Part shown: piece after piece, positions 1 to 64,000 of the stretch
Layout: each line of letters starts with the position of its first letter
How positions within the stretch are numbered: the first letter of the stretch is position 1
Assembly (NCBI GenBank): GCA_963744145.1
Contig: CAVUSO010000001.1
Location: 7,456,001-7,520,000, forward strand
Direction of reading: 5' to 3'
From: an uncultured cyanobacterium
GTDB taxonomy: Bacteria > Cyanobacteriota > Cyanobacteriia > Cyanobacteriales > CAWUOF01
Length of the DNA stretch: 64,000 nucleotides
Notes under the pieces: model-generated
What the model was told of the DNA's origin: nothing
The model's input: the letters and a program-made list of their open reading frames with translations, nothing else
Database searches by the model: none
Made by a program: the position numbers and the translations under genes

Positions 1-1098
1 TGCTGTTAAGGATCTCTCTTCTTCCCTGTTCATAATTTTTAACATGACTCGAGTAGTTTCTTGATCTGCTTTTTGCCATTTTTTGTCTGATAATAATTGC
101 TCCAGTTTTCTCAAATCAGCTCTAGATGTAACTAAATTAACTTGGGGTGCTGGAGCAAAATTAACTTGGGGTGCTGGAGCAGGTGTAGGAGAAGTAGGTT
201 TTGGAGAAGAGCTAGTAGAATGAGGTATTTTAACATCCCCAACTTGGAGTGATGGAGCAGGTGTAGGAACCGTCATAGCATTTAACACCATTGTTGCTGT
301 CCATCTTTTTTCTCGATCTTTTTCTAATGCTCCCTGGATGATCTCCCGATATCTTTGACTAATTTTTGACCATTCTATGCTCGGTTCTTCCTGAATTACT
401 TTTACCATCAATTGCTGTTCTGTCTCCCCGATAAAGGGCAACTTTCCTGTCAGCATTTCTGCCATGATTACTCCTAATGACCATATATCCCATCCTGTTG
501 CTACTACTCCCTCATAAGCTTCCGGTGGTGCGTATTCACTTGTCCCTTTTCTACTACTTGTCCTTGCTGATTTCCCAGAATTGATTGACCTCATTAACCC
601 AAAATCTGCTAACTTCCAATGCTCCCCAACTTTAATCACATTTGCTGGTTTTACATCCCGATGTACTCGACCCTCTGGTTCTTGATGTAAATAAACTAAT
701 GCAGCACCGATTTCCTTGACGATTTTCTCTACTTCCTCCTCTCCTAATGCCCCTGGCTTTTGCTCTAGAAGTTTTGCTAGTGTTTCTGCTCCTAATTCCA
801 TCACTAAGTACAACATTTCTCCGATTTTAATTTGAGTTAACCCTGGCGCATAACAACGAATTAAATGTAGATGATCTAACTTTACTGCTGCAATTAATTC
901 TTCCAGTTGTTTCTCCCGATTTTTCTGATCTCCTTCGGGTGAAATTAGCTTTACTGCTACTTGACGAATTAGCCGATCGCCTACGACTTCATCGGCACGG
1001 AAAACTGCCCCATATCCGCCCACTCCTAAGAGTTCTTTCAGGTAATATTTTCCGTCAATACATTCTGCCTCTAACAGTCGCCACAATTGTTCATTCAT
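1..1098 (-). CDS. Ser/Thr protein kinase-GUN4-like protein, paralog of 2205-5372; 3' end runs off the window
   Basis: 271-1186 is near-identical to 4545-5460 (offset 4274). The frame from ATG 1098 (MNEQLW...) matches the open paralog through the kinase and a Pro-rich linker into the GUN4 start (LVTSRADLRKLEQLLSDKKWQKADQETTRV). Absent from the ORF track because it has no stop in the window. Confidence 0.88.
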   Translation of the reverse strand, partial: MNEQLWRLLEAECIDGKYYLKELLGVGGYGAVFRADEVVGDRLIRQVAVKLISPEGDQKNREKQLEELIAAVKLDHLHLIRCYAPGLTQIKIGEMLYLVMELGAETLAKLLEQKPGALGEEEVEKIVKEIGAALVYLHQEPEGRVHRDVKPANVIKVGEHWKLADFGLMRSINSGKSARTSSRKGTSEYAPPEAYEGVVATGWDIWSLGVIMAEMLTGKLPFIGETEQQLMVKVIQEEPSIEWSKISQRYREIIQGALEKDREKRWTATMVLNAMTVPTPAPSLQVGDVKIPHSTSSSPKPTSPTPAPAPQVNFAPAPQVNLVTSRADLRKLEQLLSDKKWQKADQETTRVMLKIMNREEERSLTA

Positions 1099-1339
1099 CA
1101 CCTTCAATTCCTGCTTGAACTTGAATAGCAATCACCGTAATATTATCATTACCACCATGTTCTAAAGCTGTTTCTAGACAAGTTTGAGTCAGGTTTTCCA
1201 TTGAGTTTTCCCACTGTTGCACTAAATCTAGTAACTCATCGTCTCTGACTTCACCATGTAATCCATCGCTATATAATATTAAAACATCTCTACCAAGATA
1301 ATTCCGATAACTTTTTATGTTCATCCCATTTTGGATCAA
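1091..1339 (-). pseudogene. C-terminal fragment of a PP2C/PPM family protein phosphatase
   Basis: ILYSDGL and GGNDNITV metal-binding motifs are present; the N-terminal half is missing. Its stop overlaps the kinase ATG (ATGAATGA). Confidence 0.8.
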
Positions 1340-1392
1340 CTGTCTGACACAATAGGATCATATCAATCAATCAAAACTCGCTAGCAAGCACT

Positions 1393-1713
1393 ATGACTAC
1401 TCTATTAATGCTTCAACCCTCATCTCTAATCTCCTCTGGTGTTAAAATGAGGCAATTCGGTAATATTTATTTATTCAAGTTTACCGATGAACTCCAGTTT
1501 TGCTTTGAAGAACTTTTAGAAAAGAAAAAAGCTCATATACTCACTCCTGACGAAGAAGCTGAATATATGGGAATATCAGAACTAGAGCAGATTTTTACCC
1601 TAATTAACGCTCAACTTGCAGCCAAAAGCCAATGGTGTCCAACTCAACTCGAAGACTTGTACGACGACGAGCCCGATACCTCTGTGAATACTGTCATTCC
1701 CCCGAATATCTAA
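1393..1713 (+). CDS. Hypothetical protein of the small cyanobacterial type found upstream of HNH genes
   Basis: 106 aa ORF with ...EELLEKKKAHILTPDEEAE...; overlaps an HNH-like start. Confidence 0.55.
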   Translation: MTTLLMLQPSSLISSGVKMRQFGNIYLFKFTDELQFCFEELLEKKKAHILTPDEEAEYMGISELEQIFTLINAQLAAKSQWCPTQLEDLYDDEPDTSVNTVIPPNI

Positions 1714-1790
1714 GCCCAGACCGTTTCACAATACTACGTTGCGATCGCCATGACTACCCTGTATCATACCTAGCATCAGCAACGATATAA
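1632..1790 (+). pseudogene. Truncated HNH endonuclease N-terminus
   Basis: Translates MVSNSTRRLVRRRARYLCEYCHSPEYLSPDRFTI, the VR.RA...CEYC pattern of HNH proteins, then loses similarity where the DH motif is expected. Confidence 0.65.
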
Positions 1791-1983
1791 TTAGTATTGA
1801 AGATTTAATTAACCGATCGCCATTCATAAAATTCATCAAATATACGGGTTAACTTACTCCTACCTTAACCCAATATTTTTTTAGCGATCGCTATGATTAA
1901 TAGTTCAGGCGATCGCTTCTCCCTAGTCAAACTTATTTAACCAACATATTTAGCGATCGCATTTAACTGTTATCTTTACCAGC

Positions 1984-2230
1984 GCGATCGCTTGCCGATC
2001 AATCGGGTGTAGGGGCGAAGCATTCGGGCGATAATTTATCACTAAAAACCGTTAATATTATATCCGAATGCTTCGCCCTTCTTCTTCTGTGCCAGCTCCC
2101 CAAAAATATCATAGTTTAAGCAACTAATGAAATGCTGCAAACCTCATTCCTACGTCATCCAATTTTTCTGAAAAATATTCTTGATCTTTTAGAAAAGCTA
2201 TATGTTAGAGTCTAGAGAAGAGAAAAGAGA
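1984..2230. repeat. 3' flank shared by both gene-terminal GUN4 cassettes (about equal to 42938-43181), including one GTAG REP hairpin
   Basis: About 245 bp similar overall; 2100-2230 differs from 43051-43181 at only a few positions. Confidence 0.9.
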
Positions 2231-4490
2231 TTCCCCAAACACCACCCCACACCCACAGAACCCCCCCGACAGCCCGCCCCTCCCACACTGGGAGGTGTCC
2301 CATAGGAGCAGAGATATTAAAAGTGAAGTTAGAGTAGCTGCTCAACCAGTTTCCTCCTTTTCTCCAGCCGACTTCATCTCCTAATTTAACATAAGTATCG
2401 GAATCATAACTATCTAGCTTCCCACCCAATTTGAGCCAGATTTTCTTCTGGACTGAAAACCCAAATTTGTCGTTAGAATACTTTAACCACAACTGGTCAA
2501 TCATCCGCAGTTCATTTTTCGGAAAATTACGACAGTTATCTGCTGTTAACCATCCCTCTTTTTCCCTGTTCATAATTTTACACATAACTCGAACAGTTTC
2601 TTGATCTGCTTCTTGCCATTTTTTGTCTAATAATAATTGATCAAGTTTCCTCAAATCAGCTCTAGATGTAACTAAATTTTCTTGGGGTGATGGAGCAGGT
2701 GTAGGAGAAGTAGGTTTTGGAGGAGAGCTAGTAGAATGAGGTATTTTAACATCCCCAACTTGGGGTGATAGAGCAGGTGTAGGAACCATGTTAGAGTCTA
2801 GAGAAGAGAAAAGAGACAATCCAAACCCCCACCCAACCCACACCCCCAAACCAAACACACCACCAGCCGGGAGGTGTCCCGCAGGAGCAGAGATATTAAA
2901 AGTGAAGTTAGAGTAGCTGCTCAACCAGTTTCCTCCTTTTCTCCAGCCGACTTCATCTCCTATTTTAACATAAGTATCGTAATCATAATCTAGCTTCCCA
3001 CCCAATTTGAGCCAGATTTTCTTCTGGACTGAAAACCCAAATTTGTCATTAGAATACTTTAACCACAACTGGTCAATCATCCGCAGTTCATTTTTCGGAA
3101 AATTACGACAGTCATCTGGTGTTAACCATCTCTCTTTTTCCCTGTTCATAATTTTACACATAACTCGAGCAGTTTCTTGATCTGCTTCTTGCCATTTTTT
3201 GTCTGATAATAATTGATCAAGTTTCCTCAAATCAGCTCTAGATGTAACTAAATTTTCTTGGGGTGATGGAGCAAAATTAACTTGGGGTGATGGAGCAGGT
3301 GTAGGAGAAGTAGGTTTTGGAGAAGAGCTAGTAGAATGAGGTATTTTAACATCCCCAACTTGGGGTGATGGAGCAGGTGTAGGAACCATGTTAGAGTCTA
3401 GAGAAGAGAAAAGAAGACAATGACCATTCAGTTCTCCCACCAAAAATCCCCCACCCCCACCCCCAGGTAAGTGACCTAGGGGAGCATAGATATTAAAAGT
3501 GAGGTCAGAGTAGTTTAACCAGTTTCCTCCTTTTCTCCAACCGACTTCATCCCCTAATTTAACATAAGTATCGGAATCATAACTATCTAGCTTCCCACCC
3601 AATTTGAGCCAGATTTTCTTCTGGACTGAAAACCCAAATTTGTCATTAGAATACTTTAACCACAACTGGTCAATCATCCGCAGTTCATTTTTCGGAAAAT
3701 TACGACAGTTATCTGCTGTTAACCATCCCTCTTTTTCCCTGTTCATAATTTTACACATAACTCGATTAGTTTCTTGATCTGCTTCTTGCCATTTTTTGTC
3801 TGATAATAATTGATCAAGTTTCCTCAAATCAGCTCTAGATGTAACTAAATTTTCTTGGGGTGATGGAGCAAAATTAACTTGGGGTGATGGAGCAGGTGTA
3901 GGAGAAGTAGGTTTTGGAGGAGAGCTAGTAGAATGAGGTATTTTAACATCCCCAACTTGGGGTGATGGAGCAGGTGTAGGAACCATATTAGAGTCTAGAG
4001 AAGATAAAAGAGACCCATCCCCCAAACCCACCCACCAACACCCCACCACAACCCAACCAAATAACGGGAGGTGTCCCCTACGAGCAGAGATATTAAAAGT
4101 GAGGTCAGAGTAGTTCAACCAGCTTCCTCCTTTTCTCCAGCCGACTTCATCCCCTAATTTAACATAAGTATTTGAATCATAACTATCTAACTTCCCACCC
4201 AATTTGAGCCAGATTTTCTTCTGGACTGAAAACCCAAATTTGTCATTAGAATACTTTAACCACAACTGGTCAATCATCCGCAGTTCATTTTTCGGAAAAT
4301 TACGACAGTTATCTTCTGTTAAGTATCCCTCTTTTTCCCTGGTCATAACTTTCAACATGACTTGAGTAGTTTCTTGATCTGCTTCTTGCCATTTTTTGTC
4401 TGATAATAATTGATCAAGTTTCCTCAAATCAGCTCTAGATGTAACTAAATTTTCTTGGGGTGATGGAGCAAAATTAACTTGGGGTGATGG
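2202..4490. repeat. Four tandem intragenic units of about 586-600 bp (linker + GUN4 + variable segment + constant tail)
   Basis: The tail ATGTTAGAGTCTAGAGAAGAGAAAAGA recurs at 2202, 2788 and 3388, and with two substitutions at 3985. Confidence 0.95.
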
Positions 4491-5372
4491 AGGAGGTGTA
4501 AGAGAAATAGGTTTTGGATGAGAGCTAATCGGAGCAGGTGTTTTCGTCATAGCATTTAACACCATTGTTGCTGTCCATCTTTTTTCTCGATCTTTTTCTA
4601 ATGCTCCCTGGATGATCTCCCGATATCTTTGACTAATTTTTGACCATTCTATGCTCGGTTCTTCCTGAATTACTTTTACCATCAATTGCTGTTCTGTCTC
4701 CCCGATAAAGGGCAACTTTCCTGTCAGCATTTCTGCCATGATTACTCCTAATGACCATATATCCCATCCTGTTGCTACTACTCCCTCATAAGCTTCCGGT
4801 GGCGCGTATTCACTTGTCCCTTTTCTACTACTTGTCCTTGCTGATTTCCCAGAATTGATTGACCTCATTAACCCAAAATCTGCTAACTTCCAATACTCCC
4901 CAACTTTAATCACATTTGCTGGTTTTACATCCCGATGTACTTGACCCTCTGGTTCTTGATGTAAATAAACTAATGCAGCACCGATTTCCTTGACGATTTT
5001 CTCTACTTCCTCCTCTCCTAATGCCCCTGGCTTTTGCTCTAGAAGTTTTGCTAGTGTTTCTGCTCCTAATTCCATCACTAAGTACAACATTTCTCCGATT
5101 TTAATTTGAGTTAACCCTGGCGCATAACAACGAATTAAATGTGGATGATCTAACTTTACTGCTGCAATTAATTCTTCCAGTTGTTTCTCCCGATTTTTCT
5201 GATCTCCTTCGGGTGAAATTAGCTTTACTGCTACTTGACGAATTAGCCGATCGCCTACGACTTCATCGGCACGGAAAACTGCCCCATATCCGCCCACTCC
5301 TAAGAGTTCTTTCAGGTAATATTTTCCGTCAATACATTCTGCCTCTAACAGTCGCCACAATTGTTCATTCAT
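2205..5372 (-). CDS. Ser/Thr protein kinase with four tandem GUN4-like domains, each ending in a hypervariable segment
   Basis: Kinase motifs GVGGYG, VAVK, HRDVKPAN, DFG and YAPPE. Four repeats of W.EADQET...IDQLW..YS..KFGFSVQK.IW...VGWR....W...GHLP. Likely start is ATG 5372 (ORF track starts at TTG 5405). Confidence 0.95.
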   Translation of the reverse strand: MNEQLWRLLEAECIDGKYYLKELLGVGGYGAVFRADEVVGDRLIRQVAVKLISPEGDQKNREKQLEELIAAVKLDHPHLIRCYAPGLTQIKIGEMLYLVMELGAETLAKLLEQKPGALGEEEVEKIVKEIGAALVYLHQEPEGQVHRDVKPANVIKVGEYWKLADFGLMRSINSGKSARTSSRKGTSEYAPPEAYEGVVATGWDIWSLGVIMAEMLTGKLPFIGETEQQLMVKVIQEEPSIEWSKISQRYREIIQGALEKDREKRWTATMVLNAMTKTPAPISSHPKPISLTPPPSPQVNFAPSPQENLVTSRADLRKLDQLLSDKKWQEADQETTQVMLKVMTREKEGYLTEDNCRNFPKNELRMIDQLWLKYSNDKFGFSVQKKIWLKLGGKLDSYDSNTYVKLGDEVGWRKGGSWLNYSDLTFNISARRGHLPLFGWVVVGCWWVGLGDGSLLSSLDSNMVPTPAPSPQVGDVKIPHSTSSPPKPTSPTPAPSPQVNFAPSPQENLVTSRADLRKLDQLLSDKKWQEADQETNRVMCKIMNREKEGWLTADNCRNFPKNELRMIDQLWLKYSNDKFGFSVQKKIWLKLGGKLDSYDSDTYVKLGDEVGWRKGGNWLNYSDLTFNIYAPLGHLPGGGGGGFLVGELNGHCLLFSSLDSNMVPTPAPSPQVGDVKIPHSTSSSPKPTSPTPAPSPQVNFAPSPQENLVTSRADLRKLDQLLSDKKWQEADQETARVMCKIMNREKERWLTPDDCRNFPKNELRMIDQLWLKYSNDKFGFSVQKKIWLKLGGKLDYDYDTYVKIGDEVGWRKGGNWLSSYSNFTFNISAPAGHLPAGGVFGLGVWVGWGFGLSLFSSLDSNMVPTPALSPQVGDVKIPHSTSSPPKPTSPTPAPSPQENLVTSRADLRKLDQLLLDKKWQEADQETVRVMCKIMNREKEGWLTADNCRNFPKNELRMIDQLWLKYSNDKFGFSVQKKIWLKLGGKLDSYDSDTYVKLGDEVGWRKGGNWLSSYSNFTFNISAPMGHLPVWEGRAVGGVLWVWGGVWGISFLFSRL

Positions 5373-5689
5373 CACCTTCAATTCCTGCTTGAACTTGAAT
5401 AGCAATCACCGTAATATTATCATTACCACCATGTTCTAAAGCTGTTTCTAGACAAGTTTGGCTCATATTTTTTAAGCGGTTCTGAAGGTAAGAGCTGATT
5501 TAATAATTCTCGAAAAGTATTAATGGCAATTTCTGATGCTCTTTTTCTTCCCTTACGTCCCTCCATTCCATCCGCAACTACTGCTAGTAAAGCAGATTGA
5601 GCTGACCAGAATTCTAACAAATGATTGTCTTCATTGACTGGACGAACTTTACCCGTATCAGTTTTAGAATTGTAGATTAGTTGTCTCAT
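5365..5689 (-). pseudogene. PP2C/PPM phosphatase with a large internal deletion
   Basis: The N-terminus (TDTGKVRPVNEDN...AVVADGMEG) is joined out of frame at about 5460 to the last ~30 codons, which match 1091-1186. Confidence 0.8.
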
Positions 5690-5928
5690 ATTAGAATTTG
5701 CTCGATTACATATTTTCACCTATCTTCATGCGATTCTGCAAGAACATTTTTGTTCCACAACCCTGACAAAACTTAGATTGAGGGGAGTTTTCCTAGGGAC
5801 AATTAGGGTTAAGACATTTAATAAGGTTACTCATAATTTTGGAAACCTGATGTGCTAAGATCAATTAGGTAATCCGATCATATCAGAAAAATTAATGGTG
5901 TTGCTGATGATCGGCAGACACCTCGAAT

Positions 5929-6195
5929 AATCAGGTAATTCCTGGTTTAGCGATTCCCCAACAAACCATATTCAAAGGCGATCGCGAAAATTTAGCGATC
6001 GCTGCGGCTAGTATTGTTGCTAAGGTATGGCGTGATGATTTGATTGTGCGTTTGGCGGTTAAATATCCTGAATATGACTTGACAAACAATAAAGGTTATG
6101 GTAGTGCTAAACATATATTAGCTTTACAACGTTATGGTGCTTCGGCACAACATCGTCTTTCGTTTCGCCCTTGTCGTGTCAGTCATGAAATTTAA
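5929..6195 (+). pseudogene. rnhB: Ribonuclease HII, C-terminal half only (5'-truncated)
   Basis: Translates ...QQTIFKGDRENLAIAAASIVAKVWRD...YPEYDLTNNKGYGSAKH...HRLSF, i.e. the KGD, IAAASIVAK, KGYG and HR.SF motifs. In-frame stop at 5908-5910 and no start codon. Confidence 0.88.
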
Positions 6196-6817
6196 AATTG
6201 TTACGGCTGTATTTGGGCTAATCTGTTTGAGCTGGGCTGATCGAGCGATCGCTCAATATCGGACCGATCGTCCAACTTTTTATCAAGATGGACAACAACA
6301 ATTAGAAAGAGAAATTAATCGTTTAAACCAAAAAAAACCAGATAATTTGCTGACAATTGACAGTGAACCGATTCATTGGCAAGAATTTAAGTTTAAACCA
6401 GGTAATTTTGCTGTTTTAATCCCGAATACTCTGATCGATCAACAAGATACTTTAAGTACGACTGAGGGCACTCTAGATTTAAAAGAGTTTAGCACACAAA
6501 CAAATTCTTTACGGTTAGTAGTAGCTTATTCAGACTATCTATCAACGGCTAATTTAAGCAACTCCGAGGTAGTTTTAGCGAATGTGCGCGATCGACTTGT
6601 TGATAAGTTAGGGGTTAAATTAGTTAGGGATAGTTCGATTACACTAGGTGATTATCCTGGTAAAGAACTAAAGTTGCAAAGTTCAACTGAGCAGATCATA
6701 TTTAGGCTATTTTTAGTTAAACAGCGTCTATATATTGTCGGAGTTACTCAGAAAAACAACGTTGATAGTTCAAAAGATATGGCCAAGTTTTTAGCTTCGT
6801 TTCGATTAATAAAATAA
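6185..6817 (+). CDS. Secreted/periplasmic hypothetical protein (possibly PsbP/DcrB-like fold)
   Basis: Signal-peptide-like start MKFKIVTAVFGLICLSWADRAIA; ends with the KFLASFRLI pattern. Confidence 0.65.
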   Translation: MKFKIVTAVFGLICLSWADRAIAQYRTDRPTFYQDGQQQLEREINRLNQKKPDNLLTIDSEPIHWQEFKFKPGNFAVLIPNTLIDQQDTLSTTEGTLDLKEFSTQTNSLRLVVAYSDYLSTANLSNSEVVLANVRDRLVDKLGVKLVRDSSITLGDYPGKELKLQSSTEQIIFRLFLVKQRLYIVGVTQKNNVDSSKDMAKFLASFRLIK

Positions 6818-6926
6818 ATCAAATCAATTCTAATTAATCTACTCGCTTTTACTACTAATTCTCAATAAGCAATAGATCACCAATCAGTACGATACCTTAA
6901 AGTGGAAAGTATATTAAATCAATAAC

Positions 6927-7670
6927 ATGAAGCTAGACTATTTACCAACCGAAAAATTTTTGGCATATCCACATCAGTTTCTCGGTAAAGTTTTAGTCGT
7001 AACTTCTTGTACTGGGGAGAAACGTTACAAACCTGAAAATCAATTGACAATAGAGGATTTTAAAGAAAAAGCTCGATTCCAACAACAAGAAGCACAACTT
7101 ACTCAATTTGCTTATCCTGCAAGTCAGATGTATACAGGGACACAACACCTACGAGCAATGGAAGGAGTTAAATTACTGCGTCAGTTCCTTGGACAGGAAG
7201 TTGTAGATGTGGTGATTTTGTCTGCGGGCTATGGTTTAATTTCTGAGAACAAAACTATTGTACCATATCAAGTCACCTTCAACACAATGAAAGGTTACGA
7301 GATCGATGAGTGGGCAAAGTTTCTGGGAATACACCAAGCTTTTGAACAAGCTATTGTTGGTTATGATTTGGTGTTTATATTGCTGGGAGAAAATTATTTG
7401 CGATCGCTTTGTCTCCCTGTTGAAACTTACGATAAGCAAACTTTTATTTTTTTAGCATCGCATCGAGGTGCCAATTATATTCGAGATTTAGCTGCAAAAG
7501 CTTATGTCCTACATCTTGCCAACGCCGATGCTAAACATTACCATTATGGATTAGTAGGTTTGAAAGGATTTTTGTTCAAAAGGTTTGCTGAATGCGTTAC
7601 AAGAGAATGGACGCTACTAAAAAAGATTTATGACCAACCAGAATTATTTGTCCAGATTGTTAGATCCTGA
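6927..7670 (+). CDS. DUF6884/YaaA-like protein associated with transglycosylase loci
   Basis: VVTSCTGEK, PASQMYTG and ILSAGYGLI motifs; overlaps the downstream dpdA-like gene. Confidence 0.65.
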   Translation: MKLDYLPTEKFLAYPHQFLGKVLVVTSCTGEKRYKPENQLTIEDFKEKARFQQQEAQLTQFAYPASQMYTGTQHLRAMEGVKLLRQFLGQEVVDVVILSAGYGLISENKTIVPYQVTFNTMKGYEIDEWAKFLGIHQAFEQAIVGYDLVFILLGENYLRSLCLPVETYDKQTFIFLASHRGANYIRDLAAKAYVLHLANADAKHYHYGLVGLKGFLFKRFAECVTREWTLLKKIYDQPELFVQIVRS

Positions 7671-9045
7671 GTCTGTTCAGCTAGAGATACCATTAGAACT
7701 GCCAAAAGTCAAGCTTTCTCTTAAATCGGTTAAGAATCCAAGAATTGGTAAGTCTGAAGACAAAGAACTGATTCCTATTCCTGATGTCCCGATCGCTCCT
7801 AATTTAGATTTGGGAATGCAATATTTTATTCCTGAATGGGACGATCGCGTAGACCCTCACTATAATTTTTTGGATGATGCTCTGACACCGGGTCGAGACT
7901 CTTACAATGATGATTTATATGCTCATCAGATTTATAACAGTCCTAACTATAATGGAATTTTAGTTTCTAAGGGAATTGTCGAGCGTAGTAAAAAAAAGAA
8001 AGCACTAATTGAAAAAATAGGAATTCACAAATTTATCCGATTTTCAGGTTCAGTAATGGGAGATTGTGGAGCTTTTGGATATATCAATCAAGAGGTTCCT
8101 CCCTATAATACAGAAGAAATTCTAGAATACTATGAACGCATCGGATTTGACTATGGAGTGAGTATAGATCACCTGATTGTTGGATCATTTGCTGAATCCG
8201 GAGTGAGGGAAAAAAGATACAATTTAACCATAAAGAATGCAGAAGATTTTATCCATAAGCATCGAGCGATCGGATATAAATTCACTCCCATTGGTGCAGT
8301 TCAAGGGTGGGACCCAAAATCTTATGCTAATGCGGTCAAAGACTATATTAAAATGGGCTATAAATATATTGCATTGGGGGGACTAGCTAGGACTCCTAGC
8401 AAAGAGATTCTAAAAATATTAGAAAGTATTCACCCACATTTAACTTCCCAAACTCAGATGCACCTGTTTGGGGTAGGACGACTCAATGCTGTTCCAGCTT
8501 TCCGTCATTTAGGAGTAACCAGTTTTGATTCTGCAAGTCCATTGCGTAAAGCTTGGCTGGATTCAGCCGCAAATTACCATACTTTAGATGGTAAAACCTA
8601 TGCAGCTATTCGCATTCCTAAAGTAGATGGCTATGGGGTGCGTATTAAGCGATTGTTGGAAGCAGATGTATCAGATCGGGCAACCCTAAAAAGTCTTGAG
8701 GAAGATGCACTTACTAAACTGCGGGAGTTTAATTTAGGTCTTGTTACTTTAGAGTCAACCCTCTCATCACTACTTGCTTTAGACGAGTTACTAGAATTAC
8801 CTCGTGATGGTCAGGTAAACTCTCAAGAAAAAGCCAGACGCTTACATAGACACACGCAAATGTATCAGGAGCTTTTGGAGGAACAGCCTTGGAAGAAATG
8901 TGATTGTGTAATCTGTCAAGAAATTGGGATTGAAGTTGTAATTTTCCGAGGAAATGATCGTAACCGTAGACGTGGCTTCCATAATACCTATATTTTCCAT
9001 AAGCGCTTTAATGCCTTACTTAAAAATGAAAAATTTTTGAACTAA
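7630..9045 (+). CDS. dpdA: DpdA-like guanine transglycosylase (probable DNA 7-deazaguanine modification enzyme)
   Basis: TGT-fold motifs MGDCGAF, SIDH, GAVQG, ALGG, HLFG and SFDSAS, plus the Zn site CDCVIC...HN. It has YFIPEWDDRVDP rather than a canonical tRNA Tgt N-terminus, and sits next to DGQHR and helicase genes. Confidence 0.8.
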   Translation: MTNQNYLSRLLDPESVQLEIPLELPKVKLSLKSVKNPRIGKSEDKELIPIPDVPIAPNLDLGMQYFIPEWDDRVDPHYNFLDDALTPGRDSYNDDLYAHQIYNSPNYNGILVSKGIVERSKKKKALIEKIGIHKFIRFSGSVMGDCGAFGYINQEVPPYNTEEILEYYERIGFDYGVSIDHLIVGSFAESGVREKRYNLTIKNAEDFIHKHRAIGYKFTPIGAVQGWDPKSYANAVKDYIKMGYKYIALGGLARTPSKEILKILESIHPHLTSQTQMHLFGVGRLNAVPAFRHLGVTSFDSASPLRKAWLDSAANYHTLDGKTYAAIRIPKVDGYGVRIKRLLEADVSDRATLKSLEEDALTKLREFNLGLVTLESTLSSLLALDELLELPRDGQVNSQEKARRLHRHTQMYQELLEEQPWKKCDCVICQEIGIEVVIFRGNDRNRRRGFHNTYIFHKRFNALLKNEKFLN

Positions 9046-9055
9046 AGAGGATTCA

Positions 9056-9636
9056 GTGGAAAAGAAATTTTTGCCGCTCTTCTCTATGGACCACGCGGGT
9101 CTGTTAAGAAAGTTGAAGGATATAGAAGGAGATTACGGGATTCTAGCTCCCCTTTCCTGCCCAAAAAATCTTCTTAAAGATATTCGCAATACAGGTAAAC
9201 TTTTCTTTATTGACAGTGGTGTTTTTGAAAATCAAGCTCCTCCCTGGTACTACCAACTTCATTGTGAGTTCCTTCAGCAGCGATGGGTGCGAGAATTACG
9301 TTTGACTTCGGAACAACAATTAAGACAGAGGGTAAAAGACTATTTGAGTTTATGTGACATGATATTGGCTATCAGTGCATTGCTTTGGGAGGTTTATTAA
9401 AAGCCGACACTACTATGCCAACTGGTTTGAGGTTTGGTTTATCCGCTCAGGAACTAGATGAATTACTTACATGGGCTAGACCTGAATTGGTTTTAGGAGG
9501 TCTGGCTTTAAGCCGTATAGAAGTCCTCAAGAAACACAATGTTTGGGCTGATTCTACCAATTGGCTCTGGTGGGATGCTCGTTATGATCGGCAAAGGTTT
9601 GGACATCGGAATGTTTTTCAGGAAATTTTAGGGTGA
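9056..9636 (+). pseudogene. Split, internally deleted second TGT-fold-like gene
   Basis: Two short overlapping ORFs (9056-9400 with FFIDSGVF; 9385-9636 with VWADSTNW), together too short for a full barrel. Confidence 0.5.
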
Positions 9637-9678
9637 ATATTGTCATTACCCGTCAACAACAGTAGTATAACCATTCAA

Positions 9679-10773
9679 TTAGATAAGACCATTTACTGGG
9701 GCAACACCAACAAATTCACGCAGTGTCTTATGACACAAATCTACGGTTGTCTTTGTATTGGAAATAATCGGTTCTCCTTTAGCACCAACTTGTGTTACTC
9801 CTCTTTCTCGCCATCAAGCATTCTCGCGCTGCCACTCTATCTTTCGGAGCCGATATAACCATTGAACAATATCTTCTTCAGGAATAGCTTCTAGATAGAA
9901 TTCATGAGCCAGCATTCCTAATGCTTGGAATACAATAGCTGTTACTGCAAGTGAATTCTGTCTTTGCTTAGTGCGTTCCTCTTTACTTTTAATGCTCCAC
10001 GGGTCGTTAGGTAGAACACTCGCGGTTGCTGCCCAGAATGTGGTTGCCCAGCTAGTTAGTGGCTCCAAACCCTCTTTAGATTTTAAATAAGGGAACATAT
10101 GTCGGGTAGCTGTAACTAGGGTAGAAAATGTCAGCAATTTGGAATTATGTTTACCTAAGCCGTTTTCAACCATCTCTACATTGTTACGGAACTGAGGGAC
10201 TCGCTTAATCAAGTCTTTGGCAATTAAAACCACAGGCGATCGCTGATCGAAAGCGTGAGAGAGCGACACGCTTGGTCTTTGAACTAGAAGGTTTTGATCG
10301 CGGAAAGCTTGACGTTCCTCCTCCAATGACAGTCCAGCATATAAAAGTACCCCAATTTCAAGTTGAGAAAGGATTGGTAGATATTCCCACTGTTCAACTT
10401 GGATGTCTTTTAGTGCTTGACGGATACCAAAACATCTATGCTGACCGTCTGTCAAACCCAGAGTAACCGAGTGGTAAGGAAGAAAGATGCTGCCATTGCT
10501 ATAAGTCGGTGATAGTTGAACATTTACACAAATCGGTGGGAAAAACGTAGTACCAACTTGGTAAGTCTCCAGAATATACCGGGCGATCGCTTTAACTCTC
10601 GTAGCGTTGGGTTTGCGTTGAGCAAAATCTGGCAAATCTGACTCATTGGGAACATAAAGGCGATCGTCATTTAGCAGTCGGGCGACATCGCCAAAAAACA
10701 GAGAGCCAACATAACTTTGATGTTCACTCTGTGGTCCCCGACAAACAGGTACAGCTCGAATTACAAGTTCCAT
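9679..10773 (-). pseudogene. DGQHR-domain (DndB/DpdB-like) protein with a probable premature TGA at 9814-9816
   Basis: FAQR, FFPPI and TDGQHR motifs. After the TGA the same frame continues for 44 sense codons (WRERGVTQVGAKGEPIISNTK...) to TAA at 9679-9681. Confidence 0.7.
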
Positions 10774-10867
10774 TATTAATTTATTTGTTAGAGGAGCAAA
10801 TCTCGTAGCTTAAGCATGTAGTCATGTATACATGGTAGCAAGGATTCTGTCAAGCTGACTAGAATGC

Positions 10868-11152
10868 TTGAGTACCCTTTCAGGCAATCTAACCTTGTCT
10901 TCAACAGTCCGTGTCCCGGATGAACTCTACACAGCACTGCGCCAAATCAGGCTTTCACTTGAAAGCGAACACCAAAGTGCTGCACCTACTGTGCAGGACA
11001 TGATTAGTGTCGCCCTAAAACGATTTATCACTGATTGGGAGAACAATGACAAGCAAAATCAGCTTTTAGATGAGTTACTAGAACATCGCAGAGTTGCCCG
11101 TTCAAATATGGGTAAGAGATATACTAATGTTGGGGAAGAGAGGGCAAAATGA
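10868..11152 (+). CDS. Small hypothetical protein, possibly ribbon-helix-helix DNA binding
   Basis: STVRVPDELYTALR...TVQDMISVALKRF pattern; overlaps the helicase start. Confidence 0.5.
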   Translation: MSTLSGNLTLSSTVRVPDELYTALRQIRLSLESEHQSAAPTVQDMISVALKRFITDWENNDKQNQLLDELLEHRRVARSNMGKRYTNVGEERAK

Positions 11153-11938
11153 TTGATATGACCACCTTCTATGAGTGTCTTGCCCAGCCGACTGCTCGTG
11201 GCTATGATCTTGATGATAAGCAGAAACAAGCTGTCGAGTATGAGGGCAGCCCATTGTGGCTTATTGCAGGACCAGGCTCAGGTAAAAGCGAAGTACTGGT
11301 TACACGTACCCTAAAACTGCTTTGTGTAGATGGTCTAAAACCACGCTCTATTCTATTAACTACTTTTACAACTAAAGCAGCACGTAAACTTGAAGATCGT
11401 CTAGCCAAGTAGCATTACAAAATAACGATCCTAGTCTTAAAGATATCGATCTAGCTGATATCAGAATAGGAACACTATACAGCCTGTGCAATGACATTCT
11501 GCAAGAATACCGCTACCCAGACTACCAAAATTTTCGTCTTCTTGATCGGGTAGAACAGGATTTGTTCACCTACCATTACGCCAAAATTTCAAATCATCAA
11601 GATTTAGCTTTCTGGAAACAGTTTGAGTATACTGTGGATGATTGGCGTAACCCAAAAAATTACTCTCCTAATAAATGGAAGCGCACTAAGGTGATACCTG
11701 TCCACCTAAACGTCCAGTTAGTGCAGTGATTGAGGTCAGCCTTGCTTCTAACAAAATTAGTGATGCTGTGAATGAATTTGCTGAAACAGTAAAGCAGATT
11801 GAACAATCACGCAGCACCGACCGATGGAATGCAGCTAACCCAAGCTCTATTAGCGAAAAAGATTGTAATATTTGTGATCTTCGTTGGGACTGCCTGACTC
11901 CAAATGGTGGAAAGGGTGTCCAGTTAAGATATCCATGA
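11149..11938 (+). pseudogene. Decayed UvrD/REP-family helicase with a C-terminal nuclease-type remnant
   Basis: Walker A IAGPGSGKS and motif Ia TTFTTKAA. A frame break at about 11410 is followed by IRIGTLYSLC (motif Ib), then an apparent large deletion near 11690 joins to a CNICDLRWDC C-terminus. Confidence 0.8.
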
Positions 11939-12251
11939 TGGGTAAAAAAAGAATTAAAGAAAGCTAAAGGATAATAACTGTATGACATTATCACACGATT
12001 GGATAACTTGCAATGAAAGAGTTACCGGACGAACAAACACTAGCGGAACTGGTTGAGTTAGCCAAAGGCTTTGAAAACCAATGCCGAAAACTGTATGAGA
12101 TGTCAGAATCCTTTGTTCAAAAGTATGAAAAACGCATAGATGAAGCAAAACTCTCACAGATGCCGATTCAAGTCAAGGATTACAAGTAAGATCAGCATCT
12201 GCTTAAGTTAGAATAGGAAATTAGGAACATATTAGAGGAGGTATTATAGAT

Positions 12252-12668
12252 TTGGCAGCAAAAGATATTTATCATAATGTTGTAAAAATAGCCCTAGAAA
12301 AAGATGGCTGGATAATTACAGACGATCCATTAAGGTTAACAATTGGTAGCCGTTCGGTTTATGTGGATTTAGGGGCAGAAAAGTTATTTGCTGCGGAGAA
12401 AGAAGGACGCAAAATTGCAGTAGAGGTTAAGAGTTTTATTAATCCATCTCCTGTTAATGATTTAGAAAATGCTTTGGGTCAATACATTTTATATTCAAAG
12501 ATTTTGGAAGAACAACAACCAGAACGAGTCATTTATTTAGCGATTCCTACAAACGTATTTCAAGAGATATTCAGTGAACCTATTGGAGAAATATTGTTAC
12601 GAAAAACCGATTTACTTTTATTAGTTTTCGATCCAAGAAAGGAGATAATTGTGCAATGGACGAGTTAG
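12252..12668 (+). CDS. xisH: XisH family protein
   Basis: AKDIYH..VK.ALEKDGW.ITDDPL...DLGAEK...IAVEVKSF...ALGQYILY signature. Confidence 0.93.
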   Translation: MAAKDIYHNVVKIALEKDGWIITDDPLRLTIGSRSVYVDLGAEKLFAAEKEGRKIAVEVKSFINPSPVNDLENALGQYILYSKILEEQQPERVIYLAIPTNVFQEIFSEPIGEILLRKTDLLLLVFDPRKEIIVQWTS

Positions 12669-12988
12669 AAAATTATCGAAAAATTATTTCTGATGTTTTG
12701 CAATATCATACTAGGATTCCCTATGCCTATGGTGAGATTGATTGCTTGTTAATTATCAGTGAGGATAGAAATCATTTTTTGTTGATGAATAATGGCTGGA
12801 ATTATTTACAAAGAATTCATGGGTGTTTAGTTCACATTCAAATCATTGACGATTTGATTTGGATTTGGCGCGATGGGATTGAGGATGGGGTTACAGATGA
12901 TTTAGTAGCAAGAGGAATTCCTAAAAATAAGATTGTTTTAGGTTTTCAACCGCCAGAGGTAAGGCAATATACGGGGTATGCCTACTAA
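12656..12988 (+). CDS. xisI: XisI family protein
   Basis: GW...RIHGCLVHI.I....IWI..DG.EDG...DLV..GIPK.KIVLGF signature; overlaps xisH. Confidence 0.93.
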   Translation: MDELENYRKIISDVLQYHTRIPYAYGEIDCLLIISEDRNHFLLMNNGWNYLQRIHGCLVHIQIIDDLIWIWRDGIEDGVTDDLVARGIPKNKIVLGFQPPEVRQYTGYAY

Positions 12989-13017
12989 CCTTGACAAAAA
13001 ACCAATGGAGTTAAACG

Positions 13018-13347
13018 AACTGGATTGGTATTTAATCAGCGATCGCTTGTAGATCAATGGGGTGTAGGGGCGAAGCATTCGGGCGACAATTTACCGCTTA
13101 AACCAGCAATATTAGATCCGAATGCTTCGCCCTTCTTCTGTGCTGAGCTCCCCAAAAAATCCTGAACTGAATGGATTGTAATATCTAGTTGATCTGTTGG
13201 TTGCATAGATGGCGGGGCAAAGCATTTCGGTAATATTATTCTTCGTTTCAGCAATCATTTATGCGCCGAAATGCTTTGCCCCTACGAGTAACTAAACTGG
13301 ATTGGTATTTAATCAGCGATCGCTTGCCGATCAATAGGGTGTAGGGC
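13018..13347. repeat. Single REPIN/BIME-like unit (two inverted GTAG hairpins), same family as the 41510-43057 array
   Basis: GTAGGGGCGAAGCATTCGG...CCGAATGCTTCGCCC and GGGGCAAAGCATTTCGG...CCGAAATGCTTTGCCCCTAC. Confidence 0.88.
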
Positions 13348-15027
13348 ATTGATAGGAGAAGTATTAACGCGCCAAAGTTGATCCAAACGAGTTGCCGGAA
13401 TGGTTAAATATAATACGTCCCCTATAGTTAAGCAAGTTTCTAAAACATCCCAACCATGTATAGTTTGTAACTTAGTTTCAACATATAAAGGTACAAAATC
13501 TGCATCCATCGCGGCATCTTTCACACGCTTACCACAAAAGGGATGTTCAGAAGTAATAAAAGTTCCTAAAGCAATCCAGAGACTCTCAGCCGTCAGCCCA
13601 TTACCTAAAATTCTGCCTCCTAAAGCAGCAGCGGCAAAGGCTGGTGCAGCTAATTCAGTTGGACTTAATACTGCTTCAAATTGAAAAACTTTTTTGATTG
13701 TAAAAGCAAATTCTGAGTCTTGCACGCGGACAATAACTGGTAATTTAGATACCAAACCTTTAGTGCTTAAAGCAATTTCTAAATTCGCTATATCGTTACT
13801 GGTAACTGCTAGCAAAGCTTCTGCTTGATTAATATTTGCTGCTGCTAAAGTAGCAGATAAACTAGCATCTCCTTGAATGATGGGAATACCTAAAGCACGC
13901 ACAGTATTGAGAAATCGATTATTGGGATCTGATTCAATTACTACTACTTCATGTCCATGAGAATGCAATTGATTGACTATCTGCACTCCTACCCCACCAA
14001 GCCCACAAATGATAAAATGGTTGCGCTGGGGAACTCTGGCAGCATCCCAAAATTGTTTTAAGCGAGTTCCTAAGACAAAATCGTTAAGTAGTGCGTAGAA
14101 AATACCAATGATTGCTGCACCAAGCAGCATCATTAAAACGGTAAAAATTTTAATGCTATTTGGAGCATTTTCTGCTACTTTGTCATTCCCACCTGCGCCA
14201 GTAATCATCCCAACAGAAAAATAAATTGCATCCGCAATAGATGTATCAAAATCGAAAAAGATATAAGTAAAACTGGCAATTAAAATAGTTAGCACTAGCG
14301 CGATAGTAACAAGAGCTAATGGTTGGAGGTGTTCCTGTAACCATTGCAGATTAGTTAATATTTTCCACACTTTATTAAGGTAAGATTGGCGCTGATTACG
14401 GACACTAGGTTGTGTGCCAACAATTAGGCGATCGCCTACTGCTAATTGTTGTCCATAAATAACAGCAGAAACTAGATCTATTTGTTCTTGGATTGGTAAA
14501 TAATAAATCAACATTCGCGATCGCTCATCCCACAAATCACTTAATTTGCGACCTTTCCAAGGATGCTGTTCGTGAATATATTCTTCATGGATAGGCCAAG
14601 TTTGGTTAAATAATCTTAATTGTCCGATCGCTCTATTCCCCAACGCCGTAAAAGCAAATACGGGTGCAGCTAGCGCCGCTTCACTCATGGTAAAATGTTC
14701 AGGTAGAATTTTATCTAAACGATCACCTAAGCTAGTATTAAACAGTCTATTGATAATCCGAATCTGAGGATTGAGAACTCGTGCTTGGGTCAGGATGGCT
14801 AAATTGAGTGTTTCATTATTCCCAGCAATTACCAATGTATGTGCTTCGTTAATTCCAGCGGAGATCAGTGTGGAAGCTGCTTTTAAATCCCCAATTACAA
14901 TATTATGCTCGGGATCGGGAATATACTGATCGTTAATCCCGGTTACAAATGCTCCTTGCTGTTTTAGTAAGCTAAATATTTTATAGCCAGTCGAACCTAA
15001 GCCACAAACGATGATTCGAGGTTTCAT
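13309..15027 (-). CDS. Potassium channel family protein with TrkA-N/RCK domains
   Basis: Two IIVCGLG/IICGLG Rossmann motifs flank two TM helices with the pore-like segment YFSVGMITGAGG. Confidence 0.88.
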   Translation of the reverse strand: MKPRIIVCGLGSTGYKIFSLLKQQGAFVTGINDQYIPDPEHNIVIGDLKAASTLISAGINEAHTLVIAGNNETLNLAILTQARVLNPQIRIINRLFNTSLGDRLDKILPEHFTMSEAALAAPVFAFTALGNRAIGQLRLFNQTWPIHEEYIHEQHPWKGRKLSDLWDERSRMLIYYLPIQEQIDLVSAVIYGQQLAVGDRLIVGTQPSVRNQRQSYLNKVWKILTNLQWLQEHLQPLALVTIALVLTILIASFTYIFFDFDTSIADAIYFSVGMITGAGGNDKVAENAPNSIKIFTVLMMLLGAAIIGIFYALLNDFVLGTRLKQFWDAARVPQRNHFIICGLGGVGVQIVNQLHSHGHEVVVIESDPNNRFLNTVRALGIPIIQGDASLSATLAAANINQAEALLAVTSNDIANLEIALSTKGLVSKLPVIVRVQDSEFAFTIKKVFQFEAVLSPTELAAPAFAAAALGGRILGNGLTAESLWIALGTFITSEHPFCGKRVKDAAMDADFVPLYVETKLQTIHGWDVLETCLTIGDVLYLTIPATRLDQLWRVNTSPINALHPIDRQAIAD

Positions 15028-15246
15028 CTAGCCCCCCAGAAGACCTACGCCGTGAACTAAACCGTTGCGAAACAATGATTGAGAATCCCCATTAGTTTAT
15101 TTAAACCTTTATTCTGGATCGCGATCGCTTTTCAATCTGTAACTTACAACACCTTGACAAATCAAACGGGACTTACTAGAAAAAATCGGTAGTGCCTGCA
15201 AGATAGTGCAGGTACAAAAAATCAATAGTTTCGGAGTCTTCAACAA

Positions 15247-15410
15247 CCCTTCGACTACCCTTCGACTACCCTTCGACTACCCTTCGACTACCCTTCGACT
15301 ACCCTTCGACTACCCTTCGACTACCCTTCGACTACCCTTCGACTACGCTCAGGGCAAGCGCTCAGGGCAAGCGCTCAGGGCAAGCGCTCAGGGCAAGCGC
15401 TCAGGGCAAG
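15247..15410. repeat. Bipartite tandem repeat (CCCTTCGACTA)x9 followed by (CGCTCAGGGCAAG)x5
   Basis: Counted directly; the copies are perfect. Confidence 0.97.
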
Positions 15411-15687
15411 CCAAACCAGGTTAGCCAGATCAACGATTTGACCCAGGGGCGTATTGCAATGAGCGCCCGTACAGCTCTAATGGCCCGGGAAATATCTCGA
15501 GCTATAATCAGATAGGCTAGATGGCCTTTTTGTAATCTTTGAATTTTTTTTCAAAAAAAATTTATCTTGGCAACGGTTGATCACAGACTGTCAGACTACC
15601 GATCAACTTTAAAGACTCAGATAACTTGTGATTAAATACACTTGCATCTTAATTTCAAATCTTTCCGGCAACTTAAAATCAACACCC

Positions 15688-16572
15688 ATGAATAGTTTCA
15701 TTTTGCCTTTAGCTTTTCAATTTACTTCCCCAGGACCGATTATATTTCAACTGGGACCACTGACTATCCGTTGGTACGGTCTTTTAATTGCCTCAGCAGT
15801 TCTGATCGGAGTTACTCTGTCTCAATCTCTAGCTAAACGTCGCAATATTAACCCTGACCTGATCAGTGACCTGGCGTTTTGGTTAGTGCTGGGTGCAATT
15901 CCTTGCGCTCGCTTATATTATGTTGCGTTTGAATGGCGACAATATGTTTCCAACCCAATGGATATCTTTGCGATCTGGAAAGGTGGGATTGCGATTCATG
16001 GGGCAATTATTGGGGCTTTAGTAGCGATGTTAATTTTTGCCCGTATCCAAAAAATTTCTTTCTGGCAATTAGCTGATTTAGTTGCTCCTGCGGCAATTTT
16101 AGGTCAAGCGATCGGTCGTTGGGGCAATTTTTTCAATTCGGAAGCTTTTGGTCGTCCGACTGATTTGCCATGGAAACTTTATATTCCGATGGAAAATCGT
16201 CCTTTTGATTACCAGTCCTTTGAATATTTTCATCCTACTTTTTTGTACGAATCGCTCTGGAATTTGATGGTTTTTGCTTTAATTCTGACTTTATTTTTTC
16301 GGAGTCTTAAGGGAAAACCACACCTAAAATTAGGCACTATATTTATTGTCTACTTTGTCACCTATAGTTTAGGTAGATTTTGGATTGAAGGATTGCGAAC
16401 TGATAGTTTGATGCTCGGGGCGCTTCGGATTGCTCAAGTGGTTAGTTTGTCGGGGGTTGTTTTCGGTTTATTGGCTTTAGTTTGGCTTTACATTTTTAAT
16501 CGTTCTCTGCCTGATATTGTGGCCGATGACTCTCCTCAAAATGAAGATGTCAAATTTCCCAATGGTGAATAA
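15688..16572 (+). CDS. lgt: Prolipoprotein diacylglyceryl transferase
   Basis: [38 protein letters not shown] and HPTFLYES motifs. Confidence 0.97.
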
Positions 16573-16624
16573 TTGTTGGTGTTGATTGCTAAAACTTTAT
16601 TATTTTCTCACAAATTTCTCTGTT

Positions 16625-16677
16625 AAAAAAGAAGGGGCGGATTACTCTTGCGCCCCTTAACCAGGGTACATCTACCA
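16625..16677 (-). ncRNA. NsiR1-like small RNA
   Basis: The minus strand reads TGGTAGATGTACCCTGG, resembling the NsiR1 5' motif as I recall it, followed by a GGGGCG/CGCCCC hairpin and a T-run. TCCGGA lies 30-35 nt upstream. Confidence 0.55.
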
Positions 16678-16706
16678 GTACTTTATTCTTGGTAAAATTT
16701 TTGAGA

Positions 16707-16712
16707 TCCGGA
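16707..16712 (-). promoter_or_regulatory. DIF1-type TCCGGA motif at about -35 of the putative sRNA
   Basis: Palindromic TCCGGA at the expected distance from 16677. Confidence 0.45.
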
Positions 16713-16825
16713 AAATGGAATTAAATTTAGGGGCAGATTTCCATCCGCCCCTAGAAGTTTTAGAGTCATCTTAAAATACACCGATTAATTCGATTGGTGG
16801 AAGGCTTAACCGCACAACCAAAGAG

Positions 16826-17710
16826 CTATAGGGGGATAACATCATGAAAAACATGATAATTAACACAACGACGCCCATCTGGTAAGACGGATATAATATC
16901 AACAAATCGCATATTCGAGAGAATTTCTGATGCGATAAAAGAATGACGAGCATGAATTACTTGTGAAACTGTTTCATCGAGTCCAGTTAATGTTACTAAC
17001 AGTTCTACTTGTTCTTGGGCTAGTTCTTCAGTAGTGAATCCATAAAGAGGACTACTATCATCGATCGGGTGCATCACTGTCCAACTCAAAGCAAAAATCG
17101 GAGATTTACGACGAATCAAATTCAGGTCATAGAAACGACGCATAGATTGATTTTCAGCAGTAATTTCATCGCGAGCTAAAGTTACTGCTATTTCAGCTTC
17201 TAAAATTTGATTATATCGTTGATTAGCAACACGAAAGATCAGGGTTGGTATTCCATTATAAGGAGCAATAACAGCGATTCGACTGAATAAAACTTTAGCA
17301 GTAGGACGGGCAAACCGAGAAAAAGCTAAACCTGTAATCATTGCTACCCCTAACAAACCAACTAAAGCTTCAATCGCAACTATCCCATTAGCATATAAGG
17401 TATTGGGTGACATTGTGCCATAACCAATAGTAGCCATGGTTTGGACACTGAAAAAAAAGACATCTTTAAAAGCACCAGGTTCAGCATTCTGGATACAATC
17501 TCCTCCTGCTAAATAAGCGATCGCAAATAAAGTATTAGTCAGGATAAATAATAAAGTAATTAGACCAAAAAATTTTGGCCAAGAAAGAGTTATCAATAAA
17601 TGATAAAGATCGTCCCAATCCCATCGAGAGACACCAATCCGAATTATATTGATGTGTCGATCAGGGGAAACTAAACGAACTTGGGCATGATGGGAGCGGG
17701 ATTTATTCAT
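16826..17710 (-). CDS. Inward-rectifier (KirBac-type) potassium channel
   Basis: FFFSVQTMATIGYG selectivity filter, followed by FARPTA and SWTVMHPID..SPL. Confidence 0.93.
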   Translation of the reverse strand: MNKSRSHHAQVRLVSPDRHINIIRIGVSRWDWDDLYHLLITLSWPKFFGLITLLFILTNTLFAIAYLAGGDCIQNAEPGAFKDVFFFSVQTMATIGYGTMSPNTLYANGIVAIEALVGLLGVAMITGLAFSRFARPTAKVLFSRIAVIAPYNGIPTLIFRVANQRYNQILEAEIAVTLARDEITAENQSMRRFYDLNLIRRKSPIFALSWTVMHPIDDSSPLYGFTTEELAQEQVELLVTLTGLDETVSQVIHARHSFIASEILSNMRFVDIISVLPDGRRCVNYHVFHDVIPL

Positions 17711-17946
17711 AAAACTCCTGAATTAGTAGTAGGATTGTAATCTTAATACTAAAAGTTGATCTGAGTAGCAACCAAGAAAAGATTTAGATAAAACCCCCAT
17801 TTCGTAATTCAAGATGTAGTATAAAAGTTACATAAAAGCCAAGAGCATTAATGAGTATAATGATATGTTAATTTTAGTCTAAGATTGGGGTAAAGGCGAT
17901 CGCTGGAAAAACGCCATGGGAATTTGGATCAATTTTAGACTAAAAT

Positions 17947-17978
17947 CGGGAAATTTTCATCAGCATAAAGACGCGCCA
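17947..17978 (-). pseudogene. Remnant (about 11 codons) of the DUF5615/PIN-like partner of DUF433
   Basis: ATG GCG CGT CT- TAT GCT GAT GAA AAT TTC CCG gives MARLYADENFP with a 1-nt deletion. It lies immediately after the DUF433 stop and is cut at a palindromic element. Confidence 0.55.
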
Positions 17979-17982
17979 TGTT

Positions 17983-18309
17983 TTAATTTTCCTCGTTTCT
18001 ATGAATAGCTTCTTCTATTTCCTCTGGGTGAGCGTCTGCATAAGTCCAAGCATTAACTAAATCTTCTGCTTTCAAGTGGGAAAAATCTTGTAATATTCGA
18101 GCATCAGAAGCACCTAAACGGCGATAATTGATTAGCGACCAAATAGGAATACGGGTATTGGCAATTCTAGCATCACCACCACACACTCCAGGAGTTTTTT
18201 CAATTCCTTGCCAAGCATTGCTTAAACTTTGGACTAAAAGTTGGATTGCTTGTGCTTTTTCATTTGGACTTAATGCCAGTAATTGTAGTTCTAAATCTTT
18301 CAGTGTCAT
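17983..18309 (-). CDS. DUF433 domain protein (putative antitoxin)
   Basis: IEKTPGVCGGDARIANTRIPIW signature. Confidence 0.9.
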   Translation of the reverse strand: MTLKDLELQLLALSPNEKAQAIQLLVQSLSNAWQGIEKTPGVCGGDARIANTRIPIWSLINYRRLGASDARILQDFSHLKAEDLVNAWTYADAHPEEIEEAIHRNEEN

Positions 18310-18368
18310 AGTTACTATCAGTTTTGGATTTAGGATATATCTATGTTATAATAATTCCCAGGAAAAAT

Positions 18369-18944
18369 TCAACTTGAGAAAACAGGCAATTCTAAAACAA
18401 ATCCTGGTAAAACATCCTCTCCTGATAAACTAGCAGGAAGCGGGATAATTTCCACTGGAGAATTAGGACGATAAATTTCAACTTGTTGCTCTTGGGGATT
18501 AATTAGCCAACCTAAACGTAATCCGCTATTGAGATACTCTTGCATTTTTGCTCGTAATGGTCCGATCGCATCAGTTCGCGATCGCAATTCGATCACAAAA
18601 TCGGGGCAAATTGGTGGAAATGCTTCTTGTTTTTCTGGAGTTAAAGCATCCCATCGGTCTAATCTAATCCAAGCTACATCAGGGGAGCGATCTCCACCAT
18701 TTGGGAGACGAAAAATTGTTGACGAACTAAAAACAATACCAAGTTTTGTTTGCCGATTCCAGATATTCAAATCAGTAATTAAATCAGCTTCCCTATTCCC
18801 ACTTCTGCCTCCAACTGGTGACATAATAATCAGTTCTCCTTTAGCAGTACGTTCTAGTTTCCAATCTTGATTTTCTTGACAGAGATGATCAAATTGCTCC
18901 TCAGTCAAATCAACATTATGCAAGTTTAAAACTATCCCATTCAT
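18369..18944 (-). CDS. Uma2 family (DUF820) endonuclease
   Basis: LERTAKGELIIMSP, RSPDVAW, PDFVIELRS and LGWLINP motifs. Confidence 0.93.
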   Translation of the reverse strand: MNGIVLNLHNVDLTEEQFDHLCQENQDWKLERTAKGELIIMSPVGGRSGNREADLITDLNIWNRQTKLGIVFSSSTIFRLPNGGDRSPDVAWIRLDRWDALTPEKQEAFPPICPDFVIELRSRTDAIGPLRAKMQEYLNSGLRLGWLINPQEQQVEIYRPNSPVEIIPLPASLSGEDVLPGFVLELPVFSS

Positions 18945-19015
18945 TTTTACAACCTCTAGCAATTGGAAAAATATATGTTAATTTTAGTCTAAAATTGGGG
19001 TAAATACGATCGCGA

Positions 19016-19603
19016 TTAAATCTCACCTTGTAAAATTTGATTAACTGTCAAATTAATTTGGGCAAAGGTAGGAGAGATGAGGCGATCGCCATCAGTAAAT
19101 ACAGTTTCATCGTACCATCCCTCAGACAGAGTAAAAATAGTAAGTTTTACTTGGAGCGGATCGACAATCCAATATTCAGGGATATTTAAAACACAATATT
19201 CGGAACGTTTAGCACGGTAGTCGATACTTTTTGTTGATGCGCTGATAACTTCTACCACTAAAAGTGGTGCTGCTTCATTGACGTAAATAACAGCCTCGCG
19301 GTTTTGCAAATTTCGCCACTGTTCTTTAGGAATAATAACTAGATCAGGAATGCGAACTGTATCCCAGCGATCGCTGCGAGGAGATTGAATCCCAATCACC
19401 ATTTGTTTAGATACCCAATCCAGTCCTATTCTAGCAATTTCATGGCGAAATTTAGTATTAAGAAAATCGATAATTTCACCATGTTTTCCGGTTCCCAGTG
19501 CCATAGGTATTAATTTTCCATTAACTAATTCATAGAGGGTATTTGTGCCATCATCATAGTGAAGATATTCTTCTAAGGTAAAGCGTTGGGTTGTGGTACT
19601 CAT
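19016..19603 (-). CDS. Uma2 family (DUF820) endonuclease
   Basis: YELVNGKL, RIPDL, LVVEVIS and IPEYWIVDP motifs. Confidence 0.92.
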   Translation of the reverse strand: MSTTTQRFTLEEYLHYDDGTNTLYELVNGKLIPMALGTGKHGEIIDFLNTKFRHEIARIGLDWVSKQMVIGIQSPRSDRWDTVRIPDLVIIPKEQWRNLQNREAVIYVNEAAPLLVVEVISASTKSIDYRAKRSEYCVLNIPEYWIVDPLQVKLTIFTLSEGWYDETVFTDGDRLISPTFAQINLTVNQILQGEI

Positions 19604-19641
19604 CGGATTTAACTTACTATGGTTCAATTTTATATTTAATT

Positions 19642-20211
19642 TTAAAAAATAGGTAATTCTAAAACAAATCCTGGTAAAACATCCTCTCCTGATAAACTAG
19701 CAGGAAGTTGGACAATTTCCACGGGAGAATTAGGACGATAAATTTCGACTTGTTGCTCTTGCGGATTAATTAGCCAACCTAAACGTAACCCGCTATTTAG
19801 ATATTCTGCCATTTTTGCTCGTAATGGTGCGATCGCATCAGTTCGCGATCGCAATTCGATCACAAAATCAGGACAAATTGGTGGAAATGTTTCTTGTTTT
19901 TCTGGACTTAAAGCATCCCATCGGTCTAATCTAATCCAAGCTACATCAGGGGAACGGTCTCCACCTTTAGGAAGAAAAAAAATTGTTGACGAACTAAAAA
20001 CAACACCGAGTTTTGCTTGCTGATTCCAGATCCATAATTTACTAATTAAATCAGCTTCTTTGTTACCACTTCTTCCCCCAACTGGTGACATAATAACGAG
20101 TTCTCCTTTAGCAGTACGCTCCAGTTTCCAATCTTGGTTTTCTTGACAGAGATGATAAAATTGTTCCTCAGTTAAATCAACATTATGCAAGTTTAAAACT
20201 ACAGCATTCAT
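19642..20211 (-). CDS. Uma2 family (DUF820) endonuclease, close paralog of 18369-18944
   Basis: Same motifs and high identity to the first copy. Confidence 0.93.
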   Translation of the reverse strand: MNAVVLNLHNVDLTEEQFYHLCQENQDWKLERTAKGELVIMSPVGGRSGNKEADLISKLWIWNQQAKLGVVFSSSTIFFLPKGGDRSPDVAWIRLDRWDALSPEKQETFPPICPDFVIELRSRTDAIAPLRAKMAEYLNSGLRLGWLINPQEQQVEIYRPNSPVEIVQLPASLSGEDVLPGFVLELPIF

Positions 20212-20421
20212 CTTTACAACCTCCTGGCAATTGGAAAAAAGCGATGGGAGTTTGGGTAAATTTTAGTCTAAAATTGGGATAAATGCGATGGTCAAGGTTT
20301 TTTGCCAGTAAAAAAAAGTCACGCATTTTGGTGACTTCCTTTACCGCGTTTCGGTAGATTAATAAAGTTCTGCACGGGTAATCTGAATTTTTAACTATTG
20401 AATTTTCCTAATCACTCCTGA

Positions 20422-20778
20422 CTAACCAACTAGAACGGTTTCGACTGAATCTGTGTCAAGGTTTTTTTTCTGAAAATTTGTGTTCATCTGAATCTGTAAC
20501 TTTGGACCGGAACGAGCTAACCTGACTACTGTCCCATTCTCCACCGATACTTCCCTGATCCGTTGATCAGCTAAATAAGTACCATTAGTACCTAAATTGA
20601 TGATTTTCCATTTACAACCAATTTGCTGGATCTCTAGATGATACCGCGATACTACGGCACTGTAGAGAATTACATCGTTATCGGGCGATCGCCCAATTTT
20701 AATCACTGGTTTTTGCTCAAAAGTCCAACTTTGAGCCGGTAGATTTGTGAGTGGATGCACCAATGTCAGAGTTATCAC
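20422..20778 (-). CDS. FHA domain protein
   Basis: IGRSPDNDV, VSRYH and GTNGTYL FHA motifs. Confidence 0.9.
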   Translation of the reverse strand: MITLTLVHPLTNLPAQSWTFEQKPVIKIGRSPDNDVILYSAVVSRYHLEIQQIGCKWKIINLGTNGTYLADQRIREVSVENGTVVRLARSGPKLQIQMNTNFQKKNLDTDSVETVLVG

Positions 20779-20990
20779 TATTTACTCCAGACAACCTAAT
20801 ATAAAACATTATTTTCTATTATGACAAAATATTTATCAATTTCGTTCCTTAAAAAATAAAATATTTTCTCCTTAATTTTGCTCAAAAATCTCTGGAAAAT
20901 AATCTGGTTTATGATATAATTAGACGCTGAATTAAGATAGGGTTTGATGTCGGGTAATTACCCCCGACACCTCTCACCCCCCCAAAGATA

Positions 20991-23066
20991 TTAATCCTCA
21001 ATGATGAGATTAAGCGATCGCCCTAAAAAAGCCCATTTATCGGCTGCTTCTGCGATAATTTTAGTAGTTGGTTTGCCAGCACCATGTCCAGCTTGAGTTT
21101 CAATCCGAATTAAAACTGGTTTTTCCCCACTATGTGCCGATTGTAATGCAGCCGCAAATTTAAAACTATGGGCTGGTACAACTCGATCGTCGTGATCTGC
21201 GGTAGTAATCATTGTGGCTGGATAAGCTGTGTCTGGTTGAAGATTATGTAGCGGTGAATACTGATATAAATTCTGAAAATCTTCAAGATCATCAGGGTTA
21301 CCATATTCAGGTGCCCAAGCCCAACCAATGGTAAACTTATGGAAGCGTAACATATCCATCACACCAACTGCTGGTAAGACTGCGGCAAATAAATCTGGAC
21401 GTTGCACCATACAAGCTCCCACTAATAAACCTCCATTACTACCACCACCAATTGCTAATTTGGTAGATGAAGTATAATGATTAGCAATGAGCCATTCAGC
21501 CGCAGCGATAAAATCATCAAAGACATTCTGTTTCTTTAATTTCATTCCCCCTTGGTGCCACTCTTCACCATATTCTCCACCACCTCGCAAATTGGGAACT
21601 GCATAAATTCCTCCCATTTCCATCCAAGTTAATAAACTCACGGAAAAACTTGGCGTGAGGGAAATATTAAACCCACCATAACCATAAAGATAAGTAGGGT
21701 TATTACCATCTAACCGCAGTCCTTTTTTAAAGGTAATAAACATCGGTACTAAAGTGTTATCCTTACTCCGATAAAAAACTTGCTGAGTCGCATAATCCTC
21801 TGGATTAAAGTCAACTTTTGGCTGACGGAATAAACTACTTTCTCCCGTAATCATATTATAACGATAGATGGTAGCTGGTGTGGTAAATCCGGTAAAACTA
21901 TAAAAAGTTTCGGTGTCAGAACGTTTACCAGAAAAACCTCCCGCTGAACCAATTCCTGGTAAAATTACTTCCCGGATGAAAGTACCATCTAGGTTAAATA
22001 TTTTTATTTCAGTATGGGCATCTTTAAGATAATCAACGACAAATTGATGATTAAGTATGCCCACATCTTCTAAAACTTCTTCAGTTTCAGGAATAATTTC
22101 TTGCCACTGTTCCGGTGCTGGATTTTTAGTATCGATCGCAATGACTCGACCTCTTGGTGCATTTAAGTCAGTCTGAAACCAAAAAACTGAGCCTTCATTA
22201 TCGATAAAATTATAACGCGCGGCAAACTCATTAATTAGTTCAATTACTGGTGAGTTGCGATCGGTTAAATCTTGATAAAAAACCAGATTTTTGGGAGCAG
22301 TTCCTTGCCACACGGAGATAATTAAATATTTGCCATCTTCTGTGACACTACCATTAAATCCCCATTCTTTTTGATCCGGACGATGATAGATTAGGACATC
22401 TTCTGATTGAGGAGTACCTAAACGATGATAGAACAATTTTTGAAAGTAATTAACTTCTTCTAATTTAGTTTCTGGTTTTGGTTCATCATAGCGACTGTAA
22501 AAAAAACCTTCGTGATCGTGACTCCAAGATGCTCCAGAAAACTTGATCCAATTTAAGCGATCGCTAAAATCTTCACCAGTTTCAATATTACGGACTTTCC
22601 ATTCTTGCCAATCTGATCCAGCCGTAGAAAGTCCGTAAGCAAGTAATTCTCCATTTTCACTAATCGCAAATCCTGAGAGAGCTACTGTACCATCTGGTGA
22701 TAAAGTATTCGGGTCAAGTAAGAGTCTCGGTTCCCCATCTAAAGTAGTCAAAGTATATAACACACTTTGGTTTTGTAGTCCATCATTTTTAAAATAAAAA
22801 TAACGATTACCTTTTTTAAAGGGAATACTATATTTTTCATAGTCCCATAATTGAGTCAGACGTTGTTTAATTTTTTCCCGGCTCGGGATTTCTTCGAGAT
22901 ACTTAAAAGTTAATTGGTTTTGTGTTGTTACCCAAGCTTTCGTTTCCTCAGAATCTGGATCTTCTAACCATCGATAAGGATCGGCAATTAAAGTACCATG
23001 ATAGTCGTCAACTTGGTCAACTTTGCGGCTGATTGGATATTGCAGAGATTTTTCGTTAGATGTCAT
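20991..23066 (-). CDS. Prolyl oligopeptidase (S9A)
   Basis: DPYRWLED, GGSNGGL (catalytic Ser), DDRV and AGHG motifs. Confidence 0.96.
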   Translation of the reverse strand: MTSNEKSLQYPISRKVDQVDDYHGTLIADPYRWLEDPDSEETKAWVTTQNQLTFKYLEEIPSREKIKQRLTQLWDYEKYSIPFKKGNRYFYFKNDGLQNQSVLYTLTTLDGEPRLLLDPNTLSPDGTVALSGFAISENGELLAYGLSTAGSDWQEWKVRNIETGEDFSDRLNWIKFSGASWSHDHEGFFYSRYDEPKPETKLEEVNYFQKLFYHRLGTPQSEDVLIYHRPDQKEWGFNGSVTEDGKYLIISVWQGTAPKNLVFYQDLTDRNSPVIELINEFAARYNFIDNEGSVFWFQTDLNAPRGRVIAIDTKNPAPEQWQEIIPETEEVLEDVGILNHQFVVDYLKDAHTEIKIFNLDGTFIREVILPGIGSAGGFSGKRSDTETFYSFTGFTTPATIYRYNMITGESSLFRQPKVDFNPEDYATQQVFYRSKDNTLVPMFITFKKGLRLDGNNPTYLYGYGGFNISLTPSFSVSLLTWMEMGGIYAVPNLRGGGEYGEEWHQGGMKLKKQNVFDDFIAAAEWLIANHYTSSTKLAIGGGSNGGLLVGACMVQRPDLFAAVLPAVGVMDMLRFHKFTIGWAWAPEYGNPDDLEDFQNLYQYSPLHNLQPDTAYPATMITTADHDDRVVPAHSFKFAAALQSAHSGEKPVLIRIETQAGHGAGKPTTKIIAEAADKWAFLGRSLNLIIED

Positions 23067-23104
23067 AAACTCAGATAGTAAGCGACATCTTTTAGTTTAA
23101 CCTT

Positions 23105-23914
23105 TTAAAACCCTAAAAGTTTCACAACTCCAATCCCACCAAAATATAACCCTAATGCAGCACCTGCGAATAGACTTTGAGTTAAAGGGTCAGTCGAAGG
23201 AGTCAGGATCGCACCTAAAACAGCAGCACCTAAAATCACAAACCGCCAACTAGCAATCATAATTTTTGACGAAACAATCCCCACCAGACTTAATAAAATT
23301 TGAATCACTGGAATTTGAAAAGATAAACCAGTTACAAATAACAGCATTAACACAAATTCAAAATATTTCTCAATCGACCAAGCTTGTTCAACTACATCTT
23401 TTCCATAGCTAATCAAAAAACTAAGAGCCGCAGGAATTAATAACCAATAGGCAAAAAATAGCCCAGCTATAAATAAGATACTCGAACCAAAAACAATCGG
23501 AGTAACTAAGCGACGTTCTTTAATAGTTAATCCTGGGAGAACAAAACGAACAATTTGATAGATGATTACCGGACTAGCTAATAGTAAACCACTATAACCC
23601 GCAACTTTAATCGTTACAAAAAAGTATTCTCCTGGAGTCAATTGGAGAAATTTTACTCCTCGGGCTGGTATTTCTAATAACTTCACCAAGGGTTTAGCTA
23701 TAAAAAAACAACCAATTATGCTAACCACAATAGCAATTAAAGAGTAAAAAATTCGCCGTCGCAACTCATCTAAATGGTCAAAGATGGACATTTCCACGTC
23801 ATCGGGTAACTCGTCGTCGGGATCTTCATCGGTAATTTTTCCGTTTAGACTTACTAAGGTGGAAGTTTCTGATGGGTCAGGAAAATTGGTCTCCCTTTCT
23901 GATGGAAGCGTCAT
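23105..23914 (-). CDS. tatC: Twin-arginine translocase subunit TatC
   Basis: [18 protein letters not shown] and TPSTDP motifs; multiple TM helices. Confidence 0.96.
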
Positions 23915-23945
23915 GGTTTAGCCACAATCCTAGTTTTTTCTCTAT

Positions 23946-24072
23946 TAGACCTCTTGCAAAAGTCATGTTGATCAATTTACTGGCTGGACAGGCAAGATGC
24001 CTGTCCCACAACCAAAAAAACTCTTGTGGGACAGGCATCTTGCCTGTCCTAGTTATTTTTGCAAGAACTCTA
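23946..24072. repeat. Palindromic MITE/REPIN-like element
   Basis: Imperfect terminal IR TAGACCTCTTGCAAAA/TTTTGCAAGAACTCTA enclosing the inverted pair GGACAGGCAAGATGCCTGTCCCACAA / TTGTGGGACAGGCATCTTGCCTGTCC. Confidence 0.8.
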
Positions 24073-24087
24073 TTGTATCTAATCATG

Positions 24088-27075
24088 TTACCGAGAAAGT
24101 AGACTGGTTTGGAGAGTGCTGAGTAACTCCTTATCTAAATAAGGTTTCGTTAAATACTCCGTTGCTCCTAATTGTTTGGCCAATTGGCGATATTTTTCAC
24201 TGCGACGGGATGTTAAAATAATTACTGGTAATTTAGACTCAGAAAATTCTTTCCGACAACGAGTCAAAAACTCAAAACCTGTCATTTTTGGCATTTCCAA
24301 ATCAGAAATGACTGCTTTGATGGTAGGATCTTGACGCAGTTTTTCTAAAGCTTCTCCACCATGTTTAGCTTGAACGACTCGATAACCCCCTTTACCCAAA
24401 CTCACGGACAGGGTATGTCTCATGGTGAGGGAATCATCAATGACTAGAATCGTTGGGACTGATGTAGATTTGACATCTGCTCTGACTGGTGTTGAGGATT
24501 TAGCTGTCACTGAACCTGAAGTGGGTAGTTGTAACCATCGCGCAACTAACGCTTGACCATCAATTACCGGGACTAAACGACCATCACCCAAAATTGTACA
24601 ACCACATAGATAAGTTGGTGCTGTAATCGTTTCTCCAAAAGGTTTGATCACTAGGTTTTGTTCCATCAAAATTTGATCGATCTTGAGGGCGATAATTTGG
24701 GAACCCTGAGATATTAATAGGAGGGAAACTTTTCCTGATGGTTGACTAGAACGATTGACCGATAGCTTGCTAGCTTCTGCTGTGGGTGGATAATGATAAG
24801 CAAATAGTAAAGCTGATGGGTAGAGTGGAACCCGTTGATTTTGCCATAAGTAATATTCTCGTCCTTGTCGAGTTTCTATTTGCTGGATTGGTGCTGATGC
24901 GATCGCAACTAAGGTATCCACTGGAATTGCTAAAACATTCCCCTCCACACTGAATACCAACAATTTCGTAATTGTCAAAGTCCAAGGTAAACGTAAGATA
25001 AATGTGGTTCCTTTTCCTGGTTCCGAAGTTAGGGTAATTGAACCTTTTAAAGCATCTATTTGTAATCGTACTGCTTCTAAACCCATCCCCCGTCCTGAAA
25101 GTTCACTCACTTTATCCGCAGTGGTAAACCCAGGAGCAAACAAATATTCATACAAACTACTATTAGAGACCATCGCTGCTTCCGATGGAGAAAGTAAATT
25201 CTTAGAAACAGCCGAAAGACGAATTTTTTGGGGATCAATTCCTTGACCATCATCTTTGATTTCTACATAAGTATAGTTTCCTTGATGATAAGCATGAATT
25301 GTAATAATTCCTTGAGCAGGTTTACCCTGAGATTTTCTAATTTCTGGTGGTTCAATTCCATGATCAAAAGCATTACGAACTAAGTGAACTAAAGGATCAT
25401 AGAGTTTTTCTAAAACTGCTTTATCAATCAGTGTGGTAGTACCAATTAGTTCTAAAGTAACTTGTTTATTTTCTTTAGCAGCTAAATCGCGCACCATGCG
25501 GGGAAATCGATTTAATAAATCCCCTACAGGTAACATTCGCGCTCGTAAAAGATTATTTTGAACTTGTTTGAGAGTTTGTTGTCTTTTTTTTAGAATTTGT
25601 TGACTTTGCTGGTTAATCAGCGACATATCTTGAATTGCTTCTGACAGTTGCACCACTTCTTCTACTACTGCTTCCATCAAAAATTGTAAATGTTTATAGG
25701 ATTGAGCAGAAGTAGTATTATTCATACCATAGCTGCTATCAGTTGGGGTAAATTCTGTCTGAAACTTTGGTTCTAATGCGGTCTTTTTTTGTTCTTCCGA
25801 TGCTTTTTTATAAGCATATTCACTCATCCCTCGATTAGCCCAGTTTTGCATTTGTCGAGTTAATTTATTTAGACGGTTATACCATTGATTTAAAGCTTCT
25901 AAGGTTTCTTTATTTTGTTGATTTTGCAATAAAAAGCTATTTTCCTGAGTAACTAATTCCCCGACTAGATTATTAATTAAATCTAAACGCGATAAGTCTA
26001 CCCGTACTCCCATAGCTAGAGTCCCTGTAGATAAACTAGCAGCTTTGGGATCTGGTACTAAGGGGGATATTTGTTGAGTAATATTTTTATTGATTTCTCT
26101 GACTATTTCTTGTTCGATCGGTTCCGGTAAAGGTTCTAGAACTGGAGCTTGATTACCATTGGTAGGTTGTGGTACTTTTGGTAAACTTTGAGCAGTCGAT
26201 TGAGCTGGGGGAGAAGATTTTTGGGGTATGGGAGTTTTAGTAATTGTTTGAGGGGAAGAATTTAGTTGTTGTGGGGTGACTTTATGCGCTTTTCTTTCCG
26301 ATAGTTGAATTAACTGAGTCGAGGGATTAATTTCCAATTCTCGATCGCCATTTAATACCGCTTTTTGAGCTTTACTAAAATCAGCAAATGCAATTTTACC
26401 GATCGCTTTGACAAACTCAGGATTTAATTCTAAAGCTTTAATTGTCCTTTGAGCGATCGCTACAAATCCAGCTAAATTAAGTAATTCTCCTAAACTAGCA
26501 AATACTTCAGTTTGAGACTTTAATTCTTCGATCATTTCTGTGGGTGAAGAATTAGTCAAAATATGTTCCCACCGTTTGAGTCCTTGGACTACTTCTTCCG
26601 CAAACAAAAATTGCGTAATATCAGCTTCCATTTCAACTTCGGGCATTTCATTCTCATATTCTTCTTCTAAAGAATGCCCTAATTTTTGTTCTAATTGAGC
26701 AAACACTAACTTAGCTTTTGCTTCCGCATTACCTTCATCATAAAATCCCGTTTCAATTTGGGAAATTAAAGGCGATCGCAAACAATCATAAGCTTTTAAA
26801 AACAATTCTTCTGTTTCTAAATCAATATTTTCTTCTCGATAAAGTGCCCTAAATCCATTTTCTAACTGATGTGCTAAAGTCTGAATTCCCATTAAACCCA
26901 CACAAGCAGCTCCTCCTTTAATTGAATGAGCAGCTCGCATCAAAGTATGAATTTTTGTCTGATTATGTTCTTCTCTTAAATTTAACAATCCTACTTCTAA
27001 ACGTTGTAATAGCTCTACAGTTTCTTGGACAAAAAACTGATAAGTTTGATCATTAGTGTCAATTTCGGTATTCAT
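24088..27075 (-). CDS. CheA-like hybrid histidine kinase (Hpt, HATPase, CheW, REC)
   Basis: RAAHSIKG Hpt motif, HLVRNAFDHGIE, DDGQG, SGRGMG and a C-terminal receiver domain. Confidence 0.95.
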   Translation of the reverse strand: MNTEIDTNDQTYQFFVQETVELLQRLEVGLLNLREEHNQTKIHTLMRAAHSIKGGAACVGLMGIQTLAHQLENGFRALYREENIDLETEELFLKAYDCLRSPLISQIETGFYDEGNAEAKAKLVFAQLEQKLGHSLEEEYENEMPEVEMEADITQFLFAEEVVQGLKRWEHILTNSSPTEMIEELKSQTEVFASLGELLNLAGFVAIAQRTIKALELNPEFVKAIGKIAFADFSKAQKAVLNGDRELEINPSTQLIQLSERKAHKVTPQQLNSSPQTITKTPIPQKSSPPAQSTAQSLPKVPQPTNGNQAPVLEPLPEPIEQEIVREINKNITQQISPLVPDPKAASLSTGTLAMGVRVDLSRLDLINNLVGELVTQENSFLLQNQQNKETLEALNQWYNRLNKLTRQMQNWANRGMSEYAYKKASEEQKKTALEPKFQTEFTPTDSSYGMNNTTSAQSYKHLQFLMEAVVEEVVQLSEAIQDMSLINQQSQQILKKRQQTLKQVQNNLLRARMLPVGDLLNRFPRMVRDLAAKENKQVTLELIGTTTLIDKAVLEKLYDPLVHLVRNAFDHGIEPPEIRKSQGKPAQGIITIHAYHQGNYTYVEIKDDGQGIDPQKIRLSAVSKNLLSPSEAAMVSNSSLYEYLFAPGFTTADKVSELSGRGMGLEAVRLQIDALKGSITLTSEPGKGTTFILRLPWTLTITKLLVFSVEGNVLAIPVDTLVAIASAPIQQIETRQGREYYLWQNQRVPLYPSALLFAYHYPPTAEASKLSVNRSSQPSGKVSLLLISQGSQIIALKIDQILMEQNLVIKPFGETITAPTYLCGCTILGDGRLVPVIDGQALVARWLQLPTSGSVTAKSSTPVRADVKSTSVPTILVIDDSLTMRHTLSVSLGKGGYRVVQAKHGGEALEKLRQDPTIKAVISDLEMPKMTGFEFLTRCRKEFSESKLPVIILTSRRSEKYRQLAKQLGATEYLTKPYLDKELLSTLQTSLLSR

Positions 27076-27121
27076 ATATTTAATTAGGGATCAGAAATTA
27101 GAGTTAATATCGTTTAGTAAA

Positions 27122-27250
27122 AAGACCTCTCTCCCAACCCCTCTCCTAAAAGGAAGGGGAGCAAAATGACTCCAATTAAATCTCTCATCAATTTAATCAT
27201 CTTCATTACTCCCCCTTCCCTCCTAGGGAAGGGGGTTGGGGGGTTAGGTC
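27122..27250. repeat. Cyanobacterial intergenic palindromic repeat (CCCCCTTCCCT..AGGGAAGGGGG type); related copy at 41454-41496
   Basis: Inverted C-rich/G-rich hairpins with GACCT/AGGTC ends. Confidence 0.7.
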
Positions 27251-27352
27251 GATCTTGCAAGAATCGATCGTGAAACAGCCGTGCTTTTTAATGGGGTTGG
27301 AGGGATCAAATTCTCTCCATCCTCATCAAAAATTGGGATAACACCTAACAAA

Positions 27353-30300
27353 TTACTTTGCCCGGAACTGCGCTACACTTTCTTGCAATTGTTGAGCAAC
27401 TCCTAGTAACTTCGTAAACGAATCAGCTACATCAACAGATTGCTCAGAAGTTTTGTTCGCGATCGTCGCTACTTCTTGCATGGTCTGACTTACGGATGCA
27501 GATGTTTGGACCTGTGCTGCTGCGGATTTAGCCATTGCTTCCACTAAGGTCCGGATTTGGGCACTTACCGTTCCAATCGACATCAATTTAGTTCTAGTCT
27601 CTTCTACTAAGTGGGTTCCGGTCAACACTTGGTCCATTCCAGCTTCCATTGCTGATACTACTTCATTGGTTTCTGTTTGGATTTCCTCAACTATTTGTTC
27701 AATTTCCTTAGTCGCGGTAGCTGACTGTTCTGCTAAAGTCCGGACTTCTTCAGCAACTAGTGCAAAACCTTGATCCTCTTCCCCAGCTCGAGTAGCTTTA
27801 ACAGAAGCATTTAAAGCTAAAACGTTGGTTTGATTGGCAAAATCACTAATCAAACTTACCACCCGGGAGATTTTCTGAGAAGCTTCACCTAAGTGTTTAA
27901 CTTTCATTGCCGCTTCTTCAACTGTTTGCTGGATTGCGACAATCCCAGCTACAGTCCGGTTCATTGCTTCATCTCCAGCTTGAATGGTTTGATTAGCTTG
28001 TTGTACTTTTAGTTTTGCTTGTCCAGCATTAGTAGCAACACTTTGAATCGAATCTACCATTCCTTGAATCTGAGCTAAAGCAGCTTTAATCGCATCTGCT
28101 TGACGTTGAGCTTCAGTCGATAAAGTTTTGACATCTTTTTCACTACCTTGAGCGGTTTTGGTTGCTTCCACAGCTCCCGCTTGAACTTGAAGCACAATTT
28201 GCTGTAAGTTTTCAATCATGGCATTGAAAAAGTCAGCTACTGTTCCCATTTCTCCTACTGATACTTTAGCGCGAACGGTTAAGTCCCCACTAAAGGATTC
28301 TTCGATGTTGTCCAGAAATTCGCTGATCTGTTCTTGCAGTTCTTCTTTTTGTTGACGTTGTTGGGATGCTACTGTTTCCGCTTCTTGACGTGCTTGTTCT
28401 AGTTCTTCTAAGACAAATGCTTGGTCAAGCGCATATCCCATTTGAATTGCTACTTGTTTGAATAGTTCAATTTCCCAATCTTGCCAGTTCCGGGTACTAG
28501 TACATTGATGAACCCCGAGTAAGCCAAATAATTTTTGATTCGCTAAAATTGGGGCACAAATGTTGGCTTTCACTTCCCAAGTATTTAATTGTTGCAAGTG
28601 ACAGTCGCTTAAACCTGCTTTAGTTACATCAGCAAGTGCTTTCACCCGACCTTTTTCGTAGGGTTCGACATAATCTGCGGGAAAACCTTCTTCTTCGGTT
28701 GTACCTAAAATTGGTTTACAACCGGGATTGAGGGCTTCGGCACAAATGTCTCCTTCCCATTTCGGTCCTAAACGATATACTACTACTCGATCGGCGTGCA
28801 TGGCTTTGCGGCATTCTTCCACTGCCACATTAAATATGCGTTGGGTTTTTAGAGATTCCCGGATTCTGGCGGTAATTTCGTTTAATAATTGAGCTTGTTT
28901 GACTGCTGCTTGTTGTTTTTCCAACAAAATCGCTTGGTCGATCGCAAATCCGACTTGGATTGCTACTTGTTTGAAAAAGTCAATATCTGTCTCTTGCCAA
29001 TTTCTTGGTCCAGAACACTGATGGGCAATCAGTAACCCATAAAGTTGTTGGTTGGAGATAATTGGTGCTACTAATTGGGCTTTGATCTCATATGCTTCTA
29101 ATTCGCCAATATGTGGGGGTGTTAAATCTGCTTCCCGGAGGTTGGCGATCGCACTGATCCGTCCTTTTTGATATTGTTTGGCTGATCTTTCTGATAAGCA
29201 ACAATGACCTGAGATGACTACTCCTAAACAGGGTTTATAAGCTACTGATACTGCTTCGGAGATAATTTTCCCTTCTTTTTCTTCATTGAACTGACATACT
29301 ACTACTCGCTCAACTTGTAAGATTCTTGAGCGTCTTCAACCGCTGCGGTAAAAATATCTTCTGGTTTGAGGGATTGACGAATATGAGAGGTAATTTCGTT
29401 TAATCGTTGGGCTTGTTTAACGGCTGCTTGTTGTTTTTCCAGCAAGATTGCTTGGTCAATGGCAAATCCGACTTGGATTGCTACTTGTTTGAAAAAGTCA
29501 ATGTCTGTCTCTTCCCAATGTCGTGGTCCGGAACACTGATGGGCAATCAGTAACCCATAAAGTTGTTGGTTGGCAATAATTGGTGCTACTAGTTGAGCTT
29601 TGATCTGATATGCTTCTAATTCGGCAATATGTTGGAGTGTTAGCCCTGCTTCCCGGAGGTTAGCGATCGCACTGATCCGTCCTTTTTGATATTGTTTGGC
29701 TGATCTTTCCTGTACGCAACAATTACCTGGAATGACTACTCCTAAACAGGATTTATAGGCCCCTGATACTGCTTCGGAGATAATTTTTCCTTCTCTTTCT
29801 TCATTTAGCTGACATACTACTACTCGCTCAACCTGTAATATTTCTTGAGCATCTTCGACCGCTGTGCCAAAAATATCTTTGGGATTGAGTGATTCGCGAA
29901 TTCTCGAAGTAATCTGATTTAATAGCTGGGCTCGTTGGGCGGTCGCTTGTTGTTTTTCTAAAACTATGGCTTGATCAAGGGCAAATCCGATTTGAACACC
30001 GACTTGTTTGAAAAATTCGATTTCTGATTCTTGCCATTGTCTGGTCTGATCGCACTGATGACCAATTAATAACCCGTAGAGTTTTTGATTGACCAGAATT
30101 GGTGCTACTATGCTAGCTTTGACTTGATAGGGTTCTAGTTGTTGAAGATAACACTCGGTTAAATCTGCTTCGTGGATATTGGCGATCGCTTGAACTCTTC
30201 CTCTTTGATAAGCTTTGATGTAACGGTCTTTAAAGCAAGGATCGGTGATCGTTTTTCCTAAGGTGGCTGTCCATCCTGACCCGACTGCTTCGGCGACGAT

Positions 30301-31260
30301 TGTCCCATTCCAGTTCCCATCAAATTTATAGACGACGGTTCGATCTACTTCGAGAATATCTCGCACATCTTCGACTGCGACGGTAAAAATATCTTCGATG
30401 TTGAGAAATTCCCGAATGTGGGAGGTAACGCTATTTAACCGCTGGGCTAGGTTGGCTGTTTGTGCTTGTTTTTCTAATAAAAATGCTTGATCGATCGCGT
30501 AACCAACTTGAATTGCTAATTGTTTAAATAAGTCTATTTCCCATTCTTGCCAAGTTCTGGGCTGTTCACATTGATGGGCAATCAGTAATCCATGTAGTTT
30601 TTGATTAGCTAAAATTGGTGCTACTAAGTTAGCTTGGACCTGAAAAGTTTCTAATTGGGTGATATGGCATTCGGTTAAACCTTCTTCATAGATGTTCGCG
30701 ATCGCTCTCACTCTCCCTTTTTGGTAAGGTTCTATATAGCGCATCCGAAAACATGGGTCAGTTAATTCTGCCCCTAAGGCGGCTGTCCACCCGGTTCCGA
30801 CTGATTCAGCGACGACTGTACCATCCCAATTTTGATCAAATAGGTATACTACTACTCGATCTGCTCCTAAAACTTCCCGAATATCTTCTACCGCAGTGGT
30901 GAAAATTTTTGCAGGTTGTAAAGTTTCGCGAATATGGGAGGTAATTTCACTTAATATTTGGGCTTGTTCAGCTACAGTTTCTTGTTTGGCTAGTAAATTA
31001 TGCAACTGATCTGTCATCTGATTGATTCCAGTCATTAAGCTTGCTAATTCACTCGCGATCGCTTTTTTTTGAGTTACTGGATAGGATGGTGGTAATGGAC
31101 TATGATTCGGACTAAGATGGGCTTCGCTGATCTGTTCCTCTGGTGCCGATTCTACTCCTGGTGGTAAGGATGGCATTGTTTTGCTTGGAGGTGAGGGAAT
31201 TAACGACGATCTCTGAAAGTCTTTGCGGAAATTACCCGGTTTATAAGGTGTGTGTGTCAT
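27353..31260 (-). pseudogene. Soluble methyl-accepting (photo)taxis receptor with five GAF domains (PtxD/PixJ-like), split by a 1-nt frameshift at about 29323
   Basis: GAF1 has DPCF...CH, GAF2 DPCF...CY and GAF5 CH, followed by an MCP signalling domain (QTNVLALNA...GFALVAEEVR). GAF3 and GAF4 align at offset 518 (not a multiple of 3). Restoring one A (GAATC to GAAATC) joins ORFs 29302-31410 and 27353-28927. Confidence 0.85.
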
Positions 31261-31307
31261 TTTTTTTGACTGAATAGTAAAAAAAGTTATTAGTTGGAGA
31301 GAAAAAA

Positions 31308-31790
31308 TTATCCTCTGCGGATTTCTGTACTTTCCTGTCCTAATTGGGGTGTGGTTAGCAATGATTCTATATCTAAAACTAGCAAATTTTCGCCGTTCGG
31401 GTTTTGCCATTCACCAATAATTGCATTACTTAAAACTGGTCTAGTTTTAGTTGAACTAGGTACTTTGATCTGGTTGAGATGACAGCTAATCATCTGACCA
31501 ACTGCAAATATTGCTAAACCTAAAAATTTACCTTTTCCTTGGACGATTAAGATGCTATAATTAGGCTGCCGCCAATCTTGAGCAAATAAAGGCTTAAAGC
31601 CTAATAAATCGCCTAAATCCATCAACCATAAAATTCCTCCTCTCCAATTACAAACCCCCATTACGGCTGGGGGCATATCGGGAATTGGTGCTATTTGACC
31701 AGGAGATAAACTCAGGATTTCTGCTAATTGCTCAGTCGGTAGCATTCCTTGGATCTGGGCAGTGATGGAAAAACTGAGAAAACGTTGCAT
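31308..31790 (-). CDS. CheW-like coupling protein
   Basis: IAPIPDMPPAVMGVCNWRGGILWLMDL. Confidence 0.92.
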   Translation of the reverse strand: MQRFLSFSITAQIQGMLPTEQLAEILSLSPGQIAPIPDMPPAVMGVCNWRGGILWLMDLGDLLGFKPLFAQDWRQPNYSILIVQGKGKFLGLAIFAVGQMISCHLNQIKVPSSTKTRPVLSNAIIGEWQNPNGENLLVLDIESLLTTPQLGQESTEIRRG

Positions 31791-31795
31791 GGAGA

Positions 31796-32161
31796 TTAAC
31801 CTTTGGCAAATTGTCTGATCGTTGCTACTAACTCTTGTTCATCGACCGGTTTAGTTAAATATGCTGATGCACCTTGTTTTATTCCCCAAGCTTTATCGAT
31901 TTTCTCGCTTTTACTAGAGCAAATAATTACGGGAATATCACAAGTTTGTTTACTTTTTTTCAAGTCTCGACACAGCCCAAATCCACTCTGACCAGGTAAG
32001 ACTACATCTAGGAGAATGGCATCAAACCTTTTTTGGTCAAGCATGGCTTTTGCTGCTTCTGCTGTTGTCACCGTGGTGATGTTGAAACCCGCTTTCTGGA
32101 GAGAGGTTGAAAAAAACTGGGCTTCAGTCATCGTATCTTCTACGACTAAAATAGTCGCCAT
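31796..32161 (-). CDS. CheY-like single-domain response regulator
   Basis: ILVVED, LLDVVLP and YLTKP motifs. Confidence 0.94.
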   Translation of the reverse strand: MATILVVEDTMTEAQFFSTSLQKAGFNITTVTTAEAAKAMLDQKRFDAILLDVVLPGQSGFGLCRDLKKSKQTCDIPVIICSSKSEKIDKAWGIKQGASAYLTKPVDEQELVATIRQFAKG

Positions 32162-32320
32162 ATAGTATTGGGGTACTTTTTCTAACAGGACTTAATTAAG
32201 TATAACTAAAAAATTCTCATTTGTATATGGCTTCTATCTGATGATTTTTCAGATAAAAGCTACTTCCATTAATATTAAGAAATTATCGCTTTTTTTGCCA
32301 AGATTAAGTATAATAGCGGA

Positions 32321-33541
32321 TCAAACCGTTAAATACTTTTGAATCATTTGCAGTACTTTCTCGGATTCAGGTGGTTTACTTAAAAAATCTGAGGCTCCGG
32401 TAAGTTTGGCCCTGGTGCGATCGACAATTCCATCCCTACTGGTTAGTATGATAATCGGAGTCTGCCCAAAGGTTGGTGTTTTTCGTAAAAAATTACACAG
32501 AGAATAACCATTAGTATCGGGCATTACTACATCTAGGAAAATTAAGTCCGGTTTCTCTTTGACTAAAGTAGACATCTGGGTAAGTGGCTCGGTAATCTTT
32601 AAGAGCCGATATCCCGCAGGAAGCAGAATTTTTTCTAAGCTTTGGGCAACCACTGGACTGTCATCGATACAAGCAATTAAAGGTTTAGGAATATGGCTCG
32701 GATTGACAGAAGTGGCTGTTGGTGCTATTGGTGCTGGTAAATCAGCTACTTCTCGCAGTTCGATCGCTCCCTTTTCCACGAAGGGTATTAAAGCATTAGT
32801 GACCGCAATTAGCGATCGCTGCATCTGACGCGCAATATCCCAAAGAGTATTATTACCACTCAGATATTGCATGAAACCAGTTTGACTAGATTGATATTGT
32901 TTTAAAGTTGGTGCCAAGTGAGGATAAATATGTGATAACCCTTTTTCTTGCCATTGTTGCCACAGTTTAACTGCTTGTTGCCAACCTTGTTCTATTTCTA
33001 AAGGAGATAGCGTCAGATTAAACGGAGTTTCGCTCAAGGGTGTAAGTCGAGCAATCCAATGACTATGCAGATTTTTCTGACTGGTGATATTAAAAAAAAC
33101 TTCTTGTGTATTAGTCCGAATAATGGCTTTACTTAGATGTAAGCTCAATAACTTTTGATTAATTGCTTCATATAGGAGTTGATATTCCCAAAGTTGATCT
33201 TTAATGGCAAAAGGAAGGTTAAGAAGTGTTTGCAGTCCCTTCTTGTCTTTTTCTTTCTGGTGCATTAACAAAGAACCAGAACTCTCGTCAATTCTGTCTA
33301 AGTTAGAATTGCAGATTTGGAGAGTTCTGTACCAACGTCTTACCCGATGTTTAGAGTCGGTAGCATATACTAAACGTCCGGAAAAAAAATAAAGTTCCCA
33401 TTGACGGGAGCTAGTAAAACTATCATTGTTCAGCGAATCATTGCTAGTTAAGGATAATTCTCCAGTTGCTTTACTTTGGCTGATTTCAGCAAGTTTAGGT
33501 AAAATTCCTGTTAATTCACTTATAGCAGTAGGTGCTAACAT
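32321..33541 (-). CDS. PatA-family response regulator (PATAN + REC)
   Basis: TGEL...LYFFSGRLVYA N-terminal domain; IACIDDSP...FLDVVMP receiver. Confidence 0.9.
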   Translation of the reverse strand: MLAPTAISELTGILPKLAEISQSKATGELSLTSNDSLNNDSFTSSRQWELYFFSGRLVYATDSKHRVRRWYRTLQICNSNLDRIDESSGSLLMHQKEKDKKGLQTLLNLPFAIKDQLWEYQLLYEAINQKLLSLHLSKAIIRTNTQEVFFNITSQKNLHSHWIARLTPLSETPFNLTLSPLEIEQGWQQAVKLWQQWQEKGLSHIYPHLAPTLKQYQSSQTGFMQYLSGNNTLWDIARQMQRSLIAVTNALIPFVEKGAIELREVADLPAPIAPTATSVNPSHIPKPLIACIDDSPVVAQSLEKILLPAGYRLLKITEPLTQMSTLVKEKPDLIFLDVVMPDTNGYSLCNFLRKTPTFGQTPIIILTSRDGIVDRTRAKLTGASDFLSKPPESEKVLQMIQKYLTV

Positions 33542-34018
33542 TGATATCCTCCCCTTCCGGTAATTGCTATACTTTTATCCAATATAACAAGTTTTTTGGG
33601 GGATAATTGTGATTTGTCTCACATTATTAGTTAGCTAAACCGCTTAATTTTTTAGCCTAAAATTCCCTTGATTAATGTTGTTAAACTCAATCACTTAGTT
33701 GAATGGTAATATTTGTTACTAATCGCTAGTTTAAATTAATTTGCCTAGCTTTTTCAATCGCTGATGTAATTAAATTTTGGATTTTAATCGTCAATTAGGA
33801 TCCAATCTTTTAATTGGTTAACCTAATTATTTAATAAGTTGGTTGATGGCTAATTAAAAGTATAAAAATAACAAATAATTTGCTATGTTCGATTTTCTGA
33901 TTTGCCCAAATAGGACATAGTTGGGAGTTATCAAGCGCGATCGGGAAAATCTTTTTGAACAAAAAAATCCCCAACAAAAATCAGGTAATCAAAAAATTAC
34001 CGATTGATAAGTTTTAAT

Positions 34019-35218
34019 CTAGTCAGCAAAAACTAAGCTATTATGCCAATTGGGCATAGATTCATCTGAGATAACTCGAGAAGAATTAACTGGTAAATAT
34101 TTAGCGATTACCTGTAAAACCTTCTGTGCTTCGGGTGGTTTTCCTAAAAAATCGGAAGCTCCAACCAGTTTAGCTCTCGTCCGGTCAAAAATTCCATCCT
34201 GACTGGTGAGAATGACAATAGGTGTTTTGGCAAATACAGGGGTTTTTCGCAAAAAGCTACAAAGGGAATAACCACTGGTATCTGGCATGATTAAATCGAG
34301 GAAAATTAACTCTGGTTTTTGTTTGACCAAAATCGACATTTCTCGTAAGGGGTCTTGAATTCTCAACAATCCATAACCTGCTGGTCGGAGGATAATTTCT
34401 AAACGGTGGCTGATTACAGGACTATCATCTATACAAGCAATCAAACCTCTAGAGGAAGCAGAAGATTGGGGGAGAATGGGAGTTGGAGCCACAGGAGCAA
34501 TTAAATCAGGGATCTCCTGGAATTCAATCTTACCTTGTTTAACTAAGGGTAGCAAAAAGCGAGCTGCTTTGGTAATTGAAGTTCTCAGCGCGACAGCCAG
34601 ATCCCAAAGAGTATGTTTACCTGTCAACCATTTGGAAAGCAGGGCTGAATTTTCGGGAGAAGTTTGTGGTAAAGAGTTGGCATTGCGCCAGATTAGTCCT
34701 AAATTAAGGTTAATTTGCCCTAACCCCATTTCTTGCCATTCTTTGGCGATGCTTTGACCGTAAGCATTGAGTTGATCGACTTCTAGTAACGCAATTTGAG
34801 ATGTTGGTGCTTTGTAGGTTTGCCAAACACTCTTACATGGTAATGGATAATTGGCTATTTCTACGAAAACTTCTTGGGCACTGCTTTGAATGACCGCTTT
34901 AGCTTGAGCTAAACTAATTTCCCCTGCGGCGATCGCCTGGGATAGTTGTTGATGTTCCCATAGTTCGTTCCCTTTCATCGCCGTAGAGATTAATTTCTGC
35001 TGGGAAGCGATCGCTGGGCAATGTTGTTTAATGGCCCGCCACCACTGTCGCACGCGGTGTTTTTGACCATAAGCATAAATAATCCGTCCCAGAAAAAAAT
35101 ATAGGTGCCATTGGTAATCGACACTACGGAGAATTAATTCGCCGGTTGCTTGTTTTTGACTGAGTTGAGCTAGCCCGGGATAAATCTTTGTTAATGACGA
35201 AAACTCTGATAGTAGCAT
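34019..35218 (-). CDS. PatA-family response regulator (PATAN + REC)
   Basis: TGEL...LYFFLGRIIYA; IACIDDSP...FLDLIMP. Confidence 0.9.
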   Translation of the reverse strand: MLLSEFSSLTKIYPGLAQLSQKQATGELILRSVDYQWHLYFFLGRIIYAYGQKHRVRQWWRAIKQHCPAIASQQKLISTAMKGNELWEHQQLSQAIAAGEISLAQAKAVIQSSAQEVFVEIANYPLPCKSVWQTYKAPTSQIALLEVDQLNAYGQSIAKEWQEMGLGQINLNLGLIWRNANSLPQTSPENSALLSKWLTGKHTLWDLAVALRTSITKAARFLLPLVKQGKIEFQEIPDLIAPVAPTPILPQSSASSRGLIACIDDSPVISHRLEIILRPAGYGLLRIQDPLREMSILVKQKPELIFLDLIMPDTSGYSLCSFLRKTPVFAKTPIVILTSQDGIFDRTRAKLVGASDFLGKPPEAQKVLQVIAKYLPVNSSRVISDESMPNWHNSLVFAD

Positions 35219-35366
35219 TTCTTTGGGTGGGAATTACCTATATGTCTTAACATATTGTAATATTTTGCTGCTATCTAGGTAAGGGTATTTCCCACATCTT
35301 TTCTATCCGTAAATTTACGGATGAGAAATTATGATCTATCGGTAGTAACAGGGATTTTTTACTCCC

Positions 35367-35395
35367 AAAAAAAAGCCATGACAGAATTGTCATGC
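35367..35395 (-). terminator. Intrinsic terminator-like hairpin after the first PatA gene
   Basis: The minus strand reads CATGACA-ATTC-TGTCATG followed by a T-run. Confidence 0.5.
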
Positions 35396-35422
35396 AGAGG
35401 ATCATCTGTAATTTTTACGCAA

Positions 35423-36658
35423 TTACACTGAACGTGCTAAAGTTAAGCTGGTGGGGTGAATCTCAGTCATCTTCTCGGCTGGCTGGTGTTTAACTTCTGG
35501 TTGGAGATATTTGTGAACCATTTGCAAAACTTTTTGCGCTTCTGGTGGTTTACCCAGAAAATCTGAAGCCCCGGTTAACTTAGCTCTGGTGCGATCAACT
35601 ATGCCATCGCGACTGGTCAAGATAATAATGGGGGTTTTTTGGAAGACAGGAGTTTTGCGTAAAAAGGTACAAAGGGCATAACCAGTAGTATTGGGCATAA
35701 TTAAGTCGAGGAAAATTAAATCTGGTTTGTGTTTAACCATTGTCGAAATTTGTCTGAGGGGTTCAGTTATTTTCATCACTCGATATCCAGCTGGGGCGAG
35801 AATTTTCTCTAAAGCCTGAGTGATCACTGGACTATCATCAATACAAGCGATTAATTTTCCAGGAGTAGCAGAATTAACGGTCGTAGCTGGGGGTTTAGGA
35901 GTTGGTAACGCTACATCTCCAACTTCTCTGAGTTCAATTTTGTTACTTTCAATCCAGGGTAGCAACAATCCAGTTAGGGCTGAGACTGGACGCTGGATTT
36001 GCCATGCAATATCCCAAAGCGTATTTTTACCGTTGAGTAACTGGAGTAGACGAATTTTATCTTGCCCAGGTTGAGGTGTTCTTAATACTGGTGCTAACAT
36101 CGGCGAAATATGACTTAAACCAGACTCTTGCCATTCTTGCCATAGCTTTTGTCCTTCTTGGAATACTTCATCTATTTCCTGAGAGGATAGAGGTAGACTT
36201 AAAAATCTTTCTGGACAATGTTGTCCACCAGGAAACCAAGAAATAGTAGATTCTAGTTCTCCATTCACACTAAAAAAGATTTCTTTGGCGCTATTATAGA
36301 TAACTTTTTTCGCTTCTGATACACTAAGTTTATTTTCAATCAATTTTTGATGGAGGATTTGGAATTCCCAAGGTTGAGTAAACCCTTCAGTTTTGGTGGC
36401 AGTTTTAGCTGGTCCGATCTCTCCAGGGTTTTTGAGCATTTCTGCGGCTAAACTTGGACTACCTTGCTGTAAAGCTCTAAACCACCGTCTGATCCGATGT
36501 CTCATCCCCGTAGCATAAAGTAGACGTCCCACAACAAAATAAAGGCTACATTGACGATCCCCAGTAGCAAAATTTAATTCGCCGGTAGCTCGTTGTTGAC
36601 TGATGATCTCGAGCTGCTGCGCTAGTTTAGAATTTTTAGATGATAAATTAGATAGCAT
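35423..36658 (-). CDS. PatA-family response regulator (PATAN + REC)
   Basis: TGEL...LYFVVGRLLYA; IACIDDSP...FLDLIMP. Confidence 0.9.
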   Translation of the reverse strand: MLSNLSSKNSKLAQQLEIISQQRATGELNFATGDRQCSLYFVVGRLLYATGMRHRIRRWFRALQQGSPSLAAEMLKNPGEIGPAKTATKTEGFTQPWEFQILHQKLIENKLSVSEAKKVIYNSAKEIFFSVNGELESTISWFPGGQHCPERFLSLPLSSQEIDEVFQEGQKLWQEWQESGLSHISPMLAPVLRTPQPGQDKIRLLQLLNGKNTLWDIAWQIQRPVSALTGLLLPWIESNKIELREVGDVALPTPKPPATTVNSATPGKLIACIDDSPVITQALEKILAPAGYRVMKITEPLRQISTMVKHKPDLIFLDLIMPNTTGYALCTFLRKTPVFQKTPIIILTSRDGIVDRTRAKLTGASDFLGKPPEAQKVLQMVHKYLQPEVKHQPAEKMTEIHPTSLTLARSV

Positions 36659-36979
36659 TTTTTCCCCAGAAGACTTTTATTAATCTAAACCTAATCATAA
36701 GTCTTGAGTCATAGCTTATTCATCAGTGAATGTACCGAAAGGTTTTTAAATAGTTTTTAAGTTAACCTGCTTCCTGTTTGCCATCAACACCATGACTTGC
36801 CCCCCCTGGGAAAATCGATTCTGACTAATTTTTATTGGTGATGACAAAATAACTTGGGAGTTTAATTAAATCGGTTGTTTTGTCTGTCATATTTTTAATG
36901 CTCCTCCTCAGTTTAATTACTGAAGTTCTCAGTTATCTAGGATTTTGGAGAAAATAAATGTTACCAATTTATCAAAATA

Positions 36980-39133
36980 TCAAGTATTTTTAGTTGCTAA
37001 AGCAAATGCTTCACCTTGATTAGTATAAAAGCGGAGATAGTTCCAGTAATTTTCAAAAACTGCTTTAACATAGTCTTTGGTTTCCGGAAAGGGAATATTT
37101 TCAATAAATTCATCGGGGTCTTTAAACCCATACTTTTGGACCCAATCCGTCACATTGCCCGGGCCCGCATTATAACTAGCGACAGCTAAGAGGGAATTGT
37201 TCTTATATTCATCATGGATATGGTCAAGATACCAAGTGCCGATCGCGATATTATCACTAGGGTGATTGAGTTGATAGGTTTTTAAGGGAATTTTTTCGGC
37301 CACCCAACTCGCCGTTTCGGGCATAACTTGCATTAACCCGGTGGCCCCAACGCTAGATTTGATGCTGGGCATAAATCGTGATTCTTGCCGAATTAAAGCA
37401 TTAACTAGCAAAGGGTTAATGGTGTGCTGTTTAGACCATTTTTCAATCAGGTCGAAATAAGGAAACGGGTAGAGTGCTTGCCAATAGGCAATTTGTTGTC
37501 TAATGGCTAAATATTGCGATCGCTCTTCAGGAGTATCTCGGCGATCCAAACTTGATACCATAAAGATCCCATCTAGGCGATCGCCCACACCGATTCTCAT
37601 TAATCCATCAGTAAATTGTTCAGCAACTGTGGGTTGGATCGGATTTTTAAATTCTACTTGCCACAAAGTCCAAGCATCCTGATCTTGCCCTAATAAATAG
37701 AGTTCTTGCAAAGTAGTTGATCCCGTTAATAAACGAGTCCGCAGGGGTCGCTTTAAGACGGGCATCAATTGATTTATATTATTAAAATCTCCGACTTTTT
37801 TACCTAGCAGTACCGCCGATCGCCACGCATAGTATGATTCTGGGTATTTGCTTAACGTATATTCAAAGGATGTTTTCGCTTCTTGGGAATGCCCCAACTG
37901 GGCTGCCCATTTGCCGACCCAAAAACTTGCTTCTGGGGCTAATTCACTGTTAGGGTTTTCGGCGGTAATTTGTTGCGCCCATTGCCAAGCTCCTTGGAGA
38001 TCACCAAGATTTAAACGTTGTTTAGCAATTTTCCACCGGACTTGAGCGGCTGATTCTGATTGACTATATTGAGTTAGAAGTAACTGTCTGGCTTGATAAG
38101 CTGATTTGGCACTAGACAGACTATCAAGAATATCCGCTTTATTTAAAAGTGCTTCTCCCGCCTGATCGGGGAAATGTTCGATGGCTCGATCCAGATAAAA
38201 AGAGGCATCTTTTGGCTCTGCTAGTTTCGCTAGACGCAGTAGAGCGATCGCCGTTTCTTTCGCATCGGGAAAATCTTTAACCAATTGCCGATAGATGGGT
38301 TTTCCTTCGAGTCCTTTACCATCTAGTTGTAGCCCTCTGGCGGCTCGATAAAGATTACGAGGAGTCGGATTAGCTCTGGCGTAGGCGATCGCCGCTTTAC
38401 CATATAATTGTTTTTCCCAGTAAGCAAAGCCAATCAATTCCCAGTCTTCCGATTTTAATTGGGGTGGCTTCTGGGTGAGGAGTTGCTCCAGAATTGTATT
38501 AATGTCGGTACGATAAAAGCCGTATTTTACCATCAACATCATTAATGGTAATTGTTTCGGGTTTTGTTGTAATTTTAAGCGGACAATTTCCAACGTACTG
38601 GGATGACTGGGAAACTGGGCGATCGCTTGGTCCCAATATTTGGGGTTAGTTTGGCCGAGGGCCAATAAAGCATAGGCCGCCACCGGGTCATTTCCGTAAT
38701 TATTCAGTAATTCCTGCCAAGACGCAATAGTTTTAGTTTTATCACCAATGAGTTCATAAGCTTGGGCTCGTTTGAGCGCCACATAACTGGCTAAGAGGGG
38801 ATATTCTTGTTCTAGTCCTTCTAACCATTGCAGCGCTTTCTTGCCCTGCTTTTGTTCAATCAGATCGCTGGCTAAAATATATCGAGAACGACTCCGATCT
38901 AGAGATTTCGGTCCTTGAGCCAAAGCTTCTAATTGAGCGATTCGGTCTGACGGTGGTAGTTCGACTAACTGAATCAGTGCTGAGTTAGTGAGAGGGGCTT
39001 CTGTTTGCATGAACTTAGGCTGGAGTTGGCTAAGACTTGTTGATTTCATCGCCCAGATGATGGCACCAATCACCAAAGCACTTAACCCAACACCAACCAC
39101 TAGAGAATTTCTAGGTTTCCGTTTTCTCAACAT
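36980..39133 (-). CDS. Soluble lytic transglycosylase (Slt domain, TPR-like N-terminus)
   Basis: IRQESRF, GLMQVMP and SYNAG motifs; N-terminal TM anchor. Confidence 0.93.
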   Translation of the reverse strand: MLRKRKPRNSLVVGVGLSALVIGAIIWAMKSTSLSQLQPKFMQTEAPLTNSALIQLVELPPSDRIAQLEALAQGPKSLDRSRSRYILASDLIEQKQGKKALQWLEGLEQEYPLLASYVALKRAQAYELIGDKTKTIASWQELLNNYGNDPVAAYALLALGQTNPKYWDQAIAQFPSHPSTLEIVRLKLQQNPKQLPLMMLMVKYGFYRTDINTILEQLLTQKPPQLKSEDWELIGFAYWEKQLYGKAAIAYARANPTPRNLYRAARGLQLDGKGLEGKPIYRQLVKDFPDAKETAIALLRLAKLAEPKDASFYLDRAIEHFPDQAGEALLNKADILDSLSSAKSAYQARQLLLTQYSQSESAAQVRWKIAKQRLNLGDLQGAWQWAQQITAENPNSELAPEASFWVGKWAAQLGHSQEAKTSFEYTLSKYPESYYAWRSAVLLGKKVGDFNNINQLMPVLKRPLRTRLLTGSTTLQELYLLGQDQDAWTLWQVEFKNPIQPTVAEQFTDGLMRIGVGDRLDGIFMVSSLDRRDTPEERSQYLAIRQQIAYWQALYPFPYFDLIEKWSKQHTINPLLVNALIRQESRFMPSIKSSVGATGLMQVMPETASWVAEKIPLKTYQLNHPSDNIAIGTWYLDHIHDEYKNNSLLAVASYNAGPGNVTDWVQKYGFKDPDEFIENIPFPETKDYVKAVFENYWNYLRFYTNQGEAFALATKNT

Positions 39134-39905
39134 TAATCCTCACTGGTTTTTCTAAGTGCGTCTAGTCAGAATCCATTTCAGTAGTTACCCAGCCAAAAAC
39201 AAATTCGTTCGGTGGCCATACTTTCATGAGCAAGTAAGTGTATTCATGATCCAAGCACCTACTCCTGAGAGAAAATTTTTAGTGGTATCCATCTATGGCT
39301 ACATTTAGTTCAAAACTTGTCATCCTATTGCCTAGGAATTTTCCGCACCCTGTGATCCAGTTTTAATCGTTATGTACATAGAAAGCAATTACTATTCTAA
39401 CAGTCCTCCACTTTGAATTACACCGGACATCTTACCAAGTAGTAGTCAAACTTGGTAAATATTTTGTGGATCAAAGATCACTTCTGCAACAATCCGTAAC
39501 TCAATCGAAGGTTGGGACATCCTGACAATTTGCCATGATTAATCGGATTGTTGGCTGAATTGTCACCAAAAGCAGTTATTGTTGATCGGTCAAACTTTGA
39601 TATATGAGATTAGCAGCGAAACGGCTAAATTGGATCAGGAATTTTTTCTTGTCGCTATTTAATTTTTTAAATATGTCACATTAATTGTGCAATTACCACT
39701 GCTAATTAATCTAGTTTTAATCGTGATGATTAATCTAGTTTACTCAAATCAGCAACCAGGTTGATGCCAAGATTAATCTTGCTTTGAGAGACTTAGGTGC
39801 AGTTGTTTGGGAATTAATTGGGGAAAATAGGGGATGGACGGGTTGATCGAGCAGGAATCTGTCAAGATTAGTTAAGAATGAATTAAAATATTTTGAGGCA
39901 AAAAA

Positions 39906-41378
39906 ATGGATGTTCGTGGAACTGATACTCTGTGCTGGGACTGGTCTGGTGATACTCTGGTGATTGGCTTATTTGAGGACATGGAGTTAACGGACGATCT
40001 GGTAGCACTGGATAAAAAGCTCTGCGGAGGATTGACAGAACTGATCAGTGAGACAGAATTTAAAGGAAAAGAAGGTAGTCGTAATATTACGAGAGTGGAT
40101 CGCAATAGCCTGATGCGGAAAATTGCTCTAGTTGGACTCGGTCAGCGAGATGGCGCTAAATTAGACCAGTGGCGCAAAGCAGGAGCGATTTGCGCTCGGT
40201 TAGCAAAAAAAGAAAAAATTAAGACTCTGGGGATACAATTACCAATACATCAGTATGACCCAGCAGTGATTACTCAAGCCATGGTCGAAGGCTTAGAATT
40301 GGCAGTCTATCAAGATTATCGGTTTAAATCTGAATCAGATGATCAAGCTTTGAAACTGGAACAAGTAGATTTATTAGGCTTGGGCGATCAATCAGCAGCG
40401 ATTGATCGCGCTCGTACTATTAATGCTGGAGTGATCCTGGCACGTCAATTGGTGGCAGCCCCAGCTAATCGGGTCACACCAGAAATACTGGCCCAAACTG
40501 CTCTGGCGATCGCGGCTGAATATGGTTTAGCGGTGGAAATTTTGGAGCGAGCTGATTGTGAACAACGGGGAATGGGGGCTTTTTTAGGAGTGGCTCAAGG
40601 TTCGGATCTCCCTCCCAAATTTATCCATCTCACCTATACACCAGCAACTACTCCGAGAAGGAAATTAGCGATTATTGGTAAAGGGATTACCTTTGATTCG
40701 GGAGGACTGAATCTGAAAGTCTCGGGGAGTGGGATTGAATTGATGAAAACTGATATGGCTGGTGCTGCAGCTACTCTGGGTGCAGCGAAAGTAATTGGGC
40801 AGTTAAAACCAGATGTAGAAGTCCATTTTATTAGTGCTGTGACGGAGAATATGATTAGTGGTCGAGCCATTCACCCAGGTGATATCCTCACTGCATCTAA
40901 TGGTAAGACGATTGAAGTGAATAATACTGATGCTGAAGGACGTTTGACTTTGGCTGATGCTTTGGTCTTTGCTGAACAATTGGGAGTAGATGCGATCGTG
41001 GATTTGGCGACTTTAACTGGTGCTTGTGTGATTGCTCTGGGTGATGATATTGCGGGACTATGGAGTTCAAGTGATGCGATCGCCTCGGAATTATTACAAG
41101 CATCGAGCCTAGCTGGAGAAAAATTGTGGCGGATGCCTTTAGAAGAAAAGTATTTTGAGGGGATGAAATCGATCGTCGCTGATATGAAAAATACTGGTCC
41201 GCGTAGTGGTGGAGCGATTTCTGCGGCGATGTTTTTGAAGCAGTTTGTTAAGGATACCAATTGGGCGCATTTAGATATTGCTGGTCCGGCTTGGATAGAT
41301 AAAGAAAATGCTTATGTTAGTGCTGGTGCAACTGGTTTTGGTGTCCGGACTCTGGTGAATTGGGTGGAGCTAACTTGA
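39906..41378 (+). CDS. pepA: Leucyl aminopeptidase (M17)
   Basis: [25 protein letters not shown] and HLDIAG motifs. Confidence 0.96.
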
Positions 41379-41509
41379 TCTGATCAGGCTGATGATTCTA
41401 CCAGAACAATTGTTGGACTAGGGCTGTTTCATGCTCGATCCTCACCTGTGATCGACCTAACCCCCCAACCCCCTTCCCTGCGAGGGCAGGGGGAGTAATT
41501 AAGTTAAGT

Positions 41510-43057
41510 GTAGGGGTGAAGCATTCGGGCGACAATTGAACAATCAAACCAGTAATATTATACCCGAATGCTTCGCCCTTCTTCTGTGCCGAGAGTTCCC
41601 AAAAAATTCTGAACTGAATGTATTATATATCTAGTTGATCTGTTGGTTGCATAGATGGCAGGGCAAAGCATTTCGGTCATATTATTCTTCCCTTCGACTA
41701 CGCTCAGGGTAAACGCTTCAGCAATTATTTATGCGCCGAAATGCTTTGCCCCTACGAGGAACTGAACTGGATTGGTATTTAATCAGCGATCGCTTGTAGA
41801 TCAATCGGGTGTAGGGGCGAAGCATTCGGGCGATAATTTACCGCTTAAACCAGCAATATTATATCCGAATGCTTCGCCCCTCTTCTGCGCCGAGCTCCCC
41901 AAAAATTCTTAACTGAATGTATTGTAATATCTAGTTGATCTGTTGGTTGCATAGATGGCAGGGCAAAGCATTTCGGTAATATTATTCTTCCCTTCGACTA
42001 CGCTCAGGGTAAACGCTTCAGCAATCATTTATGCGCCGAAATGCTTTGCCCCTACGAGGAACTGAACTGGATTGGTATTTAATCAGCGATCGCTTGCCGA
42101 TCAATCGGATGTAGGGGCGAAGCATTCGGGCGATAATTTACCGCTTAAACCAGCAATATTATATCCGAATGCTTCGCCCCTCTTCTGCGCCGAGCTCCCC
42201 AAAAATTCTTAACTGAATGTATTGTAATATCTAGTTGATCTGTTGGTTGCATAGATGGCAGGGCAAAGCATTTCGGTAATATTATTCTTCCCTTCGACTA
42301 CGCTCAGGGTAAACGCTTCAGCAATCATTTATGCGCCGAAATGCTTTGCCCCTACGAGGAACTGAACTGGATTGGTATTTAATCAGCGATCGCTTGCCGA
42401 TCAATGGGGTGTAGGGGCGAAGCATTCGGGCGATAATTGAACAATCAAACCAGCAATATTAGATCCGAATGCTTCGCCCTTCTTCTGCGCCGAGCTCCCC
42501 AAAAATTCTGAACTGAATGGATTGTAATATCTAGTTGATCTGTTGGCTACATAGATGGCAGGGCAAAGCATTTCGGTAATATTATTCTTCGTTTCAGCAA
42601 TCATTTATGCGCCGAAATGCTTGCCCCTACGAGGAACTGAACTGGATTGGTATTTAATCAGCGATCGCTTGCCGATCAATGGGGCGTAGGGGCGAAGCAT
42701 TCGGGCGACAATTGAACAATCAAACCAGCAATATTATACCCGAATGCTTCGCCCTTCTTCTGCGCCGAAATCCCCAAAAATTCTTAACTGAATGTATTAT
42801 AATATCTAGTTAATCTGTTGGTTGCATAGATAGCGAGGGCAAAGCATTTCGGTAATATTATTCTTCGCTTCAGCAATTATTTATGCGCCGAAATGCTTTG
42901 CCCCTACAAAGAACTGAACTGGATTGGTATTTAATCAGCGATCGCTTGCCGATCAATCGGGCGTAGGGGCGAAGCATTCGGGCGACAATTGAACAATCAA
43001 ACCAGCAATATTATATCCGAATGCTTCGCCCTTCTTCTGCGCCGAGCTCCCCAAAAA
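41510..43057. repeat. Tandem array of 5 full and 1 partial REPIN/BIME-like units (275-301 bp)
   Basis: GTAGGGG starts at 41510, 41811, 42111, 42411, 42686 and 42963. Each full unit has two oppositely oriented GTAG hairpins, and the first three carry a ~25 bp CCTTCGACTACGCTCAGGGTAAAC insert. Confidence 0.95.
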
Positions 43058-43162
43058 TATCATAGTTTAAGCAACTAATGAAATGCTGCAAACCTCATTC
43101 CTACGTCATCCAATTTTTCTGAAAAATATTGTTGATCTTTTAAAAAAGCTATATGTTAGAGT

Positions 43163-45907
43163 CTAGAGAAGAGAAAAGAGACAACCACTAGAGTCGGCAC
43201 CACCGGCCCACCACCCATCCCACAACACCCACACACACGGGAGGTGTCCCACCGGAGCCGATATCTTAAAAGTGAGGTCAGAGTAGCTCAACCAGCTTCC
43301 TCCTTTTCTCCAACCGACTTCATTTGCTAGTTTAACATAAGTATCGGAATCATAACTACAATCTAGCTTACCACCCAATTTGAGCCAGATTTTCTTCTGG
43401 ACTGAAAACCCAAATTTGTCATTAGAATGCTTTAACCACAACTGGTCAATGATCCGCAGTTCATTTTTCGGAAAATTACGACAATTATCTTTTGTTAACC
43501 ATTCCTCTTTTTCCCTGTTCATAATTTTTAACATGACTCGACCAGTTTCTTGATCTGCTTCTTTCCATTTTTTGTCTGATAACAATTGATCCAGTTTCCT
43601 CAAATCAGCTCTAGATGTAACTAAATTAACTTGGGGTGGTGGAGAAATTGGGGTAGGGATTTGAGGAGGTTCAACAACTATTTTTGCTTGTTCTTGACGA
43701 ATCCCGTCAATTTTATCGGCAACATCATCCCGCTTTTCAATTATGCTAGTAATCCCAAGACCGATCGCTTGATTATAATCTTGGACAGCCTGTTCATATT
43801 GTGCTAAAGCAGTATTAAGATCGTTTATACTTGAAGCACGGTTACCAAGCTGATTATAAGCATCTCCTCGATACCGAAAAGCCTCGGCATAATTAGGCTG
43901 AAGTTCTAGAGTGCAAGTAAAATCAGGAATAGCTTGATCTGGTTGTTTCAACTTCAGATAGGCTAAACCGCGCTGATAGTGACCCCGAATAGATTGAGCA
44001 TCTAGTTGAATAACTTGATCAAAATCTGTAATTGCTAGATTATATTGGGATGCTTGCATTCTCCTCATCCCTCGCTCAAAACAAGCATCAACTATACTAA
44101 AATGGTCTTCTCCTAAAGCTGTCAAACATTGATTCAGTTGATCCACATACCCCAGGTCAGCAGGAATAACTACAGATGCTATTACTGTTAATAACACTTT
44201 AGTTAATTCCACCTGATTGTTTAAGTTATCTTCCTTCAGTAAAACATCTTCAGGAATCAAGCTAGCATCGCGCAATTCTAGCCAAGATATAAGGGCGTAA
44301 TTAATTTGCCCTCTTGCCCAAAATTTATCATCTAAATGCGTTAAATTTAGGGCAAAATCTAAGGCTAAATTTGGCACCCGATAGGGATTAATCAACTTGA
44401 TAGTTTGATAGATACCGCGATAGATGAAAAAAATGATATTGATGATTTCATTTTTCAAATTAGTATCATCAATTTTTGCTAATAAATCTGGTAAAAGCGT
44501 CGGCAATAGCGGCATAACATCATAATGATAAAGATGATACTGATCTGCTGCTAAACCTGCTAAAATACAATGAACATTACCCAAAAATTCTGCTAATTCT
44601 TGGATATATTCATCTTCATTAACCCGATAATCACGCCGTCTATTTCTACCTTGTTGCTGATCTCTTTTTTCCGCTTCTAAAACCTTTAAATTTTCCTCAT
44701 CATCGCCCCCTTCTTCTGCGATTTCTTTAGGGGTTTTACCTTCATCCATTAGTTGAATTCTAGTTTCTCGCCAAAGACGGGCATTTTCTCGCGCTAATGG
44801 ATAAAGCAGATCTTTCCAGGGAATAGATAGGATTCTTTTGTAGCGATAGTGAATGTCCATACTATCCCAACTGGCGATATAGATATTAATAAAATCCCCA
44901 TCAACCTTCGATTCTAAAATTAGAGTAGGGATCGATTGATGAGTATAGTACAAATTTTCCATCGCTCCTTCAGAATGCAACCTTTTACTATCCCAAACTC
45001 CCCCTAAAAATTTAGTTGGTCTGATGCTACTTTCTACAGGATAATGATGAGAATCTTGCAAAAACTCACGCAATTTATCTGTTAATGCTGTTTCAATTTT
45101 AGCAAGCCCTTGTCCAGCATGAGAAAATTTCTCAAATTCAACTGCGGGAGGTGAAATAATCACTAATAAAGGTACTGGTTTACTAGCATCAAATTTTCTG
45201 TAAATATTGAGAGTGGGAACAGAATTAGAAATCAAGGGATGATTATTGAGAATGCGTTGATATTCCGCTGACATCATCATGTTTTGTAACTGAATAGATG
45301 CCTGAATAAACATCGTTTCGCGGTCATATTTTCTTAAATTCCATTCATGTTCCTGCCGCGCTTGTATTAATTGTTGTTCAAAATCTTGCCTTTGCTGCAA
45401 CCGGATATTTTCCCATTCTTGTCGGAATCTTTCGATTTTCTGTTGATTTTCGTGGCTCAAATTAGCCAATTGAATTGCTTCATCATGCTTGCGTCTTGCT
45501 TCTTCATAAGTAAATTGTTGATTGTCTTTTTGCAAATCATATTGATTTATCCATTGCACTTGTAATTCTTCCATTCTAAATTCTTGCCGCCGAGTTTCCA
45601 TGAGGGCGCTAAATTCGTGGCGGTCTTGCTGTAAATGCCAATCTGCTACTATTCTATTGTTAGTGTTTTGTCGGTTAGATTCGATAGTATCTAAAGTGTT
45701 TTTTCTGGAAACTAATCTTCCTGCTTCCATCTGAAAATTCGCATTAATCTGTTTGTCAGTATTGATAAGGTTAGCGGTAGCTGTGGCAGTTTGGGGCATA
45801 TAAAGCATCATTCCTGTAGCTATACCATTAGCTAAATCTTTTGCTCCATTCCAAATGTTACCAGCAACAGTTGTGATGCTATTCCAACAGTATTTCAGTA
45901 TGTTCAT
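43163..45907 (-). CDS. Multidomain protein: coiled coil, unknown globular domain, TPR repeats and a C-terminal GUN4-like domain with a hypervariable end
   Basis: Q/E/R-rich heptads and TPRs (AITDFDQVIQLD, AIPDFTCTLELQPNYAEA). The GUN4 domain is nearly identical to those at 2205-4450. Confidence 0.88.
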   Translation of the reverse strand: MNILKYCWNSITTVAGNIWNGAKDLANGIATGMMLYMPQTATATANLINTDKQINANFQMEAGRLVSRKNTLDTIESNRQNTNNRIVADWHLQQDRHEFSALMETRRQEFRMEELQVQWINQYDLQKDNQQFTYEEARRKHDEAIQLANLSHENQQKIERFRQEWENIRLQQRQDFEQQLIQARQEHEWNLRKYDRETMFIQASIQLQNMMMSAEYQRILNNHPLISNSVPTLNIYRKFDASKPVPLLVIISPPAVEFEKFSHAGQGLAKIETALTDKLREFLQDSHHYPVESSIRPTKFLGGVWDSKRLHSEGAMENLYYTHQSIPTLILESKVDGDFINIYIASWDSMDIHYRYKRILSIPWKDLLYPLARENARLWRETRIQLMDEGKTPKEIAEEGGDDEENLKVLEAEKRDQQQGRNRRRDYRVNEDEYIQELAEFLGNVHCILAGLAADQYHLYHYDVMPLLPTLLPDLLAKIDDTNLKNEIINIIFFIYRGIYQTIKLINPYRVPNLALDFALNLTHLDDKFWARGQINYALISWLELRDASLIPEDVLLKEDNLNNQVELTKVLLTVIASVVIPADLGYVDQLNQCLTALGEDHFSIVDACFERGMRRMQASQYNLAITDFDQVIQLDAQSIRGHYQRGLAYLKLKQPDQAIPDFTCTLELQPNYAEAFRYRGDAYNQLGNRASSINDLNTALAQYEQAVQDYNQAIGLGITSIIEKRDDVADKIDGIRQEQAKIVVEPPQIPTPISPPPQVNLVTSRADLRKLDQLLSDKKWKEADQETGRVMLKIMNREKEEWLTKDNCRNFPKNELRIIDQLWLKHSNDKFGFSVQKKIWLKLGGKLDCSYDSDTYVKLANEVGWRKGGSWLSYSDLTFKISAPVGHLPCVWVLWDGWWAGGADSSGCLFSLL

Positions 45908-46019
45908 GTTTGGGTTTCCTGCTAATTTATGATGTCTTTTATCAGATTGGGTTGAGTCTGCGTACCTTCCGGACTGCGTTTATGTAATCTTAGACTTTAG
46001 TAAAACAGATTAAAAATTC

Positions 46020-46137
46020 GGCGTTGCTGATTTACGGTATAAATAAATTTGTAGGGGCTTATGGCAATATAGAGGGCGTATGGCCATACGCCCCTACAGA
46101 ATTTTCCAATTATATCATACTCTGATTAAACAACGCC
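46020..46137. repeat. Small MITE-like element with an internal GTAG REP palindrome
   Basis: GGCGTTG/CAACGCC ends enclosing GTAGGGGC...GCCCCTAC. Confidence 0.65.
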
Positions 46138-47766
46138 CTAAATTCCTTTTACCTCTGGAGCAGATGAAACCTTATACACCAAAGAAGCTGACATTTGAGA
46201 GTAAGGCTCAAGGTGAAAATTCCAAGTACAAAAACCATTTTCATCAGGCATTATGCCATCAGTCGTTTCCTTTGCAATTACCTCAATTTTAACTTGTTCC
46301 AACTCAGAAATAGGCACCCGTTCAGTAGTTTTAATTACTCTCGATTCTGCTCCAATATTAGACAGGAATAACTTAATTGTCTTAGTGACTAAATTCCATT
46401 TGGTCAGATGATCCTGTTCCTCTTTCTGAGTCTGAGTTCTTTGCACTCGCATTGCTTCATCTGGTCCCCATCCTAAAGTAAATTTCTCTCCAGGAGCAAT
46501 AAATAGTACAGATGTTCGACCGACAAACCCAGATGTCCGTACTAAATCTACGGGTCCTGCTAAAATAGGTAATTTAGCTGTATTTGTCTGTTCGCTCTTG
46601 AGAACTACCTGCAAAGACATTTCTGGCATCCAAATATACTCAATATCTGCTTCTGAATCAAAGGAAAAGATGGGAACGCGATAAGGACGACCATCTGAAG
46701 GAATAGTTGCTTTTCTAGTCGGACGAAGATTACGAACTTCTCCCCCGTCATCAACACCAGGTAAAGTCACTGCTCTGGGATCTCTTGGCACAAAAGGCGC
46801 AAAAGGACTATCAACTGGTACTCCTCGTCCACTTATATTATTAACATCTTGTTCACGTAGTTCAATCTCTATTTTCTTAGATTTTTCTATTACATCTAAT
46901 TCTTCATCTGTCAATAGAGGTGGCTCAGTTCCTAGGGAAGCACGGGCAGTAGAAAATACTAAATCTACATCATGCCAATCTTCCCCTGTGCGTTGCCAAA
47001 CACAGCCATCCGTGCGAAAAGATAGAGTCGGTTTATCTCCTAGCAATAAACGCGCTTGGTGCCAAGGTCGCCAAATTGCATTGGGAACTACATAATCAAA
47101 AATAATTTCGTATTCCCCTGCTTGAGGAATCATTAAATCTGCCTCAATATTGGCAGTGTAGAGCATATCTGGACGGGATAAAGCTTGGGCTTTAGCAACT
47201 AAATTATTAATTTTTTCCTGTAAATCTTCCTGAGTGTGATGATTATTTAAAATTTCAGCACGTAAATCTCGCAACTGTTTAAATAGGGTGGATATTTGTT
47301 CTCGCCAAGTTTTAGGATCTATTTGTCCCCAAACCGCGTCTATGGGTAATTCTTGCAAACTTTTAGCTAAGATATTATTAATTTTATTAATACAGGATTC
47401 CAAGTGTTCACAGTCTTCAGTCAGATGATCAAAAGTTTTAGTAAGAGAATTTATTTCTTCTTCTAGAGCTTTAATTTCATCTGGTTTATCTGCTTCTTTA
47501 ATTAACATTTTACGGCGGACACGAACATCATCAATACGTGCATCAGGATAGTTTTGCGAGAATTCTGCCCGTAGAGATTTATCAGACAGAACTGGTGCAA
47601 CTTGCAATATTTTAATCCGCCAAAACCCTTGATTTAGTTGAGCTTTGCCAATTCGTCTTACTTGGGCACGGTCTTCGAGAAGTGTCACAATTGAAACAGG
47701 TGCATTGAGAGTTAATTCTTGGACGATCGCATTTGATGATTGAATTGATTGCATAAGTGATCTCAT
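46138..47766 (-). CDS. DUF4139/DUF4140 (MuiA-like) protein
   Basis: VTLLEDRAQVRR, YVVPNAIWRP, QRTGEDW..V.L..STA and IPSDG motifs. Confidence 0.85.
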   Translation of the reverse strand: MRSLMQSIQSSNAIVQELTLNAPVSIVTLLEDRAQVRRIGKAQLNQGFWRIKILQVAPVLSDKSLRAEFSQNYPDARIDDVRVRRKMLIKEADKPDEIKALEEEINSLTKTFDHLTEDCEHLESCINKINNILAKSLQELPIDAVWGQIDPKTWREQISTLFKQLRDLRAEILNNHHTQEDLQEKINNLVAKAQALSRPDMLYTANIEADLMIPQAGEYEIIFDYVVPNAIWRPWHQARLLLGDKPTLSFRTDGCVWQRTGEDWHDVDLVFSTARASLGTEPPLLTDEELDVIEKSKKIEIELREQDVNNISGRGVPVDSPFAPFVPRDPRAVTLPGVDDGGEVRNLRPTRKATIPSDGRPYRVPIFSFDSEADIEYIWMPEMSLQVVLKSEQTNTAKLPILAGPVDLVRTSGFVGRTSVLFIAPGEKFTLGWGPDEAMRVQRTQTQKEEQDHLTKWNLVTKTIKLFLSNIGAESRVIKTTERVPISELEQVKIEVIAKETTDGIMPDENGFCTWNFHLEPYSQMSASLVYKVSSAPEVKGI

Positions 47767-47830
47767 TAGTTAATTCTTGCACAAGGTTCATTTATAATTG
47801 AATTGATTAAAAACAAAATTAGTAACTGAA

Positions 47831-49993
47831 TTACTCCCTCCGATTTCCTCCAATTACTTCATGATCAACAAAAGTTTTAATCTTATAATCAACTGACAAG
47901 CTTTTTTGTTCTTTAGCAGCTATTTCCAAATGCCAAAGATAACCACCTTTAATTGGTGTCTCACGTTCTTGTTGCTGATATTGTTCCCAAGCTGGAGAGA
48001 CTTGCTCTATTTGTACTTCAACTTTAGCACCTTCTTTGGGAATAGGAAGACGTTCCCGCACTTCAATTTTAGCATTTCTAGAAAGATAATTTATAATTTC
48101 AATTTTGATCTGGTGACGAAATTCATTAAATGCTACAATTGTCTCGCTAGAACGTGCTTCGCTATAGGAAGTATTGCGAACTACTTTAATTGCTTGTTCA
48201 ACTCCTAATCCTAATTCCATCTGTCCTTGAGACGGAACTGTGACAATATTAGTAGACAAAATATATTCACCATCAATATATACATCAGCCGGACCACTTA
48301 ACAATGGTGCTGTGAGAGGATTGCGAAGTTGAGCAATTCGGAAAACATTGGTATCTTCGCGAGGAACTACCACATAGCGCACATCGACATCAGTAGTTTT
48401 GCTAGTTAGTGCAACAGAATGAAATTGACCATCTGAAGGAATATCAATCCTACCATCAGCATTATAGAAATAGTCAAAAGAACCAGAAGCTTCTTCTACT
48501 TCAATTCCACCTGGAGGAAGTGGTAATGAATAACATTCTCTTGCGTTGGATTGAGCTTGTTTCACTACTCTCCAGATATCAAAATTCACCACAACTTGTT
48601 GCTGTTTAAGGGGTTTTAAGTAAGCTTCTCCTTGTGATTCGATCGATAATTTACCGCGTTTAATGACATCATCATATGCTCCAATCCTCATGATACCGTA
48701 GGTAAACCAATTATTTACTAAATCACTATTTGAAAAAATTTTATTTAGTCTACCAGAAGATAAAGAAGAGAATCTCTGCATATCATAAGATTCAGCATGA
48801 ATTTTTTCTATATTTTGGGATGTTTTCCGTTTTTTCTGTGCTTCTTTTCGTGACATCGGCTTCTCCAAATCTTCCCAGTCACTATCGTCCGAAAATTTTA
48901 GAAAATCATCTTGGTTTTCTTGAGGTTTTTCTAGGAAAGATTCTAATTCATCAAACAGTCTAATTTCCTGAGCTTTTTTTTGATAGTTTTGAACTTTTTC
49001 TTCTTTCTTTATGCTTATATAGGGAATGGAAACAGTAGCAGTAGCACTTTCTTTTTGTCTATCAAAATCCTCAAATAAAATCTCCGCCCCCACAGGTGGT
49101 TTACGCCAACCAACTTTTCTGATTTCCTGTTGCGCTTTTCCTAATCGCAAAGATGGTAATTCTGGTATTCCACACCAACGGTTCGGTTTAGCTGTACAGA
49201 GTTCTAATCTGACACTCGACCAATCTTCTCCGGTTCGCTGACAAATTAATGCTCTGACTGCTATTGTGGCTTGATTTTCAGCACTATTCAACCGACAAAC
49301 ATAGGTTGGTATCCACCTTGCACCTGGGACAAAATATTCAATAAATAATTGAATTGTTTGATTTAGATCAGGGGATTCATTTTCATAACTTAAACTAACA
49401 GTTACTGTTTTTCGTAATTCTTCTGGTTTGGCATTTCTCGCAGTCGAAGCGATCGCTTTTTGCTGTTCTAAATCATCTAAATTTTCTTCCGCTTTAGCTA
49501 GCTTTTCTAAATTCTCCCGCTTTTCCTGAATTCTGAGGCGAATTTGTTCATCACTAAAATTAGCTAATGCTAATCTAGCACCCAGGGGTGAAGGAGGTGG
49601 TGCGACACCAATATCGCTGTCTGGACGGGCGGGTACTTCTAATTGATTTAGTACATCAATCTCATGATCAATTAAATCGATAATATCTTCAATTTTTGCT
49701 ACTTCAATCTCCGCTCTACGCAATTCTTCATCAGGAGAATAGTTGGGTGTTTCTCCTACTGGAGGAACCGCTAAACCAATGCGAATATCACTAGCAATAG
49801 GTGCATTTCCTTGCTCACTTTCTACTCTGACTCTGACACTGTTATCATCTAGAGCTAAAGGTAATTCACCTATTTCTACTTGGGTTGGTAATTCTGCTGT
49901 GGTAAGATTTAGTTGAGCAATTCGGGTAATGGTTGCACCAGAAGCATAGATTTTGACCTTATCTATGCGGGAAGGAAGTTTTTGAGTTACCAT
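47831..49993 (-). CDS. DUF4139/DUF4140 protein
   Basis: VKIYASGATITR, YFVPGARWIP, QRTGEDWS, IPSDGQ and ERLP motifs. Confidence 0.85.
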   Translation of the reverse strand: MVTQKLPSRIDKVKIYASGATITRIAQLNLTTAELPTQVEIGELPLALDDNSVRVRVESEQGNAPIASDIRIGLAVPPVGETPNYSPDEELRRAEIEVAKIEDIIDLIDHEIDVLNQLEVPARPDSDIGVAPPPSPLGARLALANFSDEQIRLRIQEKRENLEKLAKAEENLDDLEQQKAIASTARNAKPEELRKTVTVSLSYENESPDLNQTIQLFIEYFVPGARWIPTYVCRLNSAENQATIAVRALICQRTGEDWSSVRLELCTAKPNRWCGIPELPSLRLGKAQQEIRKVGWRKPPVGAEILFEDFDRQKESATATVSIPYISIKKEEKVQNYQKKAQEIRLFDELESFLEKPQENQDDFLKFSDDSDWEDLEKPMSRKEAQKKRKTSQNIEKIHAESYDMQRFSSLSSGRLNKIFSNSDLVNNWFTYGIMRIGAYDDVIKRGKLSIESQGEAYLKPLKQQQVVVNFDIWRVVKQAQSNARECYSLPLPPGGIEVEEASGSFDYFYNADGRIDIPSDGQFHSVALTSKTTDVDVRYVVVPREDTNVFRIAQLRNPLTAPLLSGPADVYIDGEYILSTNIVTVPSQGQMELGLGVEQAIKVVRNTSYSEARSSETIVAFNEFRHQIKIEIINYLSRNAKIEVRERLPIPKEGAKVEVQIEQVSPAWEQYQQQERETPIKGGYLWHLEIAAKEQKSLSVDYKIKTFVDHEVIGGNRRE

Positions 49994-50013
49994 GATTTGA
50001 TCAGTTCAGTGAT

Positions 50014-51105
50014 TTATTTGCGTTCTGGATGTGCTGCGGCTGGTGTTTCCGCGCCCATCTGATTAATGGTGGCAATGAGTTGGTAAAAACGTCCTAAATC
50101 TCGTTGATTAAAATATAAAACTAATCGGGGTAGTTTGACTGTTTCATCTCCTGCTTCTTGAGGTAGGGCATGGCTTTTTTCAATCCGTCCTTTAACTAAA
50201 ATATCACTAAAATTTTGATTTAATGTTTCTAGATCAGGGTCAGAAAGCTCTGATTGCAGACGAATCACCAGCAAATTTTCCACATAGCGACTCGAATGAT
50301 AAACTCGATAAAATCTTCTAATTACTTCGCAAGCGACATCTAAGTTATCGGTGACTGTATAGAGACTCGAATCCGAGGGACTGATTAAACCAGTTTTAAC
50401 CAGATGTTTTTCAATATAAGCATTCCAGTCTTGCCAATAGTCACCACCTGGTCGATCAATCATGACTAAGGGGACAGGACCAAATTTCCCAGTTTGACTG
50501 AGAGTCATGCACTCAAACGCTTCATCTTGGGTGCCAAAACCACCAGGAAACAGGGCGATCGCATCGCTTTCCCGTAGTAAAAAGAGTTTGCGAGTAAAGA
50601 AATATTTAAAATTAATTAGTTTTGGATCACCAGAAATAAAAGGATTAGATTCCTGTTCAAAGGGTAATTGGATATTTAACCCGAAGGAATTTTTGGCACC
50701 TGCACCTTCATTTCCAGCTTGCATAATTCCACCACCCCCACCAGTCATCACCATAAATCCTTGTTCGACTACTCGACGGGCAAAATCGACGGCAATCAGG
50801 TATTCTGGGGTATCTGGTTGTAAACGAGCAGAGCCAAAGATGGCAATTTTCCGAACATATCGGTATTGATAAAAGACTTGAAAACCCTGCTCCAGATCTT
50901 GGAGGGAGGCACTCAGAATTTTCCAATCTAAACGCTCAATTTCGGCATCAGCCAATCGAGCGATCGTGGCCAGAGAGCGGGCAATCCATTTGCTATGCTT
51001 TAGATGGGGTAGTTGTTCGATTAATTCATTAACAGCTACCGGGATTGGTTCAATCGGATCGAAGGAGGGGGGTAAACTCATGAGTGCTTCCGTCTTTGGC
51101 CGCAC
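50014..51105 (-). CDS. LOG family protein (Rossmann fold, PGGxGT)
   Basis: IFGSAR, TGGGGGIM, FKYFFTRK and FPGGFGTQDE motifs. Confidence 0.92.
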   Translation of the reverse strand: MRPKTEALMSLPPSFDPIEPIPVAVNELIEQLPHLKHSKWIARSLATIARLADAEIERLDWKILSASLQDLEQGFQVFYQYRYVRKIAIFGSARLQPDTPEYLIAVDFARRVVEQGFMVMTGGGGGIMQAGNEGAGAKNSFGLNIQLPFEQESNPFISGDPKLINFKYFFTRKLFLLRESDAIALFPGGFGTQDEAFECMTLSQTGKFGPVPLVMIDRPGGDYWQDWNAYIEKHLVKTGLISPSDSSLYTVTDNLDVACEVIRRFYRVYHSSRYVENLLVIRLQSELSDPDLETLNQNFSDILVKGRIEKSHALPQEAGDETVKLPRLVLYFNQRDLGRFYQLIATINQMGAETPAAAHPERK

Positions 51106-51167
51106 TCTGATTTTAGCGATAATCGGAGCGCGATCGATGAATAGAGTAACCTAAATTTTAAGTGATT

Positions 51168-51193
51168 AAAAAGCGCCTTGGATGTCAAGGCGC
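51168..51193 (-). terminator. Intrinsic terminator downstream of trxA
   Basis: GCGCCTTG-ACATC-CAAGGCGC followed by TTTTT on the minus strand. Confidence 0.7.
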
Positions 51194-51291
51194 AATCTTC
51201 ACCCAGATTAATTTTCACTGTCCTGAATGCCGCTAATTAAAATCAATCGGATCAGGATGGAACCTGGGGGCAAAACCAGTAGCACCTAGAT

Positions 51292-51394
51292 TTACTTTCC
51301 TATAGTTGTGGCTAGGGTAGTTTTGGGGACAGTAGCAACAACCAGATCCACCCTTTGACCTCCTTTAAAGATCATCAGGGTGAGAATACTACGG
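51292..51394 (-). pseudogene. Diverged tandem copy of the trxA 3' end
   Basis: 51301-51394 aligns to 51431-51524 (offset 130) and translates [33 protein letters not shown]. Confidence 0.8.
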
Positions 51395-51739
51395 GTGATG
51401 CTGATCGTGAGGATGATCGACATATTGTTGTATAGTTTTCCTTAGTGTAGTTTTGGGAACAGCACCAACAACCATATCCACTCTTTGACCTCCTTTAAAG
51501 ATCATCAGGGTGGGAATACTACGGATACCGTACTTAGTGGCCACATTGTGGTTTTCATCGGTATTAACTTTAACAACCTTGAGATGATCTTTGTATTCTT
51601 GTGCAATTTCTTCTACCACAGGTGCTACCATCCGGCACGGACCGCACCAAGGAGCCCAAAAATCAACTAATACAGGAATAGCGCTGTGAAGCACTGTTTT
51701 CTCAAATGTATCGTCTGTAACTGCTTCGGCTGATGACAT
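51389..51739 (-). CDS. trxA: Thioredoxin (m-type)
   Basis: WCGPC active site and GIRSIPTL. Confidence 0.97.
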
Positions 51740-51851
51740 ACCTGGAAATCCTTGCCTATTTTATCTCATGAGTATAGGGAAATTTTAACATAATTAAAAC
51801 CTGTATTAGTAGCTCTTTAGTTGATCTGTACTAGAGCTAAAAAACTAATTA

Positions 51852-51920
51852 AGAAACCGCCCGAACGTCAAATCGGGCGGAGTGTGGTGTGAGGAGTGAA
51901 CGGAAACATGCGTCTCCGCT
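51852..51920 (-). ncRNA. yfr1: Yfr1 small RNA
   Basis: The conserved ACTCCTCACAC (51897-51887) lies between a 5' hairpin (GCGGA...TTCCG) and a terminator (CCGCCCGA...TCGGGCGG-TTT), at the known position between guaB and trxA. Confidence 0.9.
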
Positions 51921-52037
51921 TTCTCTATTCTGACAGTTCATAGCTGATTTAGCTACAAAATTTTCCGATTATTCAGGACAATTTAAGAATTGAGAGAGCT
52001 GCTTTTGTCCTGCGGTTTTGAGGATAACTAGGTGTCT

Positions 52038-53201
52038 TTACTTACCCATCCCTAATTGTTGAGCTTTCTGATAAACTTTGCCTTCGGTTAATAATGATGG
52101 CGCAATTACGACTTCTACTTGTTGCATTTCTTTGATATTTTTAGCACCAAGAGTACCCATGCTAGTTTTCAAGGCTCCTAAAAGATTGTGAGTGCCATCA
52201 TCAAGTTGGGCAGGGCCACGCAAAATTTGTTCGACTGTGCCAGTGGTGCCAACTTTAATCCGAGTACCGCGAGGTAATACGGGACTAGGTGTGGCCATTC
52301 CCCAATGGTAACCCCGTCCGGGTGCTTCTTTGGCTCGGGCTAAGGGTGAACCAATCATGACCCCATCAGCCCCACAAGCGATCGCTTTACAAATATCACC
52401 ACCAGTAATTAAACCACCATCGGCGATAATCGGGATATATTTTTTGGTTTGATGGTAATATTCGTCACGAGCGGCGGCACAGTCGGCGATCGCTGTAGCT
52501 TGAGGAACTCCAATTCCTAAAACACCACGAGAAGTACAAGCCGCACCTGGACCAATGCCGATTAATACTCCCGCAGCTCCTGTTTGCATCAGGTTAAGTG
52601 CTACTTCGTAGGTGACGCAATTGCCCAAAATTACTGGCATGGGCATTTTTTGGCAAAATTCCCCTAAATCTAAAGGTGCTTGGGATGGACCAGGTAGATA
52701 GGTGGTGGAAACTACTGTGGCTTGAACAAAAAATAAATCGGCACCAGCTCCAGCGATGACCGAACTATATTTAATTGCGGCGGCTGGTGTCGCACTAACT
52801 GCGGCGATCGCACCAGCATTTTTGAGCTGTTGAATCCTTTTTTCTATTAGTTCTGTTTTAATTGGTTCTGCATAGAGTTGCTGCATTAATGCGACAAATT
52901 CGTTAGTGCCAACCGAAGTAATGCGTTCGAGAATCGGTTCGGGATCGGCATAACGGGTTTGAATTCCCTCTAGATTTAGTACACCGAGCGCCCCTAGCTT
53001 AGATAAAAGGGCTGCCATTGGTACATTGATTACTCCATCCATGGCACTAGCAATAATGGGAATTTCCCGTTCAATCCCACCAATTTGCCAGCGAGTGTCT
53101 GCCAAACTTGGATCAAGCGTCCGCTGGCCAGGGACTAGTGCGATTTCATCGATTCCATAAGCTCTACGAGCTGTTTTTCCCCGTCCAATTTGAATGTCCA
53201 C
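52038..53201 (-). CDS. guaB: GuaB3 family IMP dehydrogenase-related protein
   Basis: ASAMDGV, GIGPGAACTSR, IIADGG and WGMAT motifs. Confidence 0.93.
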   Translation of the reverse strand: MDIQIGRGKTARRAYGIDEIALVPGQRTLDPSLADTRWQIGGIEREIPIIASAMDGVINVPMAALLSKLGALGVLNLEGIQTRYADPEPILERITSVGTNEFVALMQQLYAEPIKTELIEKRIQQLKNAGAIAAVSATPAAAIKYSSVIAGAGADLFFVQATVVSTTYLPGPSQAPLDLGEFCQKMPMPVILGNCVTYEVALNLMQTGAAGVLIGIGPGAACTSRGVLGIGVPQATAIADCAAARDEYYHQTKKYIPIIADGGLITGGDICKAIACGADGVMIGSPLARAKEAPGRGYHWGMATPSPVLPRGTRIKVGTTGTVEQILRGPAQLDDGTHNLLGALKTSMGTLGAKNIKEMQQVEVVIAPSLLTEGKVYQKAQQLGMGK

Positions 53202-53343
53202 TCTTACTCGTTCCCAAAACTATTTAAGTAAGCGTATCAAATTATGCAGAAAAATTCCTCGATTCTTGGGTCTTTTGCTCTTTTTTAGCTCTGTTGATCT
53301 AGATAAAATTAAGATTAAACTAAAAACCCGAAATTTTTAATTT

Positions 53344-53706
53344 ATGAAGCTAAAACGACTAGGTCATGTGGCCATTTGTGTCCAGGATATTGACAAAGCT
53401 GTGGCTTTTTATCAAAACTTGGGTATGGAGGTAGCTTGGAAAAATCCAGATTGGGCTTATCTGAAAGCTGGTAATGATGGTTTGGCTCTCTTAAGTCCGA
53501 GTTATAAACAAGCTGAAGCTCATTTTGGGTTTATTTTTAGCGAGCGGGCTGAGTTAGAGACCGCTTATGAACAATTAGCAGCTCAAAATCTTCAGATCAC
53601 CAAGATTCATGAGCATCGGGATGGTACTGCTTCTTTCTATGGGAAAGATCCTGATGGTAATTGGTTTGAATATCTTTATGAACCTGGGACAGTAACAGTT
53701 TCGTAA
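53344..53706 (+). CDS. VOC/glyoxalase family protein
   Basis: LGHVAICV...HFGF...FYGKDPDGNWFE. Confidence 0.9.
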   Translation: MKLKRLGHVAICVQDIDKAVAFYQNLGMEVAWKNPDWAYLKAGNDGLALLSPSYKQAEAHFGFIFSERAELETAYEQLAAQNLQITKIHEHRDGTASFYGKDPDGNWFEYLYEPGTVTVS

Positions 53707-53754
53707 AAGCTGATCTAGGGTCGAGTTCTAGCAACTAGTTGATGACATTACTAT

Positions 53755-53958
53755 TCAGAATTCATCAGTAACTTCTACTCGACCTTTGACGATCAGACGG
53801 ATTAAACGGTCTAGGGATCTAATTTCTTCTTGACTGGTATACTCATCTAAGATTGCGGCCATGATCCCATATCGATCGGCTTGAGTAACTTTGTGAGTAT
53901 CAGTTACATCTGCGATTAGTTGATTGATCGCACCTGGGAGCAGATTGATTTCAGACAT
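53755..53958 (-). CDS. Small conserved cyanobacterial hypothetical protein
   Basis: LLPGAI...TQADRYGIMAAIL...EE.RSLDRL..L..GR pattern. Confidence 0.7.
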   Translation of the reverse strand: MSEINLLPGAINQLIADVTDTHKVTQADRYGIMAAILDEYTSQEEIRSLDRLIRLIVKGRVEVTDEF

Positions 53959-54454
53959 AATGTTGATCCTTAACTCGACCTATTGATCATCTCTTTTGTT
54001 CCTTAAATATTAAGTGATGGGATTGATTTTTCAATGTGATATCTTCAGGAATTTTTTGTGACCTCTTATTGCTTGATCTGTGATCGCTAAGAAAAACGAT
54101 CGCTAGCGGTGATTTTTCTACGCGATCGCACGATCAGTCTTTTGGGTATAATTGAGATTATCGATATTATTACTTAGAAAATCATAGTTTAAGTAGCGAT
54201 TGATAATTCACCTATTATTTGTACTCGACCTCTGATTTTCCGGGTGAGGGAGATCACCAATTGGGTGATCTGTTGATGTCAACGGGATCACTCCCTAGAT
54301 AAAAATCTATGGAAAATGAATTATTTAATAATTATTCTTATAATAGATGACGCCCCAGATTACTTAGGGGAAAGAATATGGCATAATCGCCATCTTTTTC
54401 TTTAATAAAGTTAAAGGGTAATTTATACAGAAATTACCCCAAACTAAACCCTAG

Positions 54455-54970
54455 TTAATGGTCAACATTAGTTAATGAATTATTGGTTAACAGAGATTTA
54501 TTTCGATTAGCAATATTCCGTTCTGGATCGATACCTTTAAAAGTTGGAGGTATCCAAGCTCGAACTAGCAATAGAATGGCTAAAGTTAACAAAAATCCAC
54601 CTGTTGATAAAATTTGTACCCAAGGAGTTTCTAATACTCCGTGAACAATTACTTCTCGTAAAACCGAAACTATTGAAACTTCTACTGCTACTCCGATCGA
54701 AACCCGCTGTTCTTGCAAATAGATAATTAATAGCCGAAATAATTCCACCAAAATTAATAAAAACAGGATATCTGCTGTGACTTCTTTAAAATTCAAGGGT
54801 GGTAGCAAGGAGAAAAACATTTCTCTTAGTTGTAAGACCATGAAACAGAATAGACCTAGACAGAGGGAAATGACAATTAAGTCTTGGACTGTTTCTAAGC
54901 TCTTGACGACTAAATCGCGATTAAAGCATCTATACCAGGTACTTACAGAACTATTTAAAGGCTTTTCCAT
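54455..54970 (-). CDS. PsiE family membrane protein
   Basis: Several TM helices; LILVELFR and IVSVLREVI motifs. Confidence 0.82.
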   Translation of the reverse strand: MEKPLNSSVSTWYRCFNRDLVVKSLETVQDLIVISLCLGLFCFMVLQLREMFFSLLPPLNFKEVTADILFLLILVELFRLLIIYLQEQRVSIGVAVEVSIVSVLREVIVHGVLETPWVQILSTGGFLLTLAILLLVRAWIPPTFKGIDPERNIANRNKSLLTNNSLTNVDH

Positions 54971-55162
54971 TGCTAAGTTTCTCCACTTTTCTACGTTGCT
55001 ATTTATGGTAACTTAAGTTTAGTCTATATTTACCAAAATCAATGATTAAATATAATTATGATTATCATTATTAAATGCAAGAATTAAAGTGCAGAGAAAT
55101 TTTTCAGATTAGTTTAAGATCATGAATAACACCAATTTAATGTGAAGTTGCACAGATCTAGA

Positions 55163-55299
55163 ATCCCCCTAAATCCCCCTTAACAAGGGGGACTTTAAAT
55201 TCCGGCTCCCCCTTAACAAGGGGGACTTTAAATTCCGGCTCCCCCTTGTTAAGGGGGTTGGGGGGATTGCTCCCCCTTGTTAAGGGGACTGGGGGGATC
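55163..55299. repeat. Cluster of CCCCCTTAACAAGGGGG-type palindromic repeats
   Basis: Four copies, two direct and two inverted. Confidence 0.8.
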
Positions 55300-55359
55300 A
55301 ATTCTATGCAGATTGATCAAGAATTGGCATCAAGATTTTTTCACTCAATCCTAAAACTT

Positions 55360-55761
55360 ATGGCTGATATTGTTGATATTGCAGTTGGTGCAGGTTCTTT
55401 CCAAACTCTAGTGACAGCAGTCCAAGCTGCTAATTTGGTCGGAGCTCTCAAAAGTGCAGGTCCTTTTACTGTGTTTGCACCAAATGATGATGCTTTTGCT
55501 AAGTTACCACCAGGAACAATTACCACGTTAGTCCAAAATATTCCTCAACTGACTAGGATTCTCAAGTTTCATGTGGTTTCTGGAAAATTTATGCAAGCTG
55601 ATTTGGCAAAATTAGGTTCGGTGACATCTCTTGAAGGTGAATCAATTAAGGTTGATTGTTCCGATGGGTTTGAAGTAAAAAATGCTACTGTGATCGCTCC
55701 GGATATTGAAGCTGATAATGGTGTTATTCATGTGATTGACACGGTTATTTTGATGGGGTAA
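55360..55761 (+). CDS. cupS: Fasciclin-domain protein CupS of the NDH-1(3) complex
   Basis: IVDIAV...TLVTAV..ANLV..L...[17 protein letters not shown]...[14 protein letters not shown]; 133 aa, adjacent to cupA. Confidence 0.85.
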
Positions 55762-55834
55762 AAAAAAGGGGGGTAAGGATAATTGATTAATTACCCCTTC
55801 CTCCCTAATTACCCGTGTAAACAAAATTGACCTT

Positions 55835-57130
55835 TTATCTGTAATCTTGATTTTGAATATCCCGTAAGCGAGCTTCGGGACGTTTAAAACGATCCATTTG
55901 CATTTCAAAAAAAGCGCGATTAGCTTTTAAATGTTTGGGATTTTGATCCTCTAAAGGATAGAGTAATGCAGCTCTGAGAGCTTGAATCACCGCCGAAGTT
56001 ACATTATACATGGAACGCTGAAAAGTTATCCCTAACTGAATCAGCAGATCATCTTCACCTCGGCAATGTTGACGATAATATTCTAGCAGATAAGGCGGCA
56101 AAAAGTGTAGCATATCTTGCATTAATAATGTTGGGGGAATTCCTGCTGTCCCGACGGGAAAAACATCAGCATAGAGAATTCCATAATGGAAATCTTTTTG
56201 GTGTTCAGGAACTTGTTTAGCTTGAGCATTATAGGATTTTGTCCCTCGGAAAGGAGAAGTCCGATAAAACACAGCTTCTACATAAGGTAATGCTGCTTCA
56301 TATAACCACATAAATCCCTGGGATTTGGGGACGATTTCATACATTTCTCCCCGAATATATACATGATGGTAAATGGGACGTCCAGCGATCGCAAAAATCC
56401 CATTAATTAGGAAATTCATTGCGTCCGGAACACCTTTAAATCCACCTTCATCATAAATATCGGACATTTCAAAGAAAACCGGAGCCATGATTTCCCAGAA
56501 TAATCCCAGATTAGCATAGTAGGACATCTGACGACATTGTTCTAAGAACATATCTGGGAAGAGCAGATATAAACCCAGCATGACTGGATTATATTTGAAA
56601 TAAGCCCGAATCGCGCGATCGGCATTAGCTTTATATTCCGCACTATCTAAATAGTCATTAAAGCGTCCACCCATTCCTTGGTGCCATAACATCGATCGCA
56701 TACATTCTTCCGCGAATTCCATATTAATGCGATCGTGCCAGAGGTGATGAAATAACTTGGGCATTTTCAGAGTTTCACCTTTTTCCATGAACTGTAAAAG
56801 TTCTGGATGGGCTGTACCTGGTCCTCTCCAAATCCGCAGATCTGCATCATCTCCAGCATAATGATTTTCCAAATCTAAATACTCTTGAGGTAAAAAGTAT
56901 TTAAAGAAAGGAAAAGGATCTAAAAAGACTTTTTCGGCAATATAAAGTAAATTGCGCCAATAAAAATCCATTGGTACTGCATAAGCTTTATAAATACCAA
57001 TGATCTGCATGAGGTTTTCTGGAGTGTCTGGTAACATGGAACCACCAGCTTCTAAACGGTGAATTACTTCAGCAAATTCATGTCGAGAAGGGGGTAATTT
57101 GACGCTAGGTTGGGGAGGAGCTTGAATCAT
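55835..57130 (-). CDS. cupA: CO2 hydration protein CupA/ChpY
   Basis: IHRLEAGGSMLPDTPENL, HDRINMEFAE and SYNAQA motifs; 431 aa, downstream of ndhF3/ndhD3. Confidence 0.95.
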   Translation of the reverse strand: MIQAPPQPSVKLPPSRHEFAEVIHRLEAGGSMLPDTPENLMQIIGIYKAYAVPMDFYWRNLLYIAEKVFLDPFPFFKYFLPQEYLDLENHYAGDDADLRIWRGPGTAHPELLQFMEKGETLKMPKLFHHLWHDRINMEFAEECMRSMLWHQGMGGRFNDYLDSAEYKANADRAIRAYFKYNPVMLGLYLLFPDMFLEQCRQMSYYANLGLFWEIMAPVFFEMSDIYDEGGFKGVPDAMNFLINGIFAIAGRPIYHHVYIRGEMYEIVPKSQGFMWLYEAALPYVEAVFYRTSPFRGTKSYNAQAKQVPEHQKDFHYGILYADVFPVGTAGIPPTLLMQDMLHFLPPYLLEYYRQHCRGEDDLLIQLGITFQRSMYNVTSAVIQALRAALLYPLEDQNPKHLKANRAFFEMQMDRFKRPEARLRDIQNQDYR

Positions 57131-57139
57131 GATAATTTC

Positions 57140-58651
57140 CTATTTTTGAATCAAAGATTGATCATTAGCTGCTAATTGAGGAGCTGGATAATTGGGGAGA
57201 GTTGCGACAATTTCCGTCGAACTTGCTTCACTCCAACGGACTAACCAAGTTGGTTGGATTCCCAAGAAAAAGATTACTGCTGCTAAAATTAATGCGGTGT
57301 TACGTTCCCAGCTAAAAACTTTAGGATAGTAAGCAGTTTTGTTATCTAATTTGCCAAAACAAGTCCGGTTGAGCAAAATCACAAAGTAAACTGCTGTTAA
57401 TCCGCTGCTTAATACTAACAAAATTGTCGGGATGGGAAAGACAGAGAAACTACCTTGAAAGACTATAAATTCAGAGATAAATCCAACTAATCCGGGAATC
57501 CCAGCACTAGCCATTCCTCCTAGAATTAATAAGGAACTAATTAAAGGTAAACCACGAATCGGACTCATTAAACCGTTGAGTTGATTTAAATCTCGAGTAC
57601 CAACTTTAATTTCAATTACTCCGACTAAGTGAAAGAGAAGTGCTAAAATTAAGCCGTGACTAACCATTTGAGCAACAGCACCAACTAAACTTAAAGATGT
57701 CACCGCTGCACCAGCAACTAAAATATAGCCCATGTGACCGATGGAACTATATGCTACCATGCGTTTAATGTCTTTTTGCGCAATCGCTGCGATCGCACCA
57801 TATAACACACTAACAGTTCCCCAAATTGCCAGAGCGGGAGCTAAATAAGACCAAGTTTCGGGAAATAACCCTAGACAAAAACGTAGTAAACCATAAGTTC
57901 CTAACTTGGCTAAAATTCCACCTAACAGAATTGCTACTGGTGGAGAAGCTTCGACATAAGCATCAGGTAACCAAGTATGGAAAGGTACTAAGGGAGTTTT
58001 AATTCCAAAACCGATTAATAAGGCAATAATGATGATTAGTTGTACTCCGAATGGTAAAACTTGACTTTTGAGGGAAGCGTAATCAAAGTTACTAGAACCA
58101 CTCACAAAAGCTAATCCCAAAAATGCCGCTAAAATTAGAATTCCTGAAACTGCTGTATACAGTAAAAATTTCATTGCTGCATAATCGCGTTTCGGTCCTC
58201 CCCAAATCGCAATGAGCAAATAGAGGGGAATTAATTCCACTTCATAGAATAACACGAACAACAGCGCATTCTGAGCTACAAATGCTCCAGCTATTCCGGA
58301 ATTGACTAACAAAGTCAAAGCGTAGAACAGCCGAGGACGGGATTGATTACAATCGCTGCTATAAATAACAATCCAGGTCAAGAAGCTATTTAAAGCTAGG
58401 AGTGGTAAAGATATTCCATCTATAGCCAAATGATAGTTTAATCCTAATGGTTTGAGCCAAGGTAGAAATTCAGTAAATTGTAACCCAGGGGCGGTAATGT
58501 CAAATTTACCCATTAGGAATATAGTCCAGCCCACAATTATTGTCGCTAAACCTAATCCTACCCAACGAATCCTTTCTACTGAAATATTTTTCGGGATTAA
58601 ACTAATCAGAATCGCTCCGATAATTGGCAATAAAATCAAGGTAGTGAGCAT
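57140..58651 (-). CDS. ndhD3: NDH-1 subunit 4 (NdhD3)
   Basis: PFHTWLPDAY, LAKLGTYG and AYSSIGHMG motifs; operon context. Confidence 0.93.
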   Translation of the reverse strand: MLTTLILLPIIGAILISLIPKNISVERIRWVGLGLATIIVGWTIFLMGKFDITAPGLQFTEFLPWLKPLGLNYHLAIDGISLPLLALNSFLTWIVIYSSDCNQSRPRLFYALTLLVNSGIAGAFVAQNALLFVLFYEVELIPLYLLIAIWGGPKRDYAAMKFLLYTAVSGILILAAFLGLAFVSGSSNFDYASLKSQVLPFGVQLIIIIALLIGFGIKTPLVPFHTWLPDAYVEASPPVAILLGGILAKLGTYGLLRFCLGLFPETWSYLAPALAIWGTVSVLYGAIAAIAQKDIKRMVAYSSIGHMGYILVAGAAVTSLSLVGAVAQMVSHGLILALLFHLVGVIEIKVGTRDLNQLNGLMSPIRGLPLISSLLILGGMASAGIPGLVGFISEFIVFQGSFSVFPIPTILLVLSSGLTAVYFVILLNRTCFGKLDNKTAYYPKVFSWERNTALILAAVIFFLGIQPTWLVRWSEASSTEIVATLPNYPAPQLAANDQSLIQK

Positions 58652-58713
58652 AATTTTCCGGGATGGTTAGTTGTTTCTGTTTGCTTGCTAATCAAGGAAT
58701 TAGCAATTAGTAA

Positions 58714-60576
58714 TTAGGTGGTGCTGATTACACTCAAATGAGATAGAGCTGGCCAACAAACAATGATGCCCAAGAGTGAAATACCAAGCAGAATGGTGAG
58801 TACATAAAATTGGGTTTGACCAGAAGTGTTATATTTTAAACTTTGTCCGCTGAAAACAGTTACTAAGCCGAATAAATTGACAATTCCATCAACAATATAT
58901 TTGTCAATCCAAGCAATGAATTGAGACAGTATATCGATCGCAAAGACAAAACTAATTCGATATAGTTTGGCGGTGTAGAGGTCATAGGAGAGAAAGTCTT
59001 GCAATGATTTTGATGGTAATTGCACAGGAATTGGTAACATTCTCATCAGATAAATAGCAACTCCCACCGCAAAACCTAATCCACTTGATGCTGCTAATGC
59101 GATCGCAATTCCTAAGTTAATTTCTGTCCAGTTTGGTAAGAGTGATAAGCTGGCTAAAACTAAAGGAAAATGCAAGACTATAGACATTAAAACCACTGTT
59201 GGTAAAATCATGGGCCATGCAACTTCAGGCGATCGCATGGTCATTAATTTTGGTTTACCTCCAAAGATTAAACTGAATACACGAGTCAGACTAAATGCAG
59301 TTAAGCTATTGATTAATAGCAAAATTCCCACTAACCAAGGGTAATTATGCCATAAGCTTTCTGCGAGTTTAAGAAATGCCCAAAAACTGCCTAAAGGTGG
59401 TACAGCTAAAATCCCAAAAGCACCGACTATAAATGCGATCGCAGGAATCGGACGACGAGACCATAAACCTCCCAGTTGAGTTAGGTCTTGACTGATGTTA
59501 TTCCACACAATACAACCAACACTCATCACTAATAATCCCATGCCGATCGCATAAGTTAGGACCAGTAATAAAGCTGCTTCTACTTGTTGAGTACCGACTG
59601 CGATAAAGACTAAACCCATGTAAGCACTAACGGAATAGGAAAGCGCACGTTTGACATCAATTTGGGCGATCGCGATCGCACTAGCACCTACTGCTGTTAC
59701 TGCTCCAACAAATACAGTTACCGAGAGAACAAAAGGAGATAAAGCTAATACAGGTGTTAATTTTACTAACACCCAAGCACCAGTTGTTACCACCACGGAA
59801 TTCCGGAGAATGGTACTGGGTAAAGGTCCTTCCATTGCTTCATCTAACCAAAGATGTAAAGGAAATTGAGCGCATTTACCCATTGGTCCAGCAATTAAAG
59901 CTAAACCTACTAAAGCAGCAATTGTCGGATCTAGATTTGCTGTTTGTGCCCATTTTGCTAGTTCAGAAAAATCCCAAGTTCCTGCTAAGGGATAGAGAGC
60001 AAGAACTCCCATCAGTAATACTAAATCCCCGACTCGTTTGGTTAAAAAAGCATCTCTAGCACCTGTAACTACTAAAGGTTGACTAAACCAAAGTCCGACT
60101 AATAGATAAGTACCAAGGGTGAGAATTTCGAGAATGATGTAGCTAAAAAATAGCGAATCACACAGGGATAATCCACACATTCCAGCTTCAAAGATCGCTA
60201 ACATGGAATAAAACCTTGCCCATCCCCAATCCATTTCCATATATGCGATCGCATATACTTGAGCAAGGAGATTAATTCCTGTGACTAATACCGTACCAGC
60301 TACAGTGACGGAAGAGATTTCGATCGGGATGGTTAAATTGAGATTTGCTACTTCTAACCAAGTAAATACTATTTCTTGGGGTGGTTGATTCCAAATTCCT
60401 ATTAGCGCGATCGCACCATGAAGAAAAGCAATTAATGTTGTGATCGCATTGATATAACCTGCTGGTCTTGGTCCAGTATTCCGAATGATCGCTGGAGACC
60501 AAGGTATAGCTAAAATTACACCGATCAGAGGATAGCATGGTACTAACCAGATCGTCTGAAGCAAAATCTGGGTCAT
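58714..60576 (-). CDS. ndhF3: NDH-1 subunit 5 (NdhF3)
   Basis: GPRPAGY, YMEMDWGWARF and KCAQFPLHLWLDEAMEGP motifs. Confidence 0.94.
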   Translation of the reverse strand: MTQILLQTIWLVPCYPLIGVILAIPWSPAIIRNTGPRPAGYINAITTLIAFLHGAIALIGIWNQPPQEIVFTWLEVANLNLTIPIEISSVTVAGTVLVTGINLLAQVYAIAYMEMDWGWARFYSMLAIFEAGMCGLSLCDSLFFSYIILEILTLGTYLLVGLWFSQPLVVTGARDAFLTKRVGDLVLLMGVLALYPLAGTWDFSELAKWAQTANLDPTIAALVGLALIAGPMGKCAQFPLHLWLDEAMEGPLPSTILRNSVVVTTGAWVLVKLTPVLALSPFVLSVTVFVGAVTAVGASAIAIAQIDVKRALSYSVSAYMGLVFIAVGTQQVEAALLLVLTYAIGMGLLVMSVGCIVWNNISQDLTQLGGLWSRRPIPAIAFIVGAFGILAVPPLGSFWAFLKLAESLWHNYPWLVGILLLINSLTAFSLTRVFSLIFGGKPKLMTMRSPEVAWPMILPTVVLMSIVLHFPLVLASLSLLPNWTEINLGIAIALAASSGLGFAVGVAIYLMRMLPIPVQLPSKSLQDFLSYDLYTAKLYRISFVFAIDILSQFIAWIDKYIVDGIVNLFGLVTVFSGQSLKYNTSGQTQFYVLTILLGISLLGIIVCWPALSHLSVISTT

Positions 60577-60720
60577 GGAAATGATCCTTTAACTTGGTAA
60601 GGGAAATGATTAATTATCTCTTTTTGTGAAATGGCTTTTTGCCTTTCCACCATGGGATTTCGGTTAAATCTAAAAATACTATAAAGTTATCCATTTAGTC
60701 TAGATTAGATATTTAATATA

Positions 60721-60744
60721 TATCATAGATAATCATCTATGATA
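60721..60744. promoter_or_regulatory. Probable NdhR/CcmR (LysR-type) operator upstream of ndhF3
   Basis: ATAG-N8-CTAT (60725-60740) inside the longer palindrome TATCATAGAT-AATC-ATCTATGATA, about 150 bp upstream of ndhF3. Confidence 0.7.
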
Positions 60745-60883
60745 AGTTCAGCTTATAAATACTATTAGTGAAGTCGTAATGGTGACGCGATCGGCATATT
60801 TTACAATATTTAAGCTTAATGTACTTAATTTTTGGTATTTTGAATGGAGCTACTAGATCAAAATTAGACGTAGGAAACAGAAG

Positions 60884-62449
60884 ATGAGCAAAATCTTGAT
60901 AGTCACTACCAGTCATAACCGTTTTGGTAAAGATGATTCTCATCCGACAGGGGTATGGTTCGAGGAATTTGCTGTACCATACATAGAATTTAGTCAGAGT
61001 GGAGTGGAAATAACGATCAGTAGTCCCCAGGGAGGGACAATACCCATTGATCCACGTAGTTTACCCACTCCAGAACAAGAAAAATTATGGCAACCTGCCT
61101 TGATCGCAGCACAACATACGATTAAATTATCAGAAGTACAGTCAACCGATTTTGATGCAATTTTTCTTCCTGGTGGTCATGGTCCGATGTTTGATTTACC
61201 AGATAATTTAGAATTGCAAAAACTGTTAAGGGAGTTTGAGGAACAAGGAAAAATTATTAGTGCTGTATGTCATGGACCAGCTGGATTAGTCGGTGCTACC
61301 TTAGCAGATGGAACTCCTTTAGTCCGGGGCAAAATTGTTACCGCTTATACTAATGTCGAAGAAGTAGCTGCTAAACTTGACCAAGATGTACCTTTTAGTT
61401 TAGAAGATCGCTTACGGGAATTAGGAGCAGAATTTATCGCTCATCCTCCCAAAGCAGATCATGTGGAAAGAGATGGCAAATTAATTACTGGACAAAATCC
61501 AAATTCCAGTGCTAGTATTGCACAATGGGTTTTAGCAACTTTAAATAATAGTTTACCACCGATTTTTGCTAATACTCCAACCGCGATCGCGCCTAGTAAA
61601 ATTATCGCTAATTTTCCCCAGAATACATTCTTAGAAAATATTGCTATTGATGGACAAGGTAATTGTTTCATCACCAGTTACGAAGAAGGAAAAATCTACC
61701 GCGTTACCACTACTGGAGAAGTTAGTGAATTAGCAAGCATCAATGGTCATCCTGCGGGAATACTGATTGATGATCTTGGTAATCTCTTAGTTTCTGGAGT
61801 CAACCAAGAGCAAATTGCCACAATTTTTCAGATCGATCAGACTGGAGTTGTGACCGAAATTATTACTATTCCTGATGCAATTTTCCTGAATGGAATGACT
61901 CGTTTAACTGACCATCGTTATTTAATTGCAGATTCCTATAAAGGGGCAATTTGGGAAATCAATGCGATCGAAAAAACAGCTCGGATTTGGATTCAACACG
62001 AACGTTTAGCTCGCTCTATTGCTAATCATCCTGTTCCGGGTGTAAATGGTTTAAAAATTTACCATCAAACCCTCTACGCTTCCAATACCCAACGTCAACA
62101 TTTAATCCGTATTCCCATTCAGAATGATTATACTCCCCAGTCTCCAGAACTATTCCTGACTAATATCAATTTAGACGATTTTGCTTTTGATGAACAAGGT
62201 AATCTCTACGGAACTACCCATGTTTATAATAGCGTAGTCCGGATCACTACAGATGGGCAGATTAGCACGATCGCGACAGCAGCACAAGGAGTAACAGGAA
62301 GCACAGCTTTAGCATTTGGACGTGAAGAAAGCGATCGTACAGGAGTTTATGTTGTTACTAACGGAGGGATGTCCTTACCTCTACCTACGGGGGTAGAATC
62401 TGCTAAGGTTGTACGTCTAGAAGTTGGGATAGCAGGGTTAATCAAATAG
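60884..62449 (+). CDS. DJ-1/PfpI (GATase1) domain fused to an SMP-30/gluconolactonase-like beta-propeller
   Basis: TGVWFEE, PGGHGPMFD, AVCHGP and ITGQNP motifs, then ENIA, NGM, NGLK and DDFAFD propeller motifs. Confidence 0.85.
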   Translation: MSKILIVTTSHNRFGKDDSHPTGVWFEEFAVPYIEFSQSGVEITISSPQGGTIPIDPRSLPTPEQEKLWQPALIAAQHTIKLSEVQSTDFDAIFLPGGHGPMFDLPDNLELQKLLREFEEQGKIISAVCHGPAGLVGATLADGTPLVRGKIVTAYTNVEEVAAKLDQDVPFSLEDRLRELGAEFIAHPPKADHVERDGKLITGQNPNSSASIAQWVLATLNNSLPPIFANTPTAIAPSKIIANFPQNTFLENIAIDGQGNCFITSYEEGKIYRVTTTGEVSELASINGHPAGILIDDLGNLLVSGVNQEQIATIFQIDQTGVVTEIITIPDAIFLNGMTRLTDHRYLIADSYKGAIWEINAIEKTARIWIQHERLARSIANHPVPGVNGLKIYHQTLYASNTQRQHLIRIPIQNDYTPQSPELFLTNINLDDFAFDEQGNLYGTTHVYNSVVRITTDGQISTIATAAQGVTGSTALAFGREESDRTGVYVVTNGGMSLPLPTGVESAKVVRLEVGIAGLIK

Positions 62450-62450
62450 T

Positions 62451-62771
62451 ATGAAGTTCGCGATTCAATGTAAATTAGCACCGGAGTCCCAAGAGAAACG
62501 CATTTCTTTACGACTTGAACATCTACGCTATATTGAAGCTAATCAAAACCGGATTTTCTGTGGTGGTCCAACTATCGATCATCATGGTAATCCCGAAATG
62601 ATGCTCATTATTATTGATACACCTGATCTTGCTTCAGCTGAAGCTTTTATTCAAGCTGAACCTTATCATCAAGCAGGTGTATTTGAACAAGTTAGTGTTC
62701 GTTTATGGAAACAGGTATTACCAGAATCTGAACCAGGAGAACTGCTACATGAAATAAGGAATAGAAATTAA
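62451..62771 (+). CDS. YciI family protein
   Basis: R.EHLRY, GGP and EPY..AGVF motifs. Confidence 0.85.
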   Translation: MKFAIQCKLAPESQEKRISLRLEHLRYIEANQNRIFCGGPTIDHHGNPEMMLIIIDTPDLASAEAFIQAEPYHQAGVFEQVSVRLWKQVLPESEPGELLHEIRNRN

Positions 62772-62785
62772 ATAATTCCATTAGG

Positions 62786-62905
62786 CTTGCCCTGAGTGTT
62801 CCCTGAGTTTACCCTGAGTTTACCCTGAGCGTAGTCGAAGGGCGTAGTCGAAGCTTGCCCTGAGCGTAGTCGAAGGGGGCGAAGTCGAAGGGCGAAGTCG
62901 AAGGG
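62786..62905. repeat. Degenerate cluster of the CCCTTCGACTACGCTCAGGG element (reverse orientation)
   Basis: Repeated CCCTGAG and GTAGTCGAAGGG half-units. Confidence 0.85.
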
Positions 62906-62994
62906 TATGTAGTTGCGATGAGAACACTCTGATCACAACTATATACCTAAAGTACCAATTTATGAAACTGGGATAAATCGTGATTCCCTAATCT

Positions 62995-63840
62995 TTAAAC
63001 TGCTACCAACATAGAATTATAGGAGAATAGCTCAAGCAAATCAGCAGTTTCCTTTTCAATTGTGTAAATTTCAGCTTTAGTCAAAACCTGATGGTAGCGG
63101 TTAACTTTTATCGGTGAAATACCTTTACCATGTAAATTGGTCGTCCACCAATAATCCCTTGCTTCTTGGGTTTGGGAAAAGTACATTTGATCAGATACGG
63201 AACCGCTATTTGGATCGAATTTTTCCATAGATAACCCGGTAAAATTCTTAATCTGTTCAATAATCTGATTGCAATTAGTGACTAAACTTTCGTACTTGAT
63301 ATAGCGAGTTTTTTGACAAAATTCTCGACAGTGGTAATTAATTGCTGGTTGGTAAAAAGACTTATAAAACTTCGCTAATTTGGCAATATTGCGATCGCGC
63401 ACCATCTGATAAAACCATTCTGGATGCTCCTGTGGTTTGATTTTATTCCCCACCTCAAGCAAAGAAGCGATTGTATCGCGGGGATCTCGAACCATAATCA
63501 AATATACACTATCTTGAATTAACTCATACAGATCAGGAAAAAACTTGGTTAATTCTGGTGCTTTTAAAACTAGATGTTCCGCAGGTGCATAACGTTGGTG
63601 GGTTTTTTCTAAAAATGCTTGTACCCACGAAGCACTAAAATTTTTTAGATCATCGAAATTATCAAAATAGTCTTTTGCTTCGACTTCAAAGGTAAATTTA
63701 CCTAAATGATAAGTAGAAATTAAAGCGCTAAAATAAAGAGCTTCTCGGATCAGTGGATTGGTTTTCTTGTCACTACAAAGTAAACTTTGTAATAAAGTTG
63801 TTCCCGATCTGGGGCTCCCACCAATGAAAAAATATGTCAT
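62995..63840 (-). CDS. Sulfotransferase family protein
   Basis: PAPS-binding motifs GSPRSGTTLL and VRDPRD...S; KYESLV. Confidence 0.9.
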   Translation of the reverse strand: MTYFFIGGSPRSGTTLLQSLLCSDKKTNPLIREALYFSALISTYHLGKFTFEVEAKDYFDNFDDLKNFSASWVQAFLEKTHQRYAPAEHLVLKAPELTKFFPDLYELIQDSVYLIMVRDPRDTIASLLEVGNKIKPQEHPEWFYQMVRDRNIAKLAKFYKSFYQPAINYHCREFCQKTRYIKYESLVTNCNQIIEQIKNFTGLSMEKFDPNSGSVSDQMYFSQTQEARDYWWTTNLHGKGISPIKVNRYHQVLTKAEIYTIEKETADLLELFSYNSMLVAV

Positions 63841-64000
63841 AACTTAGGAATCTCCTGTTGATTTCAAAATTAACTACCTCGGGATTACGGAGAATTTTGA
63901 CTGTATCCGGTCTAATTTGATCATTAATTAGCTGTTCAAAAGAACTGCCTAGAATATTTTAAATCATCTTATCTATTTACTAGATAGGGGGTCTAACCCT

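Follow-up and report, generated by a model that had tools for sequence, protein, structure and literature searches.

A tail with one stop codon per reading frame closes the variable 3' cassettes of many cyanobacterial GUN4-domain genes

GUN4-domain genes and cassettes in the window

The window, which is the whole 64,000-nucleotide stretch of DNA analysed here, belongs to a genome of 7.7 Mb with 39% G+C (G000, the source genome) from the order Cyanobacteriales. Two GUN4-domain genes on its minus strand carry the feature under study. The first (2205..5405) encodes, as judged from translation and profile match, a 1066-aa protein with a Ser/Thr protein kinase and four GUN4 modules; the second (43163-45907) is a TPR-GUN4 gene, with TPR repeats and one GUN4 domain, and has the same cassette at its end. 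At the curated cut-off of Pfam PF05419, GUN4 was matched in four stretches of the first gene (E of 1.1e-164) and in the second gene with an E of 6.7e-40. The whole source genome gave 54 GUN4 matches.

It was found that each module follows the same order: the codons G-H-L-P (GGACACCTCCC), a G/T-rich segment and a constant tail, TCTCTTTTCTCTTCTCTAGACTCTAAC. In the terminal module of the kinase gene, the upstream constant boundary GGACACCTCCC, whose G-H-L-P codons close the GUN4 domain, lies at 2290..2300 on the minus strand. It is followed by a variable segment of 59 nt (2231..2289, minus strand; G36 T15 A4 C4), which has no stop trinucleotide in any frame, and then by the tail (2198..2230, minus strand), consisting of the C/T-only tract TCTCTTTTCTCTTCTC and the stops TAG (2214-2212), TAA (2207-2205, the stop used) and TAG (2200-2198). 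The initial annotation had read minus strand 2230-2198 as TCTCTTTTCTCTTCTC-TAG-ACTC-TAA-CATA-TAG with one stop per frame, and the sequence agrees; every frame is reached because the stops are spaced 7 nt apart. Beyond the tail lies a conserved non-coding 3' flank (2121..2197, minus strand), in which an AT-rich palindrome, TTTTTCAGAAAAA, is followed by …GGTTTGCAGCATTTCATTA. This flank is common to other cassettes with the same class of tail (class A, see below), and in other genera its end reads TTTCATTACCTG.

Three internal cassettes were located in the kinase gene, all on the minus strand: the first at 3988..4065 (segment 4065-4014, 52 nt; tail 4013-3988, with two mismatches), the second at 3391..3465 (segment 3465-3417, 49 nt; tail 3416-3391) and the third at 2791..2868 (segment 2868-2817, 52 nt; tail 2816-2791). 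In all three, translation follows the third frame and continues into the next module (…SLFSSLDSNMVP…), and the third stop is absent from them, with CATGGTT where the terminal tail has CATATAG. The terminal cassette of the TPR-GUN4 gene (43149..43238, minus strand) has a segment of 57 nt (43238-43182), the same three stops, of which the first TAG (43165-43163) is used, and the same 3' flank downstream. The 19-mer of the tail occurs five times in the window, compared with 0.01 expected.

The segment lengths given earlier (59, 52, 49 and 52 nt in the gene at 2205-5405, and 57 nt in that at 43163) were all recovered on re-measurement. The stop of the 59-nt copy is indeed the TAA (…ISFLFSRL*), and that of the 57-nt copy is the first TAG (…CLFSLL*). 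The claim that all three frames are in use held as such, but inside the window no copy other than the internal ones uses the third frame; because these have ATGG instead, the third TAG terminates no gene in the window. It had also been proposed that A-poor segments are nearly stop-free, and the five segments of the window, with 1–7 A each, contain 0, 0, 0, 1 and 1 stop trinucleotides, counted over all frames.

Several neighbouring features were noted. The kinase gene belongs to a tandem pair of units, each with a PP2C-phosphatase fragment and a kinase-GUN4 gene (window 1-1339 and 2205-5719). The kinase N-termini of the two units are near-identical. The first gene of the pair extends beyond the window to C1:7455664, where it ends in just one cassette, richer in A and C, with TAA/TAA/TAA as its tail stops. 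Beyond the cassette flank, at about 2012-2080 on the minus strand, a long hairpin repeat, GGGCGAAGCATTCGG…CCGAATGCTTCGCCC, was found, which also lies past the cassettes at C1:2923001 and window 43155. Its summed depth in the soil run X1 was 358–558, compared with ~6–10 for its neighbours, and it is thus a multi-copy repeat family. At window 6927-10773, genes for a DUF6884 protein, a queuine tRNA-ribosyltransferase-like (TGT) protein and a DndB-like protein are clustered, which may be a DNA-modification or defence island.

Frame use and conservation of the three stops

A triple of stops at offsets 0, +7 and +14 that includes the real stop was found at 18 of the 39 Pfam-defined terminal GUN4-paralog ends of the source genome, and at 92 of 5021 (1.8%) control ORFs (at least 150 aa, same genome, the GUN4 genes themselves included). 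This corresponds to an enrichment of ~25-fold, which is not a clean probability, since the paralogs share ancestry. The stop used at the 18 triple-bearing ends was the first in eight cases, the second in seven and the third in three. Among 56 cassette rows collected from this and other genomes (a set in which a few loci are entered twice, under different names, and one row is in the wrong frame because its anchor is duplicated), the first, second and third stops were used 21, 17 and 11 times; in four of the remaining rows translation already stops within the segment, and three are internal read-through modules. The terminal cassettes are therefore not confined to a single frame.

The tail was also expected to be conserved at the nucleotide rather than the codon level. 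Over the 24 nt preceding the first stop, mismatches to the consensus at codon positions 1/2/3 of the used frame numbered 27/35/33 in class A (160 sites each) and 14/17/19 in class B (120 sites each). There was thus no excess at third positions, and no synonymous-site pattern was seen in this region in either class. The tract TCTCTTTTCTCTTCTC encodes L-F-S whichever frame is used, and when the proteins of cassettes read in different frames were aligned, 'LFS' did not vary.

Two classes of tail were distinguished. The class-A tail, that of the window, was found on about ten GUN4 paralogs of the source genome. Among 31 class-A rows, 26 had all three stops, three lacked the third and two were internal read-through modules; the search pattern for this class contained part of the tail, the first stop among it, so that conservation appears too high, but the second and third stops lay outside the pattern. 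Outside the source genome, the class-A tail was observed as TAG-ACTC-TAG-CACA-TAA in Roseofilum, TAG-ACTA-TAA-CCCA-TAA in Nostocales (Dolichospermum, Anabaena and Cuspidothrix), TAG-ACTA-TAA-ACCA-TAA in Gomphosphaeria and TAA-ACTA-TAA-CAGA-TAA in an uncultured genome. In an order-wide search with an 18-mer, matches with two mismatches were mostly noise, as control counts were similar; exact matches, those with one mismatch and a few with two were followed.

The class-B tail, TCTCTTCTCTCGCGCAAAGACTTG-TAA-CCTG-TAA-GATA-TAA, is carried by many other GUN4 paralogs of the source genome, and translation of this one DNA sequence in its three frames gives the product ends …SLLSRKDL, …LFSRAKTCNL and …SSLAQRLVTCKI. 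In 23 class-B cassettes picked without regard to stops, a stop was present at offsets 0, +7 and +14 in 21, 20 and 16 cases, respectively, and at all three in 14. All of TAA, TAG and TGA occur among them, the two spacers take 13 and 15 different tetramers, and the column entropy is minimal at the stop positions. The third stop, which is the least used, is missing from 3/31 class-A and 7/23 class-B tails. Although paralogs and related species are not independent, so that the tail counts overstate the support, the triple is retained while stop identities and spacers vary between genera and tail classes.

Two further arrangements were observed. A two-module class-B gene of the source genome (C1:330267-329775) has an internal tail with mutations in its first and third stops and a second stop that lies out of frame, and frame 3 therefore continues into the second GUN4 module; the gene mirrors the four-module class-A gene at 2205-5405. 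Locus L133 (G213:C1:2470000-2482000) has two trypsin-like protease-GUN4 genes, separated by 4.3 kb; both carry a class-A cassette, and they differ in the stop used. The RAYT-like gene (see below) between them is split into two ORFs.

Composition of the variable segment

The segments are 23–230 nt long elsewhere. The composition of 50 of them was G 43%, T 33%, A 14% and C 9%; stop avoidance does not account for the poverty in C. The base use was alike at codon positions 1/2/3 (G.48/.43/.40, T.29/.33/.37), and GGG made up 41% of the Gly codons in the segment, compared with 10% in the adjoining domain. Because the bias is equal at the codon positions and is present at synonymous sites, it points to a cause acting at the nucleotide level or on all frames, rather than to selection on the peptide of one frame alone. 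G/T-rich 45-nt windows are not exclusive to cassettes: the genome has 47 of them, of which only eight are at GUN4 ends, and among the matches listed such windows resemble periodic Gly-Val-type coding repeats.

The longest G run in the segments has 9 bases and the longest T run 7, and a (G3+N1-7)x4 G-quadruplex motif was found in 11 of the 50. Tandem duplications covered 0.252 of the segments, compared with 0.226 in dinucleotide shuffles (p<=0.05 in 2/50); individual tandem cases do occur, for example (TGGGGG)x3 at 3465-3417. A slippage or simple-sequence contingency locus was rejected on these grounds, there being no excess of tandem units over shuffles in the 50 segments. Snap-back or reverse-complement templating from the G-H-L-P anchor was rejected as well, the mean longest match in 50 cassettes being 4.40 and that in shuffles 4.37. 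A polypyrimidine mirror repeat, TCTCTTTTCTCT, was also noted.

The segment peptides are rich in Gly/Val/Trp/Leu. The initial annotation had proposed that the cassette keeps a hydrophobic C-terminal segment. This was borne out as far as an L/F/S peptide is encoded in all frames, but only 6 of 52 C-terminal peptides reached the hydropathy of a membrane helix (maximal 19-residue Kyte-Doolittle mean of at least 1.6; median 0.94), and 15.5% of the residues were charged. C-terminal sorting and tail-anchor signals have a signature motif followed by a membrane-spanning hydrophobic helix and a basic cluster; a membrane anchor or a sorting signal of the LPXTG or PEP-CTERM type was rejected from the hydropathy and charge values. 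The AlphaFold2 model of the terminal module had a mean pLDDT of 58, and values of 26–38 for segment and tail, an alignment of eight sequences being too shallow for more; as modelled, segment and tail have no confident structure.

Turnover of the variable segment

For 51 pairs of cassettes with an identity of 90% or more over the 300 nt upstream, the similarity between segments equalled that of shuffles (mean z of 0.20), with the sole exception of one ortholog pair (z = 13). Segments were unrelated in copies with 90–98% identical flanks, and no donor or template-like second copy of any segment was found among the 56 collected cassettes.

Orthologous loci behaved likewise. In two Nostocales species, the DNA downstream is 98.2% identical over 563–571 nt, and the segments, of 86 and 46 nt, are unrelated; the homology stops exactly at …CACCTGCC and restarts at …TACTC|TTTTCTC. 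A metagenome contig and one Nostocales locus share a downstream flank of 99.5% identity, and their segments differ at ~40% of the aligned positions, by manual count on the alignment, and by a 3-nt indel. Because orthologous loci also carry unrelated or diverged segments, the turnover is not merely an effect of comparing paralogs. Two counter-cases were observed: a pair with 99.6% identical flanks and a one-base difference in the segment, and one ortholog pair whose segment is 92% identical, compared with 96% for the flanking DNA.

A pair of orthologs with a 230-nt segment was informative about the place of change. The first (5') 150 nt are identical, and indels of 3, 9, 7, 2 and 1 nt and several substitutions all lie in the 90 nt adjoining the tail. 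This suggests that change starts from the tail side. The turnover is thus fast and partly tail-proximal, and includes indels, dense substitution and outright replacement. It had been proposed that indels are produced routinely; the part of this that could be recovered is their presence between orthologs (1–9 nt), on an evolutionary time scale. In the public run X1 (Logan contigs), 46% of the sampled words were present, in short pieces that break at repeats and tell nothing about the segments. A metagenome scan with the tail of the source genome gave no match, and one with the Nostocales tail gave 11 loci.

The 3' flank and the facing transposase gene

About 100 nt beyond the stops are conserved, ending in …GGATTTCATTACCTG in class A and …TTCGATACCTGGCAC in class B. 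An Rfam search of ten tail/flank loci (E<=1) yielded no credible family and only chance miRNA-like hairpins. Beyond the flank, several genomes have a gene for an IS200-like Y1 transposase of 268–295 aa, convergent with the GUN4 gene. The protein matched Pfam Y1_Tnp with an E of 2.7e-19, and its best NCBIfam match was the REP-associated tyrosine transposase (REP_Tyr_transpos) with 63 bits, below the cut-off of 80; it is called RAYT-like here. A PDB sequence search with it gave no match.

The RAYT-like gene was present in 23 of 121 genomes of the order. At 16 of 27 RAYT-like loci in these genomes, a convergent class-A or class-B tail lies 100–420 nt past the 3' end of the gene, and GUN4 coding sequence precedes the tail in 10 of the 11 loci listed, the exception being the source genome's own copy. 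As there are at most 30 cassettes in about 6 Mb, this adjacency is far above chance. Genomes with a RAYT-like gene had a mean of 10.0 GUN4 matches and those without it 5.8 (Mann-Whitney p = 3e-4, uncorrected for phylogeny), which weakly indicates that the gene co-occurs with GUN4 expansion, but 31 RAYT-negative genomes had at least eight GUN4 matches.

There is no RAYT-like gene within the window. The source genome has matches only at C1:6188628-6189434, 4710627-4710968 and 6349170-6349484. The first is the sole full-length copy; it has an internal TAA, lies 1.27 Mb from the window and is followed by the flank-end motif GGATTTCATTACCTGCCA and by no GUN4 gene. A degenerate CTTCT-TAA-AATCC-TAA-CCCAT-TAG at this locus covers three frames with 8-nt spacing. 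The fragment at 4710627-4710968 faces the class-B cassette C1:4709945-4710440.

At six RAYT-facing loci of other genomes (L143, L147, L148, L152, L154 and L160), tandem duplications were seen in or beside the variable segment. The duplicated parts are the G-H-L-P anchor or pieces of tail and flank, with sizes of 31 nt (twice), about 60 nt (twice) and 22–26 nt (four times); one example is GGGGGCACCTCCCGACTTTCT x4. Such duplications could be traces of template switching or re-copying that recurred at the edges of the segment.

Since tails and flanks exist without GUN4, the three stops may belong to a repeat element and not to the gene family. Tail and flank would then be the end of a small REP/RAYT-associated repeat that spreads to gene 3' ends, the three stops a generic read-through terminator and the G/T segment junction or filler DNA from the insertion, with no adaptation of the gene family. 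Tail and flank were indeed found beside a RAYT-like gene without any GUN4 gene in one genome (G092) and after unrelated repeats in another (G026), and the homology of such tail-only copies begins exactly at (T)ACTC|TTTTCTC. The full-length RAYT-like locus of the source genome, with its flank-end motif and degenerate stops, and the facing arrangement at 16 of the 27 loci fit the same explanation. So does a kinase fragment directly fused to a tail: at C1:2896307-2896325 of the source genome, a truncated kinase (…VHRDVKP) is joined to a slightly diverged tail, CTCTTCTATAGAATCTAAC, a deletion or rearrangement having joined the cassette end to a different point of a gene. Yet nearly all collected tails stand after a GUN4 domain and always after the same G-H-L-P codons, which random insertion would not produce. 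Classes A and B resemble diverged homologues over tail and flank, which argues for their descent together with the gene, and the segments differ between orthologous loci while tail and flank stay in place, so that the variation is not limited to insertion events. We therefore regard a spreading repeat element as an unlikely source of the tail.

Interpretation

The cassette has a constant anatomy: …G-H-L-P, a G/T-rich and A-poor segment, a C/T-only tract, three stops and ~100 nt of conserved flank. The explanation that we favour, to which we give a probability of roughly 70%, is that the cassette closes the 3' end of many GUN4-domain paralogs in cyanobacteria and that the tail is its constant terminator, which works in whichever frame is read. 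DNA made of G and T only, or of C and T only, has no stop codons, and such two-letter coding specifies only Gly/Val/Trp/Cys/Leu/Phe (G/T) or Ser/Leu/Phe/Pro (C/T). As two-letter DNA is stop-free, a segment of any length still leads into an open frame that ends 2 to 9 codons past the C/T tract. The initial annotation had interpreted the cassette as tolerating any length change, and this is supported here. Because the frame that enters the tail keeps changing among copies, the three stops are probably held by selection, and the design would be an adaptation to locally raised indel and mutation rates.

An explanation by ordinary fast evolution was also weighed. The C-terminus would be disordered and unconstrained, gene conversion would homogenise the GUN4 domain and the flank, old non-homologous tails would persist, and the extra stops would be chance in an AT-rich 3' region. 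The ortholog pair with 92% segment identity, the pLDDT of 26–38 for segment and tail (from the shallow eight-sequence alignment) and the occurrence of the triple by chance at 1.8% of control ORF ends would be expected if this were so. However, syntenic orthologous loci with 98–99.5% identical flanks have segments that are unrelated or about 40% diverged, and conversion needs a donor, none of the 56 collected cassettes having a similar segment. Moreover, the triple is ~25-fold enriched with changed stop identities in two tail classes, and the G/T bias reaches synonymous positions. Ordinary evolution of a free C-terminus is thus distinctly improbable.

That the frames serve expression, with several C-termini arising per gene through ribosomal frameshifting or transcriptional slippage at runs of G or T and each stop ending one product, agrees with the long runs and with segments and C/T tracts open in all frames, but is highly improbable, as the segments share no sequence and hence no conserved slippery site, and the copies differ in frame at the DNA level, which alone suffices for the use of all frames.

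For the frame-independent terminator, the cause of the turnover is a separate matter. The leading candidate, which we put forward tentatively, is the facing RAYT-like transposase acting on the conserved flank. In this scheme, the transposase would recognise the hairpin-bearing flank just past the gene and open the DNA at the tail, and repair, proceeding inwards from the tail, would replace the neighbouring coding DNA with near-random, G/T-rich sequence whose length is not fixed. Whatever sequence resulted could still be translated, the C/T tract and the tail with its stops in three frames being the built-in means to that end. A general cyanobacterial system of 3'-end diversification, linked to REP-type (RAYT/TnpA_REP) single-strand DNA transposases, might then exist, of which GUN4-domain sensor proteins and prochlorosin precursors would be two clients; we consider this a speculative extension.

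Few bacterial mechanisms are known that concentrate variation in a single part of a gene. In the present case a large signalling family, with kinase-, protease- and TPR-GUN4 fusions, bears a freely rebuilt C-terminal stretch, and its coding design tolerates frameshifts rather than being switched off by them. The signature of stop-free two-letter composition, an all-frame tract and one stop per frame could be searched for in other gene families.

Comparison with known systems

Indel-prone coding repeats that shift the frame are known from contingency loci, and off-frame 'hidden' stops are known to end shifted translation early. A shift switches the gene off in contingency loci, whereas in the GUN4 cassettes every frame gives a complete protein and only the last residues differ. 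Cyanobacteria also have heptamer tandem repeats (STRR, of the TAACTGA type). The tail resembles these in its 7-nt period, which visits all three frames by arithmetic, but it has three units, of which only the TAR triplet is conserved, and a fixed position at the gene end, unlike an intergenic array.

Diversity-generating retroelements (DGRs), among whose targets are cyanobacterial kinases (PMC7517822), share with the GUN4 cassettes C-terminal hypervariation in signalling proteins, constant borders and a conserved element immediately downstream of the variable part. DGRs change adenine positions only, keep the length, and depend on a template repeat and on a reverse transcriptase close by. The GUN4 segments, in contrast, vary from 23 to 230 nt, are depleted of A and have no template-like copy among those seen. 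A DGR target was rejected, as the three RVT_1 matches of the genome (C1:5.09, 3.19 and 5.01 Mb) all lie away from the window.

In the full texts searched, which cover a minority of the subscription journals, no description of the tail, of its association with GUN4 or of a GUN4-RAYT link was found. The closest parallel is provided by the prochlorosin precursors of marine picocyanobacteria (Laurenceau et al., bioRxiv 10.1101/2020.03.09.984088). In their procA genes a conserved leader precedes a hypervariable core rich in indels; without exception these genes point towards a tnpA_REP gene, from which a conserved intergenic region separates them, and G-rich DNA marks the boundary between the constant and the variable part (10.1101/2020.03.09.984088). 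The authors proposed a transposase-linked diversification and later added a note that the causal link is unproven; they also reported that the closest cyanobacterial relatives of TnpA_REP are not beside lanthipeptide genes (10.1101/2020.03.09.984088).

Like procA-tnpA_REP, the GUN4 cassettes belong to an expanded family with a conserved 5' part and a hypervariable, indel-rich 3' part and appear to have a G-rich border. A Y1 transposase of putative REP type, with a C-terminal extension, faces the tail across a conserved intergenic stretch at 16 of the 27 RAYT-like loci of the order, and this arrangement is absent at the locus of the window. Unlike procA, the hypervariable genes here code for signalling proteins with a GUN4 domain and occur in other cyanobacteria, and no stop tail covering three frames is reported in the procA text (10.1101/2020.03.09.984088). 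The facing arrangement is an independent second case beside the prochlorosin genes, by which a transposase-linked diversification, as yet unproven, becomes testable by biochemistry and genetics. New with respect to the procA work are putative transposase relatives that face another hypervariable gene family, and a frame-proof tail at the end of its genes.

Follow-up and report, generated by a model that had tools for sequence, protein, structure and literature searches.

How do near-identical copies of one protein domain come to end in segments that share no similarity? The question is raised by the GUN4-like domains encoded in the window analysed here, by which we mean the whole stretch of 64,000 nucleotides from an uncultured cyanobacterium. 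GUN4-like domains fused to kinases, caspases, TIR and vWA proteins have been described in multicellular cyanobacteria, and are thought to act there as sensors (PMC7159879).

GUN4-like domains and cassettes of the window

The window encodes a Ser/Thr protein kinase of 1066 aa (2205..5405, minus strand; Pfam Pkinase, 2.1e-45) with four tandem GUN4-like domains (PF05419; Pfam GUN4, 1.1e-164, four stretches). Each of these domains consists of a body ending in GHLP, a variable segment that we call the cassette, and a tail, and Pro/Thr/Ser-rich linkers lie between the domains. A TPR protein of 914 aa (43163..45907, minus strand; ORF and Pfam) carries a single C-terminal GUN4-like domain. The neighbouring paralogous kinase gene (1..1131, minus strand) is 94% identical in nucleotides to the kinase part of 2205..5405; its GUN4-like domain and cassette extend past the left edge of the window.

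All five cassettes lie on the minus strand, and four of them contain canonical G-quadruplex (G4) motifs. The cassette of domain 4, the last of the kinase (2231..2289; G 36, T 15, A 4, C 4), has such a motif and is open in all three frames, each of which reaches a natural-type tail; the tail that follows it reads ISFLFSRL and then stops. The domain 3 cassette (2817..2868; G/T 50/52; G4 motif) leads through SLFSSLDSNM on into the linker, and its other two frames end in ...LFSLL stop and ...SFLFSRL stop. Read-through frames are also used in domain 2 (3417..3465), where a 6-nt unit is perfectly repeated three times, and in domain 1 (4014..4065; G/T 50/52), whose cassette has three open frames, a G4 motif and a weak periodicity of 11-13 nt. 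The cassette of the TPR protein (43182..43238) is followed by CLFSLL and a stop, the third frame. The GHLP codons form a sharp 5' border (2289..2300 in domain 4 and 2867-2878 in domain 3, both minus strand) and correspond to the Pro208 region of Synechocystis GUN4. On the other side lies a constant, pyrimidine-rich tail element, at 2202..2230 (minus strand) after cassette 4 and at 2788-2816, 3388-3417, 3985-4013 and 43153-43181 after the other four. An Rfam search at the locus gave no match.

On the coding strand the five cassettes together hold 151 G, 88 T, 17 A and 13 C in 269 nt, in a genome with 39.4% G+C and 30% A, so that C is depleted about as much as A. The count given in the original prediction (239 of 269 nt G/T, 17 A) is exact. 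Of its cassette limits, the 3' ones take in one or two bases of the Pro codon (position 2289 is the third base of that codon). Its statement that the segments are not simple repeats is correct for most of the sequence, which is aperiodic, and has to be qualified for the weak short periodicities that TRF reports in four of the five cassettes, among them the perfect 6-nt unit at 3448-3465; TRF was run at a low threshold, and all of these periodicities score below the default of 50.

The prediction of near-identical copies with unalignable ends is also borne out. Among the eight closest copies (28 pairs), identity is 91-98% over the 250 nt 5' of the cassette and 78-100% over the 23 nt 3' of it. 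Forced alignments between the cassettes themselves give 35-64% identity, which by a rough estimate, rather than a calculation, is about the level expected for two sequences composed mostly of G and T. Semi-global alignment against shuffled sequences gave a best z of 1.97 and a mean of 0.46, and z was 0.07 for a pair of copies with 98% identical flanks. Cassette or loop length ranges from 33 to 159 nt. Hypervariability, variable length and a bias that lies in the nucleotides and not only in the amino acids, all three proposed beforehand, are supported by these data and those that follow.

A variable loop at the ligand-binding end of the GUN4 fold

The assignment to the GUN4 domain family (PF05419) rests on the profile match and on the core fold. 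The structure model of the GUN4-like domain has a pLDDT of 88.4, and VIA-align superposes its residues 2-157 on chain residues 87-228 of Synechocystis GUN4 (4XKB) with Z 21.0 and an rmsd of 1.5 Å over 138 residues. Within the model the cassette (2231..2289; residues 135-144) falls below 50; the tail forms a helix at 146-155, with the block 151-157 averaging 93.

True GUN4 (Synechocystis Sll0558; PDB 1Y6I, 4XKB) has the same fold, and sequence homology extends up to GHLP: the alignment to the solved GUN4 chains ends one residue past this motif, where the G/V/W-rich cassette follows. In the true protein, the residues after Pro208/Leu210 are reported to include Arg214, essential for porphyrin binding, and Arg217 (PMC1084334). 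The GUN4-like domains have a variable cassette in place of this stretch, and neither Arg214 nor Arg217 is found after their GHLP. By alignment and model, the cassette takes the place of the last part of the fold's ligand-binding loop. The genome has a single true GUN4 (C1:1114726-1115145).

GUN4-like domains throughout the family have a variable loop, bounded by GHLP on one side and by a conserved tail on the other. We examined 47 GUN4 domain ends in the genome and found a clear GHLP-loop-tail layout in 36; the same layout is present in 53 of 60 loci fetched from other cyanobacterial genomes. Nearly every paralog carries a unique, stop-free, G/T-rich tract at this ligand-loop position. GUN4 ends make up 0.47% of the genome sequence, and they hold 11 of its 62 G/T-rich 40-mers, 10 of its 82 canonical G-quadruplex motifs and 7 of its 135 G runs of at least 7, the motifs and runs all being on the coding strand. 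The runs at these ends reach 7-8. Such a concentration of G/T-rich and G4 tracts is far from chance.

The G/T bias acts at the DNA level. At third codon positions the loops have 35% G and 17% A, against 16% G and 33% A in the domain bodies; GGG accounts for 73 of 185 Gly codons in loops and 53 of 417 in bodies (chi-square p 1e-14), and GTG for 46 of 106 and 42 of 240 Val codons (p 6e-8). Unique loops show it most strongly, and loops that are conserved between genomes lack it: third-position G+T is 0.73 in 79 unique loops and 0.55 in 10 conserved ones (Mann-Whitney p 0.001), with bodies at 0.53. All 12 loops with a G+T content of at least 0.85 are unique, and across 36 loops there is a correlation (rho 0.63) between G+T content and identity to the nearest paralog.

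A tail element read in three frames

New here is that the tail is a single DNA element, conserved among genes that differ in which of the three frames they use to read it. The element has one stop per frame overall; in the window it has a stop in two frames, and the third stops in terminal copies and continues in internal ones. All seven whole-genome matches to the version of the window family lie at GUN4 3' ends. By our own motif definitions, 43 of 101 tails are canonical, divided among the three frames as 17, 14 and 12. Of these 43, 18 encode another canonical type in an overlapping frame and five encode all three, against 0.05 on average and at most 2 in a synonymous recoding control for overlapping tail types. 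The three types align to one DNA consensus, and third-position conservation in the tail is 0.68-0.79 versus 0.64 in the most conserved block of the body, where positions 1 and 2 reach 0.85 and 0.89. A 5-bp inverted repeat visible in the consensus suggested a hairpin, but judged by eye it is not kept across the aligned tails.

In whichever of the three frames it is read, the tail supplies a usable C-terminal helix. In a G/T tract that lacks A, no frame contains a stop codon, and the only residues encoded are Gly, Val, Trp, Cys, Phe and Leu. Because the tract is stop-free and the tail is usable in three frames, cassette length is free to change by any number of bases. Translation shows that a change of frame alters the product, each frame through cassette and tail giving a different natural-type C-terminus or a read-through. 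In the four-domain kinase, the frame decides between a stop after a domain and continuation into the next. Tail frames differ within recent families. When DNA of the Aphanizomenon/Dolichospermum alleles was sought, genome contigs returned none of them and metagenomes yielded three usable loci (L125/L126, L127, L128), which combine conserved downstream DNA with different cassettes and three tail frames. Full-text searches of the literature returned no earlier description of a three-frame GUN4 cassette system. If frames switch often, the GUN4 locus would be one shaped for length change. It would then be a rare example of frameshift-tolerant coding that is shared by the genomes sampled from this order, and would provide cheap diversity in sensor specificity and domain number.

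Origin of the cassettes

We give a probability of roughly 0.5 to the reading that the cassette, lying in a structurally free loop, is a low-complexity G/T tract prone to mutation and subject to conversion among paralogs and to selection. It takes the place of that end of the porphyrin-binding alpha6/alpha7 loop which in true GUN4 carries Arg214 and Arg217. New cassettes would come from ordinary replication and repair errors, that is, slippage in G runs and short G/T motifs, G-to-T changes, and deletions at microhomologies and fusions that join one copy to another. Both flanks would stay alike, up to the heterologous cassette, through gene conversion among the approximately 50 paralogs, and selection would maintain the differences between cassettes. 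The likely outcome is a set of kinase, caspase, TPR and other proteins that differ in the lid over a GUN4-like ligand pocket.

Several signs of instability are consistent with this: the G runs, the G4 motifs, the TRF periodicities, a weak excess of internal repeats and an apparent deletion. Loops contain 53 internal 7-mer repeats versus 37.9 +/- 7.7 after shuffling, a count reached in 23 of 500 shuffles, and this modest excess is due to a few cassettes. The related protein P0150, compared with P0003, looks like a deletion with its junction inside two cassettes. The four-gamete test fails for 304 of the 780 pairs of informative flank sites, a strong signal of recombination that suggests gene conversion. 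Slippage, gene conversion and selection together explain most of the features. What they do not yet explain is the zero similarity between the cassettes of 98% identical copies, where no stepwise path from one cassette to the other is visible; most cassettes are, moreover, aperiodic, and stop-codon avoidance does not account for the depletion of C.

Two further ideas on cassette composition were dropped. A purine/pyrimidine skeleton preserved through deamination does not fit cassettes that differ in length and do not align, and an inverted Pro/Thr linker does not fit as a source, the linker complement being A-rich and the cassettes not.

The original prediction had ascribed the segments to a dedicated writing mechanism. 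In the version considered here, DNA would be broken or primed after the GHLP codons and ahead of the conserved tail element, which would act as a cis site, and a polymerase would refill the site-specific cut to an arbitrary length by untemplated or short-template synthesis biased to G/T (to C/A on the complementary strand). Length modulo 3 would be uncontrolled, and the evolution of a three-frame tail would have allowed any length so written to be used. Borders that are sharp to the nucleotide, aperiodic and quasi-random G/T interiors without residual similarity, and the near-equal use of the three tail frames are what such a writer would leave, and the loops unique to one genome are the purest in G/T, as if born so. 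Tail DNA occurs only at GUN4 ends and is conserved beyond the needs of any one frame, also downstream of the stop in genes using a short frame. The genome has a Drt5 RT and an RT adjoining Cas1, and template-independent RT-like polymerases have been reported in the literature. Against this, none of the GUN4 loci has an enzyme or template linked to it, three-frame coding and gene conversion among paralogs already account for the conservation of tail DNA, and alleles are stable in populations of other species. The co-occurrence of RTs with GUN4 tails says nothing either way, since all but two of the 31 related genomes (29) have RVT_1. We found no positive evidence for a dedicated writer and consider it rather unlikely; if real, it would parallel in bacteria the junctional diversification of immune receptors.

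Other species have stable, discrete alleles. Of the 15 members listed for one 90% cluster, 14 have an identical loop and the remaining one differs by one residue, and clusters from Planktothrix and Sphaerospermopsis show point changes only. In the Aphanizomenon/Dolichospermum clusters with differing alleles, the N-terminal part is 92-99% identical and the GUN4 body 57-84%, a divergence that points to swaps of whole 3' halves and not to cassette turnover. For the genome studied here, no close strain with orthologous loci was found among 30 related genomes (the best match was 79% over 450 nt), and among the protein matches listed the closest non-self one is 74% identical over 30% of the query. 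The one public read run found, perhaps from the source sample, matched half of the sampled words, gave short contigs that break at repeats and left several bins uncovered; it showed no variant letters at the covered cassettes. No RNA run was listed.

Stable alleles, some of them swapped at the level of domains, also suit a reading in which the cassettes are old and not especially mutable, and copies only look recent, their flanks having been homogenised by concerted evolution. The composition would then be held by selection that acts both on the peptide and, through G-quadruplexes and frame robustness, on the nucleic acid, as the G4 motifs in the window cassettes might indicate. The recombination signal in the flanks fits this too, and conversion tracts ending at heterology would give sharp borders. 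Conserved loops, which are known to be old, nevertheless have an ordinary third-position G+T, and hence show no sign that loop composition is under a standing constraint at the DNA level. Conversion spanning the cassettes should also have copied them, yet none of the 11 tested has a second copy, and the differing frames within recent families also count against old cassettes. We hold this reading, too, to be improbable.

The remaining alternative is mutagenic retrohoming from a template repeat by the reverse transcriptase of a classical diversity-generating retroelement (DGR). An A-poor cassette at the C-terminal ligand-binding part of signalling proteins would suit a DGR, as would the reports that cyanobacterial DGRs target kinase-fused proteins and that GUN4-like domains are among the less common variable-protein domains (PMC7517822). 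A DGR-type RT remnant is present, one of three RT loci in the genome beside the RT adjoining Cas1 and the Drt5 defence RT. This only DGR-type RT (G000:C1:5012149-5012883) is, however, truncated, a 275-aa open frame that ends soon after the catalytic Asp-Asp motif, where intact relatives have 353-389 aa. No TR/VR pair was found near it; the repeats nearby lie in upstream non-coding DNA and resemble dispersed repeats. When 11 close-family cassettes were compared with the whole genome by blastn-short, no second copy, A-rich counterpart, silent donor or template appeared, the best non-self matches being at most 25 nt of GGT-type repeat, and the templated route that had been proposed, DGR-like or other, is thus unsupported. 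Cassettes also lack an alignable scaffold of fixed length, no pair aligning better than shuffles. The query used had no DGR-type RT match at E <= 1e-15 in 18 of the 31 related genomes, and four of these carry loops with 87-93% G/T. With no template copy, a truncated RT and G/T-rich loops where no such RT was found, we reject a classical DGR as extremely improbable.

Comparison with known systems

Like a DGR, the GUN4 cassettes place diversity in cyanobacterial signalling proteins, at a ligand-binding segment close to the C-terminus. The effector domains described for cyanobacterial vWA-MoxR conflict systems include both GUN4 and the DGR-linked FGS/C-type-lectin domain (PMC7159879). The cassettes differ from DGR targets in having no template repeat and no intact RT, nor an accessory gene recognised nearby, as well as in their variable length and lack of a conserved scaffold.

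A second comparison is with the pilE/pilS system. In Neisseria, antigenic variation proceeds by gene conversion among related copies and involves a G-quadruplex-forming sequence at the locus. The GUN4-like domains share both the related copies, with probable conversion among them, and a sequence predicted to form a G-quadruplex. They differ in lacking silent cassette donors (none of the 11 cassettes tested) and in carrying the G4 motif inside the variable part.

The contingency loci of Neisseria, Haemophilus, Helicobacter and Bordetella are phase-variable simple-sequence tracts in coding regions. Here, too, a putatively slippage-prone, G-rich tract lies within a gene, a change in its length shifts the frame and alters the C-terminus or silences downstream parts, and the locus appears shaped for mutability. 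The GUN4 tract differs in being aperiodic G/T and not a clean repeat. Its cassettes, moreover, are open in three frames that lead to usable tails, so that frame switching, as read from the sequences of different genes, would produce alternative functional forms and not an on/off switch.

Anatomy of the Domain Ends

The source genome is cyanobacterial (7.7 Mb, 39% G+C). Two minus-strand genes of the window encode GUN4-like domains: a Ser/Thr kinase with four in tandem (ORF 2205..5405), whose 1066-aa frame is intact across the cassettes at 2231..2289, 2817..2868, 3417..3465 and 4014..4065, and a 914-aa TPR protein with one at its end (ORF 43163..45907, cassette 43182..43238). Every copy ends in GHLP, followed by a variable segment (the cassette, or loop) and a constant pyrimidine-rich tail. 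Our count of the five cassettes on the coding strand reproduced the original prediction exactly (G 151, T 88, A 17, C 13 of 269 nt), and by this count C is depleted on a par with A. The inter-domain linkers are likewise variable, by the number of 24-nt units. This unit (window 3241-3297 and 3838-3894) lies in a Pro/Ser-rich linker and encodes PSPQVNFA-type repeats; some linkers hold about two copies and the last has none.

This anatomy of motif, variable loop and tail characterises the domain family. The source genome has ~50 GUN4 matches, one of them the true GUN4, versus 1-20 in 30 related genomes (tblastn and Pfam). The layout is clear in 36 of 47 domain ends examined there (left out: ten without recognisable tail, including the true GUN4, and one without motif) and recurs in 53 of the 60 loci taken from other genomes (left out: five without motif, two for tail length), paralogs and related genomes being non-independent samples. 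In multi-domain proteins of other species, each domain has its own different loop. Dolichospermum/Aphanizomenon kinases (P0003, P0008, P0150, P0153) differ by whole GUN4 units within 90% clusters, e.g., 554, 803, and 1147 aa; the number of domains therefore varies among close strains. An assembly artefact is unlikely, as the 1066-aa frame is unbroken over four cassettes and the anatomy recurs in many independent assemblies.

Several other elements lie in the window. A tandem array (41508-43058; ~300-nt unit, 3.6-4.7 copies, 93-95% matches), composed of hairpin-forming dispersed-repeat pieces containing HIP1 (GCGATCGC), lies immediately 3' of the 914-aa GUN4 gene; other GUN4 copies have isolated pieces of its repeat downstream (e.g., 1990-2100), and several related genomes also contain matches to our query, within its first ~100 nt (2000-2100). 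Short ORFs at 1091-1339 (-) and 5423-5719 (-) lie upstream of both kinase genes; we take them to resemble a C-terminal and an N-terminal fragment of a PP2C-type phosphatase, and the genes may be split. The only Rfam match within the window is the cyanobacterial sRNA Yfr1 at 51855-51919 (-) (RF01116, 61.5 bits vs. a gathering score of 38).

Cassettes and Flanks

The eight closest copies in the source genome (28 pairs) are 91-98% identical over 250 nt 5' of the cassette and 78-100% over 23 nt 3' of it, while forced alignment of the cassettes gives 35-64%, by our estimate about the level produced by a mostly two-letter composition. Against shuffled cassettes, residual similarity was absent in every pair (best z 1.97), and the pair with 98% identical flanks scored z 0.07. 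About 100 nt of non-coding DNA past the stop is also conserved in four dispersed copies. A search of the source genome found no second copy of any of the 11 close-family cassettes tested.

The bias resides in the DNA as well as in the peptide. Third codon positions in the source genome are 35% G, 38% T, 17% A and 10% C in loops, versus 16%, 36%, 33% and 15% in domain bodies. GGG makes up 73/185 Gly codons in loops and 53/417 in bodies (chi-square p 1e-14), and GTG 46/106 and 42/240 Val codons (p 6e-8). Other genomes show a weaker shift in the same direction (G 28% vs. 20%, A 21% vs. 30%). Copies with close paralogs have the purest G/T loops (Spearman 0.63, n=36, copies not independent), and all 12 loops with G+T of at least 0.85 are unique. 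Third-position G+T is 0.55 in ten loops conserved between genomes, 0.53 in bodies and 0.73 in 79 unique loops (p 0.001). Because purity goes with genome-uniqueness and close paralogs in these comparisons, it behaves as if it were a marker of recent origin; the ten conserved loops are compositionally ordinary, and in old loops no standing constraint at the DNA level is visible.

A Tail Readable in Three Frames

A new finding of the present analysis is that the tail can be read in three frames. In the window family, the same DNA gives SLFSSLDSNM, continuing into the linker and next domain, ISFLFSRL then a stop, or CLFSLL then a stop; in the purest cassettes all three frames are open throughout and each ends in a natural tail. 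The ancestral form is seen in another recent family (C1:1.29-1.30 Mb and 5.58 Mb of the source contig), where a single DNA element encodes SSLASRLVDCNI, LFSRVETCRL or SLLSRRDL, with one stop per frame inside ~20 nt.

Among 101 domain ends from the source and other genomes, 43 have a canonical tail by our own motif definitions, split 17, 14 and 12 among the frames. Eighteen of these have a further canonical type in an overlapping frame, and in five all three types are encoded (synonymous recoding control: mean 0.05, maximum 2). One DNA consensus fits all three types in alignment and remains recognisable 3' of the stop in several short-frame genes. Third positions of the tail are conserved at 0.68-0.79, hardly if at all below positions 1 and 2, compared with 0.85, 0.89 and 0.64 at positions 1, 2 and 3 of the most conserved body block. 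The element is confined to GUN4 3' ends in the source genome (pattern matches 10/10, 4/4 and 7/7). Three Aphanizomenon/Dolichospermum metagenome loci have conserved downstream DNA, two sharing the next gene; their cassettes differ and all three tail frames are in use. Such conservation has three possible sources: frequent switching of the frame, gene conversion between paralogs whose frames differ, and a function of the DNA in cis.

The antisense strand of the tails starts with ATG (2202-2384 (+), same phase at 2788, 3388 and 43153), opening a short ORF (MLESREEKR...) in the two copies read; its middle, the cassette complement, is rich in Pro/Thr/Asn/His. This ORF is probably a by-product of composition.

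Possible Origin of the Cassettes

We favour, at a probability of roughly one half, an indel-prone tract combined with gene conversion and selection for difference, on the grounds of flank recombination, slippage-type sequence and frame tolerance. The flanks recombine, as the four-gamete test fails for 304 of 780 pairs of informative sites, so gene conversion can keep flanks alike and borders sharp; it would homogenise them as far as the heterologous block. The cassettes contain slippage-prone sequence, with weak internal repetition and a small number of short tandem units. Among G runs of at least 7 in the genome, 7 of 135 lie at GUN4 ends, as do 10 of 82 G4 motifs, and a related protein resembles a deletion product with its junction within two cassettes. 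No stop can arise in any frame of a tract without A, and together with an all-frame tail such a tract tolerates indels of any size; frequent re-framing would also expose each of the three codon positions to selection for Gly, Val, Trp, Phe, Leu, and Cys.

The indel-prone tract leaves unexplained how near-identical copies have nothing in common between their mostly aperiodic cassettes, and why C is as depleted as A. It also leaves unexplained the alleles of other species, which are discrete and stable and, where they do differ, are divergent throughout the 3' half of the domain (identity 57-84% in the GUN4 body against 92-99% in the N-terminal part). Given these features and the several sources of tail conservation, two other readings are to be weighed: that a dedicated mechanism writes the cassettes, which we consider unlikely, and that old cassettes sit in homogenised flanks, which seems equally doubtful.

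Comparison With DGRs and Solved GUN4 Chains

A classical DGR is rejected: the genome has no template repeat, cassette length is not fixed and there is no scaffold. The DGR-like template envisaged in the original prediction was not found in a genome search with the 11 close-family cassettes. The only DGR-type RT of the source genome (G000:C1:5012149-5012883; L004:8150-8887 in the fetched locus) is a remnant truncated shortly past the catalytic Asp-Asp motif; its neighbouring repeats are upstream, non-coding and look dispersed, unlike a TR/VR pair. Intact relatives (65-76% identical, open frames of 353-389 aa) occur in 10 of 30 other related genomes, and an eleventh has a broken copy. The query used had no DGR-type RT match in 18 of 31 related genomes, four of which carry loops of 87-93% G/T. 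The source genome also encodes a 331-aa CRISPR-associated RT with a Cas1 gene directly after it (L001, G000:C1:5090354-5093974) and a 493-aa Drt5 defence RT (L002, G000:C1:3188812-3192273; PADLOC E 8e-202).

Sequence homology to solved GUN4 chains stops one residue past GHLP. According to the passages of PMC1084334 on Synechocystis GUN4, the alpha6/alpha7 loop is anchored in the hydrophobic palm by Pro208 and Leu210, which are followed by Arg214, a residue that porphyrin binding requires, and by Arg217. The AlphaFold model built for domain 4 from a 53-row alignment has a pLDDT of 88.4 (cassette residues 135-144 below 50), with the tail as a helix at 146-155 (block 151-157, mean 93). Its residues 2-157 superpose on Synechocystis GUN4 chain 87-228 (Z 21.0, rmsd 1.5 A over 138 residues). 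From this superposition and the point where homology ends, the cassette takes the place of the ligand-contacting end of the alpha6/alpha7 loop, and the tail substitutes for the last helices of GUN4.
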